Part shown: one piece after another, positions 1-64,000 of the stretch
Layout: every line of letters begins with the position of its first letter
Position numbering within the stretch: position 1 is the first letter of the stretch
Sequence record: MW057919.1
DNA length: 64,000 bases
Direction: 5' to 3' (one strand)
The notes under the pieces: generated by a model
Told to the model about the DNA's origin: nothing
Seen by the model: the letters and a program-made list of their open reading frames with translations, nothing else
Databases searched by the model: none
Program-made: the position numbers and the translations under genes

Positions 1-390
1 ATGTCTTTTTATCTACCGAAATACACCGATCCAATTGAAGCAATCGAATGGAAAAAGAACGGTGATATACCTGGTGATGGCGTTATCAATAATATCAACC
101 AAGGTGCTATTGTTGGTTATGCTATACCTACTAAAGAGTCTACTCTTAGTAATGCGATTTGCCCATTATGTAATCTAACTGAATCTAGTCATGGTATTTT
201 ACGTGTAGGCCCAGATAAAGATAAAATTGTCTGTCCGGGTGATTTTATTATTTTAATTCGTAAAAATAATGGGCGTATACTAGATTACAAATTAATGCGT
301 CAACGTGAATTTAATAAACTTTATCAACTGGTAACAAAAGAGGAAGCTAAACAATGGGTAATGATGTTGGATCCAGAAAAGAAGGACTAA
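1..390 (+). CDS. Hypothetical protein (phiKZ gp1 position) with CPLC..H..C and PGDFII motifs
   Basis: 129-aa ORF, ATG at position 1, overlapped by the next gene. Contains EAIEW, CPLC and VCPGDFII motifs. Confidence 0.7.
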   Translation: MSFYLPKYTDPIEAIEWKKNGDIPGDGVINNINQGAIVGYAIPTKESTLSNAICPLCNLTESSHGILRVGPDKDKIVCPGDFIILIRKNNGRILDYKLMRQREFNKLYQLVTKEEAKQWVMMLDPEKKD

Positions 391-938
391 AGTTATATGA
401 AGCTTTAGTTGAGGATATAATCATCACCAATGATCTTGGTACTGGTCTTCGACCATCTCTTAATATAACCACTAATGATGGTGTAACTAGGAATGTTACA
501 TTTGATCAACTTGAGAATTTTATTAAAGTTATAAAAGCCACGCATGATACGCAAACTGTTGGCACTCCATTACAATGGTGTATTTACAGGTATGCTCCTA
601 ATTTAGTTAAAGCTCGGTATATTGCAACTAGTTGGAAAATAACTGTAGACCATGTTAAAAAGACTTTGAATTTTCAAGGTACTTTAAATCACGAAGGTAC
701 TGTAATTGATCATCCTAACTATGATCCAGATATTACCGCAAGAGAACTAATGTTCGATGAAACTATTACTGATTTTAGTCGATTTGAACAAATTGCTCTG
801 TCTGGAAATATCGCTAACTTTAAAGAAGAATTCAAAATGATGAAATATAGTTTTGACTTTAGTTACATTATTGAAGTTAGTAATGGCATGACTAGACTCA
901 AGGAGTTAGCTAATGATCAAACTGAATTATCAGATTAA
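354..938 (+). CDS. Possible chimallin-interacting protein ChmB (gp2-like)
   Basis: 194-aa ORF. Size and position (second gene, two before DHFR) match gp2/ChmB of phiPA3/PA1C as recalled. No sequence match verified. Confidence 0.45.
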   Translation: MGNDVGSRKEGLKLYEALVEDIIITNDLGTGLRPSLNITTNDGVTRNVTFDQLENFIKVIKATHDTQTVGTPLQWCIYRYAPNLVKARYIATSWKITVDHVKKTLNFQGTLNHEGTVIDHPNYDPDITARELMFDETITDFSRFEQIALSGNIANFKEEFKMMKYSFDFSYIIEVSNGMTRLKELANDQTELSD

Positions 939-1419
939 ATCAGAAGTCAATCATCTATTAAATAGATTATTAGTTAAAAACTTAGATGGCACTGTTTATT
1001 TTAGAACAACTATTAAAGAAGACGATTTAAAAGACTTACCTGTTAATCTGATTAGCCTACAAGTACTTATAAATCTATTGATAGGTTATGAAGGACTAGA
1101 TATTACAACTAATATTGAGGAATTCACACAGCAGATTAGTCTGATTCTTTGGGACATGCCCATACTAGAAAAAGGCGAAGTGGAATACCTCTATATTGAA
1201 CAAGATATTAAGTTGAATGAATTAGTTATTAAACATAAAAGACCTGGTGTATTAATTGATGAGAAAGTATATGGTGAATTAACGCTATTACAAATGGCTC
1301 AAATTAATTACCTATTAGCGTCTACATTTAAGTTTAAAACTAATTTCACTTGCTGTAGTTGGGCTATTGAATTTAAAGATAATGAAGTATCTTGTAAATT
1401 CTGGCCTAAGGAAAATTGA
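913..1419 (+). CDS. Hypothetical protein
   Basis: 168-aa ORF overlapping neighbours in operon-like fashion; SD-like AAGGAG upstream. Confidence 0.7.
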   Translation: MIKLNYQIKSEVNHLLNRLLVKNLDGTVYFRTTIKEDDLKDLPVNLISLQVLINLLIGYEGLDITTNIEEFTQQISLILWDMPILEKGEVEYLYIEQDIKLNELVIKHKRPGVLIDEKVYGELTLLQMAQINYLLASTFKFKTNFTCCSWAIEFKDNEVSCKFWPKEN

Positions 1420-1940
1420 TGGCTATTAAATTAATCGTTGCCCATGACCTAAATGGTGTCATTGGATATAATAATCTATTACCTTGGCATATACCTGAGG
1501 ATTTAGCTTTCTTTAAAGAAATGACAACTGGTTGCTGTGTTATCATGGGTAAAAATACTTTCTTATCCTTAGGTAGTAAACCGTTACCTAATCGTAATAA
1601 CATTGTTGTATCATCAAGTTTATATCGTAACGGTAATTACCCAGTATCCTGTGATAATAAATTAGGTGTACTCCCTAATCTAAGTGCAGCTGTTATTTAT
1701 GCCACTCATTTCAATAAAGAAACTGGAAAGGATGTATGGATCATTGGCGGTTCTCAACTTTATAAAGAAGTCATTGAAAAGGATATTTTAGACGAAATGT
1801 ACATTACTACTGTCAAGATGGAAATCGATAATAGTAGTTGTGTTTATTTCCCTAAAGAAATCATTAAATGGGATAAATGGAAATCAACCATTATTAAAGA
1901 AACTGACCTATGTACATATACCCATTGGATTAAAACATAA
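1416..1940 (+). CDS. folA: Dihydrofolate reductase
   Basis: Canonical DHFR motifs: IVAHD-NGVIG-NN-LPW-IPEDL-FFK, VIMGKNTF-SLG-KPLPNR-NIVVS, WIIGGSQLY, MYIT. Confidence 0.97.
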   Translation: MMAIKLIVAHDLNGVIGYNNLLPWHIPEDLAFFKEMTTGCCVIMGKNTFLSLGSKPLPNRNNIVVSSSLYRNGNYPVSCDNKLGVLPNLSAAVIYATHFNKETGKDVWIIGGSQLYKEVIEKDILDEMYITTVKMEIDNSSCVYFPKEIIKWDKWKSTIIKETDLCTYTHWIKT

Positions 1941-1944
1941 TAAT

Positions 1945-1971
1945 AGCCTTCCCCCAGGGGAAGGCTTTATG
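1945..1971 (+). terminator. Hairpin terminator-like element ending TTATG
   Basis: AGCCTTCCCC/GGGGAAGGCT inverted repeat right after the DHFR stop. Confidence 0.75.
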
Positions 1972-1997
1972 TCATGTATTCAAATGTATTTAAAGGG

Positions 1998-2005
1998 TAT
2001 ATTAC
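1998..2005 (+). promoter_or_regulatory. phiKZ-type early promoter core (TATATTAC)
   Basis: Exact TATATTAC in AT-rich intergenic DNA after a terminator; matches the known phiKZ early promoter consensus. Confidence 0.8.
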
Positions 2006-2056
2006 AAAGGTGAATTAAATACAGATTATTCTATTTATTATTGAGGGGTGCAGTCC

Positions 2057-2461
2057 ATGAAAAACACTAAGAAAACAACTTATAATGCTATCGATCTAAA
2101 TAAATTAAGTAAAGATATGTTCAGCGGTGGTAGAACCTGGGCAGCGGTTGAGTTTGCAATAAATTGTGCAAATGAGTTAATGGAATTAAATAGTAAAGGA
2201 AATACTATTTTATTTGATGATGATATTGTCGACAAAGTTGAATTTGAACTTAAGATCTATGATTGGTGTGATGCACCACACGGCTGTTATCTTTATAGAT
2301 CTTTATGGAAGAATACTCAGGAAATTGTCTTTGGTGATAATGTAAACAAAGATGGAAGACTTGTATTGACTAAAAAAGAAGTACGTGAATACTTTTCAAG
2401 ATTCAAAATTTTCCGTAGTGTCATGTACTTATCCAATAGTATTAAAAAGTTAAAAGGGTAA
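2057..2461 (+). CDS. Early hypothetical protein
   Basis: ORF; ATG 2057 preferred over GTG 2048 because GAGGGG lies 8 nt upstream. Confidence 0.75.
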   Translation: MKNTKKTTYNAIDLNKLSKDMFSGGRTWAAVEFAINCANELMELNSKGNTILFDDDIVDKVEFELKIYDWCDAPHGCYLYRSLWKNTQEIVFGDNVNKDGRLVLTKKEVREYFSRFKIFRSVMYLSNSIKKLKG

Positions 2462-2481
2462 CCCTCCCCTACTGATAATAC

Positions 2482-2545
2482 ATTCAAACATATTTAAACA
2501 GTATATTACTAACTTGATATTTAACCTTCAATTAATGTAAAAAGG
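2482..2545 (+). repeat. 64-bp early promoter/5'UTR cassette, copy 1
   Basis: Identical to 4334-4397; contains TATATTAC at 2502-2509 and ends in AAAAAGG (SD). Confidence 0.95.
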
Positions 2546-2555
2546 AATCTATACC

Positions 2556-3071
2556 ATGTTCGAAATTAAATTTTCTAAAAAAGAACAATTCCCTGGCCGT
2601 GGTCACTGCATCGAACTTTATGGTGATTATGTCACCGAGCGTGTATGGCATGCAGTGAAACAAATGGTTGAATGTAACATCACCAATCACGAGTTTTATA
2701 AAGCAAAAGAAGGATTCAGTGTATTCTTCCAAGGTGGTCATGACAATCCACATGGGAAATGGATCCTACTGGAATTCTGGGTAGACGACATCGAAAAGAC
2801 CCGTGAGTTCGTTCGTCTCTTGACTATCACTATTAATCGAGTATTGGTAGAGAGCTTTACTCAAATCTGCGTTAACCCTAATCAAATGGGTTATGTAGAT
2901 GGGGAAGGTGCATATACTGTACTTGGCGAAATCCATAAAGAAACTGGATGTCGTGTTAATTGGGGTAGTCCGACTACACCCATTACCTTCTATCCAGAAA
3001 ATAACTTGGAACATCGTAAAGTACTCGACTTGTGTGAAACCTTCGAACTCCCAGTAACTAAATGGGTATAA
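2556..3071 (+). CDS. Early hypothetical protein
   Basis: 171-aa ORF, SD AAGGA, downstream of early promoter. Confidence 0.85.
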   Translation: MFEIKFSKKEQFPGRGHCIELYGDYVTERVWHAVKQMVECNITNHEFYKAKEGFSVFFQGGHDNPHGKWILLEFWVDDIEKTREFVRLLTITINRVLVESFTQICVNPNQMGYVDGEGAYTVLGEIHKETGCRVNWGSPTTPITFYPENNLEHRKVLDLCETFELPVTKWV

Positions 3072-3088
3072 TTAGAGGATAAAGTACC

Positions 3089-3325
3089 ATGTACATCGTT
3101 ATCCACAGAGACGAGTCTGAAAGACATGAATTGACTGTAGGTGATCCTAAAGATCTTATCGCGATCTTAGTCATTCTGGAGAATAGTGATAAAGTCATTG
3201 AATATAAGGTTATCGATTCGGATGTTGGTGTAATCAAGGACTTTAGATACTCATTTGGTTGGGGTAACGGGTTCTTCACTAAAAATGCAAAAGATAATTT
3301 TAACTGGAATCAATCGAGGAAATAA
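3089..3325 (+). CDS. Early hypothetical protein
   Basis: 78-aa ORF, SD GAGGA. Confidence 0.75.
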   Translation: MYIVIHRDESERHELTVGDPKDLIAILVILENSDKVIEYKVIDSDVGVIKDFRYSFGWGNGFFTKNAKDNFNWNQSRK

Positions 3326-3327
3326 TA

Positions 3328-3540
3328 ATGGCTAACAGTAAAATCAGTGGCGAAGCTGTAATGAAATATCTACGTTCTCGAAATGACCACGTGGATTTTA
3401 TGCGAGATAAACTGTCGGTTTACATTGAAAATGATGAAGTGGTAGTTAAGATTATAGATACTACTTCAGGTGGTTCTGCAACACACCACTCAGGTTATGA
3501 TGTAAACAACTTTGAAAGAACGTATGGTCAAACTAACTAA
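3328..3540 (+). CDS. Early hypothetical protein
   Basis: 70-aa ORF, SD GAGGA, followed by terminator. Confidence 0.75.
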   Translation: MANSKISGEAVMKYLRSRNDHVDFMRDKLSVYIENDEVVVKIIDTTSGGSATHHSGYDVNNFERTYGQTN

Positions 3541-3571
3541 ATAAATTAGTAACACTTATTGGCGACATACA

Positions 3572-3598
3572 CCCTCCCTTCGGGGAGGGCTTTATTTT
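3572..3598 (+). terminator. Rho-independent terminator
   Basis: CCCTCCC-TTCG-GGGAGGG followed by CTTTATTTT. Confidence 0.85.
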
Positions 3599-3641
3599 CA
3601 ATATAGACATATTTTTTTAATACATTAGTTGGAGTTTAAAA

Positions 3642-3974
3642 ATGTTTAATAAAAATTTTATCAATGGTATTCAAATTTTTGTTGCCGCAACTACTGTTGC
3701 TACAACTATTGTTAAGTTAGTCGAATCATACAACAAATTAAATGAAGAAAAATCGGCTAACGATGTATGTAAGAAAATCCATATGGAAATCCATAAATTA
3801 ACTAGCCTGTTTATCGAACAAGATATACCTAATGAAGAACGCTGTGTTAGGTTACGTAAAACTGTTGATACATTAGTTAATAAACACTGCTCTAAATTAA
3901 CTGGCCGGCGGCGACTCAGGGCTGTTGCAGAAATCACTCGACATGTAGATGACTATTGTCGTCTGTGGAAATAA
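3642..3974 (+). CDS. Early hypothetical protein, N-terminal hydrophobic segment
   Basis: 110-aa ORF, SD GGAG; IFVAATTVATTIVKLV segment. Confidence 0.8.
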   Translation: MFNKNFINGIQIFVAATTVATTIVKLVESYNKLNEEKSANDVCKKIHMEIHKLTSLFIEQDIPNEERCVRLRKTVDTLVNKHCSKLTGRRRLRAVAEITRHVDDYCRLWK

Positions 3975-3975
3975 A

Positions 3976-4010
3976 ATAATACATTCAAACCATTTTAAAC
4001 AGTATATTAC
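3976..4010 (+). promoter_or_regulatory. Early promoter, partial third copy of the cassette
   Basis: ATAATACATTCAAACCATTTTAAACAGTATATTAC, near-identical to the 2476-2509 segment. Confidence 0.85.
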
Positions 4011-4056
4011 AACAGTGTAATTAAACCTATTAAATCAGTAAAAAAAGGAATCAACT

Positions 4057-4317
4057 ATGGCAACTTTCCTGACTTTCAAATCTGATGAAGACTTGGAGAA
4101 AGAAGCAATCCGTCGTGCACGTGCTATCATGGGTTTCCGTGGTGACCGTGATGCAGCTACTCGTCAGGTATGCATCAATCCTGTACGAGGTAAGGATTAC
4201 CGTAACTGGTTATCCCATAGCGCTACCTGGAAAGATGGTAACATTGTTGTTGATGAAGATAGTCTCATTGAGCTAGCCCGTGCCATCATTGATGAGACCT
4301 ACCTGCACGATATGTAA
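4057..4317 (+). CDS. Early hypothetical protein
   Basis: 86-aa ORF, SD AAGGA, host-like codon usage. Confidence 0.85.
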   Translation: MATFLTFKSDEDLEKEAIRRARAIMGFRGDRDAATRQVCINPVRGKDYRNWLSHSATWKDGNIVVDEDSLIELARAIIDETYLHDM

Positions 4318-4333
4318 TAACCACTACTCCCTT

Positions 4334-4397
4334 ATTCAAACATATTTAAACAGTATATTACTAACTTGATATTTAACCTTCAATTAATGTAAAAAGG
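4334..4397 (+). repeat. 64-bp early promoter/5'UTR cassette, copy 2
   Basis: Identical to 2482-2545; TATATTAC at 4354-4361. Confidence 0.95.
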
Positions 4398-4407
4398 GAC
4401 TTTAAAA

Positions 4408-4557
4408 ATGAAAGCATTCGCACTAGTGGTTATTGGTTTGACTTTTGGTGGACTGTTTGTAAACGCTAAGTTTGAAGAGCAAACTATTTCTAATGAAACT
4501 GTTATCCTCGGTCATCGTATCGGTCCCAATGGTCAAGAAATGCTCGTAACTAAATAG
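4408..4557 (+). CDS. Small protein (49 aa) with N-terminal signal/TM segment; not in ORF track
   Basis: Manual translation MKAFALVVIGLTFGGLFVNAKFEEQ...LVTK*, SD AAGGGA, directly behind promoter cassette. Confidence 0.75.
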   Translation: MKAFALVVIGLTFGGLFVNAKFEEQTISNETVILGHRIGPNGQEMLVTK

Positions 4558-4567
4558 AGAAATAAAA

Positions 4568-4909
4568 ATGGAAAAGTCCGTAGCAGTTAAAGTAATCGAC
4601 AACATGTGCCGTCCGAATATCGTTGCTCGCATGAATGGTAAACTGGTCTACCATGCTCGTAACGTAAAAATAGTAGAAGGTAAGGATCTATGGCCGAACC
4701 GCACTGACGTAGATGATGTTCGTGTACTGGTCGGTGAAGCCTTCCGTAACGGTGAATGGGTACCCATGCGCAGTTCTAGCCTGGTTAACGTAGATGCTGT
4801 TACCGGTGTATACGAAACCCTCAACTCTGTTTACATTGCTCCGGATCTTCTGGGAAGTCTCTCGGTGGGTCCTGATATCTTCAATGATGATGCAACTTTG
4901 AAAGGATAA
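4568..4909 (+). CDS. Early hypothetical protein
   Basis: 113-aa ORF in compact early operon. Confidence 0.8.
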   Translation: MEKSVAVKVIDNMCRPNIVARMNGKLVYHARNVKIVEGKDLWPNRTDVDDVRVLVGEAFRNGEWVPMRSSSLVNVDAVTGVYETLNSVYIAPDLLGSLSVGPDIFNDDATLKG

Positions 4910-4914
4910 TCAAT

Positions 4915-5307
4915 ATGAACTTCATCAAAGAAAACGCACTTGGTCTTATTGCACTGGCAGTTGGCGCAACAGCCGTTGCTGCCATCCTCGCGGTCAAAGC
5001 TACCGTAAAGGAAGACGGTCAGGCTGTAGCCGAACAGATCGAAAGCAGTATCTCTGATATTCTTATCGATAAGATCTCCACCTACCGCAACAGCGAACAA
5101 CATCGCAAGCTGGTAAGTCGTATTCGTCGTGATCGAAATATCACAACGGAAGAGTTCATCAGCCGTATCCAGTTGGATATCGCCATGAACGTCCTGCCGG
5201 AAGTAGAAGTACTTCTGGAATCGCATCGTGACCAGGTAACCGAAGAAGAATTCGAACGCCTGGTAGCCAACCTTCAACACTTCGTACAACGGATCATTGC
5301 CAAATGA
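4915..5307 (+). CDS. Early protein with N-terminal membrane anchor
   Basis: 130 aa; ALGLIALAVGATAVAAILAV hydrophobic stretch; SD AAGGA. Confidence 0.85.
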   Translation: MNFIKENALGLIALAVGATAVAAILAVKATVKEDGQAVAEQIESSISDILIDKISTYRNSEQHRKLVSRIRRDRNITTEEFISRIQLDIAMNVLPEVEVLLESHRDQVTEEEFERLVANLQHFVQRIIAK

Positions 5308-5480
5308 AAGTAAAGATCGGAATGGGATTCATTGCAGTACTGATGGGTATCGCTGCCGCAGGTGGTGAGTTCTATTACGATCTCACTAAACCTGAGGGCA
5401 AGGTATCTAAAGAGTGGTGCCAACACCCGGCTAAGCCGAAATGTACCATGTATGCATTCAACGTCAAAGAGGACAAGTAA
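5304..5480 (+). CDS. Small membrane/secreted protein (58 aa); not in ORF track
   Basis: Manual translation MKVKIGMGFIAVLMGIAAAGGEFYY...WCQHPAKPKC...EDK*; ATGA overlap with upstream gene and abuts downstream ATG. Confidence 0.75.
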   Translation: MKVKIGMGFIAVLMGIAAAGGEFYYDLTKPEGKVSKEWCQHPAKPKCTMYAFNVKEDK

Positions 5481-6083
5481 ATGGAACAGCGTCTCCTGAA
5501 AGCTTTCAAGAACATAGATCCCGTGTTCACGCAGAAACAGCACAACGAGTTGATCGATCGACGCGGTGCCGACATGGGTTTGACTGTCAAGGTCGACGCC
5601 ATGCTACTGTTGATCAAGAACGACCCGGTCAAGTACAAAGACCTGGAAACCAAGATCATCGAAGACGCCATCGCCTTCATAAAAGGTGAGCGTTCCTCCG
5701 ATATCGCCCTGGGCCTGTTCAACAAGATGGTTTATCAGGACAACGGTCCCGATGCCGTCGGCCTGCTGGAATACGCCAAGGTTTCCGAGTACAAGAACAT
5801 CCACGTGGATGAGTCCTGTGCTTGGGTCAACGTCTACCGTGGCAAGCTGAAGACCTTCATGGTTACATTCATCTCCCAATGTGCCGGTAACGCTCTGGTA
5901 CGTTCGGAACTGAAGACTCTTCAACATCAGCGTTACAATATCGCTAAGCAGAACTTCCGCGACATGAACAAACCTGTGCCTGAAGGTACTGTGAAAGAAC
6001 TGGCCAAAATGTACGGTAAATCCATCTCGGAAATCCGTCGCATGAAAGCCGAAGGTCGTCTTGGGGAACTGACCCAAGAATAA
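5481..6083 (+). CDS. Early protein with C-terminal HTH-like motif
   Basis: 200 aa; ends TVKELAKMYGKSISEIRRMKAEGRL; SD GAGGA. Confidence 0.8.
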   Translation: MEQRLLKAFKNIDPVFTQKQHNELIDRRGADMGLTVKVDAMLLLIKNDPVKYKDLETKIIEDAIAFIKGERSSDIALGLFNKMVYQDNGPDAVGLLEYAKVSEYKNIHVDESCAWVNVYRGKLKTFMVTFISQCAGNALVRSELKTLQHQRYNIAKQNFRDMNKPVPEGTVKELAKMYGKSISEIRRMKAEGRLGELTQE

Positions 6084-6084
6084 T

Positions 6085-6138
6085 AGATGGGTCTCTTCGG
6101 AGACCCATCTCAATGCGTCTTGAAAAGGATGCATTGAG
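6085..6138 (+). promoter_or_regulatory. Tandem hairpins (UUCG and GAAA loops) upstream of the 370-aa gene
   Basis: AGATGGGTCTC-TTCG-GAGACCCATCT, then CTCAATGCGTCTT-GAAA-AGGATGCATTGAG; no U-tract. Confidence 0.7.
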
Positions 6139-6176
6139 ATGTACTCAACCCAATCAATCGTAAAAAGGAAATTACC

Positions 6177-7289
6177 ATGAAACAGTATCGTGAACCCGTA
6201 ACCCGTCTGACCAAAGAAAAACTGGAATGGGTTATCAGCCGTCGTAAAGAAAGAAAGGCCGAACAACCTTTCGGTCGTGCCCATTTCCCTGCCGGTACTC
6301 GTGCTATCTTCGAATCCTGCTCCCTTCGTTACCTGGATGAGAATGAACGTGTGTATCCTGGACAGCGCTACGAGACATTCGAAGCTACTGTTCTCGGCGT
6401 TGTGGCCAATGGTCATAACAGTTATGTCGCTATTCTGGACATGCCCTGTGATCTTACTGAAAGCCGTAACAAGGCAATCAACGTCAGTTGGTGCCGTGGT
6501 ATTGTATCGCGCGGTGAAGGTAATTTCACCTGGTTCAAAGAAGAGTCAACCGAGTATGATCGCAATCATGGTTGGAACATCCGTGAGAAACATCCGACTG
6601 TTCGTTGGGCAGAAGGTCCTCGTCCTACTAAAGTACGTAGCCTTACCTGGGCAGAGGAATTCGATTATAACCGCGCAGTAGATCCGGTATACATCGAAAT
6701 CAACAAACATCACAGTCAGTACTATATCACTGACATGCGTTCGTTTGTGATGTTCACTCTTCGGGAACATCCTGCTTATGCAAACTCGTTTAAAGATCAT
6801 CTGCACAAACTGGACAAGCTAGTCATGGCGCTGTACTCCGATCCGACTATCAAAGCAGCTGAAGTAAAGCTGTCTCGCTACTCTGTTAGCTGGTTGATCA
6901 GCAAGAAGAAGTTCCATAAAGTCCTGCAACGCCTGCTTCCGTTCTACAAGACTTCTCGTCGTAAGGCGCAAGAAGAAGACGATAAAGCAATTAGCGAGAT
7001 GTATGAGGCTGAACTGGACCGTGACCTCAGTGAACAGTATGGTGAGTCTGATGATACCTCGGATGAATCAAGCTATTCATGGAATGACAGCACGCCCCTG
7101 GATGATGATGATCTGAATGTGTTTGATATGTACGACGACTCGGCATGCTCGCGTGAAATCAGTGATGATGTTCAACCCAAAACTATTGGTGAACTCCTGC
7201 GTGAAGCAATGGGGAACCCTGAAGAAGAGAAATCCAAATTAGTTATTGGAAGTATGGAAACTCTTTCTAAAGCGGTTATCATCAAATAG
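6177..7289 (+). CDS. Early protein, probable phiKZ014-like ribosome-associated factor
   Basis: 370 aa with basic N-terminus and acidic C-terminal tail. Size and gene order match phiKZ gp14 as recalled; not verified by alignment. Confidence 0.55.
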   Translation: MKQYREPVTRLTKEKLEWVISRRKERKAEQPFGRAHFPAGTRAIFESCSLRYLDENERVYPGQRYETFEATVLGVVANGHNSYVAILDMPCDLTESRNKAINVSWCRGIVSRGEGNFTWFKEESTEYDRNHGWNIREKHPTVRWAEGPRPTKVRSLTWAEEFDYNRAVDPVYIEINKHHSQYYITDMRSFVMFTLREHPAYANSFKDHLHKLDKLVMALYSDPTIKAAEVKLSRYSVSWLISKKKFHKVLQRLLPFYKTSRRKAQEEDDKAISEMYEAELDRDLSEQYGESDDTSDESSYSWNDSTPLDDDDLNVFDMYDDSACSREISDDVQPKTIGELLREAMGNPEEEKSKLVIGSMETLSKAVIIK

Positions 7290-7304
7290 ATTACACGCAA
7301 TAAT

Positions 7305-7331
7305 GGGAGTCTTCGGACTCCCTTTTATTTT
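7305..7331 (+). terminator. Rho-independent terminator
   Basis: GGGAGTC-TTCG-GACTCCC followed by TTTTATTTT. Confidence 0.9.
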
Positions 7332-7393
7332 CTACATCGTAATATTTTTTTATTTAGCAATATATTCATAAACTGTAAAAAGGAAGATATCTC

Positions 7394-8395
7394 ATGATCA
7401 TCAATGCAACCATCACTCGCGCAATGTTGAGTGCTCAAACTACAGAATCATCGCTTCTGTTTATTCTGACACACCTACATGGCAGTCCAGATGCTACTTC
7501 GTCGGATATGAACGACACCAAGCGCATTCTCGCCTCTAACGATCCTCTAAGTACCCTGTGGCAATGTGGTTGCCATTTGGTCGTATCGGAAGACGAACGC
7601 TGGTTCATTTCTCCATTCGGTGATACTGTACGCCTGGCATACCAGCACAAAGTACGTGGTAGCTGGATTACTTTCGGCATAGACCTGTTCGATCCGGAAG
7701 AATCCGAATCGGTACTATTGGCTATCCGTAGGCGGCTCCGCACCGGTTTCCCAGCAGATGAACTTGAAGTTAACTGTGGTATCAAAGGTTACCTCGAAGA
7801 AAGTTACGAGGTCAACGGGACCGGTTTGTGGAGCGTAGGTCGGATCATTCTGGCTCTGCATCCCACCAGCCCTTTCCGTTTTGCTGCTCTGGAACGTTTG
7901 TACGAGATTGCTAAGTTCCATAAGAACTACGCTGACATCGTGGATAATGTCGGGATCAATCATGATCGTAATTACCTGAATAACATCGTTGATGGAAAAT
8001 GGGTGGTCGAAGAGAAAGATGCTCAAGCTGTATTGAACAGCTACTTCACTTCGATGCTGAAGTTATTCTTCGACCGTGGTTTCTACTATCAGGATACTAT
8101 CGATGGCGGCAGGATCGATGTTCGTAGCAATGAAGGATCGTACTACCTCATTGGTGGTAATGCCACTGTAAATACCATCAATATCACTTACCTCAGTGCT
8201 AACAAAATAGAGATTCGTGATGGTGAATGGGAGTTCGCTTGGGACTGCAACAACACTGAATACTTCTTCGCTGAACATCCAGTAGATGCACTGCTTGCAT
8301 ATCACAAGCGTGTTGATCAGGAACATTCTTACAAAGCCACTGGTCTTGGTCATAGCCTGGAAGACATCCACAAGGTTCAACATATTCTAAAATGA
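7394..8395 (+). CDS. Early hypothetical protein
   Basis: 333-aa ORF, SD AAGGA. Confidence 0.85.
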   Translation: MIINATITRAMLSAQTTESSLLFILTHLHGSPDATSSDMNDTKRILASNDPLSTLWQCGCHLVVSEDERWFISPFGDTVRLAYQHKVRGSWITFGIDLFDPEESESVLLAIRRRLRTGFPADELEVNCGIKGYLEESYEVNGTGLWSVGRIILALHPTSPFRFAALERLYEIAKFHKNYADIVDNVGINHDRNYLNNIVDGKWVVEEKDAQAVLNSYFTSMLKLFFDRGFYYQDTIDGGRIDVRSNEGSYYLIGGNATVNTINITYLSANKIEIRDGEWEFAWDCNNTEYFFAEHPVDALLAYHKRVDQEHSYKATGLGHSLEDIHKVQHILK

Positions 8396-8407
8396 GGAAG
8401 ATTAATT

Positions 8408-8887
8408 ATGTCGTATAACCTAGGCATTGTCACTCGCAATAAGTCGGCACTGATTGTCACCAATGATTACAAATATGATGAGTTCGTTCTACTAAAACCG
8501 ACCAGTGGTCTCAAGGTAGAAGGTCAGTTGGTGCAATTGGTCTGTATCTGTTTCGGTGACAAGGAAAAGCGTTCTCTGACTCACAAGATCATGACCAATG
8601 CTGAACAAGCAGATTACACCAAGGAAGACATCCTGGCTATGATGAAGGAACACGGTGTAGAACTTCGAGTGATCACTGATAAGGCAGTTCATGTATTTCA
8701 GTACATTCGTGATGTGGCTATCCATGGTGTGGTTGATTCCAATAACACCACCTTCTGGTTCGGCGACACGGAACACCGAAAATTGTTTTATCCGTATTGC
8801 GGTATTGAAGGTAAATCTTTTCATCATGCCCATCGTGATAAAGAATTGTGTCGGGTATTTGAGTTTGTCGCTGTAATCAATTGGTAA
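8408..8887 (+). CDS. Early hypothetical protein
   Basis: 159-aa ORF, SD GAGGA. Confidence 0.85.
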   Translation: MSYNLGIVTRNKSALIVTNDYKYDEFVLLKPTSGLKVEGQLVQLVCICFGDKEKRSLTHKIMTNAEQADYTKEDILAMMKEHGVELRVITDKAVHVFQYIRDVAIHGVVDSNNTTFWFGDTEHRKLFYPYCGIEGKSFHHAHRDKELCRVFEFVAVINW

Positions 8888-8893
8888 CGATAT

Positions 8894-8924
8894 AAATACC
8901 CTCCTTCGGGAGGGTATTTATTTT
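8894..8924 (+). terminator. Rho-independent terminator
   Basis: AAATACCCTCC-TTCG-GGAGGGTATTT followed by ATTTT. Confidence 0.9.
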
Positions 8925-8943
8925 GTGATTAGAGGAATAAAAA

Positions 8944-9087
8944 ATGGTAGGTTATCGTATTATTGCTTTTAATGGTACTCAGTGGGAATCTCCGAGTGGG
9001 TACACCATTCAGCAAGCGGTGAATGAGTTCCTAAAGAAATATGATTTACATGAATTAGATATTCGCAGTATTACCGCATTACACTAA
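8944..9087 (+). CDS. Small protein (47 aa); not in ORF track
   Basis: Manual translation MVGYRIIAFNGTQWESPSGYTIQQAVNEFLKKYDLHELDIRSITALH*; SD GAGGA. Confidence 0.7.
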   Translation: MVGYRIIAFNGTQWESPSGYTIQQAVNEFLKKYDLHELDIRSITALH

Positions 9088-9115
9088 ATCCAATTTTAAA
9101 TAGGAATACGTATTA

Positions 9116-9508
9116 ATGAATTATAATGCAGAGAAATATGCCGCACTGCTAGTTTCAATTGCAGCAAACATTGACACTGTAAATAAACTCACCAAAGAAA
9201 TTTTATCGTCTTCTGATAATAGGGATTTTCTCTATGATGTGCATCAAATGACTGACATGTCCCTCGCCAGTCTTCATACGCATCTAACTAAAGAAGTCGA
9301 AAAGTTGGTAGAAACAATGGATCTAGTTAAAGATGGTCTATATGTCCAGGATGTTGAACTCATTAAGGGTAAGGGAAACTGGCGACATATCGCGGATAAT
9401 GAACCTACCATCAACGCTATTAAAGCACTGCGTAAACACATTGGCGAAATCAGTGCATTAGAAGCTAGAACTGTTGTTAAAGGTTACAAGGCAGGTGTCT
9501 TAAAATAA
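9116..9508 (+). CDS. Early protein with C-terminal ribosomal bL12-CTD-like motif
   Basis: 130 aa; INAIKALRKHIGEISALEARTVVKG resembles the L7/L12 helical hairpin pattern K..IKA.R..TG.GL.EAK..V. Confidence 0.6.
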   Translation: MNYNAEKYAALLVSIAANIDTVNKLTKEILSSSDNRDFLYDVHQMTDMSLASLHTHLTKEVEKLVETMDLVKDGLYVQDVELIKGKGNWRHIADNEPTINAIKALRKHIGEISALEARTVVKGYKAGVLK

Positions 9509-9570
9509 CATCGAATAGTATTAAGTCTATCTTCTAGGAGGTATACTTAATAAATCATGAGGAAAATATA

Positions 9571-9900
9571 ATGTCCAATATGAAAAAATCTAGTTTGAAA
9601 GAATTCTTCGAACATATCACTCAGGCTGATCCATTTAATCCTTATTCCTTCATCTACTCCAGACCTATACAATACATTGGTGAAGATAGCGAGTACGCAC
9701 TACATGTTACGTATGTGCATGGTGCAGCTTACATTGAAGGTCTTGTTGGCCATGAAGGAATCAGAATCAATGTATTCTACAATAAACTCCAAGGTATTCA
9801 ACTTTGGACATACTTTGATAACGAACCTCGTGTTGATTCATGGCCGTATTATCAAGTTGATGCAGCTTTAGAAGAAATCATCCGCCTAACTAAACTATAA
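9571..9900 (+). CDS. Hypothetical protein
   Basis: 109-aa ORF, SD GAGGA. Confidence 0.8.
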   Translation: MSNMKKSSLKEFFEHITQADPFNPYSFIYSRPIQYIGEDSEYALHVTYVHGAAYIEGLVGHEGIRINVFYNKLQGIQLWTYFDNEPRVDSWPYYQVDAALEEIIRLTKL

Positions 9901-9920
9901 ACTCTATTTATAAAAAATAG

Positions 9921-10139
9921 GTGAAGAAAATGATCTATCTGGGATGGTTTACCATTATCTTTGTTACAATGAGTCTGTGTCTGTTTTATGTATTTTGTCA
10001 CCGTAGTATTCGTGAATCACACCCAGGTGTAATAGAAAAACAGACTACTCGAAAAATTGTTATTTGGGCTGGTATTCTATTGGCACTCGCTTACTTAAAT
10101 GAAATCAGCCGAGTTTATATAGAGCAGATGGTAACCTAA
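9921..10139 (+). CDS. Small two-TM membrane protein, paralog A
   Basis: MIYLGWFTIIFV...FCHR...IW.GILL.LAYLNEISRV shared with 12618-12827. Confidence 0.85.
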   Translation: MKKMIYLGWFTIIFVTMSLCLFYVFCHRSIRESHPGVIEKQTTRKIVIWAGILLALAYLNEISRVYIEQMVT

Positions 10140-10196
10140 ATATTCAATAACTCCGAAATAATCAAAACTATTTAATATATCAAAAGGAAACTTTCA

Positions 10197-10484
10197 ATGT
10201 TCGAAACTCAAGTCGCCCTTACTGATGAACTCAAACAGATCTTCGATCAGATGACCAATGAATTCATTCGTGAGAAAGGTTACATTACTTGTGAGTTTTC
10301 CATCCAACAAAAATATCTTGCGGCCGCTCACGATTATGCTTATTTGAAAAACCGTGAACTACCTTCGTATGGAATGTGGCGTATCTTCAAATGCGAGGCA
10401 TGTATCAGCCATAATGTGGATCATCCTTATCATGTCGAAATCGTGGCGCTGGCGGCCATCGATACGAAGGAACACAATATCTAA
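10197..10484 (+). CDS. Hypothetical protein
   Basis: 95-aa ORF, SD AAGGA. Confidence 0.8.
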   Translation: MFETQVALTDELKQIFDQMTNEFIREKGYITCEFSIQQKYLAAAHDYAYLKNRELPSYGMWRIFKCEACISHNVDHPYHVEIVALAAIDTKEHNI

Positions 10485-10534
10485 CAACTGGAAGATATTC
10501 ATAATGTCCAACATACTAAATGTGAGCCCACCGT

Positions 10535-10840
10535 GTGGGAACAAGAGAAGTGATTAACATTAATCATGATCTACCTATCTGGATATTACTACTGTTAAGT
10601 ACAGCTACATCATTCATCTATGCCTTTGTAAAAACCTTTCAACAAAGAAACATCTTTCATGGGTACAAAAAAGCTGCTTTCTTCACCTCATGGGGTATCA
10701 GTACCCTTGAGTTGACCACCATTGGACTATTTGTAATAGTGGGTCTTCCTGCTATCATATCCAGCGGTCTAGGTGGTTCGATAGGCGTCGTGTTGGCAAT
10801 GACGTTCCATGATAAGATTTTTCGTAAAACAACAGAATAG
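10535..10840 (+). CDS. Small multi-pass membrane protein (SMR/DUF5698-like pattern)
   Basis: Three hydrophobic segments, GLGGSIG motif; start codon uncertain. Confidence 0.7.
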   Translation: MGTREVININHDLPIWILLLLSTATSFIYAFVKTFQQRNIFHGYKKAAFFTSWGISTLELTTIGLFVIVGLPAIISSGLGGSIGVVLAMTFHDKIFRKTTE

Positions 10841-10851
10841 GAAAAAACATA

Positions 10852-11190
10852 ATGTCTAGGAAACTTGGAAAGAAACATCCTTGCAATCATCACGAAGATG
10901 CAAAGAAATACGAAACTCGGCTACGTACCGAGAAAGCTGAGTTGGCTAACTGCCGGCTTGGTCAACTGTACTCGGTTCGAATCCTGAATGATAACTGCTT
11001 CTTGCGTAATCGATTCATGTGTCAGGAACAAGATATGTTCGATCCTCTTCGCTTGACCCGTGCTAAACGAGAACGTTATTTCAAAGGGGAGCGTTACTGG
11101 CTAAATGCCGCCGGCGCTAAGTTCATCCGTTCCGATTATGAAAAGAACTGGGCCAAAAACAAACGTAAGGAGATGGCCAATGAGCAGTAG
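10852..11190 (+). CDS. Basic hypothetical protein
   Basis: 112-aa ORF, SD AGGA, Arg/Lys-rich. Confidence 0.8.
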   Translation: MSRKLGKKHPCNHHEDAKKYETRLRTEKAELANCRLGQLYSVRILNDNCFLRNRFMCQEQDMFDPLRLTRAKRERYFKGERYWLNAAGAKFIRSDYEKNWAKNKRKEMANEQ

Positions 11191-11320
11191 TTATAATCCA
11201 CCGGTGGACACCGTTGATGTCCTCCATATCGACTGCGAGTATGAAAAGTTCTCGTTTGGCAAGTTGTTCCAACGAATGATCGATCATTTCGGTGTTCGAA
11301 ACTCAAGGCGTTCTTACTGA
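11180..11320 (+). CDS. Small protein (46 aa)
   Basis: ATG 11180 inside the 11105 ORF; overlaps both neighbours in coupled fashion. Confidence 0.6.
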   Translation: MSSSYNPPVDTVDVLHIDCEYEKFSFGKLFQRMIDHFGVRNSRRSY

Positions 11321-11577
11321 TGAACTCTGACAAACTACGAGGGATACTGACTGACCTCGGTATACTCCCACCTCGCTTTGTTGAGAGCACCGATATCCGT
11401 GTCGGCAACTTCCGATTTCAGCGCTGGAAAACCCAGGTCCTCAAACCTGCTGCTCCTGGTTATCGGAAGTGGATTGACGTGGGTAGGTTAGAATGGGTGG
11501 AGGTTAAATACCACCTCAACAAATTACTTAAAGAGAATAATCTCAATATCCAAGAAGAAAGTAATCGGTCTGGATAA
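11320..11577 (+). CDS. Hypothetical protein, possibly frameshifted (continuation to 11662)
   Basis: 85-aa ORF; the +1 frame from 11561 stays open to TAA 11662 just before a hairpin. Confidence 0.7.
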   Translation: MNSDKLRGILTDLGILPPRFVESTDIRVGNFRFQRWKTQVLKPAAPGYRKWIDVGRLEWVEVKYHLNKLLKENNLNIQEESNRSG

Positions 11578-11723
11578 CCTCCGGAAGCTCCTGTCAGATC
11601 AACTCAACCCGCCACGTCAGTTAACAGACGCTGTACGCGAGAAAAATCTTCACAGCAAGTAACGATATAAGGTCCCTCCCTTCGGGTAGGGGTTGTCTAT
11701 TCATTTCTTAACAGGAAATTCTA

Positions 11724-12059
11724 ATGGAAGACTTCAAAGAAATCGAGATTTACAGTATGACGTTCATCGACCATTCGGAAAATGCTTCTCGTGTAGTGAT
11801 TGCACAGATCACTACTCTGGATGATCGTACTGTTTACGGGGTAATGGAGGTCAATGGTTTCGGCGGTCAGGCCACTACTAATCTGCGTCGGTTCGAACAG
11901 AACCGTCAACACGCTCGTTACTTCTTCACCAAGTCGGTAGCCACTGCTCACGCCGAGGCTTACGTCAAGTACCTGAATGACGACATGGTCGAACAAGACT
12001 ACCTCGATATGAATACCGGCTACAACTACACCGAATTTATGAACATGGTAAATATCTGA
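11724..12059 (+). CDS. Hypothetical protein
   Basis: 111-aa ORF, SD AGGA. Confidence 0.85.
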   Translation: MEDFKEIEIYSMTFIDHSENASRVVIAQITTLDDRTVYGVMEVNGFGGQATTNLRRFEQNRQHARYFFTKSVATAHAEAYVKYLNDDMVEQDYLDMNTGYNYTEFMNMVNI

Positions 12060-12066
12060 GGTCATC

Positions 12067-12621
12067 ATGGACAAAAAATTGAAGGAATTCCAAGCAGTGA
12101 CCCCTGGTGTTGATCGTTTCGTTTACTGTGAGAAGACTGACACCTGGCTTCCGAAGGCTACTCATCCTCTGGATTGTCACCGTAATAAAAACGCGATAAC
12201 AGCATTCGATAAAGCCAACGAAGAAATTCAAGAACGTTGGTTCTACTGGTGCATTGCATGGGAGAAAGCTTCTGTTCGCCCTACAATGGAAACCGAACTC
12301 TGGAAGAACCCGTTCATCTCTGTTGAAGAACGACTGGAGATTGCAGAAGGCGCCATCGCGTTCCGTAACGAGGTCATCAGAAATCTCCAGGGGCGTTTAG
12401 TTTCGCCAACGATTGCCGAGTTCAAACTTAACGACGAAATGGTGGAAGCTATCTTGGATAGCAGTTACACTGTAAAAGATTTCGATCGGAACTCGGAAAC
12501 GGGCGAAGTAGAGCTTCAGTATCAGATTTCCAATAACTTCCACAATCGCGAGTTGGCACGTGATACTGTTCACCGTATCATCAATGCCCTCAAACAACTT
12601 ACCCCGGTGCAACAGCAATGA
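12067..12621 (+). CDS. Hypothetical protein
   Basis: 184-aa ORF, SD GAGG. Confidence 0.85.
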   Translation: MDKKLKEFQAVTPGVDRFVYCEKTDTWLPKATHPLDCHRNKNAITAFDKANEEIQERWFYWCIAWEKASVRPTMETELWKNPFISVEERLEIAEGAIAFRNEVIRNLQGRLVSPTIAEFKLNDEMVEAILDSSYTVKDFDRNSETGEVELQYQISNNFHNRELARDTVHRIINALKQLTPVQQQ

Positions 12622-12827
12622 TCTACCTTGGTTGGTTCACCATCATCTTCGTGGCGATGGGTCTTGGTTTATTCGGTGCTTTCTGTCATCGAATAGTTAA
12701 TTCCACTAATCCTGGATTGGAAGAGAAGCGTACTACACTGAATATCACTATCTGGACAGGTATTCTTCTAGTGCTCGCTTATCTCAATGAAATCAGTCGA
12801 GTCTTTATTGTAGGAGTAGTTACATGA
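12618..12827 (+). CDS. Small two-TM membrane protein, paralog B
   Basis: Clear paralog of 9921-10139; ATGA coupling. Confidence 0.85.
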   Translation: MIYLGWFTIIFVAMGLGLFGAFCHRIVNSTNPGLEEKRTTLNITIWTGILLVLAYLNEISRVFIVGVVT

Positions 12828-13066
12828 CATTACAAGAGCTGCGTGAACTTCTTTATAAAGAAGCTGGTATGGAATTAATCCATGCTAAAATTAAGCAACG
12901 GGCGCTCGCTGGTGATTCAGAGGTAAACTTCGATTACAGCAACGAGAACACGCCAGTTGAAGGGAAGATGAATAATCGTCAAGCGGAAATCCTCCGTAAA
13001 GACGGTTACATTGTTGAATACAATAGTGCCTGTCTCTGGTACGAAGTAAAAGGATGGGATGAATAA
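12824..13066 (+). CDS. Hypothetical protein
   Basis: 80-aa ORF, SD AGGAG. Confidence 0.8.
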   Translation: MTLQELRELLYKEAGMELIHAKIKQRALAGDSEVNFDYSNENTPVEGKMNNRQAEILRKDGYIVEYNSACLWYEVKGWDE

Positions 13067-13332
13067 TGGGACTCCGTTACATGGGTTATTCCGTTAAAGC
13101 AACTGTGACTGACCGTGAAGGCGAGTCGCATATCTTTGACGGCTTTGCCAAGCCTGGCGAGGGTAATTCGGTTTATCCCGGAGCTAATGGTGAAGGTGAT
13201 AAGCGTCTTGCAGCTCGCCGCGCACTGGAAGCCTTCATGGATAGTCCAGTCTTCGAGGAACTAACATCGGATATGTACGATACGTTCGATGTTCGTTTCA
13301 ATTCTCTTGTGCACACTGGAATGCCGGAGTAA
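13066..13332 (+). CDS. Hypothetical protein
   Basis: 88-aa ORF, TAATG coupling. Confidence 0.8.
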   Translation: MGLRYMGYSVKATVTDREGESHIFDGFAKPGEGNSVYPGANGEGDKRLAARRALEAFMDSPVFEELTSDMYDTFDVRFNSLVHTGMPE

Positions 13333-13337
13333 TAAAA

Positions 13338-13775
13338 ATGTCGATGTATACCAAAGACAACGCTGAACTTTACACCCACAAAGAAGATGGTGGTATTTAC
13401 TACTACCATGGCTTGGCTCATGGTACCGGTGATCAACGTGGAGAACTGCTGCACATCTACAGTGATTACTTCACTGACATGATGTACTACCGTAACCACA
13501 CCTGGTCTACTCGGATGGAACGCGTTTCTGCTCCAGGGCTTCGTCTGAGTCGTTCCTTGCATCCACGTCTATGGATCACCACTCTGATCGGTTTGATGAT
13601 CATTATCATTACTCAGGTTGTTTTCGGCACCGAGTTCAATGCAATCACTCTCCAAGAGATTGTCGGTACAGCCGTCGCTGGTGTACTGGCACTGGGTCTT
13701 CCGAGTTTCATCCTGCACCAACTGTACAAGTGGAAGTACAAGAAACCTGTTAAACAGAAGTCCGAAGCGGCATAA
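13338..13775 (+). CDS. DUF1653-like domain fused to two C-terminal TM helices
   Basis: YTHKEDGGIYYYHGLAHGT...LLHIYS...YYR matches the DUF1653 pattern by eye; two hydrophobic segments follow. Confidence 0.6.
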   Translation: MSMYTKDNAELYTHKEDGGIYYYHGLAHGTGDQRGELLHIYSDYFTDMMYYRNHTWSTRMERVSAPGLRLSRSLHPRLWITTLIGLMIIIITQVVFGTEFNAITLQEIVGTAVAGVLALGLPSFILHQLYKWKYKKPVKQKSEAA

Positions 13776-13937
13776 AAGGAAATCCCCATTGGCCGCTAAA
13801 CCAATGGGGTTCCAAACAGTGCATTCGCGACTACACTGTCAGCAGGTGTCGTCCAAGAGAACTGCGGATTAGCTACTTACCCCTCGTGGGCATTTTCACT
13901 AGCAGTATTATAACAACACCGTACGTTCTGAAAAGAT

Positions 13938-13969
13938 TAGCCCTCCTGTGCAACCAGGAGGGCTATATG
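13938..13969 (+). terminator. Hairpin terminator-like element ending TATG
   Basis: TAGCCCTCCTG/CAGGAGGGCTA stem followed by TATG. Confidence 0.7.
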
Positions 13970-14028
13970 TCGTCAAGTTTAAGCTTGACTTTTTGCCCAA
14001 ATGGGCCCACTTGCAGAGGAGACTCCTA

Positions 14029-14295
14029 ATGAAAGTCTTTGAAACAAGTTCCAGACCAGATCCCCACCACGGGTACTTGACTGGTCTAGAGGTAACAGCA
14101 TTCAATGGTAAGCCGATCGTCTATGGGCGAAATGAGCAAATCAAAGTTGCTGTATACGATGGTAAGATGTTCCTTGGTTACATTGGCAATGGTCAGCTTG
14201 TAAACAAGCTTTCCGATGCTAAATGGATTGACGGATCGTCTAACTATCATATTAATTCTAACTCCAGTAATCTTTTGTTCGCTAGAGTTGCTTAA
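14029..14295 (+). CDS. Hypothetical protein (88 aa)
   Basis: ATG 14029 with SD GAGGAG. The longer 13948 GTG start runs through hairpins and is unlikely. Confidence 0.75.
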   Translation: MKVFETSSRPDPHHGYLTGLEVTAFNGKPIVYGRNEQIKVAVYDGKMFLGYIGNGQLVNKLSDAKWIDGSSNYHINSNSSNLLFARVA

Positions 14296-14299
14296 CTTC

Positions 14300-14348
14300 A
14301 AATACCCTCTTCATTGCGAAGAGGGTAACGTATTATTATTTTTTTTTG
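14300..14348. terminator. Terminator between convergent genes
   Basis: TACCCTCTTC/GAAGAGGGTA stem and long T run between the early region and the terminase gene. Confidence 0.8.
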
Positions 14349-14349
14349 T

Positions 14350-16503
14350 TTAATACCAACTATTTCTAGAATATCTGTTAATACGCACTCTACGTGTACG
14401 CTCTGCACGAGCTTGATTTAACATGGCATCAATACCTACACCACTGCTATCATCAATATTAACACGTTTAGACAATTGTTTCAAACGCATTTCTAATTTA
14501 GCTGCAATCATCGGGTTCTTTTCACCGCGAAGCTGCTCAATTATCTCTTCAAATTCTTTGCGACCTTGCTGTTCTTTCTCTTCATGATATTTTTCAAGTT
14601 GACTTGGTTCTTTATCACGTAATTTTGATTTACCTAAGATGGGAACATTGATACCATAATAAGATAAATTCTTACCTTGTATTAATAACCAGTGGGCTAA
14701 TAATAATGATACCACTAAGTCGTCATGGTTCCCCTTAGCATGGTCAATTCTACCATTACGGATAGTAAGTGCTAATAACTCCGTGCTAAGTGGTTTATCA
14801 TAGATGGTCCTTACCCCATAATGCATTGCTGATGGTAATGCCACCTTAAATAGATTGTCACGGGAATACTCACCATTACCTGACGTTGCATAACCAAAAT
14901 AACGTTTAAACCTATCATAGAACGATGGTTGTCTTGCTGATAGTGGAGTTTGAATGTCTCTGAAATCATTTTCTCTTTCTGAAGATTCATTGACAATTCT
15001 GTTAAAGATGCGCCGGAATGGATCGACTCCTTTAGTATGTAGAATCAAGATAACATGGTCGATTAACGATATACCTATTGATTTACGTTCTGGTATCCAA
15101 AGAATATTAGGGTATCTCAATAGCATTGTTGCAAAGAAATTACCCATTGATGGCACTGATGATTCATTGTATCTACCAACGCACATGACCTCATGTGTTT
15201 CTACGTCAACCACAACCACACCAGTGGCGTCATTATCTTCGCCAAGAAGTTCAGATGGGTCAGTACCCATAACGAATCTACCATTCATCATCCTTGAGGC
15301 TACTTCATCTTTTGGTATATACCAACGAAGTGTGTAACCATCATCAGTGATTTCTGTCCAGCTTGGCTCACGCATATTGTTTTTGAGTTTATCTTTCTCA
15401 TCTGACGATAAGGGTGAGCCTTCACCACCAACTGTCCAAATATTGAAGAAGTCCCTATCTGCAATTTCACCAAATGAACCAGATTCACGAAGAGTATTAT
15501 ACAACCATTTATCAGTACGCCCTAATTGACGGTGGTTGAATGCACCGTAAACTAGAGGTTTCTTTCCAGTAGTGCCTTTCTCTACAACACGATGTAGAGT
15601 TTTCTGATCTGGTAGATCAAAGAATTCCTCAGACCATGGACAACCACCTGTTAAGAAGCGATACGCAAACTCACCATCACGGGTAGTAATATTACCAGCT
15701 GTAGTTGTATAGATGTTACCATACGGCTGGTTTTCACGACGAGCTTCATCACGAGCTGCTGATCCAGATGCAAGTGCTACTGGTAGTGAAACTCCGATTA
15801 AGTTAATATAGGCAAGTTCGTCAAAGTGCATATTCGGTACAGTAAGACCACGACCTAACTTATCAGCTGCGTTAACATCATTTCGACCAACAGCTGTTAG
15901 ATACCTATTACCTAGTCTAATACAAGTCATCAATTCAGAGTTATCTGCATCTAATGGATCAGTATAGTGGATATACTCTGGTAACAAATCACGCATTACT
16001 TTTAGACGCTCGATGTTAGCATTGCGTAGTTTGTTATCTTTAGTAATAAGGTTAATCTTAGTGTTCTCACCCCAGATATACATCATACCTGTATTGAGTA
16101 CGTCAGTTGATACAGACTTACCTGTCTGACGAGGTTGTAGTAAACCAAAATCCACATGGTTAAAGTAACACCAGAATAAAGCGATATTACCCCGATTTGC
16201 CTGAAATGGAATTGGATTATTACCTGAGTTGGGTGGAATCCTTGCTACTTCTCTAAAATAATACCAAGGATTATATTTACATTCCATGTTAATACGGAAT
16301 TTCATTTCTTCACTAAGATTAGGGTCATATGGGTCAACTCCAATTAAACCTTGATCTAATATAGCCAATATAAACTTATAATTTTTGATTCCCATCTTTT
16401 TATAAGTCAAGGCTAACTTTATAAAAGATTTATTTTTAGTCGTAAGATCAACATTAGCGCTGTAGTATTTATCCCAATCACTATTGAAAAGTATAACGTC
16501 CAT
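14350..16503 (-). CDS. terL: Terminase large subunit (phiKZ gp25-like)
   Basis: 717 aa; Walker A QPRQTGKS, Walker B MHFDE, nuclease GTDPS and HDDLVVS. Confidence 0.95.
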   Translation of the reverse strand: MDVILFNSDWDKYYSANVDLTTKNKSFIKLALTYKKMGIKNYKFILAILDQGLIGVDPYDPNLSEEMKFRINMECKYNPWYYFREVARIPPNSGNNPIPFQANRGNIALFWCYFNHVDFGLLQPRQTGKSVSTDVLNTGMMYIWGENTKINLITKDNKLRNANIERLKVMRDLLPEYIHYTDPLDADNSELMTCIRLGNRYLTAVGRNDVNAADKLGRGLTVPNMHFDELAYINLIGVSLPVALASGSAARDEARRENQPYGNIYTTTAGNITTRDGEFAYRFLTGGCPWSEEFFDLPDQKTLHRVVEKGTTGKKPLVYGAFNHRQLGRTDKWLYNTLRESGSFGEIADRDFFNIWTVGGEGSPLSSDEKDKLKNNMREPSWTEITDDGYTLRWYIPKDEVASRMMNGRFVMGTDPSELLGEDNDATGVVVVDVETHEVMCVGRYNESSVPSMGNFFATMLLRYPNILWIPERKSIGISLIDHVILILHTKGVDPFRRIFNRIVNESSERENDFRDIQTPLSARQPSFYDRFKRYFGYATSGNGEYSRDNLFKVALPSAMHYGVRTIYDKPLSTELLALTIRNGRIDHAKGNHDDLVVSLLLAHWLLIQGKNLSYYGINVPILGKSKLRDKEPSQLEKYHEEKEQQGRKEFEEIIEQLRGEKNPMIAAKLEMRLKQLSKRVNIDDSSGVGIDAMLNQARAERTRRVRINRYSRNSWY

Positions 16504-16612
16504 ACATTGCCCTTTTAAGGTACTTATTTTAATGTGTCATAATAAAGCCGTGTTAAACGGCAATCGTAAAAGTATAGTCTCATATGGATAATGTGCTAAA
16601 ATGCGTTATAAA

Positions 16613-16637
16613 GCCCCCTAGGCATCACCTAGGGGGC
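16613..16637 (-). terminator. Hairpin terminator after the gp26-like gene
   Basis: GCCCCCTAGG/CCTAGGGGGC inverted repeat. Confidence 0.75.
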
Positions 16638-16643
16638 AATATA

Positions 16644-21974
<5,331 letters not shown>

Positions 21975-22051
21975 TACCGCTACTCCTTAAATGGATAGTA
22001 AAAAATAACTAGTATGGTCAACTATGATTAATATCTATGATTGACTGTTAG

Positions 22052-24190
<2,139 letters not shown>

Positions 24191-24218
24191 GTGGGTGGCT
24201 TTCAGAATGAGGAAAAGT

Positions 24219-25102
<884 letters not shown>

Positions 25103-25103
<1 letters not shown>

Positions 25104-25285
25104 TGGCAAAAGTATATCCGATGGTCCCACCTGGGAAGACTCGCAACCAAGATCAGAACTTTGATATCAATGCATTCTTTTCTCCCGATGTAGTTGCGGC
25201 TGGCAATGGTCTGGTTAGTCAACTTCGGCGAAATGCTCAAACTGAAAAGAATGAGCAGACTGTCGGTACTAACCAAAAAAGCTAA
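25103..25285 (+). CDS. Small hypothetical protein
   Basis: 60 aa, TAATG-coupled to the tube gene, followed by terminator. Confidence 0.7.
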
Positions 25286-25287
25286 AG

Positions 25288-25317
25288 CATATCGCCTCCC
25301 TTCGGGGAGGCTTTATG
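25288..25317 (+). terminator. CATA-hairpin-TATG element
   Basis: CATA-TC-GCCTCCC-TTCG-GGGAGGC-TT-TATG. Confidence 0.8.
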
Positions 25318-25351
25318 TTGTTAAAAACTATGCTAAAAAATAATTAAGATA

Positions 25352-25359
25352 TATATTAC
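25352..25359 (+). promoter_or_regulatory. Early promoter TATATTAC
   Basis: Exact motif preceded by AAAAAATAATTAAGA. Confidence 0.8.
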
Positions 25360-25412
25360 ATGTTTGCTTATTCAATAAGTAAAACTAGATTGTAAATTTT
25401 AGAGAGGTTAAA

Positions 25413-26609
25413 ATGAAAATTAATGAACTTACAAATACTGATTTATTATTAGAAAACCACACTATTAATAAAATTGATTGTTTACTAGGATTACTTTATA
25501 AACATAACTTCGATAAAGAATTTACATCTAAAATTAATTTTGGTATTCTAACGCAAATGACATATCAGAAGGATGATGTCAGTTTCGTAGTGAAGCCTAG
25601 CTTTGAACAAGGTTTTATTAATATCACTTTTAGTAATGATACATCATGGAATGTTAATTTTGCACTCATCGATGGTAAACCTAAATACATTGGTTATACT
25701 GATCAAGAAGTGACAATTGAAGAGCCGCATAGCAGGGAATATTACACTCTAACAAGTGAGAGTATTCGGCAATTAACAATTCAAGTATTAATTAATACAT
25801 GGTATCAAGTAAATAATATTCCAAGCGAAGTATACGAGTATCAACATCACTGGAAACTGGATAAAAATATTCTTAACGATGATGATATTATTCGATACTA
25901 TTATCGTTTCATTTTAGCTACCTATTGGGGAATGCCAACACCTGATAGACAAGCTACATTTGAAAAGTGGTTAGAAAATGACATTGCAAATGGGGAAGGT
26001 GATGACACAACTAATAGTCATTTAAAATGGCTATTCAAACAGGATCATTCTAATATTACTGAAACAACTAATGTTAGAGATGAAATTAATGCATGTAGCA
26101 TCCACCACATTTATCCGTCAGGCAATATTACGTGTGTTTTAACTGATAATAAGAAACCCACACGTTGGCGAGAATATGTAATGCATGCCTTCTATAAAAC
26201 CATTGGGTATACTTGGGTTAATCCAATTGAACTATATTGGCATAAAGGTACTTCTGTGGAGTATGTTAGTTTAGAAACGGTTAATGCCAACCTTTTACTA
26301 GCTGCAAATATTTTCACTGTATACAGTAATTGGAATATTACGGAAAATAGCCATACTTCAGATAACTCTGTATCTATCCCAGCTATTAACCTATTTTGCA
26401 TCAATAGTGAAAATAGTCAATATGCAGTATCCTTTAAGAATAAAAATAATAACTCTTATGAATTATTTGATTCATTATCCTTAAGTGGAAATCAAATAAT
26501 TTCATACACTGAAACCGCTATTGAGAAATCTAATTGTTCTGGTCCATTGAAATTTGTAAGTGATCACGTTATCAAGTTTATTTGTAAGGAACTAACAACG
26601 TGTCGATGA
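25413..26609 (+). CDS. AT-rich early hypothetical protein
   Basis: 398-aa ORF, SD GAGG, own early promoter. Confidence 0.85.
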   Translation: MKINELTNTDLLLENHTINKIDCLLGLLYKHNFDKEFTSKINFGILTQMTYQKDDVSFVVKPSFEQGFINITFSNDTSWNVNFALIDGKPKYIGYTDQEVTIEEPHSREYYTLTSESIRQLTIQVLINTWYQVNNIPSEVYEYQHHWKLDKNILNDDDIIRYYYRFILATYWGMPTPDRQATFEKWLENDIANGEGDDTTNSHLKWLFKQDHSNITETTNVRDEINACSIHHIYPSGNITCVLTDNKKPTRWREYVMHAFYKTIGYTWVNPIELYWHKGTSVEYVSLETVNANLLLAANIFTVYSNWNITENSHTSDNSVSIPAINLFCINSENSQYAVSFKNKNNNSYELFDSLSLSGNQIISYTETAIEKSNCSGPLKFVSDHVIKFICKELTTCR

Positions 26610-26962
26610 AGAATGAAATTGATAGTTTAACTAAAATTATTAATGATTTATTAAAAGAGCACTTTACTAATCGTAAAGAATTTATTACGAAGATTGGTAA
26701 TAAACGTATAGTCGTTCCGGGTGCTCTAGTTTTCTTCAAAAAGTTACGTGGAGAAATTACGGCTAAGGTTTATGCAAAGCGTAAAGTAGATGGTGGCTAT
26801 CATGAGCCAGCTATTAGCACTGTATGCGTTAGTAATACAAATGTATCATGGGGTGGATTCAGTGGTACCCCGCGTAAGGAAATTAAAGATAGTTTAACTA
26901 TTTTTACTTATGTGGCTATTTACGATGCTCTGAAAAATTTATGTAATGATCAATCTAGCTAA
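26600..26962 (+). CDS. Hypothetical protein
   Basis: 120-aa ORF, SD AAGGA (GTG 26600 or ATG 26606). Confidence 0.75.
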   Translation: MSMKNEIDSLTKIINDLLKEHFTNRKEFITKIGNKRIVVPGALVFFKKLRGEITAKVYAKRKVDGGYHEPAISTVCVSNTNVSWGGFSGTPRKEIKDSLTIFTYVAIYDALKNLCNDQSS

Positions 26963-26975
26963 TGTTACTTAACAG

Positions 26976-27007
26976 CATAAGCCCTCCCATTACGGGAGGG
27001 CATTATG
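26976..27007. terminator. Bidirectional CATA-hairpin-TATG element
   Basis: CATA-A-GCCCTCCC-ATTAC-GGGAGGGC-AT-TATG between convergent genes. Confidence 0.8.
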
Positions 27008-27008
27008 T

Positions 27009-28283
27009 TTATTTTGTTTTTGTATAGTAATTCTTAGTCATAGCACGTAGAATTAAATACAACATCAACCCAGTCCTAGTTGCTGCGATATATGCAGGTA
27101 CCCTAGAATTAGTCGCATCCCTAACTAACTTCTCACCTTCTTCACGCATGAAAATAACTTGAGCATTTTCTGTTTTAGATGCCATTATCTTTGCTCGTAT
27201 TTTTACAAGCAATGTTTGTAGATCATTATTTCTAGCAACCATTGTACGGAGTGATTGCATATAATCGAAAGCATACAATAAGCACTCATCTACGAGTTTC
27301 TCAAGCTTTTGTGCTCTAGGTTGACCGATGTTACGGGAAAGGTGTCTAAGCGTTGCCATGAACATTTCTGGAGGCATTGTGGGCATTATCTTTTCAATAA
27401 TACCGACTAGCTCAGGTCTAATGAAATTTTGTTCTTGTTGCGCAACTTGATGGATATAAGTAAGATATGAGCGATACCCAGTAGACTTATCGCGTAGAAT
27501 CTGCTCACCATCAGAATTAACAGCCATGTCTGATGAAATAACTAATTTACCACCTGATTGTAGTGTTCTGATATAAACATCATAGTACTTGTTGATTAAT
27601 TCACGTAGACGTGTTTGAGTATCAGATACCACACGACCAGACCAATAATCCAGTTCTTGTGTTTTACCAGTTAAGAAAGGTGCATAAATAGAATCAGGTG
27701 CAATGATACCTTCAGCCCGTTGCCTAAATAGTTTCTCCCATGACCCAATTGTCTTAATGTCAAATCGATAATTGAGTGCAGCGAATGCAGCTTCGGCTAC
27801 TTCTTTACGTGCAGGATATTTAAAGCGTGGTACAAGTAAAGATGTTAGATATTTAAAATGCAACACCATGAAACAACTAACCATTGCTTCATGTCTAATA
27901 TTCAAAGGAACATTAGTTGTTTTTAAAAGCCTAGAACAAATATAGGCAGGAAGATGATTGAATACATCTGACATTACACGATGGTTAGGGTCAATGAATT
28001 CAACTGTCTTAAAATCTTGGACTAACAGAGCTTCATCAATTCGTAAAACATCATCATACCAAATCTCACGATCCGTATCGAAGAATTTAACTTGTTGTAC
28101 ACCTAGTAATACACCACCAAAGAAAGCAGAGTGATCAGCATTCCTATTCATAAAACTGATAGTAAAGTCAATAATTCTTTTACATAAATCGCGATCAAAT
28201 TGAACATCCTTAAAATTTCTATCAAGGACTTCTTTAATAGTTGCCATTGGGAAAACCTCCTGGAGAATCAAATCATAAGTCAT
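27009..28283 (-). CDS. Conserved protein, putative virion component (gp32-like)
   Basis: 424 aa helical ORF on the late strand; synteny. Confidence 0.7.
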   Translation of the reverse strand: MTYDLILQEVFPMATIKEVLDRNFKDVQFDRDLCKRIIDFTISFMNRNADHSAFFGGVLLGVQQVKFFDTDREIWYDDVLRIDEALLVQDFKTVEFIDPNHRVMSDVFNHLPAYICSRLLKTTNVPLNIRHEAMVSCFMVLHFKYLTSLLVPRFKYPARKEVAEAAFAALNYRFDIKTIGSWEKLFRQRAEGIIAPDSIYAPFLTGKTQELDYWSGRVVSDTQTRLRELINKYYDVYIRTLQSGGKLVISSDMAVNSDGEQILRDKSTGYRSYLTYIHQVAQQEQNFIRPELVGIIEKIMPTMPPEMFMATLRHLSRNIGQPRAQKLEKLVDECLLYAFDYMQSLRTMVARNNDLQTLLVKIRAKIMASKTENAQVIFMREEGEKLVRDATNSRVPAYIAATRTGLMLYLILRAMTKNYYTKTK

Positions 28284-28337
28284 AAAAGTACTTATGTTAT
28301 TTATTCCATGTAATTACATAAATTAGAGGATAATAAA

Positions 28338-29207
28338 ATGGTTTATAAAATGATTAGTTTATTAAACCTAGCTAACCCTAGTTTAATTCAGCAATTAAGT
28401 CAATCGGTATCTAATGAAAAAGATCTAGAAAATCTTAGAACTAGTGGTTGGCTAAAAGATGATCTTAACAATAATGTGTTTTTCATTTATTCTGAAACAT
28501 CTTCCGATATTCTAGCTAGTCTAAGGATTAATTTAACTATTGACCCATGGATAGATAGTGATAGTCCCTATCAGAAACTAGATGTTGGTCAAGTTAGTCG
28601 ATACATGACAACTGCACTTGCTTGTACTAATAATGATTATGAAGTTAATGTTATTAAAACTATTTCTAAATTATTATTATCATTTATTAATAATCAGATA
28701 TGTTCAGTTAATAATATTAAGTTTAACAATAGTGGTAATGAAACTCAACTATCAGTTGGATTAATACATAATTCTTATACCCTGGACATAGATTTAAATA
28801 TTGGAATGAAATCATTTATTGATAATAAAACTATTATTGATAAATATAAATTATTTGAAACATCGTTAAGTAAAACTAAGAATGAATTTAATTTTTCTAT
28901 AGTCACTGATGACAAAGTTAATAAAGTTGCATCCATATACAAGACCGCATCTACATGTGAATATGATGATGCAATTCTATTTAACAAAGATTCGCTAGTA
29001 AGTATAAAACCATTTATTGATGGTCATTCACTTATTACTACTGATCTTATTGAATCACTTATCGAAGAAATTCAAAATAAAGAAACTAAAAAATTAAAGT
29101 TAATCAAAGTTATGTGTTCCAACCATTATCAGAGAACTCATGGAGATTTAATCACAATTGTCTTATGCAGCCCTGTTAATATTTGGTCCATAACTATCTA
29201 TGTATAG
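28338..29207 (+). CDS. AT-rich hypothetical protein
   Basis: 289-aa ORF, SD GAGGA. Confidence 0.8.
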   Translation: MVYKMISLLNLANPSLIQQLSQSVSNEKDLENLRTSGWLKDDLNNNVFFIYSETSSDILASLRINLTIDPWIDSDSPYQKLDVGQVSRYMTTALACTNNDYEVNVIKTISKLLLSFINNQICSVNNIKFNNSGNETQLSVGLIHNSYTLDIDLNIGMKSFIDNKTIIDKYKLFETSLSKTKNEFNFSIVTDDKVNKVASIYKTASTCEYDDAILFNKDSLVSIKPFIDGHSLITTDLIESLIEEIQNKETKKLKLIKVMCSNHYQRTHGDLITIVLCSPVNIWSITIYV

Positions 29208-29214
29208 GTAACAT

Positions 29215-29418
29215 ATGGATTTAAATCCTCATGACATCGATAATCAAGCAATATTTAATTATTTAGAAATGCTACCATCTACTTTTAAGATAACTGAATC
29301 TACTTTTGTTGCTGCTGATTTTGATAGTAATGGTGATGTCATCATACAACTAGAGCAATCATTAATTTATACTGGTTGCTCTTTATCTAAATTTAATGCG
29401 TGTTTTAACACTATGTAA
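29215..29418 (+). CDS. Small hypothetical protein
   Basis: 67-aa ORF, SD AGG, followed by hairpin. Confidence 0.6.
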   Translation: MDLNPHDIDNQAIFNYLEMLPSTFKITESTFVAADFDSNGDVIIQLEQSLIYTGCSLSKFNACFNTM

Positions 29419-29425
29419 ATATAAT

Positions 29426-29452
29426 GCCCTCTCCATAAGGAGAGGGCTTATG
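29426..29452 (+). terminator. Hairpin followed by TATG (possible late promoter for the next two genes)
   Basis: GCCCTCTCC-ATAA-GGAGAGGGC-T-TATG. Confidence 0.7.
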
Positions 29453-29504
29453 ATGTATTTTCTCTTTTATCATCTGTAGTACAATAACTCAAATATAATT
29501 GTAG

Positions 29505-30284
<780 letters not shown>

Positions 30285-30293
30285 GGTACAACC

Positions 30294-31109
30294 ATGGCTA
30301 AACGAAAAGCTCGCGCAGTAAGTGCACCAGTAACATTATCAGAAATTAGTGAAATCCCTAATGAAGTAACTAATGCAGAGGATAGTGTCAATGAACTTGA
30401 AACCACTCCTACTGAAATTGTTTCTACTGAATCAAGTGAAAATGAAAATACCACTGCCGATTCAGAAAACACAGCCGCAACTGACTCGACAACAGATGAA
30501 GAATCAGAAGACACGTCTTCTACTGAAGCAAATGGAGATGGGGAATCAGAAGAGCCCGATCTATCGGAGAATCAGGAAGATCCGAAGGAGCCTATAGAAA
30601 CGCCTGAGGAGCCCGTTGAAGATGATGATGGTTCAGGTGACCCTGATGGTGGTACATCTGAAGAAAAGCCAACAGAAGGCGATCCAGAGGATCCTGAAGA
30701 GCCAACTGAACCTACTGACCCTGAAGAACCCACTGATCCAGTTGATCCGGTGGAACCACCGCCTGAAGAACCTAAAGCATTCCAATTAAACCTAGCTACA
30801 GTGAAATCACAGTTTGGTGATTTACCAACGTATTGGGCTATTGAGTTAATTAAACGTTATTTCAGTGCGCCACCTGCTATCTATATCCCAGATGTAGTCG
30901 ATAACCCTGATTTCAAAATAATGGTTCAACAGGTAAAATTCTTTGGTAATGGTCTACGTCCGATATATAACTCTAAGAACATGATTACTTTCACCACTAT
31001 GTTAGAAGGTGCAAGTGAAGCAACAATCTTAGAGGATATGAAGAAACAACAACCGGCATTACTAAGTTTATTACCTTGGTATGATCCAAACGCTGAAATA
31101 GATAAATGA
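30294..31109 (+). CDS. Capsid decoration/minor capsid protein (gp35-like) with long acidic Pro/Glu/Thr N-terminal region
   Basis: 271 aa; about 160-aa low-complexity acidic N-terminus and globular C-terminus; synteny with phiKZ gp35. Confidence 0.65.
   Translation: MAKRKARAVSAPVTLSEISEIPNEVTNAEDSVNELETTPTEIVSTESSENENTTADSENTAATDSTTDEESEDTSSTEANGDGESEEPDLSENQEDPKEPIETPEEPVEDDDGSGDPDGGTSEEKPTEGDPEDPEEPTEPTDPEEPTDPVDPVEPPPEEPKAFQLNLATVKSQFGDLPTYWAIELIKRYFSAPPAIYIPDVVDNPDFKIMVQQVKFFGNGLRPIYNSKNMITFTTMLEGASEATILEDMKKQQPALLSLLPWYDPNAEIDK
30680..30775 (+). repeat. Degenerate coding tandem repeats (PEEPT/DP)
   Basis: GATCCAGAGGATCCTGAAGAGCCAACTGAACCTACTGACCCTGAAGAACCCACTGATCCA encodes repeated DPEEPT units. 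Confidence 0.75.
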
Positions 31110-31110
31110 A

Positions 31111-31140
31111 CATATTGCCTCCCCTAGGGGAGGCTTTATG
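31111..31140 (+). terminator. CATA-hairpin-TATG element
   Basis: CATA-TT-GCCTCCC-CTAG-GGGAGGC-TT-TATG. Confidence 0.8.
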
Positions 31141-31164
31141 CTGAGTTAAAAAAAGTTTAAGATC

Positions 31165-31172
31165 TATATTAC
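31165..31172 (+). promoter_or_regulatory. Early promoter TATATTAC
   Basis: Exact motif preceded by AAAAAAAGTTTAAGATC. Confidence 0.8.
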
Positions 31173-31212
31173 ATATTTGCAATAATAAACAATATTCAAA
31201 TAGGTATCTATA

Positions 31213-32025
31213 ATGACTGAATCAACTACTTTTAGTTTTACCCCTAATCCACATCTAAAAGAAATATACGATAATTTTAAAAATAAATATCCTAAAAACA
31301 GTGTAATCTACGGTTGGATAAATAAAGAAAATAATAAATGGGGAATTACCGGTAATACGAAATATAATTCAATTACAGGTACTGGCCATAATGTTCAATA
31401 CATTAATCATCTAATTTCTAGACTACTAGAAGAAGAACAGCATTTTGAGAATACACGTATTGAAAGAGCATGGCTTAATTTAATTGAGTCATATGAAGAC
31501 AGTTATAAAAGCGATGTATCTCACTATACTAATCTGCCATTAAAAGCCACCTTACCAATTGGTAAGCTCAATGTATTTCAAATCGGAAGAGCACACTCAG
31601 ATGAACTAGGCATGATTACACTAAAATCTGCCAATGTATCAGAAATCATTATTGAGTCTAAATCAGCTCTTGATGAAGCTCTTAATTCTATTGATTGCAT
31701 TATTCATGAAAACATTAAAACTGATTTTAAAGTACTCATGCATGAATTTTATAAAAATGAACCATATAGGCCTGATTGGTTAAAAGAAAATGGTACATGC
31801 AAATTTATTCAATCAACCTTTAACATTGGTTCATCATTTGATTTAATTTACTATGGATGGAAGTGGGAAGGTGTAACCAGCAAAACAAGTGATCGAGATG
31901 CAGCTGATATGCTGTATTCTGGTATTATTATTAATACATCAAAATTAGTTAATGATCCAGATAATGAACCGTTATTTGAACAATTAGTTAATGTATGTGA
32001 AGTATCAACTGCTAAAGTAAAATAA
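31213..32025 (+). CDS. Early hypothetical protein (gp36-like)
   Basis: 270-aa ORF, SD AGGT. Confidence 0.85.
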   Translation: MTESTTFSFTPNPHLKEIYDNFKNKYPKNSVIYGWINKENNKWGITGNTKYNSITGTGHNVQYINHLISRLLEEEQHFENTRIERAWLNLIESYEDSYKSDVSHYTNLPLKATLPIGKLNVFQIGRAHSDELGMITLKSANVSEIIIESKSALDEALNSIDCIIHENIKTDFKVLMHEFYKNEPYRPDWLKENGTCKFIQSTFNIGSSFDLIYYGWKWEGVTSKTSDRDAADMLYSGIIINTSKLVNDPDNEPLFEQLVNVCEVSTAKVK

Positions 32026-32061
32026 GTGTATTATTTTTAATAAATGAAGAGGTTAGAAAAA

Positions 32062-32883
32062 ATGACTCAATTTAACATCACCTGGGAAGAACAACTCCAA
32101 GCCCTATCTAAGCTAGATGGTTTACATCATCCACATAAATTAGAGGATATCTCCGTTCATTGGGTATTTAATCCAGTAGATATTTCAGTTTTTGTTACAT
32201 GTGCGACCATGAGTAGTCATAACACCCACTATACTTTTAAACCGCAGTCAAGTCCAGATGATGCCATGGTGCGAGAATATGTACTATCTCGCATTATTGC
32301 CGATAATCTGAAATATGTTGATAATTTATATCTAGCGGCTGGTGCCGTTATTTGCGGTAATGACGAATACATTAGTGATGGTAATGTGATTGGAATTCAT
32401 ATCGCTGACGGCGTAGGAGGTAACAAGCTTATTCTACCAGTCATTGAATTTATGCCAGGCGTTCATGTTGATGATATCAGTGATGAACTAATCGAGTCGT
32501 CATCTTATCAAGGTATTTTCAAAACAGATAACCTTGAAGAGTTTGAATTCCTTGTTGATAAGAAGAATGCAATTAATGTAAAAGAATTAATTCTAGCCCA
32601 TACTGATTATTTCGCTAATAAGCTGGCCTTTAAAGATCCAGCTGAACCAGCTGTAGAAATGTATCAGTTTATTGATCGGACTGAAGTATATTTTAGTTTC
32701 GAAGGATGTCATTCAGATGTTGAAGAAGTTCTATTTACTATTAAGATCACACGTTATAATCAACCGCTCAATTCAACCGCGATGCAAGTATTTTTGAAAA
32801 ACCCGCTATTACCGCACATCCGGACCATCGTCCGGCAGGCCAATCCGACGCAACGGACGCGCGGTGTACTATTTAATTTTTGA
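32062..32883 (+). CDS. dip: Degradosome-interacting protein Dip (RNase E inhibitor, gp37)
   Basis: MTQFNITWEEQLQALSKLDGLHHPHKLEDISVHWVFNPVDISVFVTCATM... recognised as phiKZ Dip; ATG 32062 has SD GAGG, 273 aa. Confidence 0.9.
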   Translation: MTQFNITWEEQLQALSKLDGLHHPHKLEDISVHWVFNPVDISVFVTCATMSSHNTHYTFKPQSSPDDAMVREYVLSRIIADNLKYVDNLYLAAGAVICGNDEYISDGNVIGIHIADGVGGNKLILPVIEFMPGVHVDDISDELIESSSYQGIFKTDNLEEFEFLVDKKNAINVKELILAHTDYFANKLAFKDPAEPAVEMYQFIDRTEVYFSFEGCHSDVEEVLFTIKITRYNQPLNSTAMQVFLKNPLLPHIRTIVRQANPTQRTRGVLFNF

Positions 32884-33130
32884 GAAATTCATTACTTTAA
32901 TAGACTGTATTTCTCTTATTTATCTCTTTTCTTCTAAAAAGAAAATTATATAAATAGTATATTATGTGGGGGGGACCCTTTGGGGGGGTCCCATATAATA
33001 TTCCTTATTATTAGAGAAGGGGTATAACCCATCCTTAGTTCGAGAATCTATTACTTTTAGTAATAAGGGATTGGCTATAAAAAGCCAATACCGTTTAATT
33101 TGAAAATAGAAAAATTGGAAAAAATGAAAA

Positions 33131-33643
33131 ATGACTGAACAGAAAGATTACACTCTAGTACGTACTCCACTAACTCATGATGAACTAAAGAAAGCATTTA
33201 AAGAAGATAACATTCATGCATCTGATGTTCAACTAGATAGGTTAGTTAAGTTATCTGAAGAAGTATGCAGTGTTAAAGGTAATTATAACATTCGTCCTTT
33301 AGCTAACACAAAAGGTATGGTATTTGAATTCACTAACAAAGATGGTGAGATCATTGCATTAATTCCTTTTGATATTTCTAAAGAACGTAAAAATGCCAAA
33401 ATCCCAAAAACGAAATGGCTTACTGAACTTCTAAGTATTTACCGTTATAAAGTCAGTAAGATTGAAGTTAAGAATGTACTAAACATGATTATTGATTGTG
33501 TTAAGTCCGGTGGTACTTGGCAAACCTATATGTGTCGAGATAAGCTTGCAATTGAATTTAAATCAGATATTGGTAAAGTGGTTAATGAATTAATTGTTCA
33601 TCAAGAACGAACTCATGAAGAGATCGTTACTTTTAAGCACTAA
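33131..33643 (+). CDS. Hypothetical protein (gp38-like)
   Basis: 170-aa ORF upstream of phuZ. Confidence 0.8.
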   Translation: MTEQKDYTLVRTPLTHDELKKAFKEDNIHASDVQLDRLVKLSEEVCSVKGNYNIRPLANTKGMVFEFTNKDGEIIALIPFDISKERKNAKIPKTKWLTELLSIYRYKVSKIEVKNVLNMIIDCVKSGGTWQTYMCRDKLAIEFKSDIGKVVNELIVHQERTHEEIVTFKH

Positions 33644-33693
33644 TACCATTTACAAGTTGGTATATGAATTTATATTAAACACAATGAGGTGTA

Positions 33694-34677
33694 ATGATGT
33701 CTAAAGTAAAAACTCGAATTTACTTTTGTGGTGGTGCTGGTTTCCGTATTGGTGAACTATTCCATGGTTATCATGAGGATGTTTGCTACATTGATACCAG
33801 TGTACAAAATAAACACAAACACAATACTGACGATAATACGATCATTATTGAAGCGGATACTAAGCTAGCTGACCAGACCGCACGTAAACGTGCTATCGGT
33901 ATGGGTAAAGATCGTAAGGCAGCCGCAGAACTAATCTCTTCACACATTCCTGCCATTGCCCATCATTTCCCAGCAGGGGATGCTAACATTGTAGTGTATT
34001 CAATGGGTGGTGCTTCTGGTTCAACTATTGGTCCTTCTCTTGTTAGTCATCTACAACAACAAGGTGAAGTAGTTGTAAGTGTGGTCATTGGATCTTACGA
34101 CAGTGATATTAGTCTTCGTAATAGCAGTGGTAGCCTTAAGACTTTTGAAGGGGTTTCCTCTGTTAGTAAAGTTCCGATGATTATTAACTATCATGAGAAT
34201 GTTGAAGGTATACCGCAATCAATGGTGAACCAAAACATTCTTGAAGTACTAAATGCACTAGTAATTCTATTTAATCAAGAACACCAAAGTCTTGATCTAA
34301 TGGATATCACTAACTGGGCACACTTCCATAAGCACCATGATGTACCTGTACAGACTGTCCAATTACACGTGTGTTTCGATCGTCAAGAAGCTCAGGCTAT
34401 TCTGGATCCAATTTCTATTGCTTCACTATACACTGATCCTGATCGCGATGTATCAATTAGTACAGTTCTAACTCGTACTACTGGTTATGCTGATCCTGAA
34501 AAATATGATTTCGATCAAATGCATTTTGTGATCAATGGCCTATCTATTGAAGATATTCGTAAGCGATTAGAAGAACGTCGTGAAATGATGAATCGAGCCA
34601 AAGCTAATATGCGTAAGCGTCAGTCTACTCTAGATGTGGATGACCAAGCAACTAGTAGTGGTCTTGTATTCGATTAA
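33694..34677 (+). CDS. phuZ: PhuZ tubulin-like spindle protein (gp39)
   Basis: 327 aa; RIYFCGGAG, tubulin signature SMGGASGS, acidic C-terminal tail LDVDD...GLVFD. Confidence 0.97.
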   Translation: MMSKVKTRIYFCGGAGFRIGELFHGYHEDVCYIDTSVQNKHKHNTDDNTIIIEADTKLADQTARKRAIGMGKDRKAAAELISSHIPAIAHHFPAGDANIVVYSMGGASGSTIGPSLVSHLQQQGEVVVSVVIGSYDSDISLRNSSGSLKTFEGVSSVSKVPMIINYHENVEGIPQSMVNQNILEVLNALVILFNQEHQSLDLMDITNWAHFHKHHDVPVQTVQLHVCFDRQEAQAILDPISIASLYTDPDRDVSISTVLTRTTGYADPEKYDFDQMHFVINGLSIEDIRKRLEERREMMNRAKANMRKRQSTLDVDDQATSSGLVFD

Positions 34678-34685
34678 CTTATACT

Positions 34686-34716
34686 GGAGCCCTTCGGGGC
34701 TCCTTTTATTTTTTTT
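34686..34716 (+). terminator. Rho-independent terminator
   Basis: GGAGCCC-TTCG-GGGCTCC followed by TTTTATTTTTTTT. Confidence 0.92.
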
Positions 34717-34731
34717 GTAATGAGGTGTAAT

Positions 34732-35214
34732 ATGAAACCAGTAAATACAGTTACTTATATTCCTTTGCATGTAGCTGAATCATTTTATTCCCCTAGAAAT
34801 ATGATCTGTCTACTGGAGAAAGGTAGAGTCCCACTTTATTCAGCAAAACATCTTAATTATTTACGTATCAATGTTGATGACATTGAGGATTATGTTGATT
34901 CTTCTTATGATCTATTTGATCATCGGCATGCACAACGTATTATTTCCTTCTGTGAAGCTCTTGGTAAGGGTCAACACCTATTCGTACACTGTGAGGCAGG
35001 TATTAGCCGATCGGCTGCTGTAGCTAAGTTTCTGTGCGATAAAATGGGATTCATTCATGTACCGCATAATCCATCTTTATTTAATTTTGATGGTTACAAT
35101 GGTCACATTTATGGAGTTTTATGTAATGCTAAAGCAGGGAAGCTTTATTATGACGATAGAGCCGATGGTATTTTTATGGGTAAAGTAAATCAGAATTTTG
35201 CAGATATTAAATAA
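34732..35214 (+). CDS. Cys-dependent (CX5R) tyrosine/dual-specificity phosphatase-like protein
   Basis: P-loop FVHCEAGISRSAAVA and upstream NVDD acid loop; ATG 34732 has SD GAGGT. Confidence 0.85.
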   Translation: MKPVNTVTYIPLHVAESFYSPRNMICLLEKGRVPLYSAKHLNYLRINVDDIEDYVDSSYDLFDHRHAQRIISFCEALGKGQHLFVHCEAGISRSAAVAKFLCDKMGFIHVPHNPSLFNFDGYNGHIYGVLCNAKAGKLYYDDRADGIFMGKVNQNFADIK

Positions 35215-35253
35215 CTAGCGATAATTAATAATCTGTATATTAGGAGATAACCG

Positions 35254-35727
35254 ATGGCAAAGAACACTGCTAAAAAGCTCGACGAGCAAATGGCAGCTGA
35301 ACTTGATCTGACGTTATCTCCGTTTACTATGGTTCTGAAACACGTAGTTCGTCTCCCCAACATAGTTGAGGGATTTATCTTTGTAATGGTTAAGGATGGA
35401 ATTATTAGCTATGATCGGGTAGACAAATGGGCTGAAGTAAACGGGATGCGTTTGCGAGTTCCTCGTTTCAAATCGCATTCGGTTATTGAGAAGCGGTTAA
35501 ACGATAAGCTGTATAGACGTTGGTATGTTTGGGGGAATGGTATTTTATATCCATTACAAACATCCAAGGTTGAAGATTTAAAAGATAATTTCTATTTCAA
35601 GATTGACAGTAACCCCCACTGTTGTACCATCCACATTCCAAATATTGATGCAGACAGTATACGAAATAATACATTACCATTTTTCGAAAGAGTCCACCCT
35701 GGATGGGGTGTTATATTAACTAATTGA
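35254..35727 (+). CDS. Hypothetical protein
   Basis: 157-aa ORF, SD AGGAG. Confidence 0.85.
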   Translation: MAKNTAKKLDEQMAAELDLTLSPFTMVLKHVVRLPNIVEGFIFVMVKDGIISYDRVDKWAEVNGMRLRVPRFKSHSVIEKRLNDKLYRRWYVWGNGILYPLQTSKVEDLKDNFYFKIDSNPHCCTIHIPNIDADSIRNNTLPFFERVHPGWGVILTN

Positions 35728-36056
35728 GATTTACGTATATGCTATTATTGATTGATTATCCTGAGGTTAAGGAACTGGCAGATTATGTAATGTCTGAATT
35801 TGAACAATATCCTAAATTAGTTAGTGGTTCTATTCTTTCACTTGAACACCACACTAAAGGATCATTTGATTTTATCTGGAGATATGACGGATGTGTTGAT
35901 ATTAGATATAAAAATCATATCTGTGGGACTATTACATTTATGGGTTCATATCCAACTTATTTAACTTATAAAAATGTTATTACCATCAATGTCCAAGATA
36001 TGATTATTTCATTAACAGATATCGAGAAATCATTATGTCAACAGTTGCTCAGTTAA
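35724..36056 (+). CDS. Hypothetical protein
   Basis: About 110-aa ORF; start uncertain (TTG 35724). Confidence 0.65.
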   Translation: MRFTYMLLLIDYPEVKELADYVMSEFEQYPKLVSGSILSLEHHTKGSFDFIWRYDGCVDIRYKNHICGTITFMGSYPTYLTYKNVITINVQDMIISLTDIEKSLCQQLLS

Positions 36057-36322
36057 GTATTTATGTAAAACAGTTTGTTCGTCTTAATCTTAAAGATGAG
36101 GATGTTATTTTAGCCGATGGCGAGAAATGGAATATTTTTGTTTTAAATAAAAATAAACTATTGATCCGTGATAGTGATCGAATAGCAGTTACAACTATCG
36201 ATTATGATTCATTCGGTAAGATTATTAAGATTGATCATTCTGATTTTGTCAATAGTTCCATGGCAACTGATAAGGCATATGAGGTATTAAAAACATATAT
36301 AGCTCATCGCTATGGGGTTTAA
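36035..36322 (+). CDS. Hypothetical protein
   Basis: 95-aa ORF overlapping the previous gene. Confidence 0.65.
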   Translation: MSTVAQLSIYVKQFVRLNLKDEDVILADGEKWNIFVLNKNKLLIRDSDRIAVTTIDYDSFGKIIKIDHSDFVNSSMATDKAYEVLKTYIAHRYGV

Positions 36323-36347
36323 TAAATATTTAAATACATTTAAAGGC

Positions 36348-36355
36348 TATATTAC
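36348..36355 (+). promoter_or_regulatory. Early promoter TATATTAC
   Basis: CATTTAAAGGCTATATTAC, similar to the 1998 promoter context. Confidence 0.75.
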
Positions 36356-36389
36356 AAACATGATAATAATCCATGTTAAAGGAATAATC

Positions 36390-36617
36390 ATGAATAGCCT
36401 TGCATATAAAACAACTGTTGTATTCGGTAAGACATATCGCGTAACAGGTAACAAAGCATTTATATCCATTCTAGATTCACGTGGCAATATTTGCTTTGAA
36501 TTAAATATCGTTGAAAAGAAAGCATGTCAACCGTGTAATAACTTTAGACGGTATTGTTCAGGTATTGGTATTGCACCTGGTGATCTCATCAAAAAGATTC
36601 TCAACAGTATTAATTGA
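36390..36617 (+). CDS. Small early protein (75 aa)
   Basis: ATG 36390 with SD AAGGA downstream of the promoter; the longer track start 36312 overlaps the promoter. Confidence 0.7.
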   Translation: MNSLAYKTTVVFGKTYRVTGNKAFISILDSRGNICFELNIVEKKACQPCNNFRRYCSGIGIAPGDLIKKILNSIN

Positions 36618-36675
36618 TGATGGGTTATACCAGTATGTTTTTAAATATAGTGTTATTTAGATATTATCTTAATGG

Positions 36676-36727
36676 CATAAGCCCTCCCGCAATGGGAGGG
36701 CATTATGTCTTTTTTTTTTATTTTTTT

Positions 36728-36730
<3 letters not shown>
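36676..36730. terminator. Bidirectional CATA-hairpin-TATG element plus long T runs
   Basis: CATA-A-GCCCTCCC-GCAAT-GGGAGGGC-AT-TATG then two T runs of about 9-10 nt. Confidence 0.85.
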
Positions 36731-37537
<807 letters not shown>

Positions 37538-37664
37538 CTATAATGCGCTGTACGCGTTTTTTCGATGGAGATAATACCCAACTAAGGTATAATATACATC
37601 GGCTTACCACGAACAGATTTGACTAAAAATATTTTTAGATCTATATCATGTTCCTGAACATTTA

Positions 37665-38093
37665 ATGAGAGATTGTACTGTGACTACTCCCCAAGTAGCT
37701 GACCTGTATGTAATAGATGTAACGAGGGTGATAGCCAAGTTAGTACCAAGATCGCCAAAAGAGCTAATAAATGCTCGTTTAGCAATTAGGTGCCAAAGCT
37801 TTGGAATACATCCAGATGACTATGGTACATTAGAGCATATATTTAAATCAGTAGAGGACAGCTTAATTGATGACTTCTTTAAATATTCTATTGACTCTTT
37901 TGAATTCATGTATACTACTGGATATAATCCAATAAATAACACCCCTCAAGAAATCCAATGGTTTCATGATAATCATGAGGCCGCATCTGATCTTTGGGAT
38001 ATATTAAAAATTATACCTAGAGTAAATGCAGGTAAGTTTGTAATATTTTATCGGTTAAAGAACACAGTTTGGATCGCTATTCCAAAAAATTAA
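37665..38093 (+). CDS. Hypothetical protein
   Basis: 142-aa ORF; upstream TTTTTAGATCTATATCAT promoter variant. Confidence 0.75.
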   Translation: MRDCTVTTPQVADLYVIDVTRVIAKLVPRSPKELINARLAIRCQSFGIHPDDYGTLEHIFKSVEDSLIDDFFKYSIDSFEFMYTTGYNPINNTPQEIQWFHDNHEAASDLWDILKIIPRVNAGKFVIFYRLKNTVWIAIPKN

Positions 38094-38106
38094 TTGGAGA
38101 AATATA

Positions 38107-39180
38107 ATGTCGAATAAGCTCATTGTACTTGATACGCGCCACCAAGAAAAAGCAATATACGATTTACTAGGTCAGCTTACAGCTTCAGCTTCAATTGATG
38201 AAGCGATTGGGGTGAAATTGAGTAAAGATGTGGCTCAACAGTTTTTACATCTAATGGTTGAAAATATAGTAGAGAGTTTAGTTTCATATAAAACAGCCAA
38301 AGACCAGTACACCAATCTTAAGATGGCAGCAGCTATTTTTAATTGTGCTGTAACTGACGTAGATAGTAATAAAGTTGCTTGGGTAGAAAATCTAATGAAA
38401 CTACCTTATCTAGAAACTATCTATCTAGATATCTATAAACAAGTAGCTAAATATATCGATAGCGGTACATGGATCCAATGGGATGTAGTTAAAGCTGGTT
38501 CAGTTATAACTTTAATCAGTGGCAAAGATTATCGTATCGCGGAATATGATCGTGTCCATGGGATTGATAATGGTGATGATCATGCAGTGGTATCACTTAA
38601 CCTACTGAACCCATTAAACTATTTATTTAGTGAATTTCTCCGTACATTCTTTCATGGCTTTGACAGAATTAATTTACAAACACTAGGTTATAGTATCTAC
38701 GAATCTAGGCGTAAAACTCAGCTATCTCTTGCTAATGGTGGTAGCTATACTTTAAATAAAGACCACATCACCACTAACCATGCATATAACATCGCAGTAG
38801 AATATATTCAAGAACAGTTAACTGCATTACTTATTGGTGTAATTGTTAAACAATATAGTAATATTAAAGTATCTTATCTAATACCTAAGGTTAACCATGA
38901 TTTCTTTGCAAGTTTAGGACTTGATAATTTATTACTATTTGAAGAGAAATATATTAGCCCTCTAGTTAGTTCTATTAACATGGCATATTTTTCAACCAGA
39001 ATTGAGCATGACGTTAAGTATGAACTAGAGTATCATAGCTATGTAATTTCTGTATACAAGAATAAGAATGCAACTTATCCTATTGAGAAATTAGTATTTG
39101 AATATCAACGTGGTGATTATTTACCTGATGATCAGCGAGCGCAAGCTGAGCGATACATTTTAGAAAATAATCTATACTAA
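38107..39180 (+). CDS. Conserved hypothetical protein
   Basis: 357-aa ORF, SD GGAG. Confidence 0.85.
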   Translation: MSNKLIVLDTRHQEKAIYDLLGQLTASASIDEAIGVKLSKDVAQQFLHLMVENIVESLVSYKTAKDQYTNLKMAAAIFNCAVTDVDSNKVAWVENLMKLPYLETIYLDIYKQVAKYIDSGTWIQWDVVKAGSVITLISGKDYRIAEYDRVHGIDNGDDHAVVSLNLLNPLNYLFSEFLRTFFHGFDRINLQTLGYSIYESRRKTQLSLANGGSYTLNKDHITTNHAYNIAVEYIQEQLTALLIGVIVKQYSNIKVSYLIPKVNHDFFASLGLDNLLLFEEKYISPLVSSINMAYFSTRIEHDVKYELEYHSYVISVYKNKNATYPIEKLVFEYQRGDYLPDDQRAQAERYILENNLY

Positions 39181-39183
39181 ATA

Positions 39184-39208
39184 AAGCCCTCCTTATGGGG
39201 GGCTTTAT
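39184..39208 (+). terminator. Hairpin terminator-like element
   Basis: AAAGCCCTCC-TTAT-GGGGGGCTTT. Confidence 0.7.
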
Positions 39209-39229
39209 ACCGATTATAAGGTTTTTATA

Positions 39230-39619
39230 ATGAACATATCTAATGATAAAGACACATCAATGTGTATCAGAATGGAAGTAAGATCTTTTGTACAAGATCA
39301 ACATTCTGATATTTGGAAATCTATAAAAAATAGTATTGGTGCAGAATATGCATTAACAATTGTATTGGCAGCAGCGTCTGAGAGGGCATCGGGTAGCACA
39401 TCTAATGATGTCATAGAACTAATTAATCAGATGCTGGGTTATAGGGATATTTGTGATATTAATTTAACAACTTATCTGTATAATTGTTCTAACCGGGTAG
39501 TTCTACCATCAGCTGGTAACATCCAGTTAAATAGGGTTATTTATGATACTGAGAAACCAGAAGATCTATACGTCACCATTACCCACACCACAACCTCGTT
39601 TTTTACTAAGAGCGACTAA
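39230..39619 (+). CDS. Hypothetical protein
   Basis: 129-aa ORF, SD AAGG. Confidence 0.75.
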   Translation: MNISNDKDTSMCIRMEVRSFVQDQHSDIWKSIKNSIGAEYALTIVLAAASERASGSTSNDVIELINQMLGYRDICDINLTTYLYNCSNRVVLPSAGNIQLNRVIYDTEKPEDLYVTITHTTTSFFTKSD

Positions 39620-39995
39620 AAGTAAACTTATTAAAGATGATAACTATCTAAGATTTGTATTGGACTTTTTAGATATTAGTTATATCGAAGCAATGCATTT
39701 GCTTGTTGCATTGGCAGAACAGAAGCTTATGCAAATGGTCGTTAAAGAAGAAATGTTCTATGAATATGCTAAAGACATTCATTTCATGCATAAACTAATA
39801 GAACTTCTCGATGAGGGTGCTGAGCAGATCATGCACCTCATTCCAACAAATACTAAGGAACTGTGGTATGAAACAGAAGCACGAGATGGATTGTACATCG
39901 GAGGAAGTACAACGTCTGGTATATGTATTGCCAATCGAAGTGGTATTCCCACAATTAATCACATTGATAAAGAAATTTACTTACCTAACAAATAA
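39543..39995 (+). CDS. Hypothetical protein (start uncertain)
   Basis: 150-aa ORF overlapping both neighbours. Confidence 0.6.
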   Translation: MILRNQKIYTSPLPTPQPRFLLRATKSKLIKDDNYLRFVLDFLDISYIEAMHLLVALAEQKLMQMVVKEEMFYEYAKDIHFMHKLIELLDEGAEQIMHLIPTNTKELWYETEARDGLYIGGSTTSGICIANRSGIPTINHIDKEIYLPNK

Positions 39996-40326
39996 AGATG
40001 AAGCTACAGTCATCGTCTTATTAACTCAATGGGTTGTTAAGATGATGTCTAAATTACAACAGGATAATACGGTTATTCCTTTTGTGGATATATCAATACA
40101 ACTAGGAAATGGTCCAGATTGGGATGAGTTCATTAATTTGTTCTATACAACTGGAATCCAATTACTACATAGAACACCGAAGAATTTAATAGACTATAAG
40201 TTCATTAGTGTAATAGATAACAAAGTTGTTCTATTAACTATAGTCACTGGTAAAGAGTGGAGTCAATATGCAATTGTTGCTAATTTTGAAACCGCGTTCT
40301 TTTACGGAAGAGCTAGGTGTAGATGA
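39886..40326 (+). CDS. Hypothetical protein (start uncertain)
   Basis: Open frame 39811-40326; protein-like sequence from ATG 39886. Confidence 0.6.
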   Translation: MDCTSEEVQRLVYVLPIEVVFPQLITLIKKFTYLTNKDEATVIVLLTQWVVKMMSKLQQDNTVIPFVDISIQLGNGPDWDEFINLFYTTGIQLLHRTPKNLIDYKFISVIDNKVVLLTIVTGKEWSQYAIVANFETAFFYGRARCR

Positions 40327-40702
40327 ACCGACTGACTTTGTACTGTGGTGTATCAATAGACTTCTAGCAGCATATGTAGAATACTTTAACCACTGGCAGA
40401 GATTAGATTGGCCTACCTTTTTAGAGCAATGGTTAGAAGATTACTTAAGCGATACCTATATAGAACCAGATAGACCGATGAGCATGATGGTATTTGATCA
40501 TCAGGGAAATCCTAATACTATCAATTGGCACTTAAGATCTGCTGAGATTATCGAAAGGGTATTGGATTTATTTGGAACTGATTTCTTAGAGATAATCCAA
40601 AAACAAGTTATTCAAGCAGGTAATCTTATTACTAGTCTTAAATGTATAGAAGTAGATAAATATAAGATGGTAACTAAATTAGTTATGAGGTCTCAAACAT
40701 GA
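40268..40702 (+). CDS. Hypothetical protein
   Basis: 144-aa ORF; SD-like GGAG; ATGA coupling to the next gene. Confidence 0.7.
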   Translation: MQLLLILKPRSFTEELGVDEPTDFVLWCINRLLAAYVEYFNHWQRLDWPTFLEQWLEDYLSDTYIEPDRPMSMMVFDHQGNPNTINWHLRSAEIIERVLDLFGTDFLEIIQKQVIQAGNLITSLKCIEVDKYKMVTKLVMRSQT

Positions 40703-41235
40703 TGCATCCACTTCTTTATAGACAACAAGAAATGCAGCGGATAAATGATGCTAATAACATAACTCCAGGCCAACAAGGAATGACGAGTTTCGTAGTTATT
40801 AACATCAGTGATATCTGGCCCATTGTTAATAAAATGGCTGATGTAGTTGTCAATAAGTCTTACAATACTCCTTACCCATATACTGAACACCAATCTATAG
40901 AACAGTTATGGTATCAGGCGATTAATGCATATATTGAATTTCTAGCACAACAGCCTACTCAACCAATTATAGGGGTTGACTATTATTTACAAGAATACTT
41001 TCCATCAGTAGCGCCTGTGATTATGCAAGATAAATATGCATTGAGTATTCTTAATATGTGGTTTGCAGCTGTGTGTAAAACACTGGCTAGTAAACTACAA
41101 TCTGAAATAGCGTATCTTTATCAGAATGGATATGGTGTAGAAAGAATCCAATCAATAGCAGTTGATCAACATAATCAAGGTTATATTCTAGAAGGTGAAG
41201 ACTTTGGTATGGACTGCTACAATGATGTGGATTAA
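40699..41235 (+). CDS. Hypothetical protein
   Basis: 178-aa ORF, SD GAGG. Confidence 0.8.
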   Translation: MMHPLLYRQQEMQRINDANNITPGQQGMTSFVVINISDIWPIVNKMADVVVNKSYNTPYPYTEHQSIEQLWYQAINAYIEFLAQQPTQPIIGVDYYLQEYFPSVAPVIMQDKYALSILNMWFAAVCKTLASKLQSEIAYLYQNGYGVERIQSIAVDQHNQGYILEGEDFGMDCYNDVD

Positions 41236-41307
41236 GTGACACATATTAACAATTGACGTAAATAGGAAAGCCTATCGGTTCACATAGGCTTCCTACTAGG
41301 AACCGAT

Positions 41308-41691
41308 ATGGAAAAACGAGTATTTATCGTATTTAAATCTAAAGAGTCAGAAATATATTCGCAACATTTGCTTCGTGAATATACAAAACGAATGATATAT
41401 CCAGATTGTCCAACACCACTTGATTTATTTGAAGAATCACGTAAGTTAAGTTATATGGATACGCTTAATAATGACATATATATCCATATGCTGATGTATG
41501 GACATGACTCATTTGATGATCCTGACGAAGATATTGAGTTAGAGAATTATTCTACTAAAGGATATGTTATTGAATATTGTACCGACTTTATCAATAGCTT
41601 TAAAGAAAAATTTCCAAATGGACATGTATTAATTACAGTGCCAATGGATACAAAAGGTCTGTTTGGTGTAGTTGTATTACTAGATGAGTAA
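41308..41691 (+). CDS. Hypothetical protein
   Basis: 127-aa ORF, SD AGGA within a structured leader. Confidence 0.8.
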   Translation: MEKRVFIVFKSKESEIYSQHLLREYTKRMIYPDCPTPLDLFEESRKLSYMDTLNNDIYIHMLMYGHDSFDDPDEDIELENYSTKGYVIEYCTDFINSFKEKFPNGHVLITVPMDTKGLFGVVVLLDE

Positions 41692-41716
41692 TACCCTATG
41701 TAACCAACTATTTTAG

Positions 41717-42142
<426 letters not shown>

Positions 42143-42147
42143 CTATA

Positions 42148-42171
42148 AAGGAGCCATTATGGCTCCTTTTA
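42148..42171 (+). terminator. Rho-independent terminator
   Basis: AAAGGAGCCAT-T-ATGGCTCCTTTT inverted repeat followed by T-rich sequence. Confidence 0.75.
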
Positions 42172-42342
42172 TGTTGTATTATTTTTACTTGCTTACATCA
42201 TCTAATGTGAATGTAAGTTGATGTGCTACCTCTCAATTTAGGGTGCCCGTATAGGGTACCCATTCTTTCCTTTTCTTTTTTAGTTAAAGAGAGAGAAATC
42301 ATTCACTATAATTAAAAATAAGTATACTGAGAGATATGTGAA

Positions 42343-44538
42343 ATGACCGCATTTGCCCAACCAAATCCGTTTTTAAAAGATGTCAATGATTACCATCGTG
42401 ATATTGATATCATTAATGCATGTCTTGATGATAATGCCAAATATCTTCAATTAATGACAAAAGATGAATTAAATATTAGTTTAGAAGAATGTAAAGAATT
42501 TGTTAAAGAACAATTACGTCAAAATGGCGAATATGCACTTCGTAATCCATTAGCAACTATTCTAGATAAAAATAAGTTTGGTGATAGGGAATTAAAGACG
42601 GTTTCATTTATGGCTTTTCTTAACCGTGTTAAGAAACAGAATCTATTATTATCTCCATCAATGACCGCATATTTACCAGAGTCTGTTAGACAGTCTACGC
42701 ACTCCATCTATATTGCCGAAGGTGTGAAAAACCGTAAGCGTGTTAAAGGTGAACAGATGCAGGCTGAACGTGAAGCAGCTGCTTTCCTACAGGCCGGCGA
42801 TAAAGAGAATTCACAAATTAAAACAGAACTTGCACAAGTACGTAAAGGCGAGCAAGAAAACTTCAAAATTAACAATAACTCATATTCAGGCGGTACTGTA
42901 TCTGCTGCCACTATTCTTTATTATAAGTCCACACACTCTAGTTTAACATCTACCTGTAGAACTGGTACCTCTTATGCTAACTCAAATAATGAAAAATTCA
43001 TTATGGGTAATAGGCATTATTATACTCCAGAAATCACAAAAGCTAATTTAGTAAACACTATTAATGTAGCTGATATGGAGTTAATTCAAAAAGCAGTAAC
43101 TAATTTTAATCTACATTGCCCAACGCCAGAAGAAGTAGTTGATATGGTTCTTTATTCAACTAAACACTATTGGCAAAATAAGTACTACACGGCGCAGATT
43201 TTAAAACTAGCTACTGGGATGACACCAGTCGAACGAGCAGCAGTTATGTACGTAGGTGATCTATATCACTTATATAAATACAATAAAGAATTAATCAAGA
43301 GCTTTCTAATTAAATTAAGCCAGGTTGGAACAAAAGAACAAATCATCACTGAAGAAGAATATTCAACTTATGATGGTGATATGGATCTATTGGCTAGCTT
43401 TATTTGCTTTGATACTGTTAAAGGTCGATCTAAAGCTAAACTAAAAGAGTCAGATCCAGATACATTAAACCAAGTTTATGCCACTGGTCGAAATATCGCT
43501 GAAACTCTTAATGAATATCGTCTATTGATTGAAGCTTTCTTCTTGACTAAATGTGTACCATCAAGCATTCATGCTTTTCCAACTGTGTATAGACGAGCTG
43601 CTGTTATTTCAGATACTGACTCCACTATGTTTACATTACAATGGTGGGTTGAGGAATTCTTTGGTAAAGTAACTTTTAGCAATGAAGCTAAGCGACTAGT
43701 ATTCGCACTAGTGTTTCTAGTGTCTGAAGTAGTTATGCATATCTTGGCGATTCAATCCGCTAATATGGGTGTATCTAAAGATAAGCTTCGTCTATTTGCA
43801 ATGAAGAACGAATATTATTTCGCAGTACTGGCCTTAACTACTCGTTCTAAACATTACTTTGCATCACAGGATGCCCAAGAAGGGGTAATGTTTAATGAGT
43901 CACGAATGGAGATCAAGGGTGTAGGACTAAGGGATAGTAAAGTACCTAAGAAGATTAATAGTCGTGCTAAAACACTCATGGAAGATATCATTAAAACTGT
44001 AAAGACTGAAGAGAAAATCGACTTGGCTTCAATTCTAAAAGAAGTTGGTGATATCGAAAGAGAAATTATTGAGTCTGTTAGAAGTGGTAAAGCTGAGTAT
44101 CTGACAAGTGGTCAAACTAAACGACCTGAGTCTTATAAATCTGAAGATAACTCAACCCATAAAAAGGGATTAGTGTGGAAGACTGTATTTGCTCCATCAT
44201 TTGGTGACGCTGGTGATCCACCTTATTCACATGTAAAGATCTCAGTTACTCTTAATAATAAAACTGCGATCAAAGAATGGATTGATGGTATCGAAGATAA
44301 GAAATTAGCTGCTCGTATTCAAGCATGGGTTACTGAAGAAAATAAAACCAGTATTGGTGATTTCCATATCCCGAGTACAGTAGTAGAAACTGGTCGTATT
44401 CCAGAAGTTATTACGCGTGTTGCTGACGTTAGAACTATCATTGGAAACACTATGGGTGTATTCTATCTAACCTTAGAGTCCCTAGGTATTTTCCTTATTG
44501 ATAAAAATAACGATCGACTCATCTCTGACTTCTATTAA
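42343..44538 (+). CDS. Family-B DNA polymerase, C-terminal (palm motif B/C, thumb) subunit of the split phiKZ polymerase (gp50)
   Basis: 731 aa; motif B KINNNSYSG, motif C ISDTDSTMF, KHYFA...EIKGVGL. Confidence 0.9.
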   Translation: MTAFAQPNPFLKDVNDYHRDIDIINACLDDNAKYLQLMTKDELNISLEECKEFVKEQLRQNGEYALRNPLATILDKNKFGDRELKTVSFMAFLNRVKKQNLLLSPSMTAYLPESVRQSTHSIYIAEGVKNRKRVKGEQMQAEREAAAFLQAGDKENSQIKTELAQVRKGEQENFKINNNSYSGGTVSAATILYYKSTHSSLTSTCRTGTSYANSNNEKFIMGNRHYYTPEITKANLVNTINVADMELIQKAVTNFNLHCPTPEEVVDMVLYSTKHYWQNKYYTAQILKLATGMTPVERAAVMYVGDLYHLYKYNKELIKSFLIKLSQVGTKEQIITEEEYSTYDGDMDLLASFICFDTVKGRSKAKLKESDPDTLNQVYATGRNIAETLNEYRLLIEAFFLTKCVPSSIHAFPTVYRRAAVISDTDSTMFTLQWWVEEFFGKVTFSNEAKRLVFALVFLVSEVVMHILAIQSANMGVSKDKLRLFAMKNEYYFAVLALTTRSKHYFASQDAQEGVMFNESRMEIKGVGLRDSKVPKKINSRAKTLMEDIIKTVKTEEKIDLASILKEVGDIEREIIESVRSGKAEYLTSGQTKRPESYKSEDNSTHKKGLVWKTVFAPSFGDAGDPPYSHVKISVTLNNKTAIKEWIDGIEDKKLAARIQAWVTEENKTSIGDFHIPSTVVETGRIPEVITRVADVRTIIGNTMGVFYLTLESLGIFLIDKNNDRLISDFY

Positions 44539-44545
44539 GAAATAT

Positions 44546-44569
44546 AGCCTCCCCTAGTGGGAGGCTTAT
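44546..44569 (+). terminator. Hairpin terminator-like element
   Basis: AGCCTCCC-CTAGT-GGGAGGCT. Confidence 0.7.
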
Positions 44570-44636
44570 ATACTAAAAAATAATTAAGATTTATATAGTC
44601 TGATTGCCAATTACTAACTTAATATGGTTCAATATA

Positions 44637-44813
44637 ATGACAAATCATACCGAATTTAATTTTGACTTAGATCGGATGAAGAAGGCAATTAACAGTGGTA
44701 CTATCACATTACCAACCGCTCCACCTGGGTTAACTCGTGAAGAAAAACGAGCATTTATCCGAAGTTATATTAAAGACAAATTAAAAGAGGTAACTAATGA
44801 TGAAAGAGAATAA
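44637..44813 (+). CDS. Small hypothetical protein (58 aa)
   Basis: ATG 44637 in the track ORF; upstream AAAAAATAATTAAGATTTATATAG promoter variant. Confidence 0.6.
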   Translation: MTNHTEFNFDLDRMKKAINSGTITLPTAPPGLTREEKRAFIRSYIKDKLKEVTNDERE

Positions 44814-45519
44814 AGAAGTCCGCGTAATTACCTGGAATGATTATAGTAAATTAGTAAATGATAATCGTATTAGGATCCATGGATTAGCACCTGATGATTC
44901 CACCAAAGCAACAGCCTATGTTCTTTTGGATGACGGTAGTGAAGAATTAGTATATGTAACTTATACCAACGAATTAAAAGAAGTTGATGTTACTACTGAA
45001 ACAACTGCAATTACTAGTGATAAAAGTTCACTAGATGATGTTCAACCAATTGGTTTAATTACCTCTAGTAACGAACCACCAAAGTTAATGAGTCTAAATG
45101 ACTATATTGATGAATTCAATTGGCACTCAAGTGCTGACAACGATTACAATAATGTCTCACTTGAATTAATGTTAAATACCCATCATACAACTCTTTGGGA
45201 ATGTGATAATATCCTGGTAAAAGACGTAACTATTAAACAAGCTCTTAAAGAAGGTGTTGATAAACAACTTATTAATACCGATAGTTCATTTGATGAACTA
45301 GTTACTCATCTAAGATTGACTGCTAAAGCTATTATGGACCCATTAGATGAAATGGATAATGGAGTTAAAAGCAGTGACCAAGCTGTAGTTGATCAATTAC
45401 TAAATCATGACCGCAAGCCAGGTAAGTTTAGTAATAAAATGCTATTACCAGCTATCCCAGGAATTAACCGAGCTGAACGTAGAAAATTACTTTCTAAAAT
45501 GAAGAAAGGTAATTTCTAA
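44797..45519 (+). CDS. Hypothetical protein
   Basis: 240-aa ORF, SD GAGG. Confidence 0.8.
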   Translation: MMKENKEVRVITWNDYSKLVNDNRIRIHGLAPDDSTKATAYVLLDDGSEELVYVTYTNELKEVDVTTETTAITSDKSSLDDVQPIGLITSSNEPPKLMSLNDYIDEFNWHSSADNDYNNVSLELMLNTHHTTLWECDNILVKDVTIKQALKEGVDKQLINTDSSFDELVTHLRLTAKAIMDPLDEMDNGVKSSDQAVVDQLLNHDRKPGKFSNKMLLPAIPGINRAERRKLLSKMKKGNF

Positions 45520-45527
45520 TAAAACGG

Positions 45528-45562
45528 CATATAACCCCCTCCAATTTAGGAGGGGGTTTATG
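45528..45562. terminator. Bidirectional CATA-hairpin-TATG element
   Basis: CATA-TA-ACCCCCTCC-AATTTA-GGAGGGGGT-T-TATG between convergent genes. Confidence 0.8.
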
Positions 45563-46654
45563 TCACATTTCTTTTCTTTTAAGTGCATCTATCATCCAAT
45601 CAACTTGTGCCTGTTGAGCTTTTACAAACTCACTATTTGCTTGTTGCTTAAATGCTTGATCATTAGATGCTTCTATAAGATCAATTAATACAGTGTTAAC
45701 AGAAGATTGATCATAACCAGTATTCTTTAAAAGCTGCCCTACAAGATACTTAATGAAGGGTGTGCGAGCCAATACATAAGCCCATTCATTATTCCTGTTA
45801 ATAGGTTCTCGTGGGAGCCGCATCATATCGAACAAATTAGATTGTACGATAGCTGGTGTTATCCATGATAAACCTTCCATGTCTACACCTTTTAATATGG
45901 ATTCTCTATTGATAGTTGTACATAGTTTATCAATACGTGGATTCATATCAGTGATGTAAAATGGATGCGGTATAGGGAATGTTGGATTTTTAATATCTAA
46001 AGCATTCCTTGCTAACCTATTAAAGAAAGAAATATCTAAATAAGAGTCAACCATATTTGGCAATACAAATGATCCTATAAACCTATAAGTGTCTTCTACT
46101 TCATCAGGATTCTTCTCAACTTGCCATCGATACCAGTAACGGTACATCACAAGAAGCATTGGTATATTTACTAGAGTTACACCATAGCCTCTACCCTGTG
46201 TGGTATTGTTCATGATAGGTAAATTAGTATCAGTACGTGTATGATACAGATACGTAACAGGGGAAAGTTTATACCATGTTTTATTTAGATCTTTTAGATC
46301 AAAGCTCTCTGATGTGGATACTAGAACTTCTTCAGTTTGAGGACCAAGTGTAACACCACCTACATGAACCTTACCTTTATTTAAAGATGATGTAATACCA
46401 AATGAACGAATAATAGCACGTGAACGATCGTCCACGTTCTTTATAAAAGTAGCATCATCACTTAGTAACTCTACGTTAAAATGTCGAATCATTTGTGCTA
46501 ATATGTTTTTAGATTCAACATACTTCGGTGCCCGTCTATAATAACTTTTAACGTCCCTAATTTGCTCAGCGTAGATTCGTCGGATATAATGGATGTTAGG
46601 ATCAACCACCTGCCCCAATTTACGTGACGGAGCATTCTTAAATAAATTATACAT
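45563..46654 (-). CDS. Conserved putative virion structural protein (gp52-like)
   Basis: 363-aa ORF on the late strand; synteny two genes upstream of chmA. Confidence 0.7.
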   Translation of the reverse strand: MYNLFKNAPSRKLGQVVDPNIHYIRRIYAEQIRDVKSYYRRAPKYVESKNILAQMIRHFNVELLSDDATFIKNVDDRSRAIIRSFGITSSLNKGKVHVGGVTLGPQTEEVLVSTSESFDLKDLNKTWYKLSPVTYLYHTRTDTNLPIMNNTTQGRGYGVTLVNIPMLLVMYRYWYRWQVEKNPDEVEDTYRFIGSFVLPNMVDSYLDISFFNRLARNALDIKNPTFPIPHPFYITDMNPRIDKLCTTINRESILKGVDMEGLSWITPAIVQSNLFDMMRLPREPINRNNEWAYVLARTPFIKYLVGQLLKNTGYDQSSVNTVLIDLIEASNDQAFKQQANSEFVKAQQAQVDWMIDALKRKEM

Positions 46655-46735
46655 GGTTATTATCCGATTAAAAATTAATTGAGATCTATATCATAGTTTG
46701 GTAACAACAGTAGTAATTACAAATAGGAATATACA

Positions 46736-47101
46736 ATGGCTAAAAATAATGTTGAAGATCCGCCACTATATTTAGGTAATAACAAAGATCTTACTGTATA
46801 CATGACTAGCAAAGAAATTGTAGTAAACTTTTTCAATGTCGAGCGTAGGATTAAGATAGATCCTAATGATCCCAATCCATTAGCAACTGCTACTAAACTC
46901 CATGAGGAATTAATAAAGGTATTAGTCGCATATCGATTTGGTAGTGTAGTTAAAGTAAATGAAACATCTGCTTCGGCACATTCACCATTTATTGCTAAAT
47001 TTGATACAACTGATAATAATAAAGTTGATCCAGTTAGTAAACTATACAAACTGTATCATTCTCTTTTTGGAACAGTTCGTAAGTATATGCGAAGTAAATG
47101 A
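46736..47101 (+). CDS. Hypothetical protein (gp53-like)
   Basis: 121-aa ORF, SD AGGA; upstream AAAAATTAATTGAGATCTATATCAT promoter variant. Confidence 0.8.
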   Translation: MAKNNVEDPPLYLGNNKDLTVYMTSKEIVVNFFNVERRIKIDPNDPNPLATATKLHEELIKVLVAYRFGSVVKVNETSASAHSPFIAKFDTTDNNKVDPVSKLYKLYHSLFGTVRKYMRSK

Positions 47102-47332
47102 TAACTGCATTTTATAAAAATACTGATAGTTATTATTTAATACAGGACTGACGTAAATTAGTTTCTGGATTCAAACTTTATACCCATAAACTCAAAAAAG
47201 AAGATATGGAAATTGTAAGATGAAAAATAAATAATACTCAGATTGTAATAATATGTAGTGAACATAGTGTTCGTTACGATCTGCTGATAGCAGATTATAG
47301 CGTCTATGTTGTAATGAAAAAAATTTGAGATT

Positions 47333-47340
47333 TATATTAC
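47333..47340 (+). promoter_or_regulatory. Early promoter of chmA (TATATTAC)
   Basis: AAAAAAATTTGAGATTTATATTAC, 72 nt upstream of the chmA start. Confidence 0.85.
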
Positions 47341-47412
47341 TAAATTGAATCTAGTATACTAAGTACTTAGGTTCTTCTTGATCAAGAAACCATAATCGTA
47401 AAGGTATTTAAA

Positions 47413-49293
47413 ATGGCTGTTAACGAAAACGAAATCGGCACCGTTCAAACTCAAGCTACCGCTCCGGCTCCGCAACCCACTACACAGCGTCAAGCTCAAC
47501 GTCCTACTGGCGCGCCTGGGTCTACTACTGGCATTAACCATCTAATGCGTCGCTCTGGTCGGCTAGATGGCTCTGATGCTCGTTCAGCAGATGCCCTACA
47601 AGTATTCACTAAAGTAAAAGAAGAAGCAATCCGCCATCAGGACCTACCTGATGACTTCGATATCCATCGTTTCGATCGCGATGCACAACAAGTGGGTATG
47701 GCTGGTCTACTCATTGTTAAACTAGCTAAAGATATCAATGGTTCCATGAAGGCATTCGTTCGTACTCTAGTACTCGATAACCTACCTGGTACTCGCATCC
47801 GTCCCCGTACCCACAAAATCAACAATGGTCTAACTGATGACATCATTGAAGAGAAGGTACTACCGCGTGATGTATTCACTGCTCAATACTGGAGCAAGAT
47901 CGGCGAGTTCCTACGGAACCGTTACAACATCCCTGGTCTAGAAGTACTATCTGCCGGTCCACGTGCAGTGTATGCTGACTTCGACTTCAAAGATGAACTA
48001 GCTGTTAAGAACCTACTAGTTGAATCCGTTAATATCTGTGAAGATGCTATTGCGCGTCGTAACAATGAGACTCCGTTCTCTATTGCGACCCACATCAAAG
48101 CAGAAAACGAACAGCTTACCTGCAATCTAGACTACAATGGTATTCCGGTTAAAGATAGCTGTGGTAATCCGATCCGTTCTGACCTGGTCATCTCCACTAG
48201 CCGTGGTAAGAAAACCAACGTACCTGAGAACGAGTTCTATGATACCGATAGCCAGCTAAACCAAGTTAGTCTATTCGTAGATCTACATTGGACTCCGACC
48301 ACTGGCCAGCAACAAGGCATGTTTGGCGTAACTCTACCTGGTGCAGTTCTACCTCCGCAGTTCACTCCTTACATCGTTATTACTGACGTTCGTAAGGCGT
48401 CCTGGATCCAAGCATGGACTCTAGAAATGTGGCTGTTCGCGCTTGGTAACGCGTATCGTGCAACTGCATCTCAGGCATGGGCTCGTACTCTAATGCCGAA
48501 GATCGCTACTAGTAAGATGCGTGATATTGGTGCACTTGGTTATTACTCAGAGCTAGGTAAAGCGATTGAAACTCGCACCGAAGCATTCATGGCAGACGAC
48601 AGCAACTTCGTAATGCTAATGAACAAGATGGTTAACCAGAACCCTGCATTCCAGATCGATATCGATCCAATGGGCGACAACTCAGCTATTGAGCAAGTCA
48701 TCCTAGATGCAGCTGGTGGCGTAAACCAAGCTCGTGCAGTTAGCCTGATCTTCCAAGCTCTAACTAACCTATATGGCACTGATTTCCGTCAGTTCTATAA
48801 CCTAGCTGAAGCTGGTCCGATTATCTTTGACAACCATCATGAAGTAGACCTCGGTCACTACACTGATGAGCATGGTGAACTAAGCGACCGTCGTGATCTT
48901 GACGTTCTAGGCGCCATGAACATGTCTGAAGGTAATGATCAAGAGTGGAAGACCTGGTATGCTACTCAAGTAGGTAATGACCACATTGTGCGTCGTATGA
49001 ATAACAGTAAAGGCTTCGACAAGATGTACCTAGGTAACGTTACCTATACTGGTCGTGCTCGTCGTCTAACCTTTAACCCGAAATTCATCACCGCAATGGA
49101 TGCCGCAGCAGCAGCAGCTGGTGTAACTGTAACTATGGAAAACCTAATTACCAACTTCGGTCAACAGCGCTTCGCTGGTTACACCGGTATGGGTAACATG
49201 GCTGTTTCTGGTAGTGCACAAGTTGGTATGGCTGGCAGCATGGGTCAAACTTACGGCGCTCCTTCCTATAATGCACCGGGTACCTGGTACTAA
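47413..49293 (+). CDS. chmA: Chimallin, phage nuclear shell protein (gp54)
   Basis: 626 aa; disordered Q/T/P-rich N-terminus and G/M-rich C-terminal tail ending PGTWY; position immediately before the nvRNAP subunit; strongly biased codons. Confidence 0.93.
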
Positions 49294-49618
49294 TAGGAAA
49301 TACCTCGGTAGATAGGGATGTTAAATAAGTAACATCCCGATTCTAATACTGCGACCCTGTTTCACTTCGGTGATAACGGTTAGGAGTAGGTTCCGTGAAG
49401 TAATCGACTAGTGGACTTAGTCTAGGTCGACCTATCACTACACGAGGATGATAGATCACTTAACCGAAAGGAGTTACTCAAAAGGTGACGTGTGATCAAA
49501 ACTACAATGGATGGTAAAAGGTCCTAGTGCCAGAGCGCTACAGAGAAGAGCGGAGGTTAAGCTTTGTAGACGACGCTAGGATCGGGCCAGGCTCCGTTGG
49601 TGGTCCATTGTAAAAACT
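49294..49618 (+). ncRNA. Candidate large structured non-coding RNA or structured chmA 3'UTR
   Basis: No ORF; at least 8 helices, including perfect 8-9 bp stems, UUCG and GAAA tetraloops and long-range TACAATGGA/TCCATTGTA; closed by a terminator. Confidence 0.7.
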
Positions 49619-49661
49619 GATATAGCGGCTCCTTCGGGGGCCGCTTATATCTCCTTTTTTT
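49619..49661 (+). terminator. Rho-independent terminator
   Basis: GATATA-GCGGCTCC-TTCG-GGGGCCGC-T-TATATC then CTCC and T7. Confidence 0.85.
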
Positions 49662-49686
49662 GTTAATCGATAAATAGGAGTTTGGT

Positions 49687-50823
49687 ATGGGTCTTTATGC
49701 CAAAGTTGTTGATCATGATGAAGTACATGATCAATTTACGGGTAAACGTATTTATGCCAATGATTACAATACGAGTAACTCAGATGAGAAAGAAGAATTT
49801 GATAGGCATTTCTATTCTCATTTCCAAGATTCAGAAGCAATTGAAAGTAGCGTAAGTTGTGATTGTCGAGCAATCGAAGACGCACATAAACTCGGAGTAA
49901 TCTGTGATATTTGTAATACTCCAGTTGTCAATACTTCTAGCCGCCCTATCGAACCATCAATGTGGGTTCGTACACCAAAACATGTACGTAGTCTAATTAA
50001 CCCACGTTTAATCATTATGCTAACTGGATATCTAGTAACTAAAGAATTCGATTTCTTAGCATATCTAACCGATACTTCTTATCGATACGACGTAGAATCC
50101 ATTGCCTCTAAAGAAACACGCAGGAAAGTAGATAGGCTACTGCATCGAGGATTTGAAAGAGGATTAAATCACTTCATTGATAACTTCAATGAGATCTTCC
50201 AATTCCTACTAGATGCAAATATTATCTCTAATAATAAATCCGAATTCGCTCAATTCATTGCTCAGAATAAAGATAAGCTATTCCCTAAATATTTACCAGT
50301 TCCTTCTAAACTCTGTTTCGTAGCAGAATCAACTACATCTGGTACTTACTTAGATAAACCAATTGAAGCAGCAATTGACGCTACCTTAACCTTCGCTAGT
50401 ATTGATGCATCGTCTGTACCACTTAGCCCTATTAAAGCTCAGAATAGGACTATGCGAGGACTAAGACTATATGGCCAGTTCTACGAGATCTACGCAAAAT
50501 CACGAATTGCTCAAAAGCCTGGTCTTGCTCGGCGTCACATGTTTGGTGCTCGTCTCAACGCTACGGCACGTGCAGTAATCACTTCTATTAGTGACCCGCA
50601 TGATTATGATGAATTACATATCCCTTGGGGAGTAGGTTGTCAATTATTAAAGTATCATCTAACTAACAAGTTAAAAGCTAAGTTTAACATGACAACTCGT
50701 GAAGCATTCTCATTTGTATATGAGAATGTACTTCAATATAACCAAATCATCGCTGATCTATTTAAAGAGTTAATTGCAGAGGCCGCACCATATAAAGGAA
50801 TGGGTTGCACTTTTCACCGAAAT
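49687..50823 (+). CDS. nvRNAP beta-prime-type subunit (gp55-like), exon 1 (379 aa)
   Basis: Zn ribbon CDC...CDIC, RHMFGARL..TARAVI, ends ...FHRN at the splice site. Confidence 0.9.
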
Positions 50824-51128
50824 TAATTTGTATATTAATACTAAATGGTTTCCTTGTAATAGAAATATTACTCGACAAAACTCCTTTAATTGCTGGGACA
50901 TCTCAATGAGACAATCAGCAGCGAAGCTTTCCAGAAATGGATTGAACGTTCAACGACTATCGAAAGGCACGAAAGTGAACCGAGTAGAGTAGAGTCAAGT
51001 GACTCGAAATGGGGAGCACCTTACTGGGTAATGCCAAAGGTGAAGATATAGTCTGGTCTGCATGGTGACATGCAGCTGTCTATTATTAATAGACGGGATA
51101 AGCTTAACGAACTTATCTGAACACAACG
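50824..51128 (+). mobile_element. Group I intron 1 (305 nt, no ORF)
   Basis: Exon ends in U and intron ends in G. P AATTGCTGGGA 50888, Q AATCAGCAGC 50913, R GTTCAACGACTA 50948, S GAAGATATAGTC 51042; P1 with U-G wobble (IGS GGTTTC). Removal restores RN|PTLQRG in frame. Confidence 0.92.
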
Positions 51129-51236
51129 CCGACCCTTCAACGTGGATCTACTCAACAATTCTTTATTACTAAAGTAAAAGATGACATTAATGATAATTCA
51201 ATCAGCATGTCAGTATTATGCCTTAAAGCGCCTAAT
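51129..51236 (+). CDS. nvRNAP subunit exon 2 (108 nt, 36 aa); not in ORF track
   Basis: PTLQRGSTQQFFITKVKDDINDNSISMSVLCLKAPN, the conserved segment between the NRxPTL-like motif and NADFDGD. Confidence 0.92.
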
Positions 51237-51733
51237 GGACAACTAACTAACTAAATAAGGTAAAAACAATGGAACAAAACGGAGTAGTGTCCGTCTTTGA
51301 TCCGGCTTCATTTAAAATTGAATATGAAGTGCTTGATAAATACCTTATTAAGTTAATCAAGTCTAGTTCCCCCAGTGAGTAATCATTGGGGTGAGTTCTC
51401 TCTAATTGCTGGGATATCCTGTTAAACTAATCTACCACTGCGAGTCGAAAGACAAAGCCAAGGTTTGAAAAAGATTAGGTAGGGCCAATCAGCAGCCAAG
51501 CTCCGTAACATTCCATTTAGGAATAGGAGAAGGTTCAACGACTATTACGGTATCAGGTGCACCGGTCCTAGAAATAGGATGTAGGGTCAAGTGGCTCGAA
51601 ATGGGAGACACCCCACTCCGAAAGGAAGGGTGAAGATATAGTCTGGTCTGCATGGTGACATGCAGCAGGTGGTAATTATCATGTGGTAATTATACTACCG
51701 GGTATGGATTAACGACCCATACTGAACATAACG
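51237..51733 (+). mobile_element. Group I intron 2 (497 nt) inside the catalytic NADFDGD motif
   Basis: P 51404, Q 51487, R 51533, S 51632 elements; ends GAACATAACG. Removal gives N|ADFDGDQLN in frame. Confidence 0.92.
51269..51382 (+). pseudogene. 37-aa mini-ORF in intron 2, possible homing endonuclease remnant
   Basis: SD AAGGT + ATG; MEQNGVVSVFDPASFKIEYEVLDKYLIKLIKSSSPSE*; lies 5' of the catalytic core. Confidence 0.45.
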
Positions 51734-51952
51734 GCGGATTTTGACGGCGATCAATTGAATTTAACGTTAATGCCTGATGTGTATTTAACTAAAGCAACTG
51801 AACGCATTGCTCCACATACATGGGTTCTATCTATTGATGAACCACATGAAATCTCAGGTAACCTTGAATTACAGGGTCCTGTTGTAGAAACGATTATTAA
51901 TTGGGCGCATGAGAAGTATTTACCACCATTAGAAGAGTGGTTGAAGTCGTAA
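51734..51952 (+). CDS. nvRNAP subunit exon 3 (72 aa; gp56.1-like)
   Basis: GCG GAT TTT GAC GGC GAT = ADFDGD, in frame with track ORF 51755-51952; spliced product 487 aa. Confidence 0.92.
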   Translation, partial: ADFDGDQLNLTLMPDVYLTKATERIAPHTWVLSIDEPHEISGNLELQGPVVETIINWAHEKYLPPLEEWLKS

Positions 51953-51960
51953 TAATAAAC

Positions 51961-51994
51961 TTGCCCCTACCACTTATGTAGTAGGGGCTTTATT
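51961..51994 (+). terminator. Rho-independent terminator
   Basis: GCCCCTAC/GTAGGGGC stem followed by TTTATTT. Confidence 0.8.
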
Positions 51995-52092
51995 TCCTGT
52001 TATGGCAGCGCCTAACTATGGATGTAAAGTTCCACTGGATTTAATTTCAGATTTATATCACTAAGATGCAATAGTGATAAGGGGAATACCCA

Positions 52093-52281
52093 ATGTCTAA
52101 TATTCGTGAAATTATTCGACGTAACCCGGAATGTTTATCACAAGTCGAACGAGATGAACGTGAAGCCAGATCGGTAGCCGTATTCACTAAGAGATATATT
52201 ACTCGCGGGAATGGTGATGTAGTGGTAAACAGAAGGTTTGTCGATGCATATGTCGAAATGATATCTAAGCTTAATGATTAA
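52093..52281 (+). CDS. Small hypothetical protein
   Basis: 62-aa ORF, SD AAGGGGA, upstream TATATCAC promoter variant. Confidence 0.7.
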   Translation: MSNIREIIRRNPECLSQVERDEREARSVAVFTKRYITRGNGDVVVNRRFVDAYVEMISKLND

Positions 52282-52341
52282 AAGCAAAATAAATTAATAG
52301 GGGAGTTTGAATCCACCTATTAATTCTTTGAGGCTGGTAGT

Positions 52342-52725
52342 ATGCATGATTTAGTTATCTATTGGAAAGCCCATGATGGTTACTACATACAAGATGAATA
52401 TGGCGAACATCCTGTAACTTTCCAATTCGCAGAAATTAATTGGAATTTCACTGGAGCGTATGTATACGGTGGTTCTGAATTAATTGATGATCACTTAAAA
52501 TTTGGTATAGATTTCAAAGTACGTGATATTGAATGGCAAATTAGGTTTGATTTAGACGGTAAATTTACTCTGTACAATATGTCAAATAATGATCGGGATG
52601 ATACCTTTGTAATTCCAGCTACTTCAAAATTTGCCCAATTCTTTAAAAAGACAGGCAAACATGTAGTTACTAATGAAGTTATCACTATCCCAGTTAATTG
52701 CTCTTTTGATAAGCAAATTTATTAA
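52342..52725 (+). CDS. Hypothetical protein
   Basis: 127-aa ORF, SD GAGG. Confidence 0.8.
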   Translation: MHDLVIYWKAHDGYYIQDEYGEHPVTFQFAEINWNFTGAYVYGGSELIDDHLKFGIDFKVRDIEWQIRFDLDGKFTLYNMSNNDRDDTFVIPATSKFAQFFKKTGKHVVTNEVITIPVNCSFDKQIY

Positions 52726-52737
52726 AGGTAAATAAGG

Positions 52738-53163
52738 ATGAATAGTAAATGTAATGAATGTACTAAGCAAATTGATAATTCCCACGATATGCCAAAAACA
52801 CTTGGCATCTGCCATAAGCATTATCGGTTCAATGTATTTGGGGATAATGATTTACTTAAAGATTCTGATAAACTGGTTACATTTGAACTTAATAAAGAAA
52901 CTAATCTATTTGAATGTATTCTAGAAAATACTAAAGGTGAATATACTGGATTTCATCATCCTAAGTTTGGATTCCGTATTAAACATGATGATCCAATCAC
53001 TATTGTGGTGACTGCACCTGAACATGATATCTATGTTGAATTAACTGTAACTGTTGAAGGTGTTACAAAAGCTGTCAATTGGTGTGGTCAGGAACTAGAC
53101 ACATTTAATTTACCTATGCAACATCCGTTTAATCTATGCTGGTCATATACGGCCAATAACTGA
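52738..53163 (+). CDS. Hypothetical protein with N-terminal CxxC...CxxH
   Basis: 141 aa; CNEC and CHKH potential Zn ligands. Confidence 0.8.
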   Translation: MNSKCNECTKQIDNSHDMPKTLGICHKHYRFNVFGDNDLLKDSDKLVTFELNKETNLFECILENTKGEYTGFHHPKFGFRIKHDDPITIVVTAPEHDIYVELTVTVEGVTKAVNWCGQELDTFNLPMQHPFNLCWSYTANN

Positions 53164-53171
53164 GGTGTATA

Positions 53172-53783
53172 ATGATTGTAGATGCACATGGTGTGGACCT
53201 CTTGGACATCTGTGCAGGTGGCCATCTTACACAGCAAACAACTCAATGGTTGGGTGAGCGTAGTCAGGCACTTCGTTCAACTATGTCAACTGCCGCTGCT
53301 AGCTTTTTCAATACTGCACAAAATATGTACAGTATGATTAGTGAATCAGCTGCTGTTCAAGCACTGCGGAATCTTACCACAAAGAAAGATAACTTATGGC
53401 AGTCGAACAACATTGTGTATCTTGAGACATTAGCTGAACTACAAACAGCTGGTCCGATTATGCAACGTTGGGTTATGGCACATGAGCGTCTAAGAACCAT
53501 GTATCTTAATAATGAAGTTGATGGATATGGTAGTTCTTATAATAACATCCAAGGTGATGCGGTAGGTGAACGACAGTTTGATTATCGTCGCGTGATGGAT
53601 GGAGTTATGTATACCGATAAGAAAGAATTCGGTTATAAAAACTATCACGAAGATATCAAGAGTGATCGTAAACTTAGCCTGCATGAAAAAGTTGACATCC
53701 TCCGTATGTGGAATGCTATTGATGGGCATCTAGACGCAGGCGAGGAAGATCCAACTTCAGTCGTAGGTAATCTTCTAGGTTAA
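53172..53783 (+). CDS. Conserved nucleus-forming-phage core protein (gp59/Imp3-like by synteny)
   Basis: 203 aa, SD GAGGT; position and size match phiKZ gp59 as recalled. Confidence 0.6.
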   Translation: MIVDAHGVDLLDICAGGHLTQQTTQWLGERSQALRSTMSTAAASFFNTAQNMYSMISESAAVQALRNLTTKKDNLWQSNNIVYLETLAELQTAGPIMQRWVMAHERLRTMYLNNEVDGYGSSYNNIQGDAVGERQFDYRRVMDGVMYTDKKEFGYKNYHEDIKSDRKLSLHEKVDILRMWNAIDGHLDAGEEDPTSVVGNLLG

Positions 53784-53834
53784 ATAAATGAGAGTCCCAT
53801 ATAGGGACTCTCTTCTATCATTTAGGAGGGATCT

Positions 53835-54170
53835 ATGTCAATTGATCTACTCGTACCAAATAAACTAAAGATGTTTCAAAAAAGTCCAGATGGTACGGGA
53901 TATATGTACTTTAATAGTACAGATGGAATAGAACTTAAACACGACAATCAAACACGACTATTGTATCTTCCTGATAATGACTATGTAACTGGTGATTATG
54001 TTTCACCTGATGCTAAATTTATTTTCACAGTTATTGAAGGTGAAGTGGTCTCTATTAAATTAGATACTGGCGAGGAAATACATAGTTATAGTTTTTGTGA
54101 TGAGAGTCCATTGTGGAACCATCCGCATATTGCTTTTTACGTTAAGGAAAATACTGATGCTATTAATTAA
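53835..54170 (+). CDS. Hypothetical protein
   Basis: 111-aa ORF, SD AGGAGG. Confidence 0.85.
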   Translation: MSIDLLVPNKLKMFQKSPDGTGYMYFNSTDGIELKHDNQTRLLYLPDNDYVTGDYVSPDAKFIFTVIEGEVVSIKLDTGEEIHSYSFCDESPLWNHPHIAFYVKENTDAIN

Positions 54171-54609
54171 GAATAATAACTCATCAAAGCCACTACACCC
54201 TATCCTTAAATTAACTACTGCTGTGGTTGATTCAACTCGTTTTAATCTTGAAGAATATTCTTATCTTAAAGAAGCATTTAAGAATGGTACTCTACGTATC
54301 TATGTGACTGGATATGACTACGCTTACCCATCTGAAGATGGTCATCTTGTTATTAAAAACGACTATCCTAATGTGTCTAGCAGGCCACCATTTGTACATG
54401 TTGGTAGGGATCCAAATGGGTTAACTGATGATACCCAGTTATATGTAGCCACAACTCATTTTTCAGGGACAAGTAGTGAAATTACTACCAGACCCACTAG
54501 TGTACATGCATGTGTTACTGAACACGATATCGTTTTAACAAGTACACTCAAGAAAAAAGAAGGTGCTGTTATCGTGTATCACATTGAATTAATTGCATGT
54601 AAATATTAG
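54157..54609 (+). CDS. Hypothetical protein
   Basis: ATG 54157 with SD AAGGA within the track ORF. Confidence 0.8.
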   Translation: MLLIKNNNSSKPLHPILKLTTAVVDSTRFNLEEYSYLKEAFKNGTLRIYVTGYDYAYPSEDGHLVIKNDYPNVSSRPPFVHVGRDPNGLTDDTQLYVATTHFSGTSSEITTRPTSVHACVTEHDIVLTSTLKKKEGAVIVYHIELIACKY

Positions 54610-54682
54610 TATACTAGTTAATGTAAGTATTTAACTGTATGTATCAAGTAATATAAAGGGAGCCATTTGGCTCCCATCTTAA

Positions 54683-55126
<444 letters not shown>

Positions 55127-55684
55127 ATGACTAGTGAAGTTGAGAAAAATGAAAGCGAAGCTATGAACTCCATGCTATTAAAACGAATTCATATGCTAGA
55201 AGTAACAGTTAGGAATCTAACAAAACATGCTAAAGTTGTAGATGAGGCTTTCCAACAATTAGTAAAAGCTAAAGCTGAAGAAACTGCAACATTTAATATT
55301 CGCGTTAGTCGAGTTCTTGCAGATATTCTTTGCAATATGGGTGAAAGTATTCGACATGAAGTTGATGACGCAATGCGAGCTATCAGTGGTGATACTGAAC
55401 CAGTATTCTCACTAGTTGAAGTAGATGGGGTTAATCAGAAAGAACATATGGAATCAGTCATTGTTCGTAAAGGCGGTGATAAAGGTTATATGTTTGCTAC
55501 TGTTGGAACACCTAATAAGTTCACTACTGAAAACTGCGATGCGTTGATTGATTACCTAAATAGTAATCCTCAACTAATGGAAAACAAAGAAGAAGCTCGT
55601 TTTAATATCATCACTACTCTGACTAAACAACAGATTGAACAAGTTATGGGTAAAGAAGATGGCAACTCCGGAACCGAACACTAG
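55127..55684 (+). CDS. Hypothetical protein with N-terminal coiled coil
   Basis: 185-aa ORF abutting the previous stop. Confidence 0.8.
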   Translation: MTSEVEKNESEAMNSMLLKRIHMLEVTVRNLTKHAKVVDEAFQQLVKAKAEETATFNIRVSRVLADILCNMGESIRHEVDDAMRAISGDTEPVFSLVEVDGVNQKEHMESVIVRKGGDKGYMFATVGTPNKFTTENCDALIDYLNSNPQLMENKEEARFNIITTLTKQQIEQVMGKEDGNSGTEH

Positions 55685-56267
55685 AGTTACAGATAGCGAT
55701 AACATGATCATGGATGCAATGCAAGCCATGGTTAGCATTCATCAAAAAGAGATACCTATTGTCTATGAGGACGTTTTTGTAAAGAATATATTACCGTTAC
55801 TTGAATGTCCGTGGGCACCTGGTGCATTAGATGAATATCGTAAATATGTTCATGAGCTATCAAATCCATTGCGTGTAGCAAGTGTTAATACCAAAGAAGC
55901 AGTTGTACTTTTTACAGTTCCAGCACTTTATCCTCGACCAAGTGTTGCAATCTCATCTGGTGAGAATGTTGCTAGTATTTCTAATGTAATGGATTATTAT
56001 AATAAAGAACATAATCGCAATCCACGTGGTGGGTTTGCTAAAGAAGCAGCTCAATTCTTAGAGCGGTGCATTTATAATGAACCATTGGAAAAACAACTTC
56101 TACAAGTGTTAATCCAAATCTTAGCAGCATATGGTCGGGTATTAAAAAATACTGATGGTACTCCGTTATATGAGTTACCGAATGCATCTTCATCTAAATC
56201 TGGAGGTGTGCAAGTAGATACACCTGAGAATGATGAATGTGTTTACGGTGACGAATATGAAGACTGA
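55659..56267 (+). CDS. Conserved hypothetical protein
   Basis: ATG 55659 in track ORF 55635-56267. Confidence 0.8.
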   Translation: MATPEPNTRVTDSDNMIMDAMQAMVSIHQKEIPIVYEDVFVKNILPLLECPWAPGALDEYRKYVHELSNPLRVASVNTKEAVVLFTVPALYPRPSVAISSGENVASISNVMDYYNKEHNRNPRGGFAKEAAQFLERCIYNEPLEKQLLQVLIQILAAYGRVLKNTDGTPLYELPNASSSKSGGVQVDTPENDECVYGDEYED

Positions 56268-57396
56268 TAAAACAAAGAAACCTGGCATATTTCGATATTT
56301 AACAGTAGGCGATGTCCATATGGGGCATCGCCAAACCCCTACTGAATTAATCATCAATAACTTTTGGAAAACTGTCCCTGATACAATTTTAAAAGATATT
56401 GATATGTTGATTATTACAGGGGATTTATTTGATCGTCAATTAAATAATGGCGATCCAGCTGCATACGCAATTGATAGATTTATTACAATACTTCTCTATA
56501 AATGTGAAATGTATAATGTAATGATCCGTATTGTTGAAGGGACCCCATCACATGATCGTGGGCAAATGCAGTTTTTCGTAGAACAAAAGAATAATGCTAA
56601 TATTAAAGTTGATTTGCATTATTCAAAGATTCTCGATATCGAGTATATTGAGAAACTAGATGCATATTTCCTTTATGTCCCTGATAAATGGAATCCATCC
56701 ACATCAGAGACTTTAAATCAAGTAAAAGATTTAATGCATAAGAAAGGTATATCTCAAGTTGACTTCACTATTTTACATGGTGCATTTAAACACCAGCTAC
56801 CAAGTATTGTTGAAGAGCCAACACATGATCCAGATGAATATTTAGCATTAACTAAATATATGATCAATGGTGGACATGTTCATGAGATGTCTATCTATGA
56901 ACGCATTTTAGCTGCCGGTGGATTTGACCGATTAAGTCACAACGACGAAATTCCAAAAGGATTATTTGATGTTGTGGTAAAAGAAAATGGCGAATGGACC
57001 GCTACATTTCTTGAGAATAAGGGTGCGCGTAGATACGATACTTTGAATGTCCATGGAATGGATACTAAGCAACTTAATTACACTGTTAAAGAACACATCA
57101 AGACATTACCAGCTAACTCTGCAATTAGGTTAAGATGTAATCCAGGTGATGTAGCTACTGGTGATCTCGATACATTTCAAAATGAATATCCTAATTTTTC
57201 ATGGAGTATCTTAATTGAAAAAGTTACTACAAAGAAAAATACTGTGTCAGATAGCCTAAAGAATTTTGATTTATCAGAATTTTTGGATATAACTCCAGAA
57301 AGTATTTCTGATTTAATTATTCCAGATATTGAAAAATTTACAGCGGACGCTGCTCAGATCCAACGGGTATTGGGATTATTGACAGAGTTCAAATAA
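56260..57396 (+). CDS. sbcD: SbcD/Mre11-like metallophosphoesterase nuclease
   Basis: Motifs GDVHMGH, ITGDLFD, EGTPSHD, ILHGAF, GGHVH. Confidence 0.88.
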   Translation, partial: KTDKTKKPGIFRYLTVGDVHMGHRQTPTELIINNFWKTVPDTILKDIDMLIITGDLFDRQLNNGDPAAYAIDRFITILLYKCEMYNVMIRIVEGTPSHDRGQMQFFVEQKNNANIKVDLHYSKILDIEYIEKLDAYFLYVPDKWNPSTSETLNQVKDLMHKKGISQVDFTILHGAFKHQLPSIVEEPTHDPDEYLALTKYMINGGHVHEMSIYERILAAGGFDRLSHNDEIPKGLFDVVVKENGEWTATFLENKGARRYDTLNVHGMDTKQLNYTVKEHIKTLPANSAIRLRCNPGDVATGDLDTFQNEYPNFSWSILIEKVTTKKNTVSDSLKNFDLSEFLDITPESISDLIIPDIEKFTADAAQIQRVLGLLTEFK

Positions 57397-57408
57397 AAGG
57401 CAATAATA

Positions 57409-58239
57409 ATGGATATTATCGAGAGAGATGTAGGTGCTAATATTCCTATTAGCATTGGAACTTCTTTTGCTCTCGAAGGGCTTATAGGAACACATCCACA
57501 AAAGCCTAGACAACCAACTGATGTTAAGTCTATTAAAGAAATATGGATTAATGTCCGTACTCTTGCAAGAAATATGTGGCAGGCTATGAAGTCTGAACAA
57601 CAAACTAATATTAACTTGGTTGCAGCAGTCGATGTTTTATTTCAAGAAGCACAAACAATCCCGGTTGCTTTACGGCAATCGGGGATAAAAGCAACTGTAA
57701 AATATTACATTACTGGTCGAGATGCAGTGAAGTGGTTATTCCCTAAAGCTACATTTAAAGTATCACGAACACCGCAACAATTAGCTTATGATGTTTATGA
57801 ACGATTTGTATCAATTGAACTATACCAGAAGTTAAAAGATACAGATTTAACTACAATGGAAATATCTAATAAACCTCCTAAGGTTGAAGGTACTGTTTTA
57901 TTATTAACCCATTTCCCACATGAACTATTATGGAAACCCCATTTTAATAGGCTTCTTTTATTGGAATCCCATACGGGTAAAATAAAGACATACAACATGT
58001 GGTATACTAAACTAAATGGTTTAAAAGAAGATACTCCATTTCCTTTTACATCATTTGCTATACAGATATTTGGCGATAAACAATTACTTGAACCACAAGA
58101 CAAAGCTATCCGTGCGCAATTAAAACAATTGGCACAATCTAGAAAATGGACAGGATTAACAACACCAGATAAAGTTCATCATGACATTACTGCTTATGGT
58201 TCTAAAGAGTTAAAAGAAGCATACAAGAAATTCAAATAG
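57409..58239 (+). CDS. Conserved core protein, possible degenerate PIN/5'-3' exonuclease fold
   Basis: 276 aa; EIWINVRTLARN and VLLLTHFPHELL echo LxIDxxNxxxR and VxIxSxDxDLL by eye. Confidence 0.6.
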   Translation: MDIIERDVGANIPISIGTSFALEGLIGTHPQKPRQPTDVKSIKEIWINVRTLARNMWQAMKSEQQTNINLVAAVDVLFQEAQTIPVALRQSGIKATVKYYITGRDAVKWLFPKATFKVSRTPQQLAYDVYERFVSIELYQKLKDTDLTTMEISNKPPKVEGTVLLLTHFPHELLWKPHFNRLLLLESHTGKIKTYNMWYTKLNGLKEDTPFPFTSFAIQIFGDKQLLEPQDKAIRAQLKQLAQSRKWTGLTTPDKVHHDITAYGSKELKEAYKKFK

Positions 58240-58325
58240 AAGAAATACTTGTTGCGATAATATTACGTAGAAATCATTTCACATCTAGTTAAAAGAATCT
58301 AGTTTTAATTTGGAGTTATCACATC

Positions 58326-59066
58326 ATGTCACAACAGCAGCCTAATGCACCCGTAGTTAACCCTTTTAATGTAATGAATACTTGGCTACATGCCAAACCA
58401 TGCGAGGGTTCTCAAAAACGACCGACGCTACGATTTGGTCTGTTTAAAAACCAACCACGGATTACTGTTCGTACTAATGTACCTGGTGATAAAGACCATG
58501 GTAAAATTGAGTTCAATACTGACCTAGCAACCTTTGCATGTTTCATTAAGTTTGCAATGGACTTAATTGAAGGTAAAACTGAAGATACTGAACGTGTCTT
58601 TGTTTACCGTAATAACTTCGTAGCTGGTAAGAAGCGTGATAATTTTATTGAGCTTTCTAAGCTACATGTTGGCCGTGCACAAGATGGTCGAATTTACATC
58701 GCAGTGCTAAGCACTCAACCAGATCGTCCAAAGATCAAATTCTTCTTTGGCCCGTCCCAATTCCATGATATTCGCAAAGCAGATGGTAGTCAGCTATCAC
58801 CTAAGGAAATGTCTGATGCTTATGCATACGGTTTCCTAGACCCCGCATATAAACTAGTAATGCATCTTCTAGTAACTGAATTCGATCCAGATGCTAAAGG
58901 TGTATCTAACCCTGCTAATTTCAACCAGGGTAATGGTAATAGCGGTGGTTACAATAATGGTGGTCAGCGCAATAACTATAACAATGGCGGCAATAATAGT
59001 TATGCTAAGCCGGCTAATAATAGTTATAATGACTCAGCTTTTGATGAGGATATGCCTTCCTTCTAA
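58326..59066 (+). CDS. chmC: Nucleus-associated RNA-binding protein ChmC/Imp6 (gp67-like)
   Basis: 246 aa; beta-rich core and N/G-rich disordered C-terminal tail; directly upstream of gp68 as in related phages. Confidence 0.75.
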   Translation: MSQQQPNAPVVNPFNVMNTWLHAKPCEGSQKRPTLRFGLFKNQPRITVRTNVPGDKDHGKIEFNTDLATFACFIKFAMDLIEGKTEDTERVFVYRNNFVAGKKRDNFIELSKLHVGRAQDGRIYIAVLSTQPDRPKIKFFFGPSQFHDIRKADGSQLSPKEMSDAYAYGFLDPAYKLVMHLLVTEFDPDAKGVSNPANFNQGNGNSGGYNNGGQRNNYNNGGNNSYAKPANNSYNDSAFDEDMPSF

Positions 59067-59150
59067 AACATATTTCGGTGCTTACTCTCGAAGTAGGCAC
59101 CGATATGCCCTCAGTACTAAATGCCGTTATACTAAAAAAAATTTGAGATC

Positions 59151-59158
59151 TATATTAC
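59151..59158 (+). promoter_or_regulatory. Early promoter TATATTAC for the gp68-gp70 block
   Basis: AAAAAAAATTTGAGATCTATATTAC, nearly identical to the chmA promoter. Confidence 0.85.
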
Positions 59159-59191
59159 TAACATGTATCTACATTGGTAAAAGAGGTTAAA

Positions 59192-60757
59192 ATGCAAATC
59201 ATCGTTACAGGAGTTCAAGGTACTGGTTTTACTGAAGTGGCTACAGAACACAATGGTAAACGTTTAACTTGGACAACTACGGCTTATAGTAAAATCCGTG
59301 TACAAGATCAACAACGAGTATTCCAAGAAATCAATGATTATTGGAGTGGCCTAAGTGCTGAGGCACAACAACATATCTGGAATTGTTATGTAGAAATTCG
59401 TAAGATTATGGATATGGCTATGGATCCGATGAGGATTGCAATGAGTCTATCCTATTACATCAAAGAGATGTATAAAGTCATGCCGATGAATAGTTTTCGG
59501 CGATGGCTACTAACTATTGGTAAACTTTATATTCCAGTAGATATTGAAGAAGTTATCACTGATGATTCACGATATAATCGACCAGATCAAACATATCTGA
59601 AACATGACTATATTAACCTTGCATCTGTATCACTAGCTCTTCGTCCTTTAGTACCTATTTGGGGAGAGTTTATTGATCAGGGCACTTCTCAGGAAATGCA
59701 TAAAGAATGTGAAGTAATTAGTCTCATCTCTGATTGTGAGGTTAACCATTGGCCTGTTGATGAAATATCAATTGATGGAACTCCAGTAGAAACAGCTTAT
59801 GATAAGCTAAGTGCATATGTTAAGTTTTGTGTAGAGGATGAAGCGCCCACCTTAGCCAACCTTTATAGAGGTATGAGTTCGGCTGAAGTGCCGGATATCT
59901 TACAGGCTAAAGTTATGGTTAGGCGATTAACCATCCTGCCATTAAACGATGCTACCTCACATTCCATCGTTTCAAATATGTTTAGATATGTTAAGTCAAA
60001 TCTAAACCCTGCTGAACGATCAACTGCTGACCGGGTTAATGATAAACGGCCAGATAAAGGTGGTATTGATGATGATGATAAAACATCATTTATCGAATCA
60101 CATAAAACTAAACAGCGAGTTACTCCTGGTGATATCGTAGCTTATAACTTAGATGCTCTTGATGTAGTTAAACTGGTTCACAAAATCGATGACACTGTCC
60201 CACTAGAGTTAATTCAGGAATGTCTAGATTGCGTTGCAGTTACAGCTACTAAAGATATCTATCCACACCAGATATTACTTGCACAATGGGTGATGCACAA
60301 AGCTTTTCCTGCAAGAGCATTCAGCCACATTAATAAGAACGCAGTTAACCATTTGTTGGCAGCAGCTCAGTCACTAATGTGGCATTGGGGTTTCCAACAA
60401 GTTGCTGTATTCATGCAAGTAGAGTTGTATTATAGTGGTGAACATGCAATGTCCATTCAACCACGTAATAGTACACGTATTCAAATTAAATATAAGGATG
60501 TGATGGATGAACTTTATCCACATCAGCGACAACAACGAGCTATTAACGGTGTTCCAGTAGCACCTGTAAATATTGCGGGCATTGCTGTGCAATCTGCACA
60601 TGCATCCATTAGATCTAGTAACTGGATCTATCATGGACCCGATCGTTTATTCAAAGAAGCAGAACAGGTAACTCAGAATAAAGTCCTTGTTGTACCGGCC
60701 ACAATTAAGTCGGTGATCACCGAACTGGTAATTCATCTGGGTAAACTTAATCAGTAA
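59192..60757 (+). CDS. nvRNAP promoter-specificity (sigma-like) subunit gp68
   Basis: 521 aa from ATG 59192 (SD GAGG), MQIIVTGVQGTGFTEVATEHNGKRLTW; size and synteny match phiKZ gp68 as recalled. Confidence 0.85.
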   Translation: MQIIVTGVQGTGFTEVATEHNGKRLTWTTTAYSKIRVQDQQRVFQEINDYWSGLSAEAQQHIWNCYVEIRKIMDMAMDPMRIAMSLSYYIKEMYKVMPMNSFRRWLLTIGKLYIPVDIEEVITDDSRYNRPDQTYLKHDYINLASVSLALRPLVPIWGEFIDQGTSQEMHKECEVISLISDCEVNHWPVDEISIDGTPVETAYDKLSAYVKFCVEDEAPTLANLYRGMSSAEVPDILQAKVMVRRLTILPLNDATSHSIVSNMFRYVKSNLNPAERSTADRVNDKRPDKGGIDDDDKTSFIESHKTKQRVTPGDIVAYNLDALDVVKLVHKIDDTVPLELIQECLDCVAVTATKDIYPHQILLAQWVMHKAFPARAFSHINKNAVNHLLAAAQSLMWHWGFQQVAVFMQVELYYSGEHAMSIQPRNSTRIQIKYKDVMDELYPHQRQQRAINGVPVAPVNIAGIAVQSAHASIRSSNWIYHGPDRLFKEAEQVTQNKVLVVPATIKSVITELVIHLGKLNQ

Positions 60758-60773
60758 TAATTGAGGTAGTTCT

Positions 60774-62447
60774 ATGTTAGGTTTTAATAATTCAGCAATG
60801 GGCGGTAATACTGAAGTACAGATTGAATCATTCATTCTAGTACAAACTGGTACTTATCAACCTGAACATGTTCGACCATTTACTGTAGAGGTCACTGAGA
60901 ACTCTATTGAACGTTTAAAAGAAGCAACTAATGATGGTCGTAATCTAGGTGTTGCAGCTGTACAGCAAATTGCAGCTGATGTGATCGCACCACGTGCTCA
61001 AACTCAAGGCGAAGTCCCTATCGTCAATGGTTGGGGTGAACGCCGGTTTAGGTTCATGATGAAAGTATGGGAGAATAACCGTTTCTTTGGTAATACCCGT
61101 ACTTGCCGGATTCTATTTGGTTGCTCTGACCATTGCTCTATTAGTCCGCTTAGCAATAGTCTAGATCCTAACATGCGTATCTATTTTAATAGTGAAACTG
61201 TTATTGTAGAGCGTCAACGACCAACTGAGTTTGGTGTGGTTAAACAAGCACATATCCTAGGTTCTAACCAGATCCTTGCACCCGTCGATATCATGAGTGA
61301 TATTACTATCCCTCAGAACGGGTTTAGCATGTATACTGGAACTTCATCATATCTCCAACGGCCAGAAGATGTTTTCCAGATTCAGCAAACGATGCAAGTA
61401 GCTAAACGCATTGAATCAACTGGACTACATCAAGGTGTATTTGACCGGATCATTGATCAACGTTCCAGTGTTGGTGAAGCAGGTACTTTCCAATATTCAA
61501 ATCGCCGTGATACTTCTCCTACTCGTTATCTATCTAGTACTCTTAATGCATGGCAGCATTCTGTTAAAGAAGCTGAGATGGCTAATAATGATAACGATAA
61601 TATCTTTGGAGGTGTCTCTGATGAAGTGATGCTAGGTGATGCATCAGCTGTACTTCGAAATCAAGATATCCATTCCAATATGTTCATGCGCATTCTAAAA
61701 GAACGCTGCAATTACATGGAACGTGGCTTTGTTACACTGGCTGACCTACAACGAGTATTCCCTGAACTACTGGTTGATGGTGTAGTTAAAGCTGGTATGG
61801 ATAATGGTAATTCTCAACGCTTCGTTAACCGAGCAGAGCATTCCATGCATTGGGGTGGTGCAGATCATCACACTGTTGCAGCATCTCTACTTGCACAAGT
61901 AGTTCCAGCAATCATGATGGATAACTATTTCCGGGTAACCTCCTTTGCAATTACAAATGGACATGGAGCGAATAACTATCTATTCGAAATGCATCCAAAT
62001 GGTACCAGGAGTATCATGGATGGAATTGATATGACTCCACAGATTAATGACTTTGAACGTCGTCTTATTACCGATGCGATTAACAGTATCTCTTATGGTA
62101 ACCAGATTCCGTTTAAAATTTCCATGCACTCTGACTTAGCTGGTGATACTGTTATTGATATCAGTCTAAATCATGAATCGGTAGAACGATTCATCGCACC
62201 GACCTTCATTGATAGTCTGTTTAGTCCAGTCATTACTCGGGATGCATCTGCACCGGCTATGATCTCTAATGACCTTACCTATCTTGTTAAGAATGTTATC
62301 CCAACTAAGACTCAACAAAACATTCTAAACAGTAGTGGTCAGCCGGTTAACATGCAACCGTATCAACATCCTGTAGCTCAACCTGCTCAAATCAATCCTA
62401 AATTTGGTGATAACAATGCCTACGATTTCTCTTTCCAAGTTCTATAG
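60774..62447 (+). CDS. picA: Nuclear protein import factor PicA/Imp1 (gp69)
   Basis: 557 aa immediately after gp68; SD GAGGT; synteny. Confidence 0.78.
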   Translation: MLGFNNSAMGGNTEVQIESFILVQTGTYQPEHVRPFTVEVTENSIERLKEATNDGRNLGVAAVQQIAADVIAPRAQTQGEVPIVNGWGERRFRFMMKVWENNRFFGNTRTCRILFGCSDHCSISPLSNSLDPNMRIYFNSETVIVERQRPTEFGVVKQAHILGSNQILAPVDIMSDITIPQNGFSMYTGTSSYLQRPEDVFQIQQTMQVAKRIESTGLHQGVFDRIIDQRSSVGEAGTFQYSNRRDTSPTRYLSSTLNAWQHSVKEAEMANNDNDNIFGGVSDEVMLGDASAVLRNQDIHSNMFMRILKERCNYMERGFVTLADLQRVFPELLVDGVVKAGMDNGNSQRFVNRAEHSMHWGGADHHTVAASLLAQVVPAIMMDNYFRVTSFAITNGHGANNYLFEMHPNGTRSIMDGIDMTPQINDFERRLITDAINSISYGNQIPFKISMHSDLAGDTVIDISLNHESVERFIAPTFIDSLFSPVITRDASAPAMISNDLTYLVKNVIPTKTQQNILNSSGQPVNMQPYQHPVAQPAQINPKFGDNNAYDFSFQVL

Positions 62448-63795
62448 TGATCAAGTATTACCTGCTTTCCGATACAAAGTAGGTGAAGAGGATATGATCA
62501 GTATTCTCGATCCACTTGGTCGACCTGCACCTGCAAAGGTAGATGGTAAGCGACTAGTGGTACCTACTAAAGATTGGCTTCGTAAAGGGCTAGGCGATGA
62601 TTACATCGCCTTCCACCCGCTATCTGAAAAGATCTCTCGGCTAGGTACTTCTCAAGTACTACAGCATATGCAGCGTCAAGTTAAGGCTAATCTAATGTTT
62701 ACTGTGAAGTATCTTACTTCACGTATTTTAGAAGTAGCTGCCGACTCCACTCTGCATAAAGACATTCCACCAGAATGTTCAGACTTCCTAAAGAAACTAT
62801 CCGGTGCTAAGCCAGATACCATTGAGTGGTTTAATAAGGTTGTCAAAGCTGCTGAAAAACGTTCACGTTTTGTAAGCGTGTATCTAAAAGCAAATGGTAA
62901 ATTTGATGGGAAGACAGTTAACCGTATCTGCGTTATTCGGTTCCCTATCGTAGAGGATCTTTATTCTAAAGATGATATCCTTGGAGTAAATGTACCTAAG
63001 AAACAGCGGCCAGTTCTAATCGAACTATTTAAACTAGTTGTACCATTTGGTGATTCACCAACTGAATATTCAGCAGGAACAGTTGAGCGGGTAGCACCTT
63101 ATTTTGTATGTCTTATCCAGGCATTTAACAAAATCACTACTCAACTAAATAGTGTTATTGATAAGTATCGCCTGATCTTCGATGATGCTATTCAACCTTA
63201 TTCAAAAGTTGATGAGAAGGTGATTGCTGATTTTGCAAAGATGCAACGTGAGATCCCCTCTCTTGATGGTAATGAAGGAGTCAGCAATGAAGTAGAAGAA
63301 GAAGCTTCTGAAACTGTAAACCCAGTTGCCCAAATTCCTGTCCAGAAAAAGGATAGTGTAGTTAAAGTGGGTAATACTGCTAAAGAACAAACTACTTCTA
63401 CACGTGTACCAGTAGGCACAACTGTGAATGTTAATCCATCTATGAGTCAAGCTGTAGCAATGACTCAGGCACCTCAACGTCCCGCACAACAAGTTCAAAC
63501 TAGCAATAAAGCATCTATCCAAGATCTTCTAAACGCTGGGCAGAAAAACCAATTTGCTCAACCCGGAATGATGCAACAACCTGTTATGATGAACAATAAC
63601 TTTGCAATGCCTGGGATGATGCAGCCACAGCAGCCAATGATGGCTAATATGCATCCGCAAATGATGCAACTCATGGGCAATCAAATGCCGATGGGTGGTG
63701 GATTTGCACAAGCACTAAACCCCGCTCTAGCTGGTAATGGTAACACCGCGATGATGAATCTAGGTGGAAACCAAATGATGGGTCGTCTACTGTAA
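62416..63795 (+). CDS. Conserved nucleus-block protein (gp70-like) with Met/Gln/Pro-rich C-terminal low-complexity domain
   Basis: 459 aa from ATG 62416; tail QPGMMQQPVMMNNNFAMPGMMQPQQPMMANMHPQMMQLMGNQMPMGGG. Confidence 0.85.
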   Translation: MPTISLSKFYSDQVLPAFRYKVGEEDMISILDPLGRPAPAKVDGKRLVVPTKDWLRKGLGDDYIAFHPLSEKISRLGTSQVLQHMQRQVKANLMFTVKYLTSRILEVAADSTLHKDIPPECSDFLKKLSGAKPDTIEWFNKVVKAAEKRSRFVSVYLKANGKFDGKTVNRICVIRFPIVEDLYSKDDILGVNVPKKQRPVLIELFKLVVPFGDSPTEYSAGTVERVAPYFVCLIQAFNKITTQLNSVIDKYRLIFDDAIQPYSKVDEKVIADFAKMQREIPSLDGNEGVSNEVEEEASETVNPVAQIPVQKKDSVVKVGNTAKEQTTSTRVPVGTTVNVNPSMSQAVAMTQAPQRPAQQVQTSNKASIQDLLNAGQKNQFAQPGMMQQPVMMNNNFAMPGMMQPQQPMMANMHPQMMQLMGNQMPMGGGFAQALNPALAGNGNTAMMNLGGNQMMGRLL

Positions 63796-63804
63796 CACGG
63801 CATA

Positions 63805-63830
63805 AACCAGGGGGCCTAAGGGTCCCCTGG
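63805..63830. terminator. Hairpin between convergent genes
   Basis: CCAGGGG(G)CC-TAAG-GGTCCCCTGG. Confidence 0.7.
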
Positions 63831-63836
63831 CTTGCT

Positions 63837-64000
63837 TTAAAACTTTTTAGTTTGATATAAGCTAACGAGGTGTTGAATCATGTCGTTATTCGGTATGATT
63901 AAATAGCTGGTGTAATCATTAGCTGAAGGATCCCTTAGAACTTTACCAAAATCATAAGGGCTAACTAAACCATTAACACGCATTTGAATCCACCACATAT
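63837..64000 (-). CDS. 3' end of a minus-strand gene cut by the window edge; T4 gp53-like baseplate motif
   Basis: Manual translation ...MWWIQMRVNGLVSPYDFGKVLRDP...YQTKKF*; WW.....N....P..F resembles the gp53 LYWIILM.N...DP pattern. Confidence 0.45.
   Translation of the reverse strand, partial: MWWIQMRVNGLVSPYDFGKVLRDPSANDYTSYLIIPNNDMIQHLVSLYQTKKF

Follow-up and report, generated by a model that had tools for sequence, protein, structure and literature searches.

Work on nucleus-forming phages takes phiKZ as its model, and no early gene of phiKZ has been studied more, or is more strongly expressed, than chmA. Among the structured RNAs with which a transcript of this gene might be compared, GOLLD and ROOL are large, ornate, phage- and prophage-associated RNAs of no known function; both are Rfam families, and both are free-standing genes near tRNAs. 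In lambda, sib is a single RNase III hairpin that acts in the retroregulation of int. A further kind of phage RNA is derived from 3' UTRs, and the experimentally detected examples (ncRNA1 and ncRNA2 of PAK_P3 and the phiKZ RNA at PHIKZ298) are ~90-210 nt long and consist of two or three hairpins (PMC10914365, PMC8545117).

The RNA considered here occupies positions 49294-49661 of a window of 64,000 nucleotides, the whole stretch of record MW057919.1 that was analysed, and separates chmA from the first nvRNAP gene of Pseudomonas phage vB_PaeM_kmuB (kmuB), a phiKZ-like phage. Of the known kinds of RNA, the 3' UTR-derived phage ncRNA comes nearest to it: on sequence grounds it has no promoter of its own and shares the terminator of the upstream gene. 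Like the PAK_P3 and PHIKZ298 RNAs, it appears to have no TSS of its own, is located 3' of a highly expressed gene, ends in an intrinsic terminator, and is conserved at the level of genera. In contrast to them, the chmA RNA is ~330 nt long plus the terminator, comprises three multi-helix modules, is mosaic across genera, and is described here from its sequence. With GOLLD and ROOL it has in common a length of several hundred nt, many helices, conserved junctions and a phage context, but it matches neither in sequence or structure, has a much narrower distribution, and is situated in the 3' UTR of an mRNA. The likeness to lambda sib/int is that of a structured element 3' of a two-promoter gene and next to a terminator, where the fate of the message could follow the point at which transcription ends; the chmA RNA is, however, far more complex than sib and shows no sign of RNase III processing. 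The group I introns of the neighboring nvRNAP gene are similar in size range, multi-helix architecture, and horizontal mobility among co-infecting phiKZ and PhiPA3 phages, but the chmA RNA is outside any coding sequence and gives no Intron_gpI match, compared with 78-89 bits for the true introns.

Based on the data presented below, we consider it very probable that the interval is a genuine, non-coding, structured 3' UTR of chmA, transcribed from the + strand, and that it constitutes an accessory cassette of at least three independently folded and exchangeable modules that has moved between the phiKZ-, PA1C- and PhiPA3-type genera of P. aeruginosa phages.

The locus and its modules

The interval is flanked by two genes of known identity:

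47413 to 49293, + strand: chmA, encoding chimallin, the nuclear shell protein (Pfam PF25677, E=0; annotated CDS in MW057919.1)
49675 to 50826, + strand: gene for the nvRNAP beta' N-terminal subunit (homologue of phiKZ gp55), with its RBS AGGAG and first exon

The preliminary description of this DNA had drawn attention to a gap without ORFs after chmA, and the gap proved to be real, with chmA ending at 49293, the gp55-like ORF extending from 49687 to 50826, and a longest intervening ORF of 38 aa on the minus strand. The distance from the chmA stop to the gp55 start is 393 nt, and only 26 nt separate the end of the terminator from the gp55 start. The position of the chmA stop codon is the same as in relatives that do not carry the RNA (D6, Noxifer). 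The interval matched the kmuB record at 100% identity and at identical coordinates, and in blastn comparisons with phiKZ and ~50 phiKZ-like records it was 96-99% identical; its GC content is 46%, compared with 38% for the window. The nvRNAP gene contains two group I introns (88.9 and 78.2 bits, Rfam), 1.2-2 kb downstream of the RNA, as well as a truncated HNH gene.

A small-protein gene, which would be a conserved ORF with a start codon and an RBS and with indels in threes, is not indicated in 49294-49661: indels among relatives are of 1-2 nt rather than codon-sized, and the small CDSs annotated at the RNA in KEN49 and in HPP-Temi do not recur from record to record. Small 'hypothetical proteins' have been called within the RNA region in several GenBank records. 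No direct repeats were found in the gap, and no second copy of the RNA was found in the window or elsewhere in phage records.

The structure of the RNA can be described as follows:

49294 to 49302, + strand: A/U-rich unpaired linker after the stop codons, of lineage-dependent length in the alignments (~10 nt in kmuB, ~25 nt in PhiPA3)
49303 to 49447, + strand: module A, a four-way junction (MFE; standard pairs in 97% of the cells of its 48 pairs, with both sides changed in 4 of them)
49303-07/49443-47, + strand: closing helix Ha of module A (CCUCG/CGAGG)
49309-12/49342-45 and 49315-23/49330-38, + strand: arm 1 of module A, helices Hb and H1 respectively
49349-52/49386-89 and 49357-65/49370-79, + strand: arm 2 of module A (H2), with a UUCG loop
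49395-400/49432-38, 49404-09/49425-30 and 49412-16/49420-24, + strand: arm 3 of module A (H3)
49454 to 49497, + strand: module B, a hairpin with outer stem GAUCAC/GUGAUC and inner stem GUUACU/GGUGAC
49503 to 49612, + strand: module C, the branched 3' domain (MFE and alignment)
49503-11/49604-12, + strand: helix P-a of module C, with an alternative pairing of 49501-15 with 49586-604
49520-29/49574-83, + strand: helix P-b of module C
49536-45/49562-72, + strand: helix P-c of module C, with a 16-nt loop containing GGAGGUUAAG
49584-95, + strand: small arm of module C
49619 to 49661, + strand: intrinsic-terminator-like hairpin, GAUAU-AGCGGCUCC UUCG GGGGCCGCU-UAUAUC, then UCC and U7 (fold, alignment)

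The helices that had been proposed at 49315-38, ~49349-89 (the UUCG arm), 49404-30, and 49454-97 are all present in this model, as are GUCCUAGUG/CGCUAGGAU, CUACAGAG/CUUUGUAG, and the UUCG terminator with its U7. The proposed CTATCA/TGATAG pairing (49432-54) is not supported, as it competes with the covarying GUGA/UCAC and CCUCG/CGAGG helices and has 1-2 mismatches in PA1C and HPP-Temi. The junctions of module A that are conserved read GAU, AUA, GUUCC, and UACA. Between its two stems, module B contains an internal loop UUAA with a C-C(GAAA)G-G mini-stem, and this internal loop, CUUAACC-GAAA-GG, is the best-conserved stretch of the whole RNA.

For module C, two closings are mutually exclusive and both fit all sequences. 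The perfect 9-bp helix P-a that had been taken to close the domain gains support from one compensatory change of A-U to G-C (49506/49609), but the 15-bp alternative (49501-15/49586-604), which is the MFE choice, fits the relatives equally, and a switch between the two modelled forms is possible. The CGGGC/GCUCCG arm, also proposed for this domain, has one broken pair in 4 of 10 sequences. A candidate 7-bp loop-loop pairing between GGUUAAG (49555-61) and CUUAACC (49459-65), with a predicted energy of -8.5 kcal/mol, is invariant in the phiKZ, PA1C, and phiHQ lineages and not kept in PhiPA3; as a modelled tertiary contact it is only a lead. Module C also has something of a P4-P6-like, three-helix look. 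A simple terminator scan passed over 49619-49661 owing to the three bases that lie between its stem and the U run.

Searches against Rfam 15 (4227 models) gave no match to 49294-49661 at the gathering score, and with permissive filters the best E-values were 1.1 or higher at scores far below threshold; the corresponding spacers of 8 relatives, whether homologous or analogous, gave no match either. ARAGORN detected no tRNA or tmRNA genes across the whole window. The earlier remark that the RNA matches no recognised tRNA, tmRNA, RNase P, SRP, or group I motif is thus upheld, with no Rfam match at gathering score or E<1. An origin as a group I intron remnant was rejected: RF00028 gave no match in the interval at E<10, there is no similarity to the neighboring introns, and chmA is complete. 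We found no description of the RNA in the main texts of the phiKZ studies by dRNA-seq, Grad-seq, ONT-cappable-seq, ASO, and Tn-seq, nor in the PhiPA3 ChmC eCLIP paper, the 201phi2-1 transcriptome paper, or a 2026 jumbo-phage review.

Folding energy, covariation and strand

The MFE of the + strand is -130.9 kcal/mol (z = -5.3), and none of 100 dinucleotide shuffles was equally stable; the minus strand fold of the interval had a z of -3.4 against dinucleotide shuffles. In a scan of the whole 64-kb window with 200-nt segments, the background z had a mean of -1.1 and an sd of 1.4, and the segments covering the RNA scored -4.4, -3.6, and -5.1. These values are within approximately the top 3% of the scan, but other loci are more extreme, so that folding energy alone is only suggestive.

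Covariation among relatives, which the preliminary description had proposed to look for, was found. The alignments comprised distinct variants from phiKZ-like and PA1C-like phages, the structure was specified by us, and the control consisted of sliding the pairing partners by 1-3 columns. Standard pairs accounted for 97.0% of cells in the 5' domain and 98.6% in the middle and 3' part, compared with 30-47% for the slid partners. Seven base pairs changed on both sides, distributed over Ha, Hb, H1, H3, the module B inner stem, P-a, and P-b, many further changes pass through G-U with the wobble kept, and the observed covariation score was reached by 0 of 500 shuffles. Compensatory change therefore exceeds the controls in the manner of a conserved structured RNA, although the independent lineages are few. 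Together with the folding z, these values bear out the earlier claim of a large, multi-domain structured RNA on the + strand, and by the pattern of its variation the interval is a real structured RNA.

Individual positions illustrate the pattern. At 49522/49581 in P-b, U-A, G-C, and G-U are all found within the phiKZ-like phages, and the module B inner stem of HPP-Temi carries an A-U to G-C change. Comparison by eye with the more distant PhiPA3 revealed compensatory changes in H1 (there GGGGUGUACG/CGUACAUCCC), in the whole H2 arm, and in the GAUCAC/GUGAUC stem: the H2 arm is wholly resubstituted (UUAGGC-CUC-GAAA-GAG-GCCUAG versus CUGUU-UCAC-UUCG-GUGA-AACGG in kmuB), and the outer stem of module B reads AACCAC/GUGGUU, which represents two compensatory changes. 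The double C-to-U changes, such as 49536/49572 with 49537/49571, and the G-U pairs would be A-C mismatches on the opposite strand, and we therefore assign the functional RNA to the + strand, in agreement with the earlier argument from G-U pairs that the element functions as RNA.

PhiPA3 keeps the junctions of module A while the stems change, and in a rough hand alignment its identity to kmuB was 85% in junctions, 71% in stems, and 20% in terminal loops. That the stems covary while the junctions and the module B internal loop remain nearly constant suggests a defined three-dimensional fold with docking surfaces. The covariation is real but thin, since the phylogeny is shallow: the lineages number three or four, and independent substitution events are few.

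Distribution and exchange between genera

Among 50,697 phage records searched with blastn, the RNA was present only in P. aeruginosa jumbo phages of the phiKZ, PA1C, and PhiPA3 types. Identity to the kmuB RNA was 96-100% in the phiKZ-like phages and ~87% in the group of PA1C, PS119XW, BRkr, and HPP-Temi, PhiPA3 matched only in patches, and the phiHQ match covered only the 3' 57% of the RNA. Covariance models were used for the 5' domain (module A; model R1) and for the 3' domain (module C; model R2). R1 matched PhiPA3 at 37.5 bits (E 5e-11) and nothing else, and R2 found no module C in PhiPA3 even with filters off (<=6 bits), a result on which the interpretation of the PhiPA3 3' region as a diverged module C was rejected. 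Neither model matched its domain in the rest of the window or at the chmA-nvRNAP locus in any of Psa21, 201phi2-1, D6, Phabio, Viktualia, and Noxifer. A 20-base motif from module B was found in PhiPA3 and PA7 in IMG/VR, in one unrelated AT-rich hairpin in metagenomes, and in none of 185,579 genomes. A 17-mer from module A had more than 120 genome matches, a chance-level number, and R1 rejected all of them.

The composition of the cassette differs between lineages. PhiPA3 has module A with H3 enlarged by ~130 nt, module B, an unrelated 3' module of ~100 nt, and the terminator. In phiHQ, module A is replaced by a structured stretch of ~300 nt of the Psa21 type, followed by B, C, and the terminator; the homology of this stretch to the spacer between chmA and nvRNAP in Psa21 is clear, and the alignment contains helix changes such as CCCAG/CUGGG to CUCGA/UCGAG. 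Psa21 gp057 is probably situated on a second such RNA. Module C is carried by the phiKZ-like, PA1C-like, and phiHQ phages, and module B is the sole module found in all four lineages (phiKZ, PA1C, phiHQ, and PhiPA3). D6 and Noxifer have a spacer of 84-87 nt holding only the terminator, and the corresponding site after chmA is occupied by unrelated sequence or small ORFs in Psa21, 201phi2-1, Phabio, and Viktualia. In 201phi2-1, Phabio, and Viktualia these consist of other structured sequence and small ORFs without recognisable families; the ORFs at this site in other phages gave no PHROG match and a single, sub-threshold Pfam match. The fold z of the post-chmA sequence was -3.0 in Psa21, -5.4 in Phabio, and -6.3 in 201phi2-1. 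The weak nhmmer matches in D6, Viktualia, 201phi2-1, Psa21, and Phabio were confined to the terminator, which is common to all Pseudomonas chimalliviruses checked. Because relatives without the RNA still have the terminator, it is ancestral, and the modules are insertions between the stop codon and the terminator. On this comparison of sequences, the post-chmA site is a hotspot that holds different cargo in each lineage.

Evidence for exchange came from the comparison of kmuB with PA1C. Between these two phages the RNA is 83% identical in module A, 89% in B, and 96% in C, compared with 59% for the flanking 400 nt of chmA, 55% for the flanking 400 nt of gp55, and 48% for the ChmA protein, which makes the RNA an island of conservation. 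Module C of kmuB is 96% identical to that of PA1C and only 89% to that of phiKZ, whose flanks are 98% identical to those of kmuB, and in the segment 49516-37 the values are 95% to PA1C and 64% to phiKZ. This incongruence indicates recombination within the RNA between the Phikzvirus and Pawinskivirus lineages, and the high identity of the RNA sequences could partly reflect recent transfer instead of constraint.

The preliminary description had also ranked the RNA first among its candidates for a nucleus-system component not yet described, and here the distribution leads elsewhere. Conservation downstream of chmA holds for the phiKZ-, PA1C-, and PhiPA3-type phages, but D6 and Noxifer lack the RNA and keep just the terminator, and Psa21, 201phi2-1, Phabio, and Viktualia, in which other sequence takes its place, gave no match. 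The 3' domain is missing from PhiPA3 and the 5' domain from phiHQ. A core component of the Chimalliviridae would be present across chimallin-encoding phages, and the RNA is not; being patchy and modular, it is not a core part of the nucleus.

Transcription and possible roles

Upstream of chmA we found the motif TTATATTAC, which fits the phiKZ early-promoter core and the early and middle TSSs published for PHIKZ054. Both kinds of TSS have been reported for this gene, PHIKZ054 being chmA (PMC8244752). The RNA had been described as having no visible promoter of its own and as probably the 3' end of, or processed from, the chmA mRNA, and the motif scans support this: the TATATTAC early-promoter-like motif does not occur on the + strand in 47341-50855, and sigma-70-like matches are present only at background level. 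Without a promoter of its own the RNA would be made along with chmA, most simply as the 3' UTR of a transcript ending at 49619-49661, and gp55, with no promoter motif past the terminator, would presumably be fed by read-through. We infer both the co-transcription with chmA and the dependence of gp55 on read-through from the sequence motifs. The RNA would then be produced whenever chmA is transcribed, from its early and middle promoters, and would be abundant from the first minutes of infection, with most transcripts ending at the terminator and the leak feeding the nvRNAP gene. Predicted pairing of the RNA with the gp55 RBS is dominated by the terminator tail. A long-range duplex between the RNA and the chmA 5' UTR was no better than in shuffles and was rejected, and so were a sponge for Rsm (GGA) or Hfq (A-rich) and an SD-mimic, for which the motifs in kmuB are not conserved in PhiPA3 and, by eye, are not above expectation.

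As to what such an RNA might do, we tentatively favor the idea of an 'RNA moron', an accessory RNA that, still part of the mRNA or once clipped from it, would bind or titrate a protein of the host or the phage. The conservation of junctions and the intact transfer of modules between genera favor specific folds with docking surfaces. However, the equally structured and unrelated post-chmA sequences of Psa21, Phabio, and 201phi2-1 fit a generic role in cis at least as well, PhiPA3 by our reading does not preserve the GGA, SD-like, and A-rich motifs, and the RNA is absent from the main texts of the phiKZ ncRNA surveys; we infer the protein partner, just as we do the abundance and partial termination of the RNA. 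The generic role, the main alternative, would be that of a cis-acting 3' UTR element that protects the very abundant chmA message from 3'-to-5' decay or endonucleases and may set the stopping at the terminator and with it the ratio of ChmA to nvRNAP, which we regard as possible though doubtful. Its position between stop codon and terminator and a gp55 gene without a visible promoter of its own suit this role, as do the two mutually exclusive closings of module C that fit all sequences and the GGCUCC that module C shares with the 5' strand of the terminator. In addition, strongly structured RNA of at least 160 nt follows chmA in 7 of the 10 Pseudomonas chimallivirus lineages examined, and the recurrence of mutually unrelated structure there suggests that structure itself is under selection. 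One version of the cis role would be a retroregulation like that of lambda sib, in which early transcripts are told from middle ones. D6 and Noxifer nevertheless cope with the terminator alone, a terminator hairpin is normally enough for 3' protection, no antiterminator pairing is kept in PhiPA3, and the conserved junctions and cross-genus transfer of intact modules point to a specific fold. A broader form of the protein-binding idea, which we think unlikely, takes modules A, B, and C for parts of a new class of phage RNAs that are early, highly expressed, and trans-acting, compact protein-capturing particles traded between co-infecting jumbo phages, with the Psa21/phiHQ module and the Phabio and 201phi2-1 UTRs as further members. 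The captured protein might in that case come from the phage or belong to the defence or RNA metabolism of the host, and the modules RNA counterparts of anti-defence genes.

The remaining interpretations are less probable still. The modules would be selfish or neutral insertions, remnants of mobile or recombinogenic structured elements without benefit to the phage, if the post-chmA hotspot were merely permissive; this is quite improbable. The mosaic modules, the lineage-specific cargo, the cross-genus exchange, and the GC-rich island would all be explained, and the two group I introns and the truncated HNH gene in the nvRNAP gene indicate that mobile elements are active nearby, but the stems have been kept by compensatory and wobble changes, the junctions are conserved between PhiPA3 and phiKZ despite ~50% ChmA divergence, and neither a second copy in the window or other phage records nor an intron, ribozyme, or transposon signature was found. 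Even less credit is due to a riboswitch-like leader of the nvRNAP gene, with domains that sense a ligand or protein and toggle the terminator. The layout is the classic one, a complex fold followed by terminator, RBS, and gene, and module C offers alternative pairings, yet no riboswitch family matches, no competition between terminator and antiterminator is conserved, and whole modules have been swapped in PhiPA3 and phiHQ with the terminator and gene unchanged. We attach very little weight to a dedicated RNA of the nucleus system, whether a localisation signal of the chmA mRNA, a ligand of ChmC, or a scaffold of the shell: the RNA adjoins chmA and ChmC binds phage RNA (PMC11077065), but most chimalliviruses, including close Pseudomonas relatives, lack it or have it replaced, and ChmC showed little sequence specificity, with a chmA peak reported at the 5' end (PMC11077065). 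The authors of the PhiPA3 ChmC eCLIP study inspected the chmA locus, and the only binding they reported there was at the 5' end of chmA (PMC11077065), which speaks against the ChmC ligand suggested in the preliminary description. Equally slight are the prospects of a new ribozyme, self-cleaving or otherwise catalytic, that would process the chmA-gp55 transcript. Its size, multi-helix junctions, conserved unpaired nucleotides, and possible 7-bp GGUUAAG/CUUAACC pairing would be in keeping with such an activity, but no ribozyme family matches, the modules are separable, and that pairing, invariant in the phiKZ, PA1C, and phiHQ lineages, is not kept in PhiPA3.

A covariation-supported RNA of ~330 nt on the chmA transcript, of which we found no published mention, has several implications. 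With Cas13-assisted engineering, ASO knock-down, Grad-seq, and long-read transcriptomes now available for the phiKZ system, the RNA would be an easy and informative target. For annotation, the consequence is that 'hypothetical proteins' in GenBank fall within an RNA. More generally, the 3' UTR of chmA is a hotspot at which, by these comparisons, different Pseudomonas chimalliviruses carry different structured RNA modules that have been swapped across genera. Should these modules act in cis, they would account for the way in which the ratio of ChmA to nvRNAP and the stability of the message are set; should they act in trans, they would be accessory RNAs comparable in behavior to phage morons or anti-defence genes.

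Sequence variation within the phiKZ-type RNA

Among phiKZ-like phages, the structured RNA between chmA and the first nvRNAP gene contains a hypervariable patch in its branched module C, and in PhiPA3 an arm of its four-way junction (module A) is expanded:

kmuB, window 49516-49537 and 49571-49581: hypervariable patch, stem P-b and the P-b/P-c junction
PhiPA3, locus L001 2600-2731: arm H3 expansion, about 130 nt

At the patch, kmuB, U1B and PA7 have AAAAGGUCC..CCAGAGCG, phiKZ and KEN49 have AAAUGAGAC..CCGGUAUG, and FBPa36 has ..CCAAUGUG; the allele carried by kmuB is of the PA1C type. Pairing is maintained throughout, with U-A, G-C and G-U alternating. Within the PhiPA3 expansion, the stretch GCUUAUCUACGUUGUGGGGUAGGUU is similar to CUAUCACUACACGAG..GUAGGUU, the junction of module A; the covariance model anchored wrongly on this junction-like stretch, which points to a partial internal duplication.

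Several GenBank records, ANB1 among them, annotate small 'hypothetical protein' CDSs within the RNA. These occur on both strands, their positions do not agree between records, and they are probably gene-caller artefacts. Two further records serve as examples:

KEN49, locus L021 110-226 and 286-381: small CDSs in the RNA
HPP-Temi, locus L023 43-150 and 296-484: small CDSs in the RNA

Introns and other folded regions of the window

The nvRNAP beta' N-terminal gene is split by two group I introns (context 50827-51770; Rfam RF00028):

50826-51075: group I intron 1, RF00028, 88.9 bits
51345-51665: group I intron 2, RF00028, 78.2 bits

The first insert is missing in PA1C, PhiPA3 and similar relatives, for which the alignment runs from 50780 to 51124 without it. 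The sole annotation of this region in the kmuB record is a 'truncated HNH homing endonuclease' (51269-51382), whereas the HNH protein gp56 is intact in phiKZ.

Folding as strong as or stronger than that of the 49294-49661 RNA, relative to shuffled sequence, was found in other 200-nt windows (z = -5.4 to -7.4), none of which matched Rfam at gathering score:

6001-6300, 8801-9000, 13101-13300, 13801-14300, 29301-29500, 42001-42300 and 56301-56500: strong-fold regions

One such window, 42101-42300, lies partly within a 200-nt gap between annotated genes (42143-42342).

Other structured modules downstream of chmA

Structured elements also follow chmA in four other phages:

phiHQ, locus L003 1194-1500, and Psa21, locus L006 4256-4600: second structured-RNA-like module
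Phabio, locus L009 4253-4536, and 201phi2-1, locus L007 4259-4483: structured chmA 3' UTRs

The Psa21/phiHQ module (z = -3.0 and -5.9, respectively) is unrelated to the phiKZ RNA, yet occupies the same chmA-downstream site. Its two copies are clearly homologous, with changes between them that preserve helices. Psa21 gp057, a minus-strand ORF lying on top of the module (L006 4341-4583), is probably a mis-annotation.

In both Phabio and 201phi2-1 the chmA 3' UTR begins with GUUGUAAC..GGGAUCGAAAGGUCCCA and is strongly structured (z = -5.4 and -6.3, respectively). Neither UTR showed an Rfam match or similarity to the phiKZ RNA, and together they may represent a third family at this same chmA-downstream hotspot.

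Follow-up and report, generated by a model that had tools for sequence, protein, structure and literature searches.

How did two related group I introns come to lie 108 nt apart in the active-site region of one RNAP gene, and is one of them a copy of the other? The locus that raises this question lies in Pseudomonas phage vB_PaeM_kmuB (Phikzvirus; record MW057919.1), of which we analysed one whole stretch of 64 kb, referred to here as the window. The interrupted gene is the homologue of phiKZ gp55 and encodes the nvRNAP beta'-N subunit. Its parts are as follows:

49687..50823, + strand: exon 1, codons 1-379, ending in CAC CGA AAT (His-Arg-Asn), within ORF 49687-50826
50824..51128, + strand: intron 1 (site S1), 305 nt, ORF-less group I intron with a terminal G (Rfam RF00028)
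51129..51236, + strand: exon 2, a 108-nt micro-exon, codons 380-415 (PTLQRG...LKAPN), joined without interruption to exon 1 in phiKZ and to both adjacent exons in PA7
51237..51733, + strand: intron 2 (site S2), 497 nt, group I intron with a terminal G (Rfam RF00028)
51734..51952, + strand: exon 3, codons 416-487 (ADFDGDQLN...) and the stop codon, with the Mg-binding aspartates

The reading frame of exon 1 is closed right after the exon by an in-frame TAA within the first bases of intron 1, and excision of both introns restores the frame exactly. The predicted spliced product is 487 aa long with DFDGD at 417-421, the position reported for the solved phiKZ nvRNAP (PMC8287921), and it matches PDB 7OGP chain A, to which the PA7 homologue was also matched with an E value of 2.5e-290. 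Exon 3 has its phiKZ counterpart in PHIKZ056.1, and PDB 7OGP shows this fused to PHIKZ055; native gp55 of phiKZ was reported as 56 kDa (PMC4666361). The exons of the window showed 92-95% identity to phiKZ (megablast). The product of exon 2 forms part of the catalytic double-psi beta-barrel and adjoins DFDGD; among the 18 phages compared, its nucleotides varied at 16 sites, every change being synonymous and the protein identical in all 18. These substitutions indicate strict purifying selection on exon 2 in the frame of the adjoining exons.

The junctions do not depend on prediction alone, since natural intron-less alleles show the same exon joins: exons 1 and 2 are contiguous in phiKZ, and in PA7 both are contiguous with the ADFDGD codons, in each case with the same amino acids as in kmuB. 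The first-pass annotation had placed the insertions right after AAT codons in RN|PTLQRG and N|ADFDGD, which holds, and its predicted junctions, CGAAAT|CCGACC and CCTAAT|GCGGAT, are exactly those of the phiKZ and PA7 alleles; they also support its proposal that two splicing events are needed for the 487-aa subunit. It was equally right that standard annotation would miss exon 2, as the GenBank record contains exon 1 (a putative RNAP subunit) and exon 3 as separate CDSs, with exon 2 unannotated. The gp55 homologues were annotated in pieces in all 18 records inspected; wherever site 1 is occupied exon 2 is always missed, and ORFs inside the introns are labelled as genes. A joined CDS is the right annotation for these homologues.

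Both inserts are group I introns. The match of intron 1 to Rfam RF00028 (50826-51075; 88.9 bits, E 2e-21) and that of intron 2 (51345-51665; 78.2 bits, E 4e-18) each cover the full model (1-253 of 253) and exceed the gathering score of 50; these two were the only full-length RF00028 matches in the 64-kb window, and each allelic variant examined also scored above the gathering threshold. The full set of P/Q/R/S core elements, the U before the 5′ splice site and the terminal G that had been noticed at first sight were found in both introns. A RNAalifold consensus of 7 intron types recovered P2-P9 with 66 pairs, 39 of them kept through two-sided compensatory changes, the scoring leaving out P7, which is invariant and crosses P3. 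The elements around the splice sites and the periphery are:

50819..50852, + strand: P1 hairpin of intron 1, in which exon GAAAU and intron UA (50819-50825) pair with UGGUUUC (50846-50852)
51361..51368, + strand: proposed guide of intron 2, GUCU-A-GUU, pairing with exon AAU and intron GGAC, drawn from folding and from the 5′ ends of the KEN49 and T2P variants
51370..51378 with 51383..51391, + strand: proposed P2 of intron 2, directly after the proposed guide
51666..51693, + strand: tandem duplication of 14 nt in the periphery of intron 2 after P9, present as a single copy in T2P

The P1 of intron 1 folds as a closed hairpin whose splice-site pair is a U.G wobble (ViennaRNA, 50812-50885), and its guide GGTTTCC is kept in every S1 variant. 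For intron 2, a P1 of 7 bp could be drawn, with a U.G pair, a bulged A and just 3 exon bases paired, and the extra C at the 5′ end of the S2 intron in KEN49 and T2P fits it; this guide and P1 are the weakest of our structural assignments. Another candidate guide, ATTAGG (51474-51479), is complementary to the last bases of exon 2 and was rejected, as it sits in the stem of the P5 extension. P10 was not evident in either intron.

As had been stated from the sequence, a full endonuclease is encoded by neither intron; intron 1 is without a noteworthy ORF, and intron 2 keeps a short remnant:

51269..51382, + strand: HNH remnant ORF of 37 codons, in frame, gp56-type

The remnant joins approximately the first 18 codons of a gp56-type HNH gene to its last 17-19, so that the HNH domain is gone; in tblastn with gp56 only residues 1-25 and 318-334 were matched, a search against PHROG gave no match, and GenBank labels it 'truncated HNH homing endonuclease'. 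Its deletion junction is common to most short S2 alleles, with that of Wadjak1 slightly different. Alignment with the full-length introns of phiKZ, LC and 124.01 identifies intron 2 as a form of the phiKZ gp56 intron (1372 nt) shortened by deletion. At site 1, the introns of GUMS and Churi carry a 277-aa HNH gene in the P1 loop. The GUMS endonuclease is 73% identical to that of KTN4; identity of the site 1 endonuclease to gp56 is 35%. The intact intron ORFs of the relatives all belong to PHROG 59 (HNH), and NCBIfam gave at best a sub-threshold 'group I intron endonuclease' match for the intron ORFs.

The first-pass annotation had proposed looking for an endonuclease elsewhere in the genome. 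Searched by tblastn with five HNH proteins of the introns, the 64-kb window gave the intron 2 remnant and one weak match (E 6e-4, 25806-25937) inside an unrelated 398-aa ORF, regarded as chance; when all phage records were searched with the site 1 endonuclease (tblastn), kmuB was not among the matches listed at E<=1e-10. On these results we rejected a cognate enzyme acting in trans. As the two introns encode no endonuclease while the allelic copies of GUMS, Churi, KTN4 and phiKZ encode one, the kmuB copies are non-autonomous descendants of mobile introns.

In 18 mapped relatives, introns occupy three insertion sites, S1, S2 and S3, within 126 nt (S1-S2 108 nt, S2-S3 18 nt) and in many combinations, with inserts of 0, 305, 350, 1194 or 1244 nt at S1, 0, ~490 or 1372 nt at S2 and 0, 388 or 1524 nt at S3. 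All three sites are occupied in KEN49, leaving exons of 108 and 18 nt. The S2 intron is missing from PA7, Brmt, OMKO1 and fnug, and the S1 intron from phiKZ and PA7. The statement in the first-pass annotation that phiKZ has the NADFDGD-site intron only was correct, since exons 1 and 2 are contiguous there, and intron 1 is indeed extra relative to phiKZ; it is not special to kmuB, as megablast spans placed a site 1 intron in 17 of about 44 distinct Phikzvirus genomes, including KTN4 and fnug, which their records file in the species of phiKZ. The same annotation had held that its reading would suffer if both introns were already present in the reference phages, and this is partly the case through the site 1 introns of KTN4, fnug and others. 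ORF-less introns were found in at least 8 genomes and the twin arrangement in at least 8 independent isolates. Presence or absence is polymorphic at an identical site among close relatives, and flank haplotypes are linked to the intron state.

None of the mapped Phikzviruses was without an intron at the DFDGD motif, S2 or S3 being always occupied, while all three sites are empty in the neighbouring genera, as they are in the gp55 homologue of phiPA3. A search for an intron-free Phikzvirus allele with a degenerate pattern for contiguous APNADFDGDQLN gave 20 IMG/VR contigs, none of which is assigned to Phikzvirus because their best nucleotide match to the kmuB exons was 65-81%, or, in six of them, no match at all.

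Exact identities between introns of this phage lie in the following blocks:

50887..50961, + strand: P3-P6 module of intron 1, 75 nt identical to the gene 71/73 intron (record 65635-65709; exact-block search)
51039..51076, + strand: P7(3′)-P9 block of intron 1, identical to the intron 2 block
51629..51666, + strand: P7(3′)-P9 block of intron 2, identical to the intron 1 block

The 38-nt identity between 51039-51076 and 51629-51666, reported at the outset, is exact and extends to 40 of 41 nt. From this block, together with shorter common ones, it had been suggested that intron 1 arose by local duplication of intron 2 or by its reverse splicing 108 nt upstream, and the position of both introns after AAU agrees with that suggestion, since an AAU-reading guide could in principle recognise both sites. 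Yet outside the shared block the two introns are identical at only 24/58, 45/82, 28/50 and 13/25 positions (41-56%), and intron 1 resembles the KEN49 S1 intron or the gene 71/73 intron more closely; the latter lies ~14 kb downstream in the same phage, outside the window. Of the 38-nt block, 34 nt recur in this third intron, to which 51043-51078 is identical over 36 nt (record 65775-65810). P1 and P2 of intron 1 are unrelated to those of intron 2, the P5 extension is limited to intron 2, and in relatives intron 1 carries an HNH gene of its own. We therefore regard a local copy as very improbable.

The kmuB introns are mosaic in structure. The P3-P6 segment of intron 1 is identical to the 71/73 intron at 77 of 82 positions and to the KEN49 S1 intron at 48 of 82, the segments flanking the exact 75-nt and 36-nt blocks share 41-52% identity with the 71/73 intron, and the 75-nt segment is not the slowest-evolving part of the S1 introns in KEN49 and KTN4. 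The P9 type co-varies between the S1 and S2 introns of one genome, and in Churi one loop SNP is common to the S1 and S2 introns and missing from its 71/73 intron. We consider it highly probable that the two are independent, related orphan group I introns, whose likeness comes from membership of one family and from module exchange rather than from local duplication. The P4-P6 domain and the P9 hairpin would have passed as whole modules from one paralogous intron of the genome to another, with the gene 71/73 intron the most likely donor, a direction that we infer only from the invariance of that intron.

Under this reading of two independent orphans, two phage IA-like introns occupy two of three hot-spot sites around the nvRNAP beta'-N active site, and each is the endonuclease-less derivative of a mobile intron whose copies in sister phages hold an HNH gene within the P1 loop. 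Once transcribed, either ribozyme would fold, take up guanosine and cleave at the U.G pair formed in its P1, and the exons would then be joined at the terminal G of each intron; both excisions would be required for the 487-aa subunit. Transcription is strictly uncoupled from translation in nucleus-forming phages (PMC12908238), so that two or three tandem ribozymes may need to fold without translating ribosomes. A truly split or decayed gene, with exons 1 and 3 made as separate polypeptides, exon 2 unexpressed and the inserts dead relics, would agree with the separate CDSs in GenBank and with the phiKZ long-read transcriptome, in which no spliced reads were seen under its conditions for the gp56, gp72 and gp179 introns (PMC10914365). 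Such decay is, however, hard to reconcile with the selection on exon 2, in frame and coding for part of the barrel beside DFDGD, with two intact ribozyme cores kept by compensatory changes, with the viability of kmuB and the recurrence of its arrangement in independent isolates, or with the fused protein of the phiKZ enzyme, and we hold it to be extremely unlikely; in phiKZ, the protein and structural data require splicing despite the long-read result.

Whether the ORF-less introns are kept for a benefit, either by disrupting the target sites of rivals' HNH endonucleases, which would give immunity in co-infection, or as a timing gate that would tie nvRNAP production to splicing, is a matter of speculation, and we think it rather unlikely. 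For another RNAP gene, phiPA3 and phiKZ are a documented case of interference by an intron endonuclease (PMC11620839), and the occupancy of S2 or S3 in every mapped Phikzvirus against empty neighbouring genera, like the persistence of the ORF-less introns, could be read in this way. Within 30 nt of S2, the alleles empty at that site show 7 synonymous changes, and T2P reads AAC at S1; selection on endonuclease target sites would lead one to expect both. However, selfish homing, co-conversion and slow decay after loss of the endonuclease gene give the same patterns, and precise deletion of an intron from an active-site codon is hard, so that persistence needs no benefit. Only tentatively do we picture the gp55 active-site stretch as a three-site battleground, in which entire ribozyme domains (P4-P6, P9) would be swapped repeatedly between sister introns of one genome by ectopic gene conversion, and occupancy, even by introns lacking an endonuclease, retained as a shield against the HNH endonucleases of co-infecting Phikzviruses, an outline that we consider doubtful.

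The arrangement in kmuB is of a familiar kind among phages, and its closest analogue is Twort orf142, likewise a single gene carrying several related group I introns that lack ORFs, with a very short exon between them (PMC10136302, PMC3073962). The kmuB case differs in that its exon is 108 nt long and codes for indispensable catalytic-domain residues, and in that its introns vary among close relatives, where some alleles bear an endonuclease gene. Exon skipping has a precedent in orf142 (PMC10136302), and skipping of exon 2 in kmuB is plausible and cross-recognition conceivable, because both 5′ exons end in AAU. In phiKZ gp55/gp56 (PHIKZ055 - PHIKZ056 - PHIKZ056.1), the intron 2 site after Asn415 before ADFDGD, the core and the 5′ leader are the same, whereas the kmuB copy lacks ~297 HNH codons (497 versus 1372 nt) and its P9/P9.1 region is of the gene 71/73 intron type. 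With the site 1 introns of KTN4, SL2, OMKO1, fnug, GUMS and Churi, intron 1 shares the position after Asn379, the P1 guide, P2 and P7.1-P8, and differs in that it lacks the HNH gene carried by the KTN4, SL2, OMKO1 and fnug copies, among others; in P3-P6 and P9 it agrees with the 71/73 intron instead of the KTN4/KEN49 site 1 type.

The phiPA3 gp210 intron, too, is an HNH group I intron in a jumbo-phage RNAP subunit gene and adjoins conserved catalytic residues (PMC11620839), but in another RNAP gene and at another site, and the kmuB introns, which have no endonuclease, could not attack a competitor and could at most protect their own sites. The GUMS site 1 endonuclease, which is absent from the kmuB window, is 33% identical over 62% of its length to I-TwoI of Twort, a nicking HNH homing endonuclease. 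The KTN4 paper mentions extra HNH endonucleases and not the site 1 intron, and we found no description of introns at site 1 or site 3, nor of the twin arrangement, in the searchable literature, Ceyssens 2014 and Landthaler & Shub 1999 being covered through citing papers only.

The interest of the locus lies in the different intron combinations at three adjacent sites and in the swapping of parts between introns, for which the exact identities of 75 nt and 36 nt across genes are a clean case of module exchange between group I ribozymes. If the shield outlined above were true, the orphan pair of kmuB would be a passive shield over two of the three sites, and the genus-wide want of an intron-free allele would reflect selection, beyond the mere difficulty of precise deletion. 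The Phikzviruses form a natural allele matrix, in which every site is found empty, with an ORF-less intron or with an endonuclease gene, and which belongs to the system where interference competition was first shown; as these are tractable PAO1 phages, intron-endonuclease competition, co-conversion and immunity become directly testable.

Region 49600-52000 is 100% identical, with matching coordinates, to Pseudomonas phage vB_PaeM_kmuB (MW057919.1), a Phikzvirus isolated on P. aeruginosa. The interrupted gene in it is the homologue of phiKZ gene 55, whose product gp55 is the beta'-like N-terminal subunit of the non-virion RNA polymerase (nvRNAP), and is situated just 3' of the nuclear shell protein gene (47413-49293). 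The latter, a 626-aa ORF homologous to PHIKZ054, is named "nuclear shell protein" in phiKZ and AttikonH10 and merely "hypothetical protein" in the kmuB record. Within gene 55, the Rfam group I model was matched over its whole length at 50826-51075 (88.9 bits, E 2e-21) and 51345-51665 (78.2 bits, E 4e-18), and no further Rfam group I intron match was found in the window. The gene is arranged as follows:

Exon 1: ends at 50823 (..CAC CGA AAT), directly followed by an in-frame TAA, as read from the sequence
Intron 1: 50824-51128, 305 nt, last base G
Exon 2: 51129-51236, 108 nt
Intron 2: 51237-51733, 497 nt, last base G
Exon 3: 51734-51952

Joining the exons gives a protein of 487 residues. Natural intron-less alleles serve as controls, so that the junctions are more than predictions: exon 1 is contiguous with exon 2 in phiKZ, and with exon 2 and the ADFDGD codons in PA7, with the same amino acids as in the window. 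The contiguous PA7 protein aligned end to end with PDB 7OGP chain A, the PHIKZ055-PHIKZ056.1 fusion (508 residues in the deposited entry). The catalytic motif, numbered 417-DFDGD-421 in the phiKZ structure paper, has identical numbering in the spliced window protein, and native gp55 from infected cells is of 56 kDa (PMC4666361). The Rfam matches and the intron-less alleles thus agree with the first-pass annotation, which had proposed two group I introns around a 108-nt exon. It had also expected exon 2 to be missed by standard annotation; indeed, the kmuB GenBank record lists exons 1 and 3 as separate genes and leaves exon 2 out, and the joined CDS is annotated in none of 18 related records inspected. 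That exon 2 is unexpressed is excluded: among 18 phages, its 16 variable nucleotide sites leave the 36-residue peptide unchanged, every difference being synonymous.

We mapped exon boundaries in 18 Phikzvirus genomes, and used megablast spans for the others. Three polymorphic insertion sites were identified within 126 nt: S1 after Asn379 (intron 1), S2 after Asn415 (intron 2) and S3 after Asp421, immediately 3' of ADFDGD.

Inserts (nt) in gene 55, in the order S1; S2; S3
phiKZ: 0; 1372; 0
124.01, 6B: 0; 1376; 0
Wadjak1, T2P, 30-1: 0; 480-497; 0
kmuB, AttikonH10: 305; 493-497; 0
LC: 305; 1372; 0
GUMS, Churi: 1194; about 497; 0
KTN4: 1244; 1372; 0
SL2: 1244; 481; 0
PA7, Brmt: 0; 0; 1524
OMKO1, fnug: 1244-1250; 0; 1524
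KEN49: 350; 1373; 388

Phages with an occupied S3 have an empty S2, except KEN49 (vB_Pae3705-KEN49, PP456877.1, 1145-3381), which has three Rfam-confirmed introns, with an HNH gene in that of S2. Its exons between introns are of 108 and 18 nt; the latter encodes exactly the Mg-binding motif ADFDGD and is smaller than the exon in Twort orf142 (23 nt). By megablast spans over all matching records, S2 or S3 is occupied in all of about 44 distinct genomes, and S1 in about 17 of them, 8 of which have the ORF-less form seen in kmuB. phiKZ has only the second intron, as stated in the first-pass annotation; the first, called "extra" there, is absent from phiKZ but is not peculiar to kmuB.

Elsewhere, 310 of 320 jumbo-phage records aligned without interruption through S1 and S2, and contiguous APNADFDGDQLN was found in 20 IMG/VR contigs, whose best nucleotide matches to the kmuB exons were of 65-81% identity, with six lacking any match. 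Judged from these alignments, the sites are empty outside the genus. In a few distantly related jumbo phages (Salmonella SaP7 and SPLA5c; Vibrio C-ZP2022 and Yong XC31), tblastn alignments break off at query residue 152-153, within NADFDGD, and not at 157, which could reflect other catalytic-motif introns or a mere local alignment end.

In P1 of intron 1, exon GAAAU and intron UA pair with UGGUUUC (50846-50852) to form a closed hairpin; the splice site thereby has the canonical U.G wobble, and the P2 hairpin comes next. The consensus fold of seven intron types of the family comprises P2, P3, P4, P5, P5a, P6, the P7.x hairpin, P8, P9 and a 3'-terminal hairpin, and 39 of its 66 pairs are kept although both partners have changed. 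The definition of P1 in intron 2 is weak, as is that of P10 in either intron. In the best model for this P1, exon AAU and intron GGAC would pair with GUCU-A-GUU (51361-51368), and a strong P2 follows at once. KEN49 and T2P have one more C where their S2 introns begin, which fits this model, turning a bulge into a mismatch. A 14-nt tandem duplication (51666-51693, CAGGTGGTAATTAT / CATGTGGTAATTAT) lies in the peripheral region 3' of P9 in intron 2, and T2P has one copy only.

Neither intron encodes a full endonuclease, in line with the first-pass annotation. Intron 1 has no meaningful ORF, while intron 2, a deleted form of the known phiKZ gp56 intron, retains a 37-codon ORF (51269-51382), in which roughly 18 codons from the start of a gp56-type HNH gene are joined in frame to its last 17-19. 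The deletion junction is common to most short S2 alleles regardless of P9 type, and slightly different in Wadjak1. The intron 2 start (51237-51268) has stops in all three frames (CTAACTAACTAAATAA), followed by an AAGG resembling a Shine-Dalgarno site and by the remnant's ATG. With this layout, ribosomes coming from exon 2 would be halted and translation would begin anew at the endonuclease ORF.

Where present, the endonuclease genes of the S1, S2 and gene 71/73 introns lie in the P1 loop, with the 5' splice site on one side and the guide sequence on the other; that of the 1524-nt group I intron at S3 (PA7 1471-2994 of the locus sequence; likewise OMKO1, fnug and Brmt), of 345 aa, is placed after P9 instead. 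PHROG 59 (HNH endonucleases) takes in all intron ORFs. The S1 enzymes of GUMS and KTN4 are 73% identical, whereas the S1 enzyme shows only 35% identity to gp56, 25-29% to the S3 and gp72 enzymes and 33% to I-TwoI of Twort. The first-pass annotation had proposed to look elsewhere in the genome for a trans-acting endonuclease; no homologue of this family was found in the kmuB genome at E<=1e-10, so both gene 55 introns are orphans. A weak tblastn match of the KTN4 S1 protein at 25806-25937 (E 6e-4, 40% over 52 aa), within a 398-aa hypothetical protein (ORF 25413-26609), is probably due to chance.

Gene 71/73 (nvRNAP beta-like) of kmuB carries an ORF-less group I intron of 304 nt (record 65558-65861, just beyond the window). 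Compared with it and with other S1 introns, intron 1 is a mosaic:

50824-50881: P1-P2, closest to the S1 intron of KEN49/KTN4 (52/58)
50887-50961: P3-P6, 75 nt exactly as in kmuB's own 71/73 intron (record 65635-65709)
50964-51038: P7.x-P8, closest to the S1 intron of KEN49/KTN4 (60/75)
51043-51078: P7 3' strand and P9, exactly as in the 71/73 intron

For P3-P6, identity to the S1 intron of KEN49 is only 48/82. The first-pass annotation took the 38-nt identity between the introns (51039-51076 = 51629-51666) as a sign of local duplication or reverse splicing. The identity is exact, but the block is the P9 module, of which 34 nt also occur in the 71/73 intron, and together with the mosaic segments this speaks against local duplication. 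Two P9 types, A (GCATGGTGACATGC) and B (CTAGYGARAGCTAG), are usually matched between S1 and S2 of one genome (A in kmuB, GUMS and AttikonH10; B in KTN4, SL2 and KEN49; LC is mixed), and in Churi both introns have the loop substitution GGCGA. Such patterns result from gene conversion among paralogous introns and not from one duplication with later divergence. From its invariance we infer that the 71/73 intron is the likely donor; that of Churi is 100% identical to kmuB's over 601 nt, as in about 33 other records. Allelic recombination contributes too, because short S2 alleles mostly have one deletion junction whatever their P9 type. The 601-nt identity includes the intron flanks; gene 55 in those Phikzvirus records is far less uniform, mostly 93-98% identical to that of kmuB. 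The gp72 endonuclease gene is retained only in phiKZ, OMKO1, fMGyn-Pae01 and FBPa36, and KEN49 lacks the 71/73 intron.

Flanks also vary. S3-bearing phages have GGAGAT|CAACTT, and S2-empty alleles (PA7, OMKO1, fnug, Brmt) differ synonymously at seven positions no more than 30 nt from S2, among them AAC for AAT (51234-51236 in the window). T2P, with an empty S1, likewise has AAC (window AAT at 50821-50823), and empty-site alleles often have AAC in the codon preceding the insertion point. The AAC codons and S2-flank changes look like target-site divergence or co-conversion, and the flank features at S1-S3 are such as homing and target-site evolution should leave.

Intron 1 is a member of an S1 intron lineage that many deposited genomes carry without annotation and of which we found no description in open-access papers; the KTN4 paper notes extra HNH endonucleases only (PMC4908380). 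It is well known that one essential phage gene can hold several group I introns, as in Twort, and the DNA polymerase and terminase genes of Bastillevirinae have up to three (PMC11878797). What goes beyond the first-pass annotation is the three-site hot spot, the 18-nt exon of KEN49, the lack of an intron-free allele genus-wide and the domain-level mosaicism.

The best explanation is that introns 1 and 2 are two independent self-splicing ribozymes, each of which would recognise its 5' splice site through its own P1 and be excised by guanosine-initiated transesterification. The analysis shows the fold, the junctions, the loss of the endonuclease genes, the polymorphism and the mosaicism; we infer splicing itself from the intact cores, the viability of at least 8 isolates so arranged and the phiKZ protein data. 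A phiKZ long-read transcriptome (ONT-cappable-seq) had no spliced reads for the gp56, gp72 and gp179 introns (PMC10914365), which conflicts with the fused proteins from mass spectrometry and cryo-EM; low coverage of early transcripts may be the reason, and we take this as a caution on detection, not as evidence of unspliced protein. According to the cited papers, nvRNAP transcribes the middle and late genes of phiKZ, and its catalytic double-psi beta-barrel would need the removal of both introns. Since AAU ends the exon upstream of each intron, exon skipping is conceivable, with precedents in Twort orf142 (23-nt exon) and Coxiella 23S rRNA (34-nt exon) (PMC10136302); a skipped gene 55 product would be without 36 essential residues.
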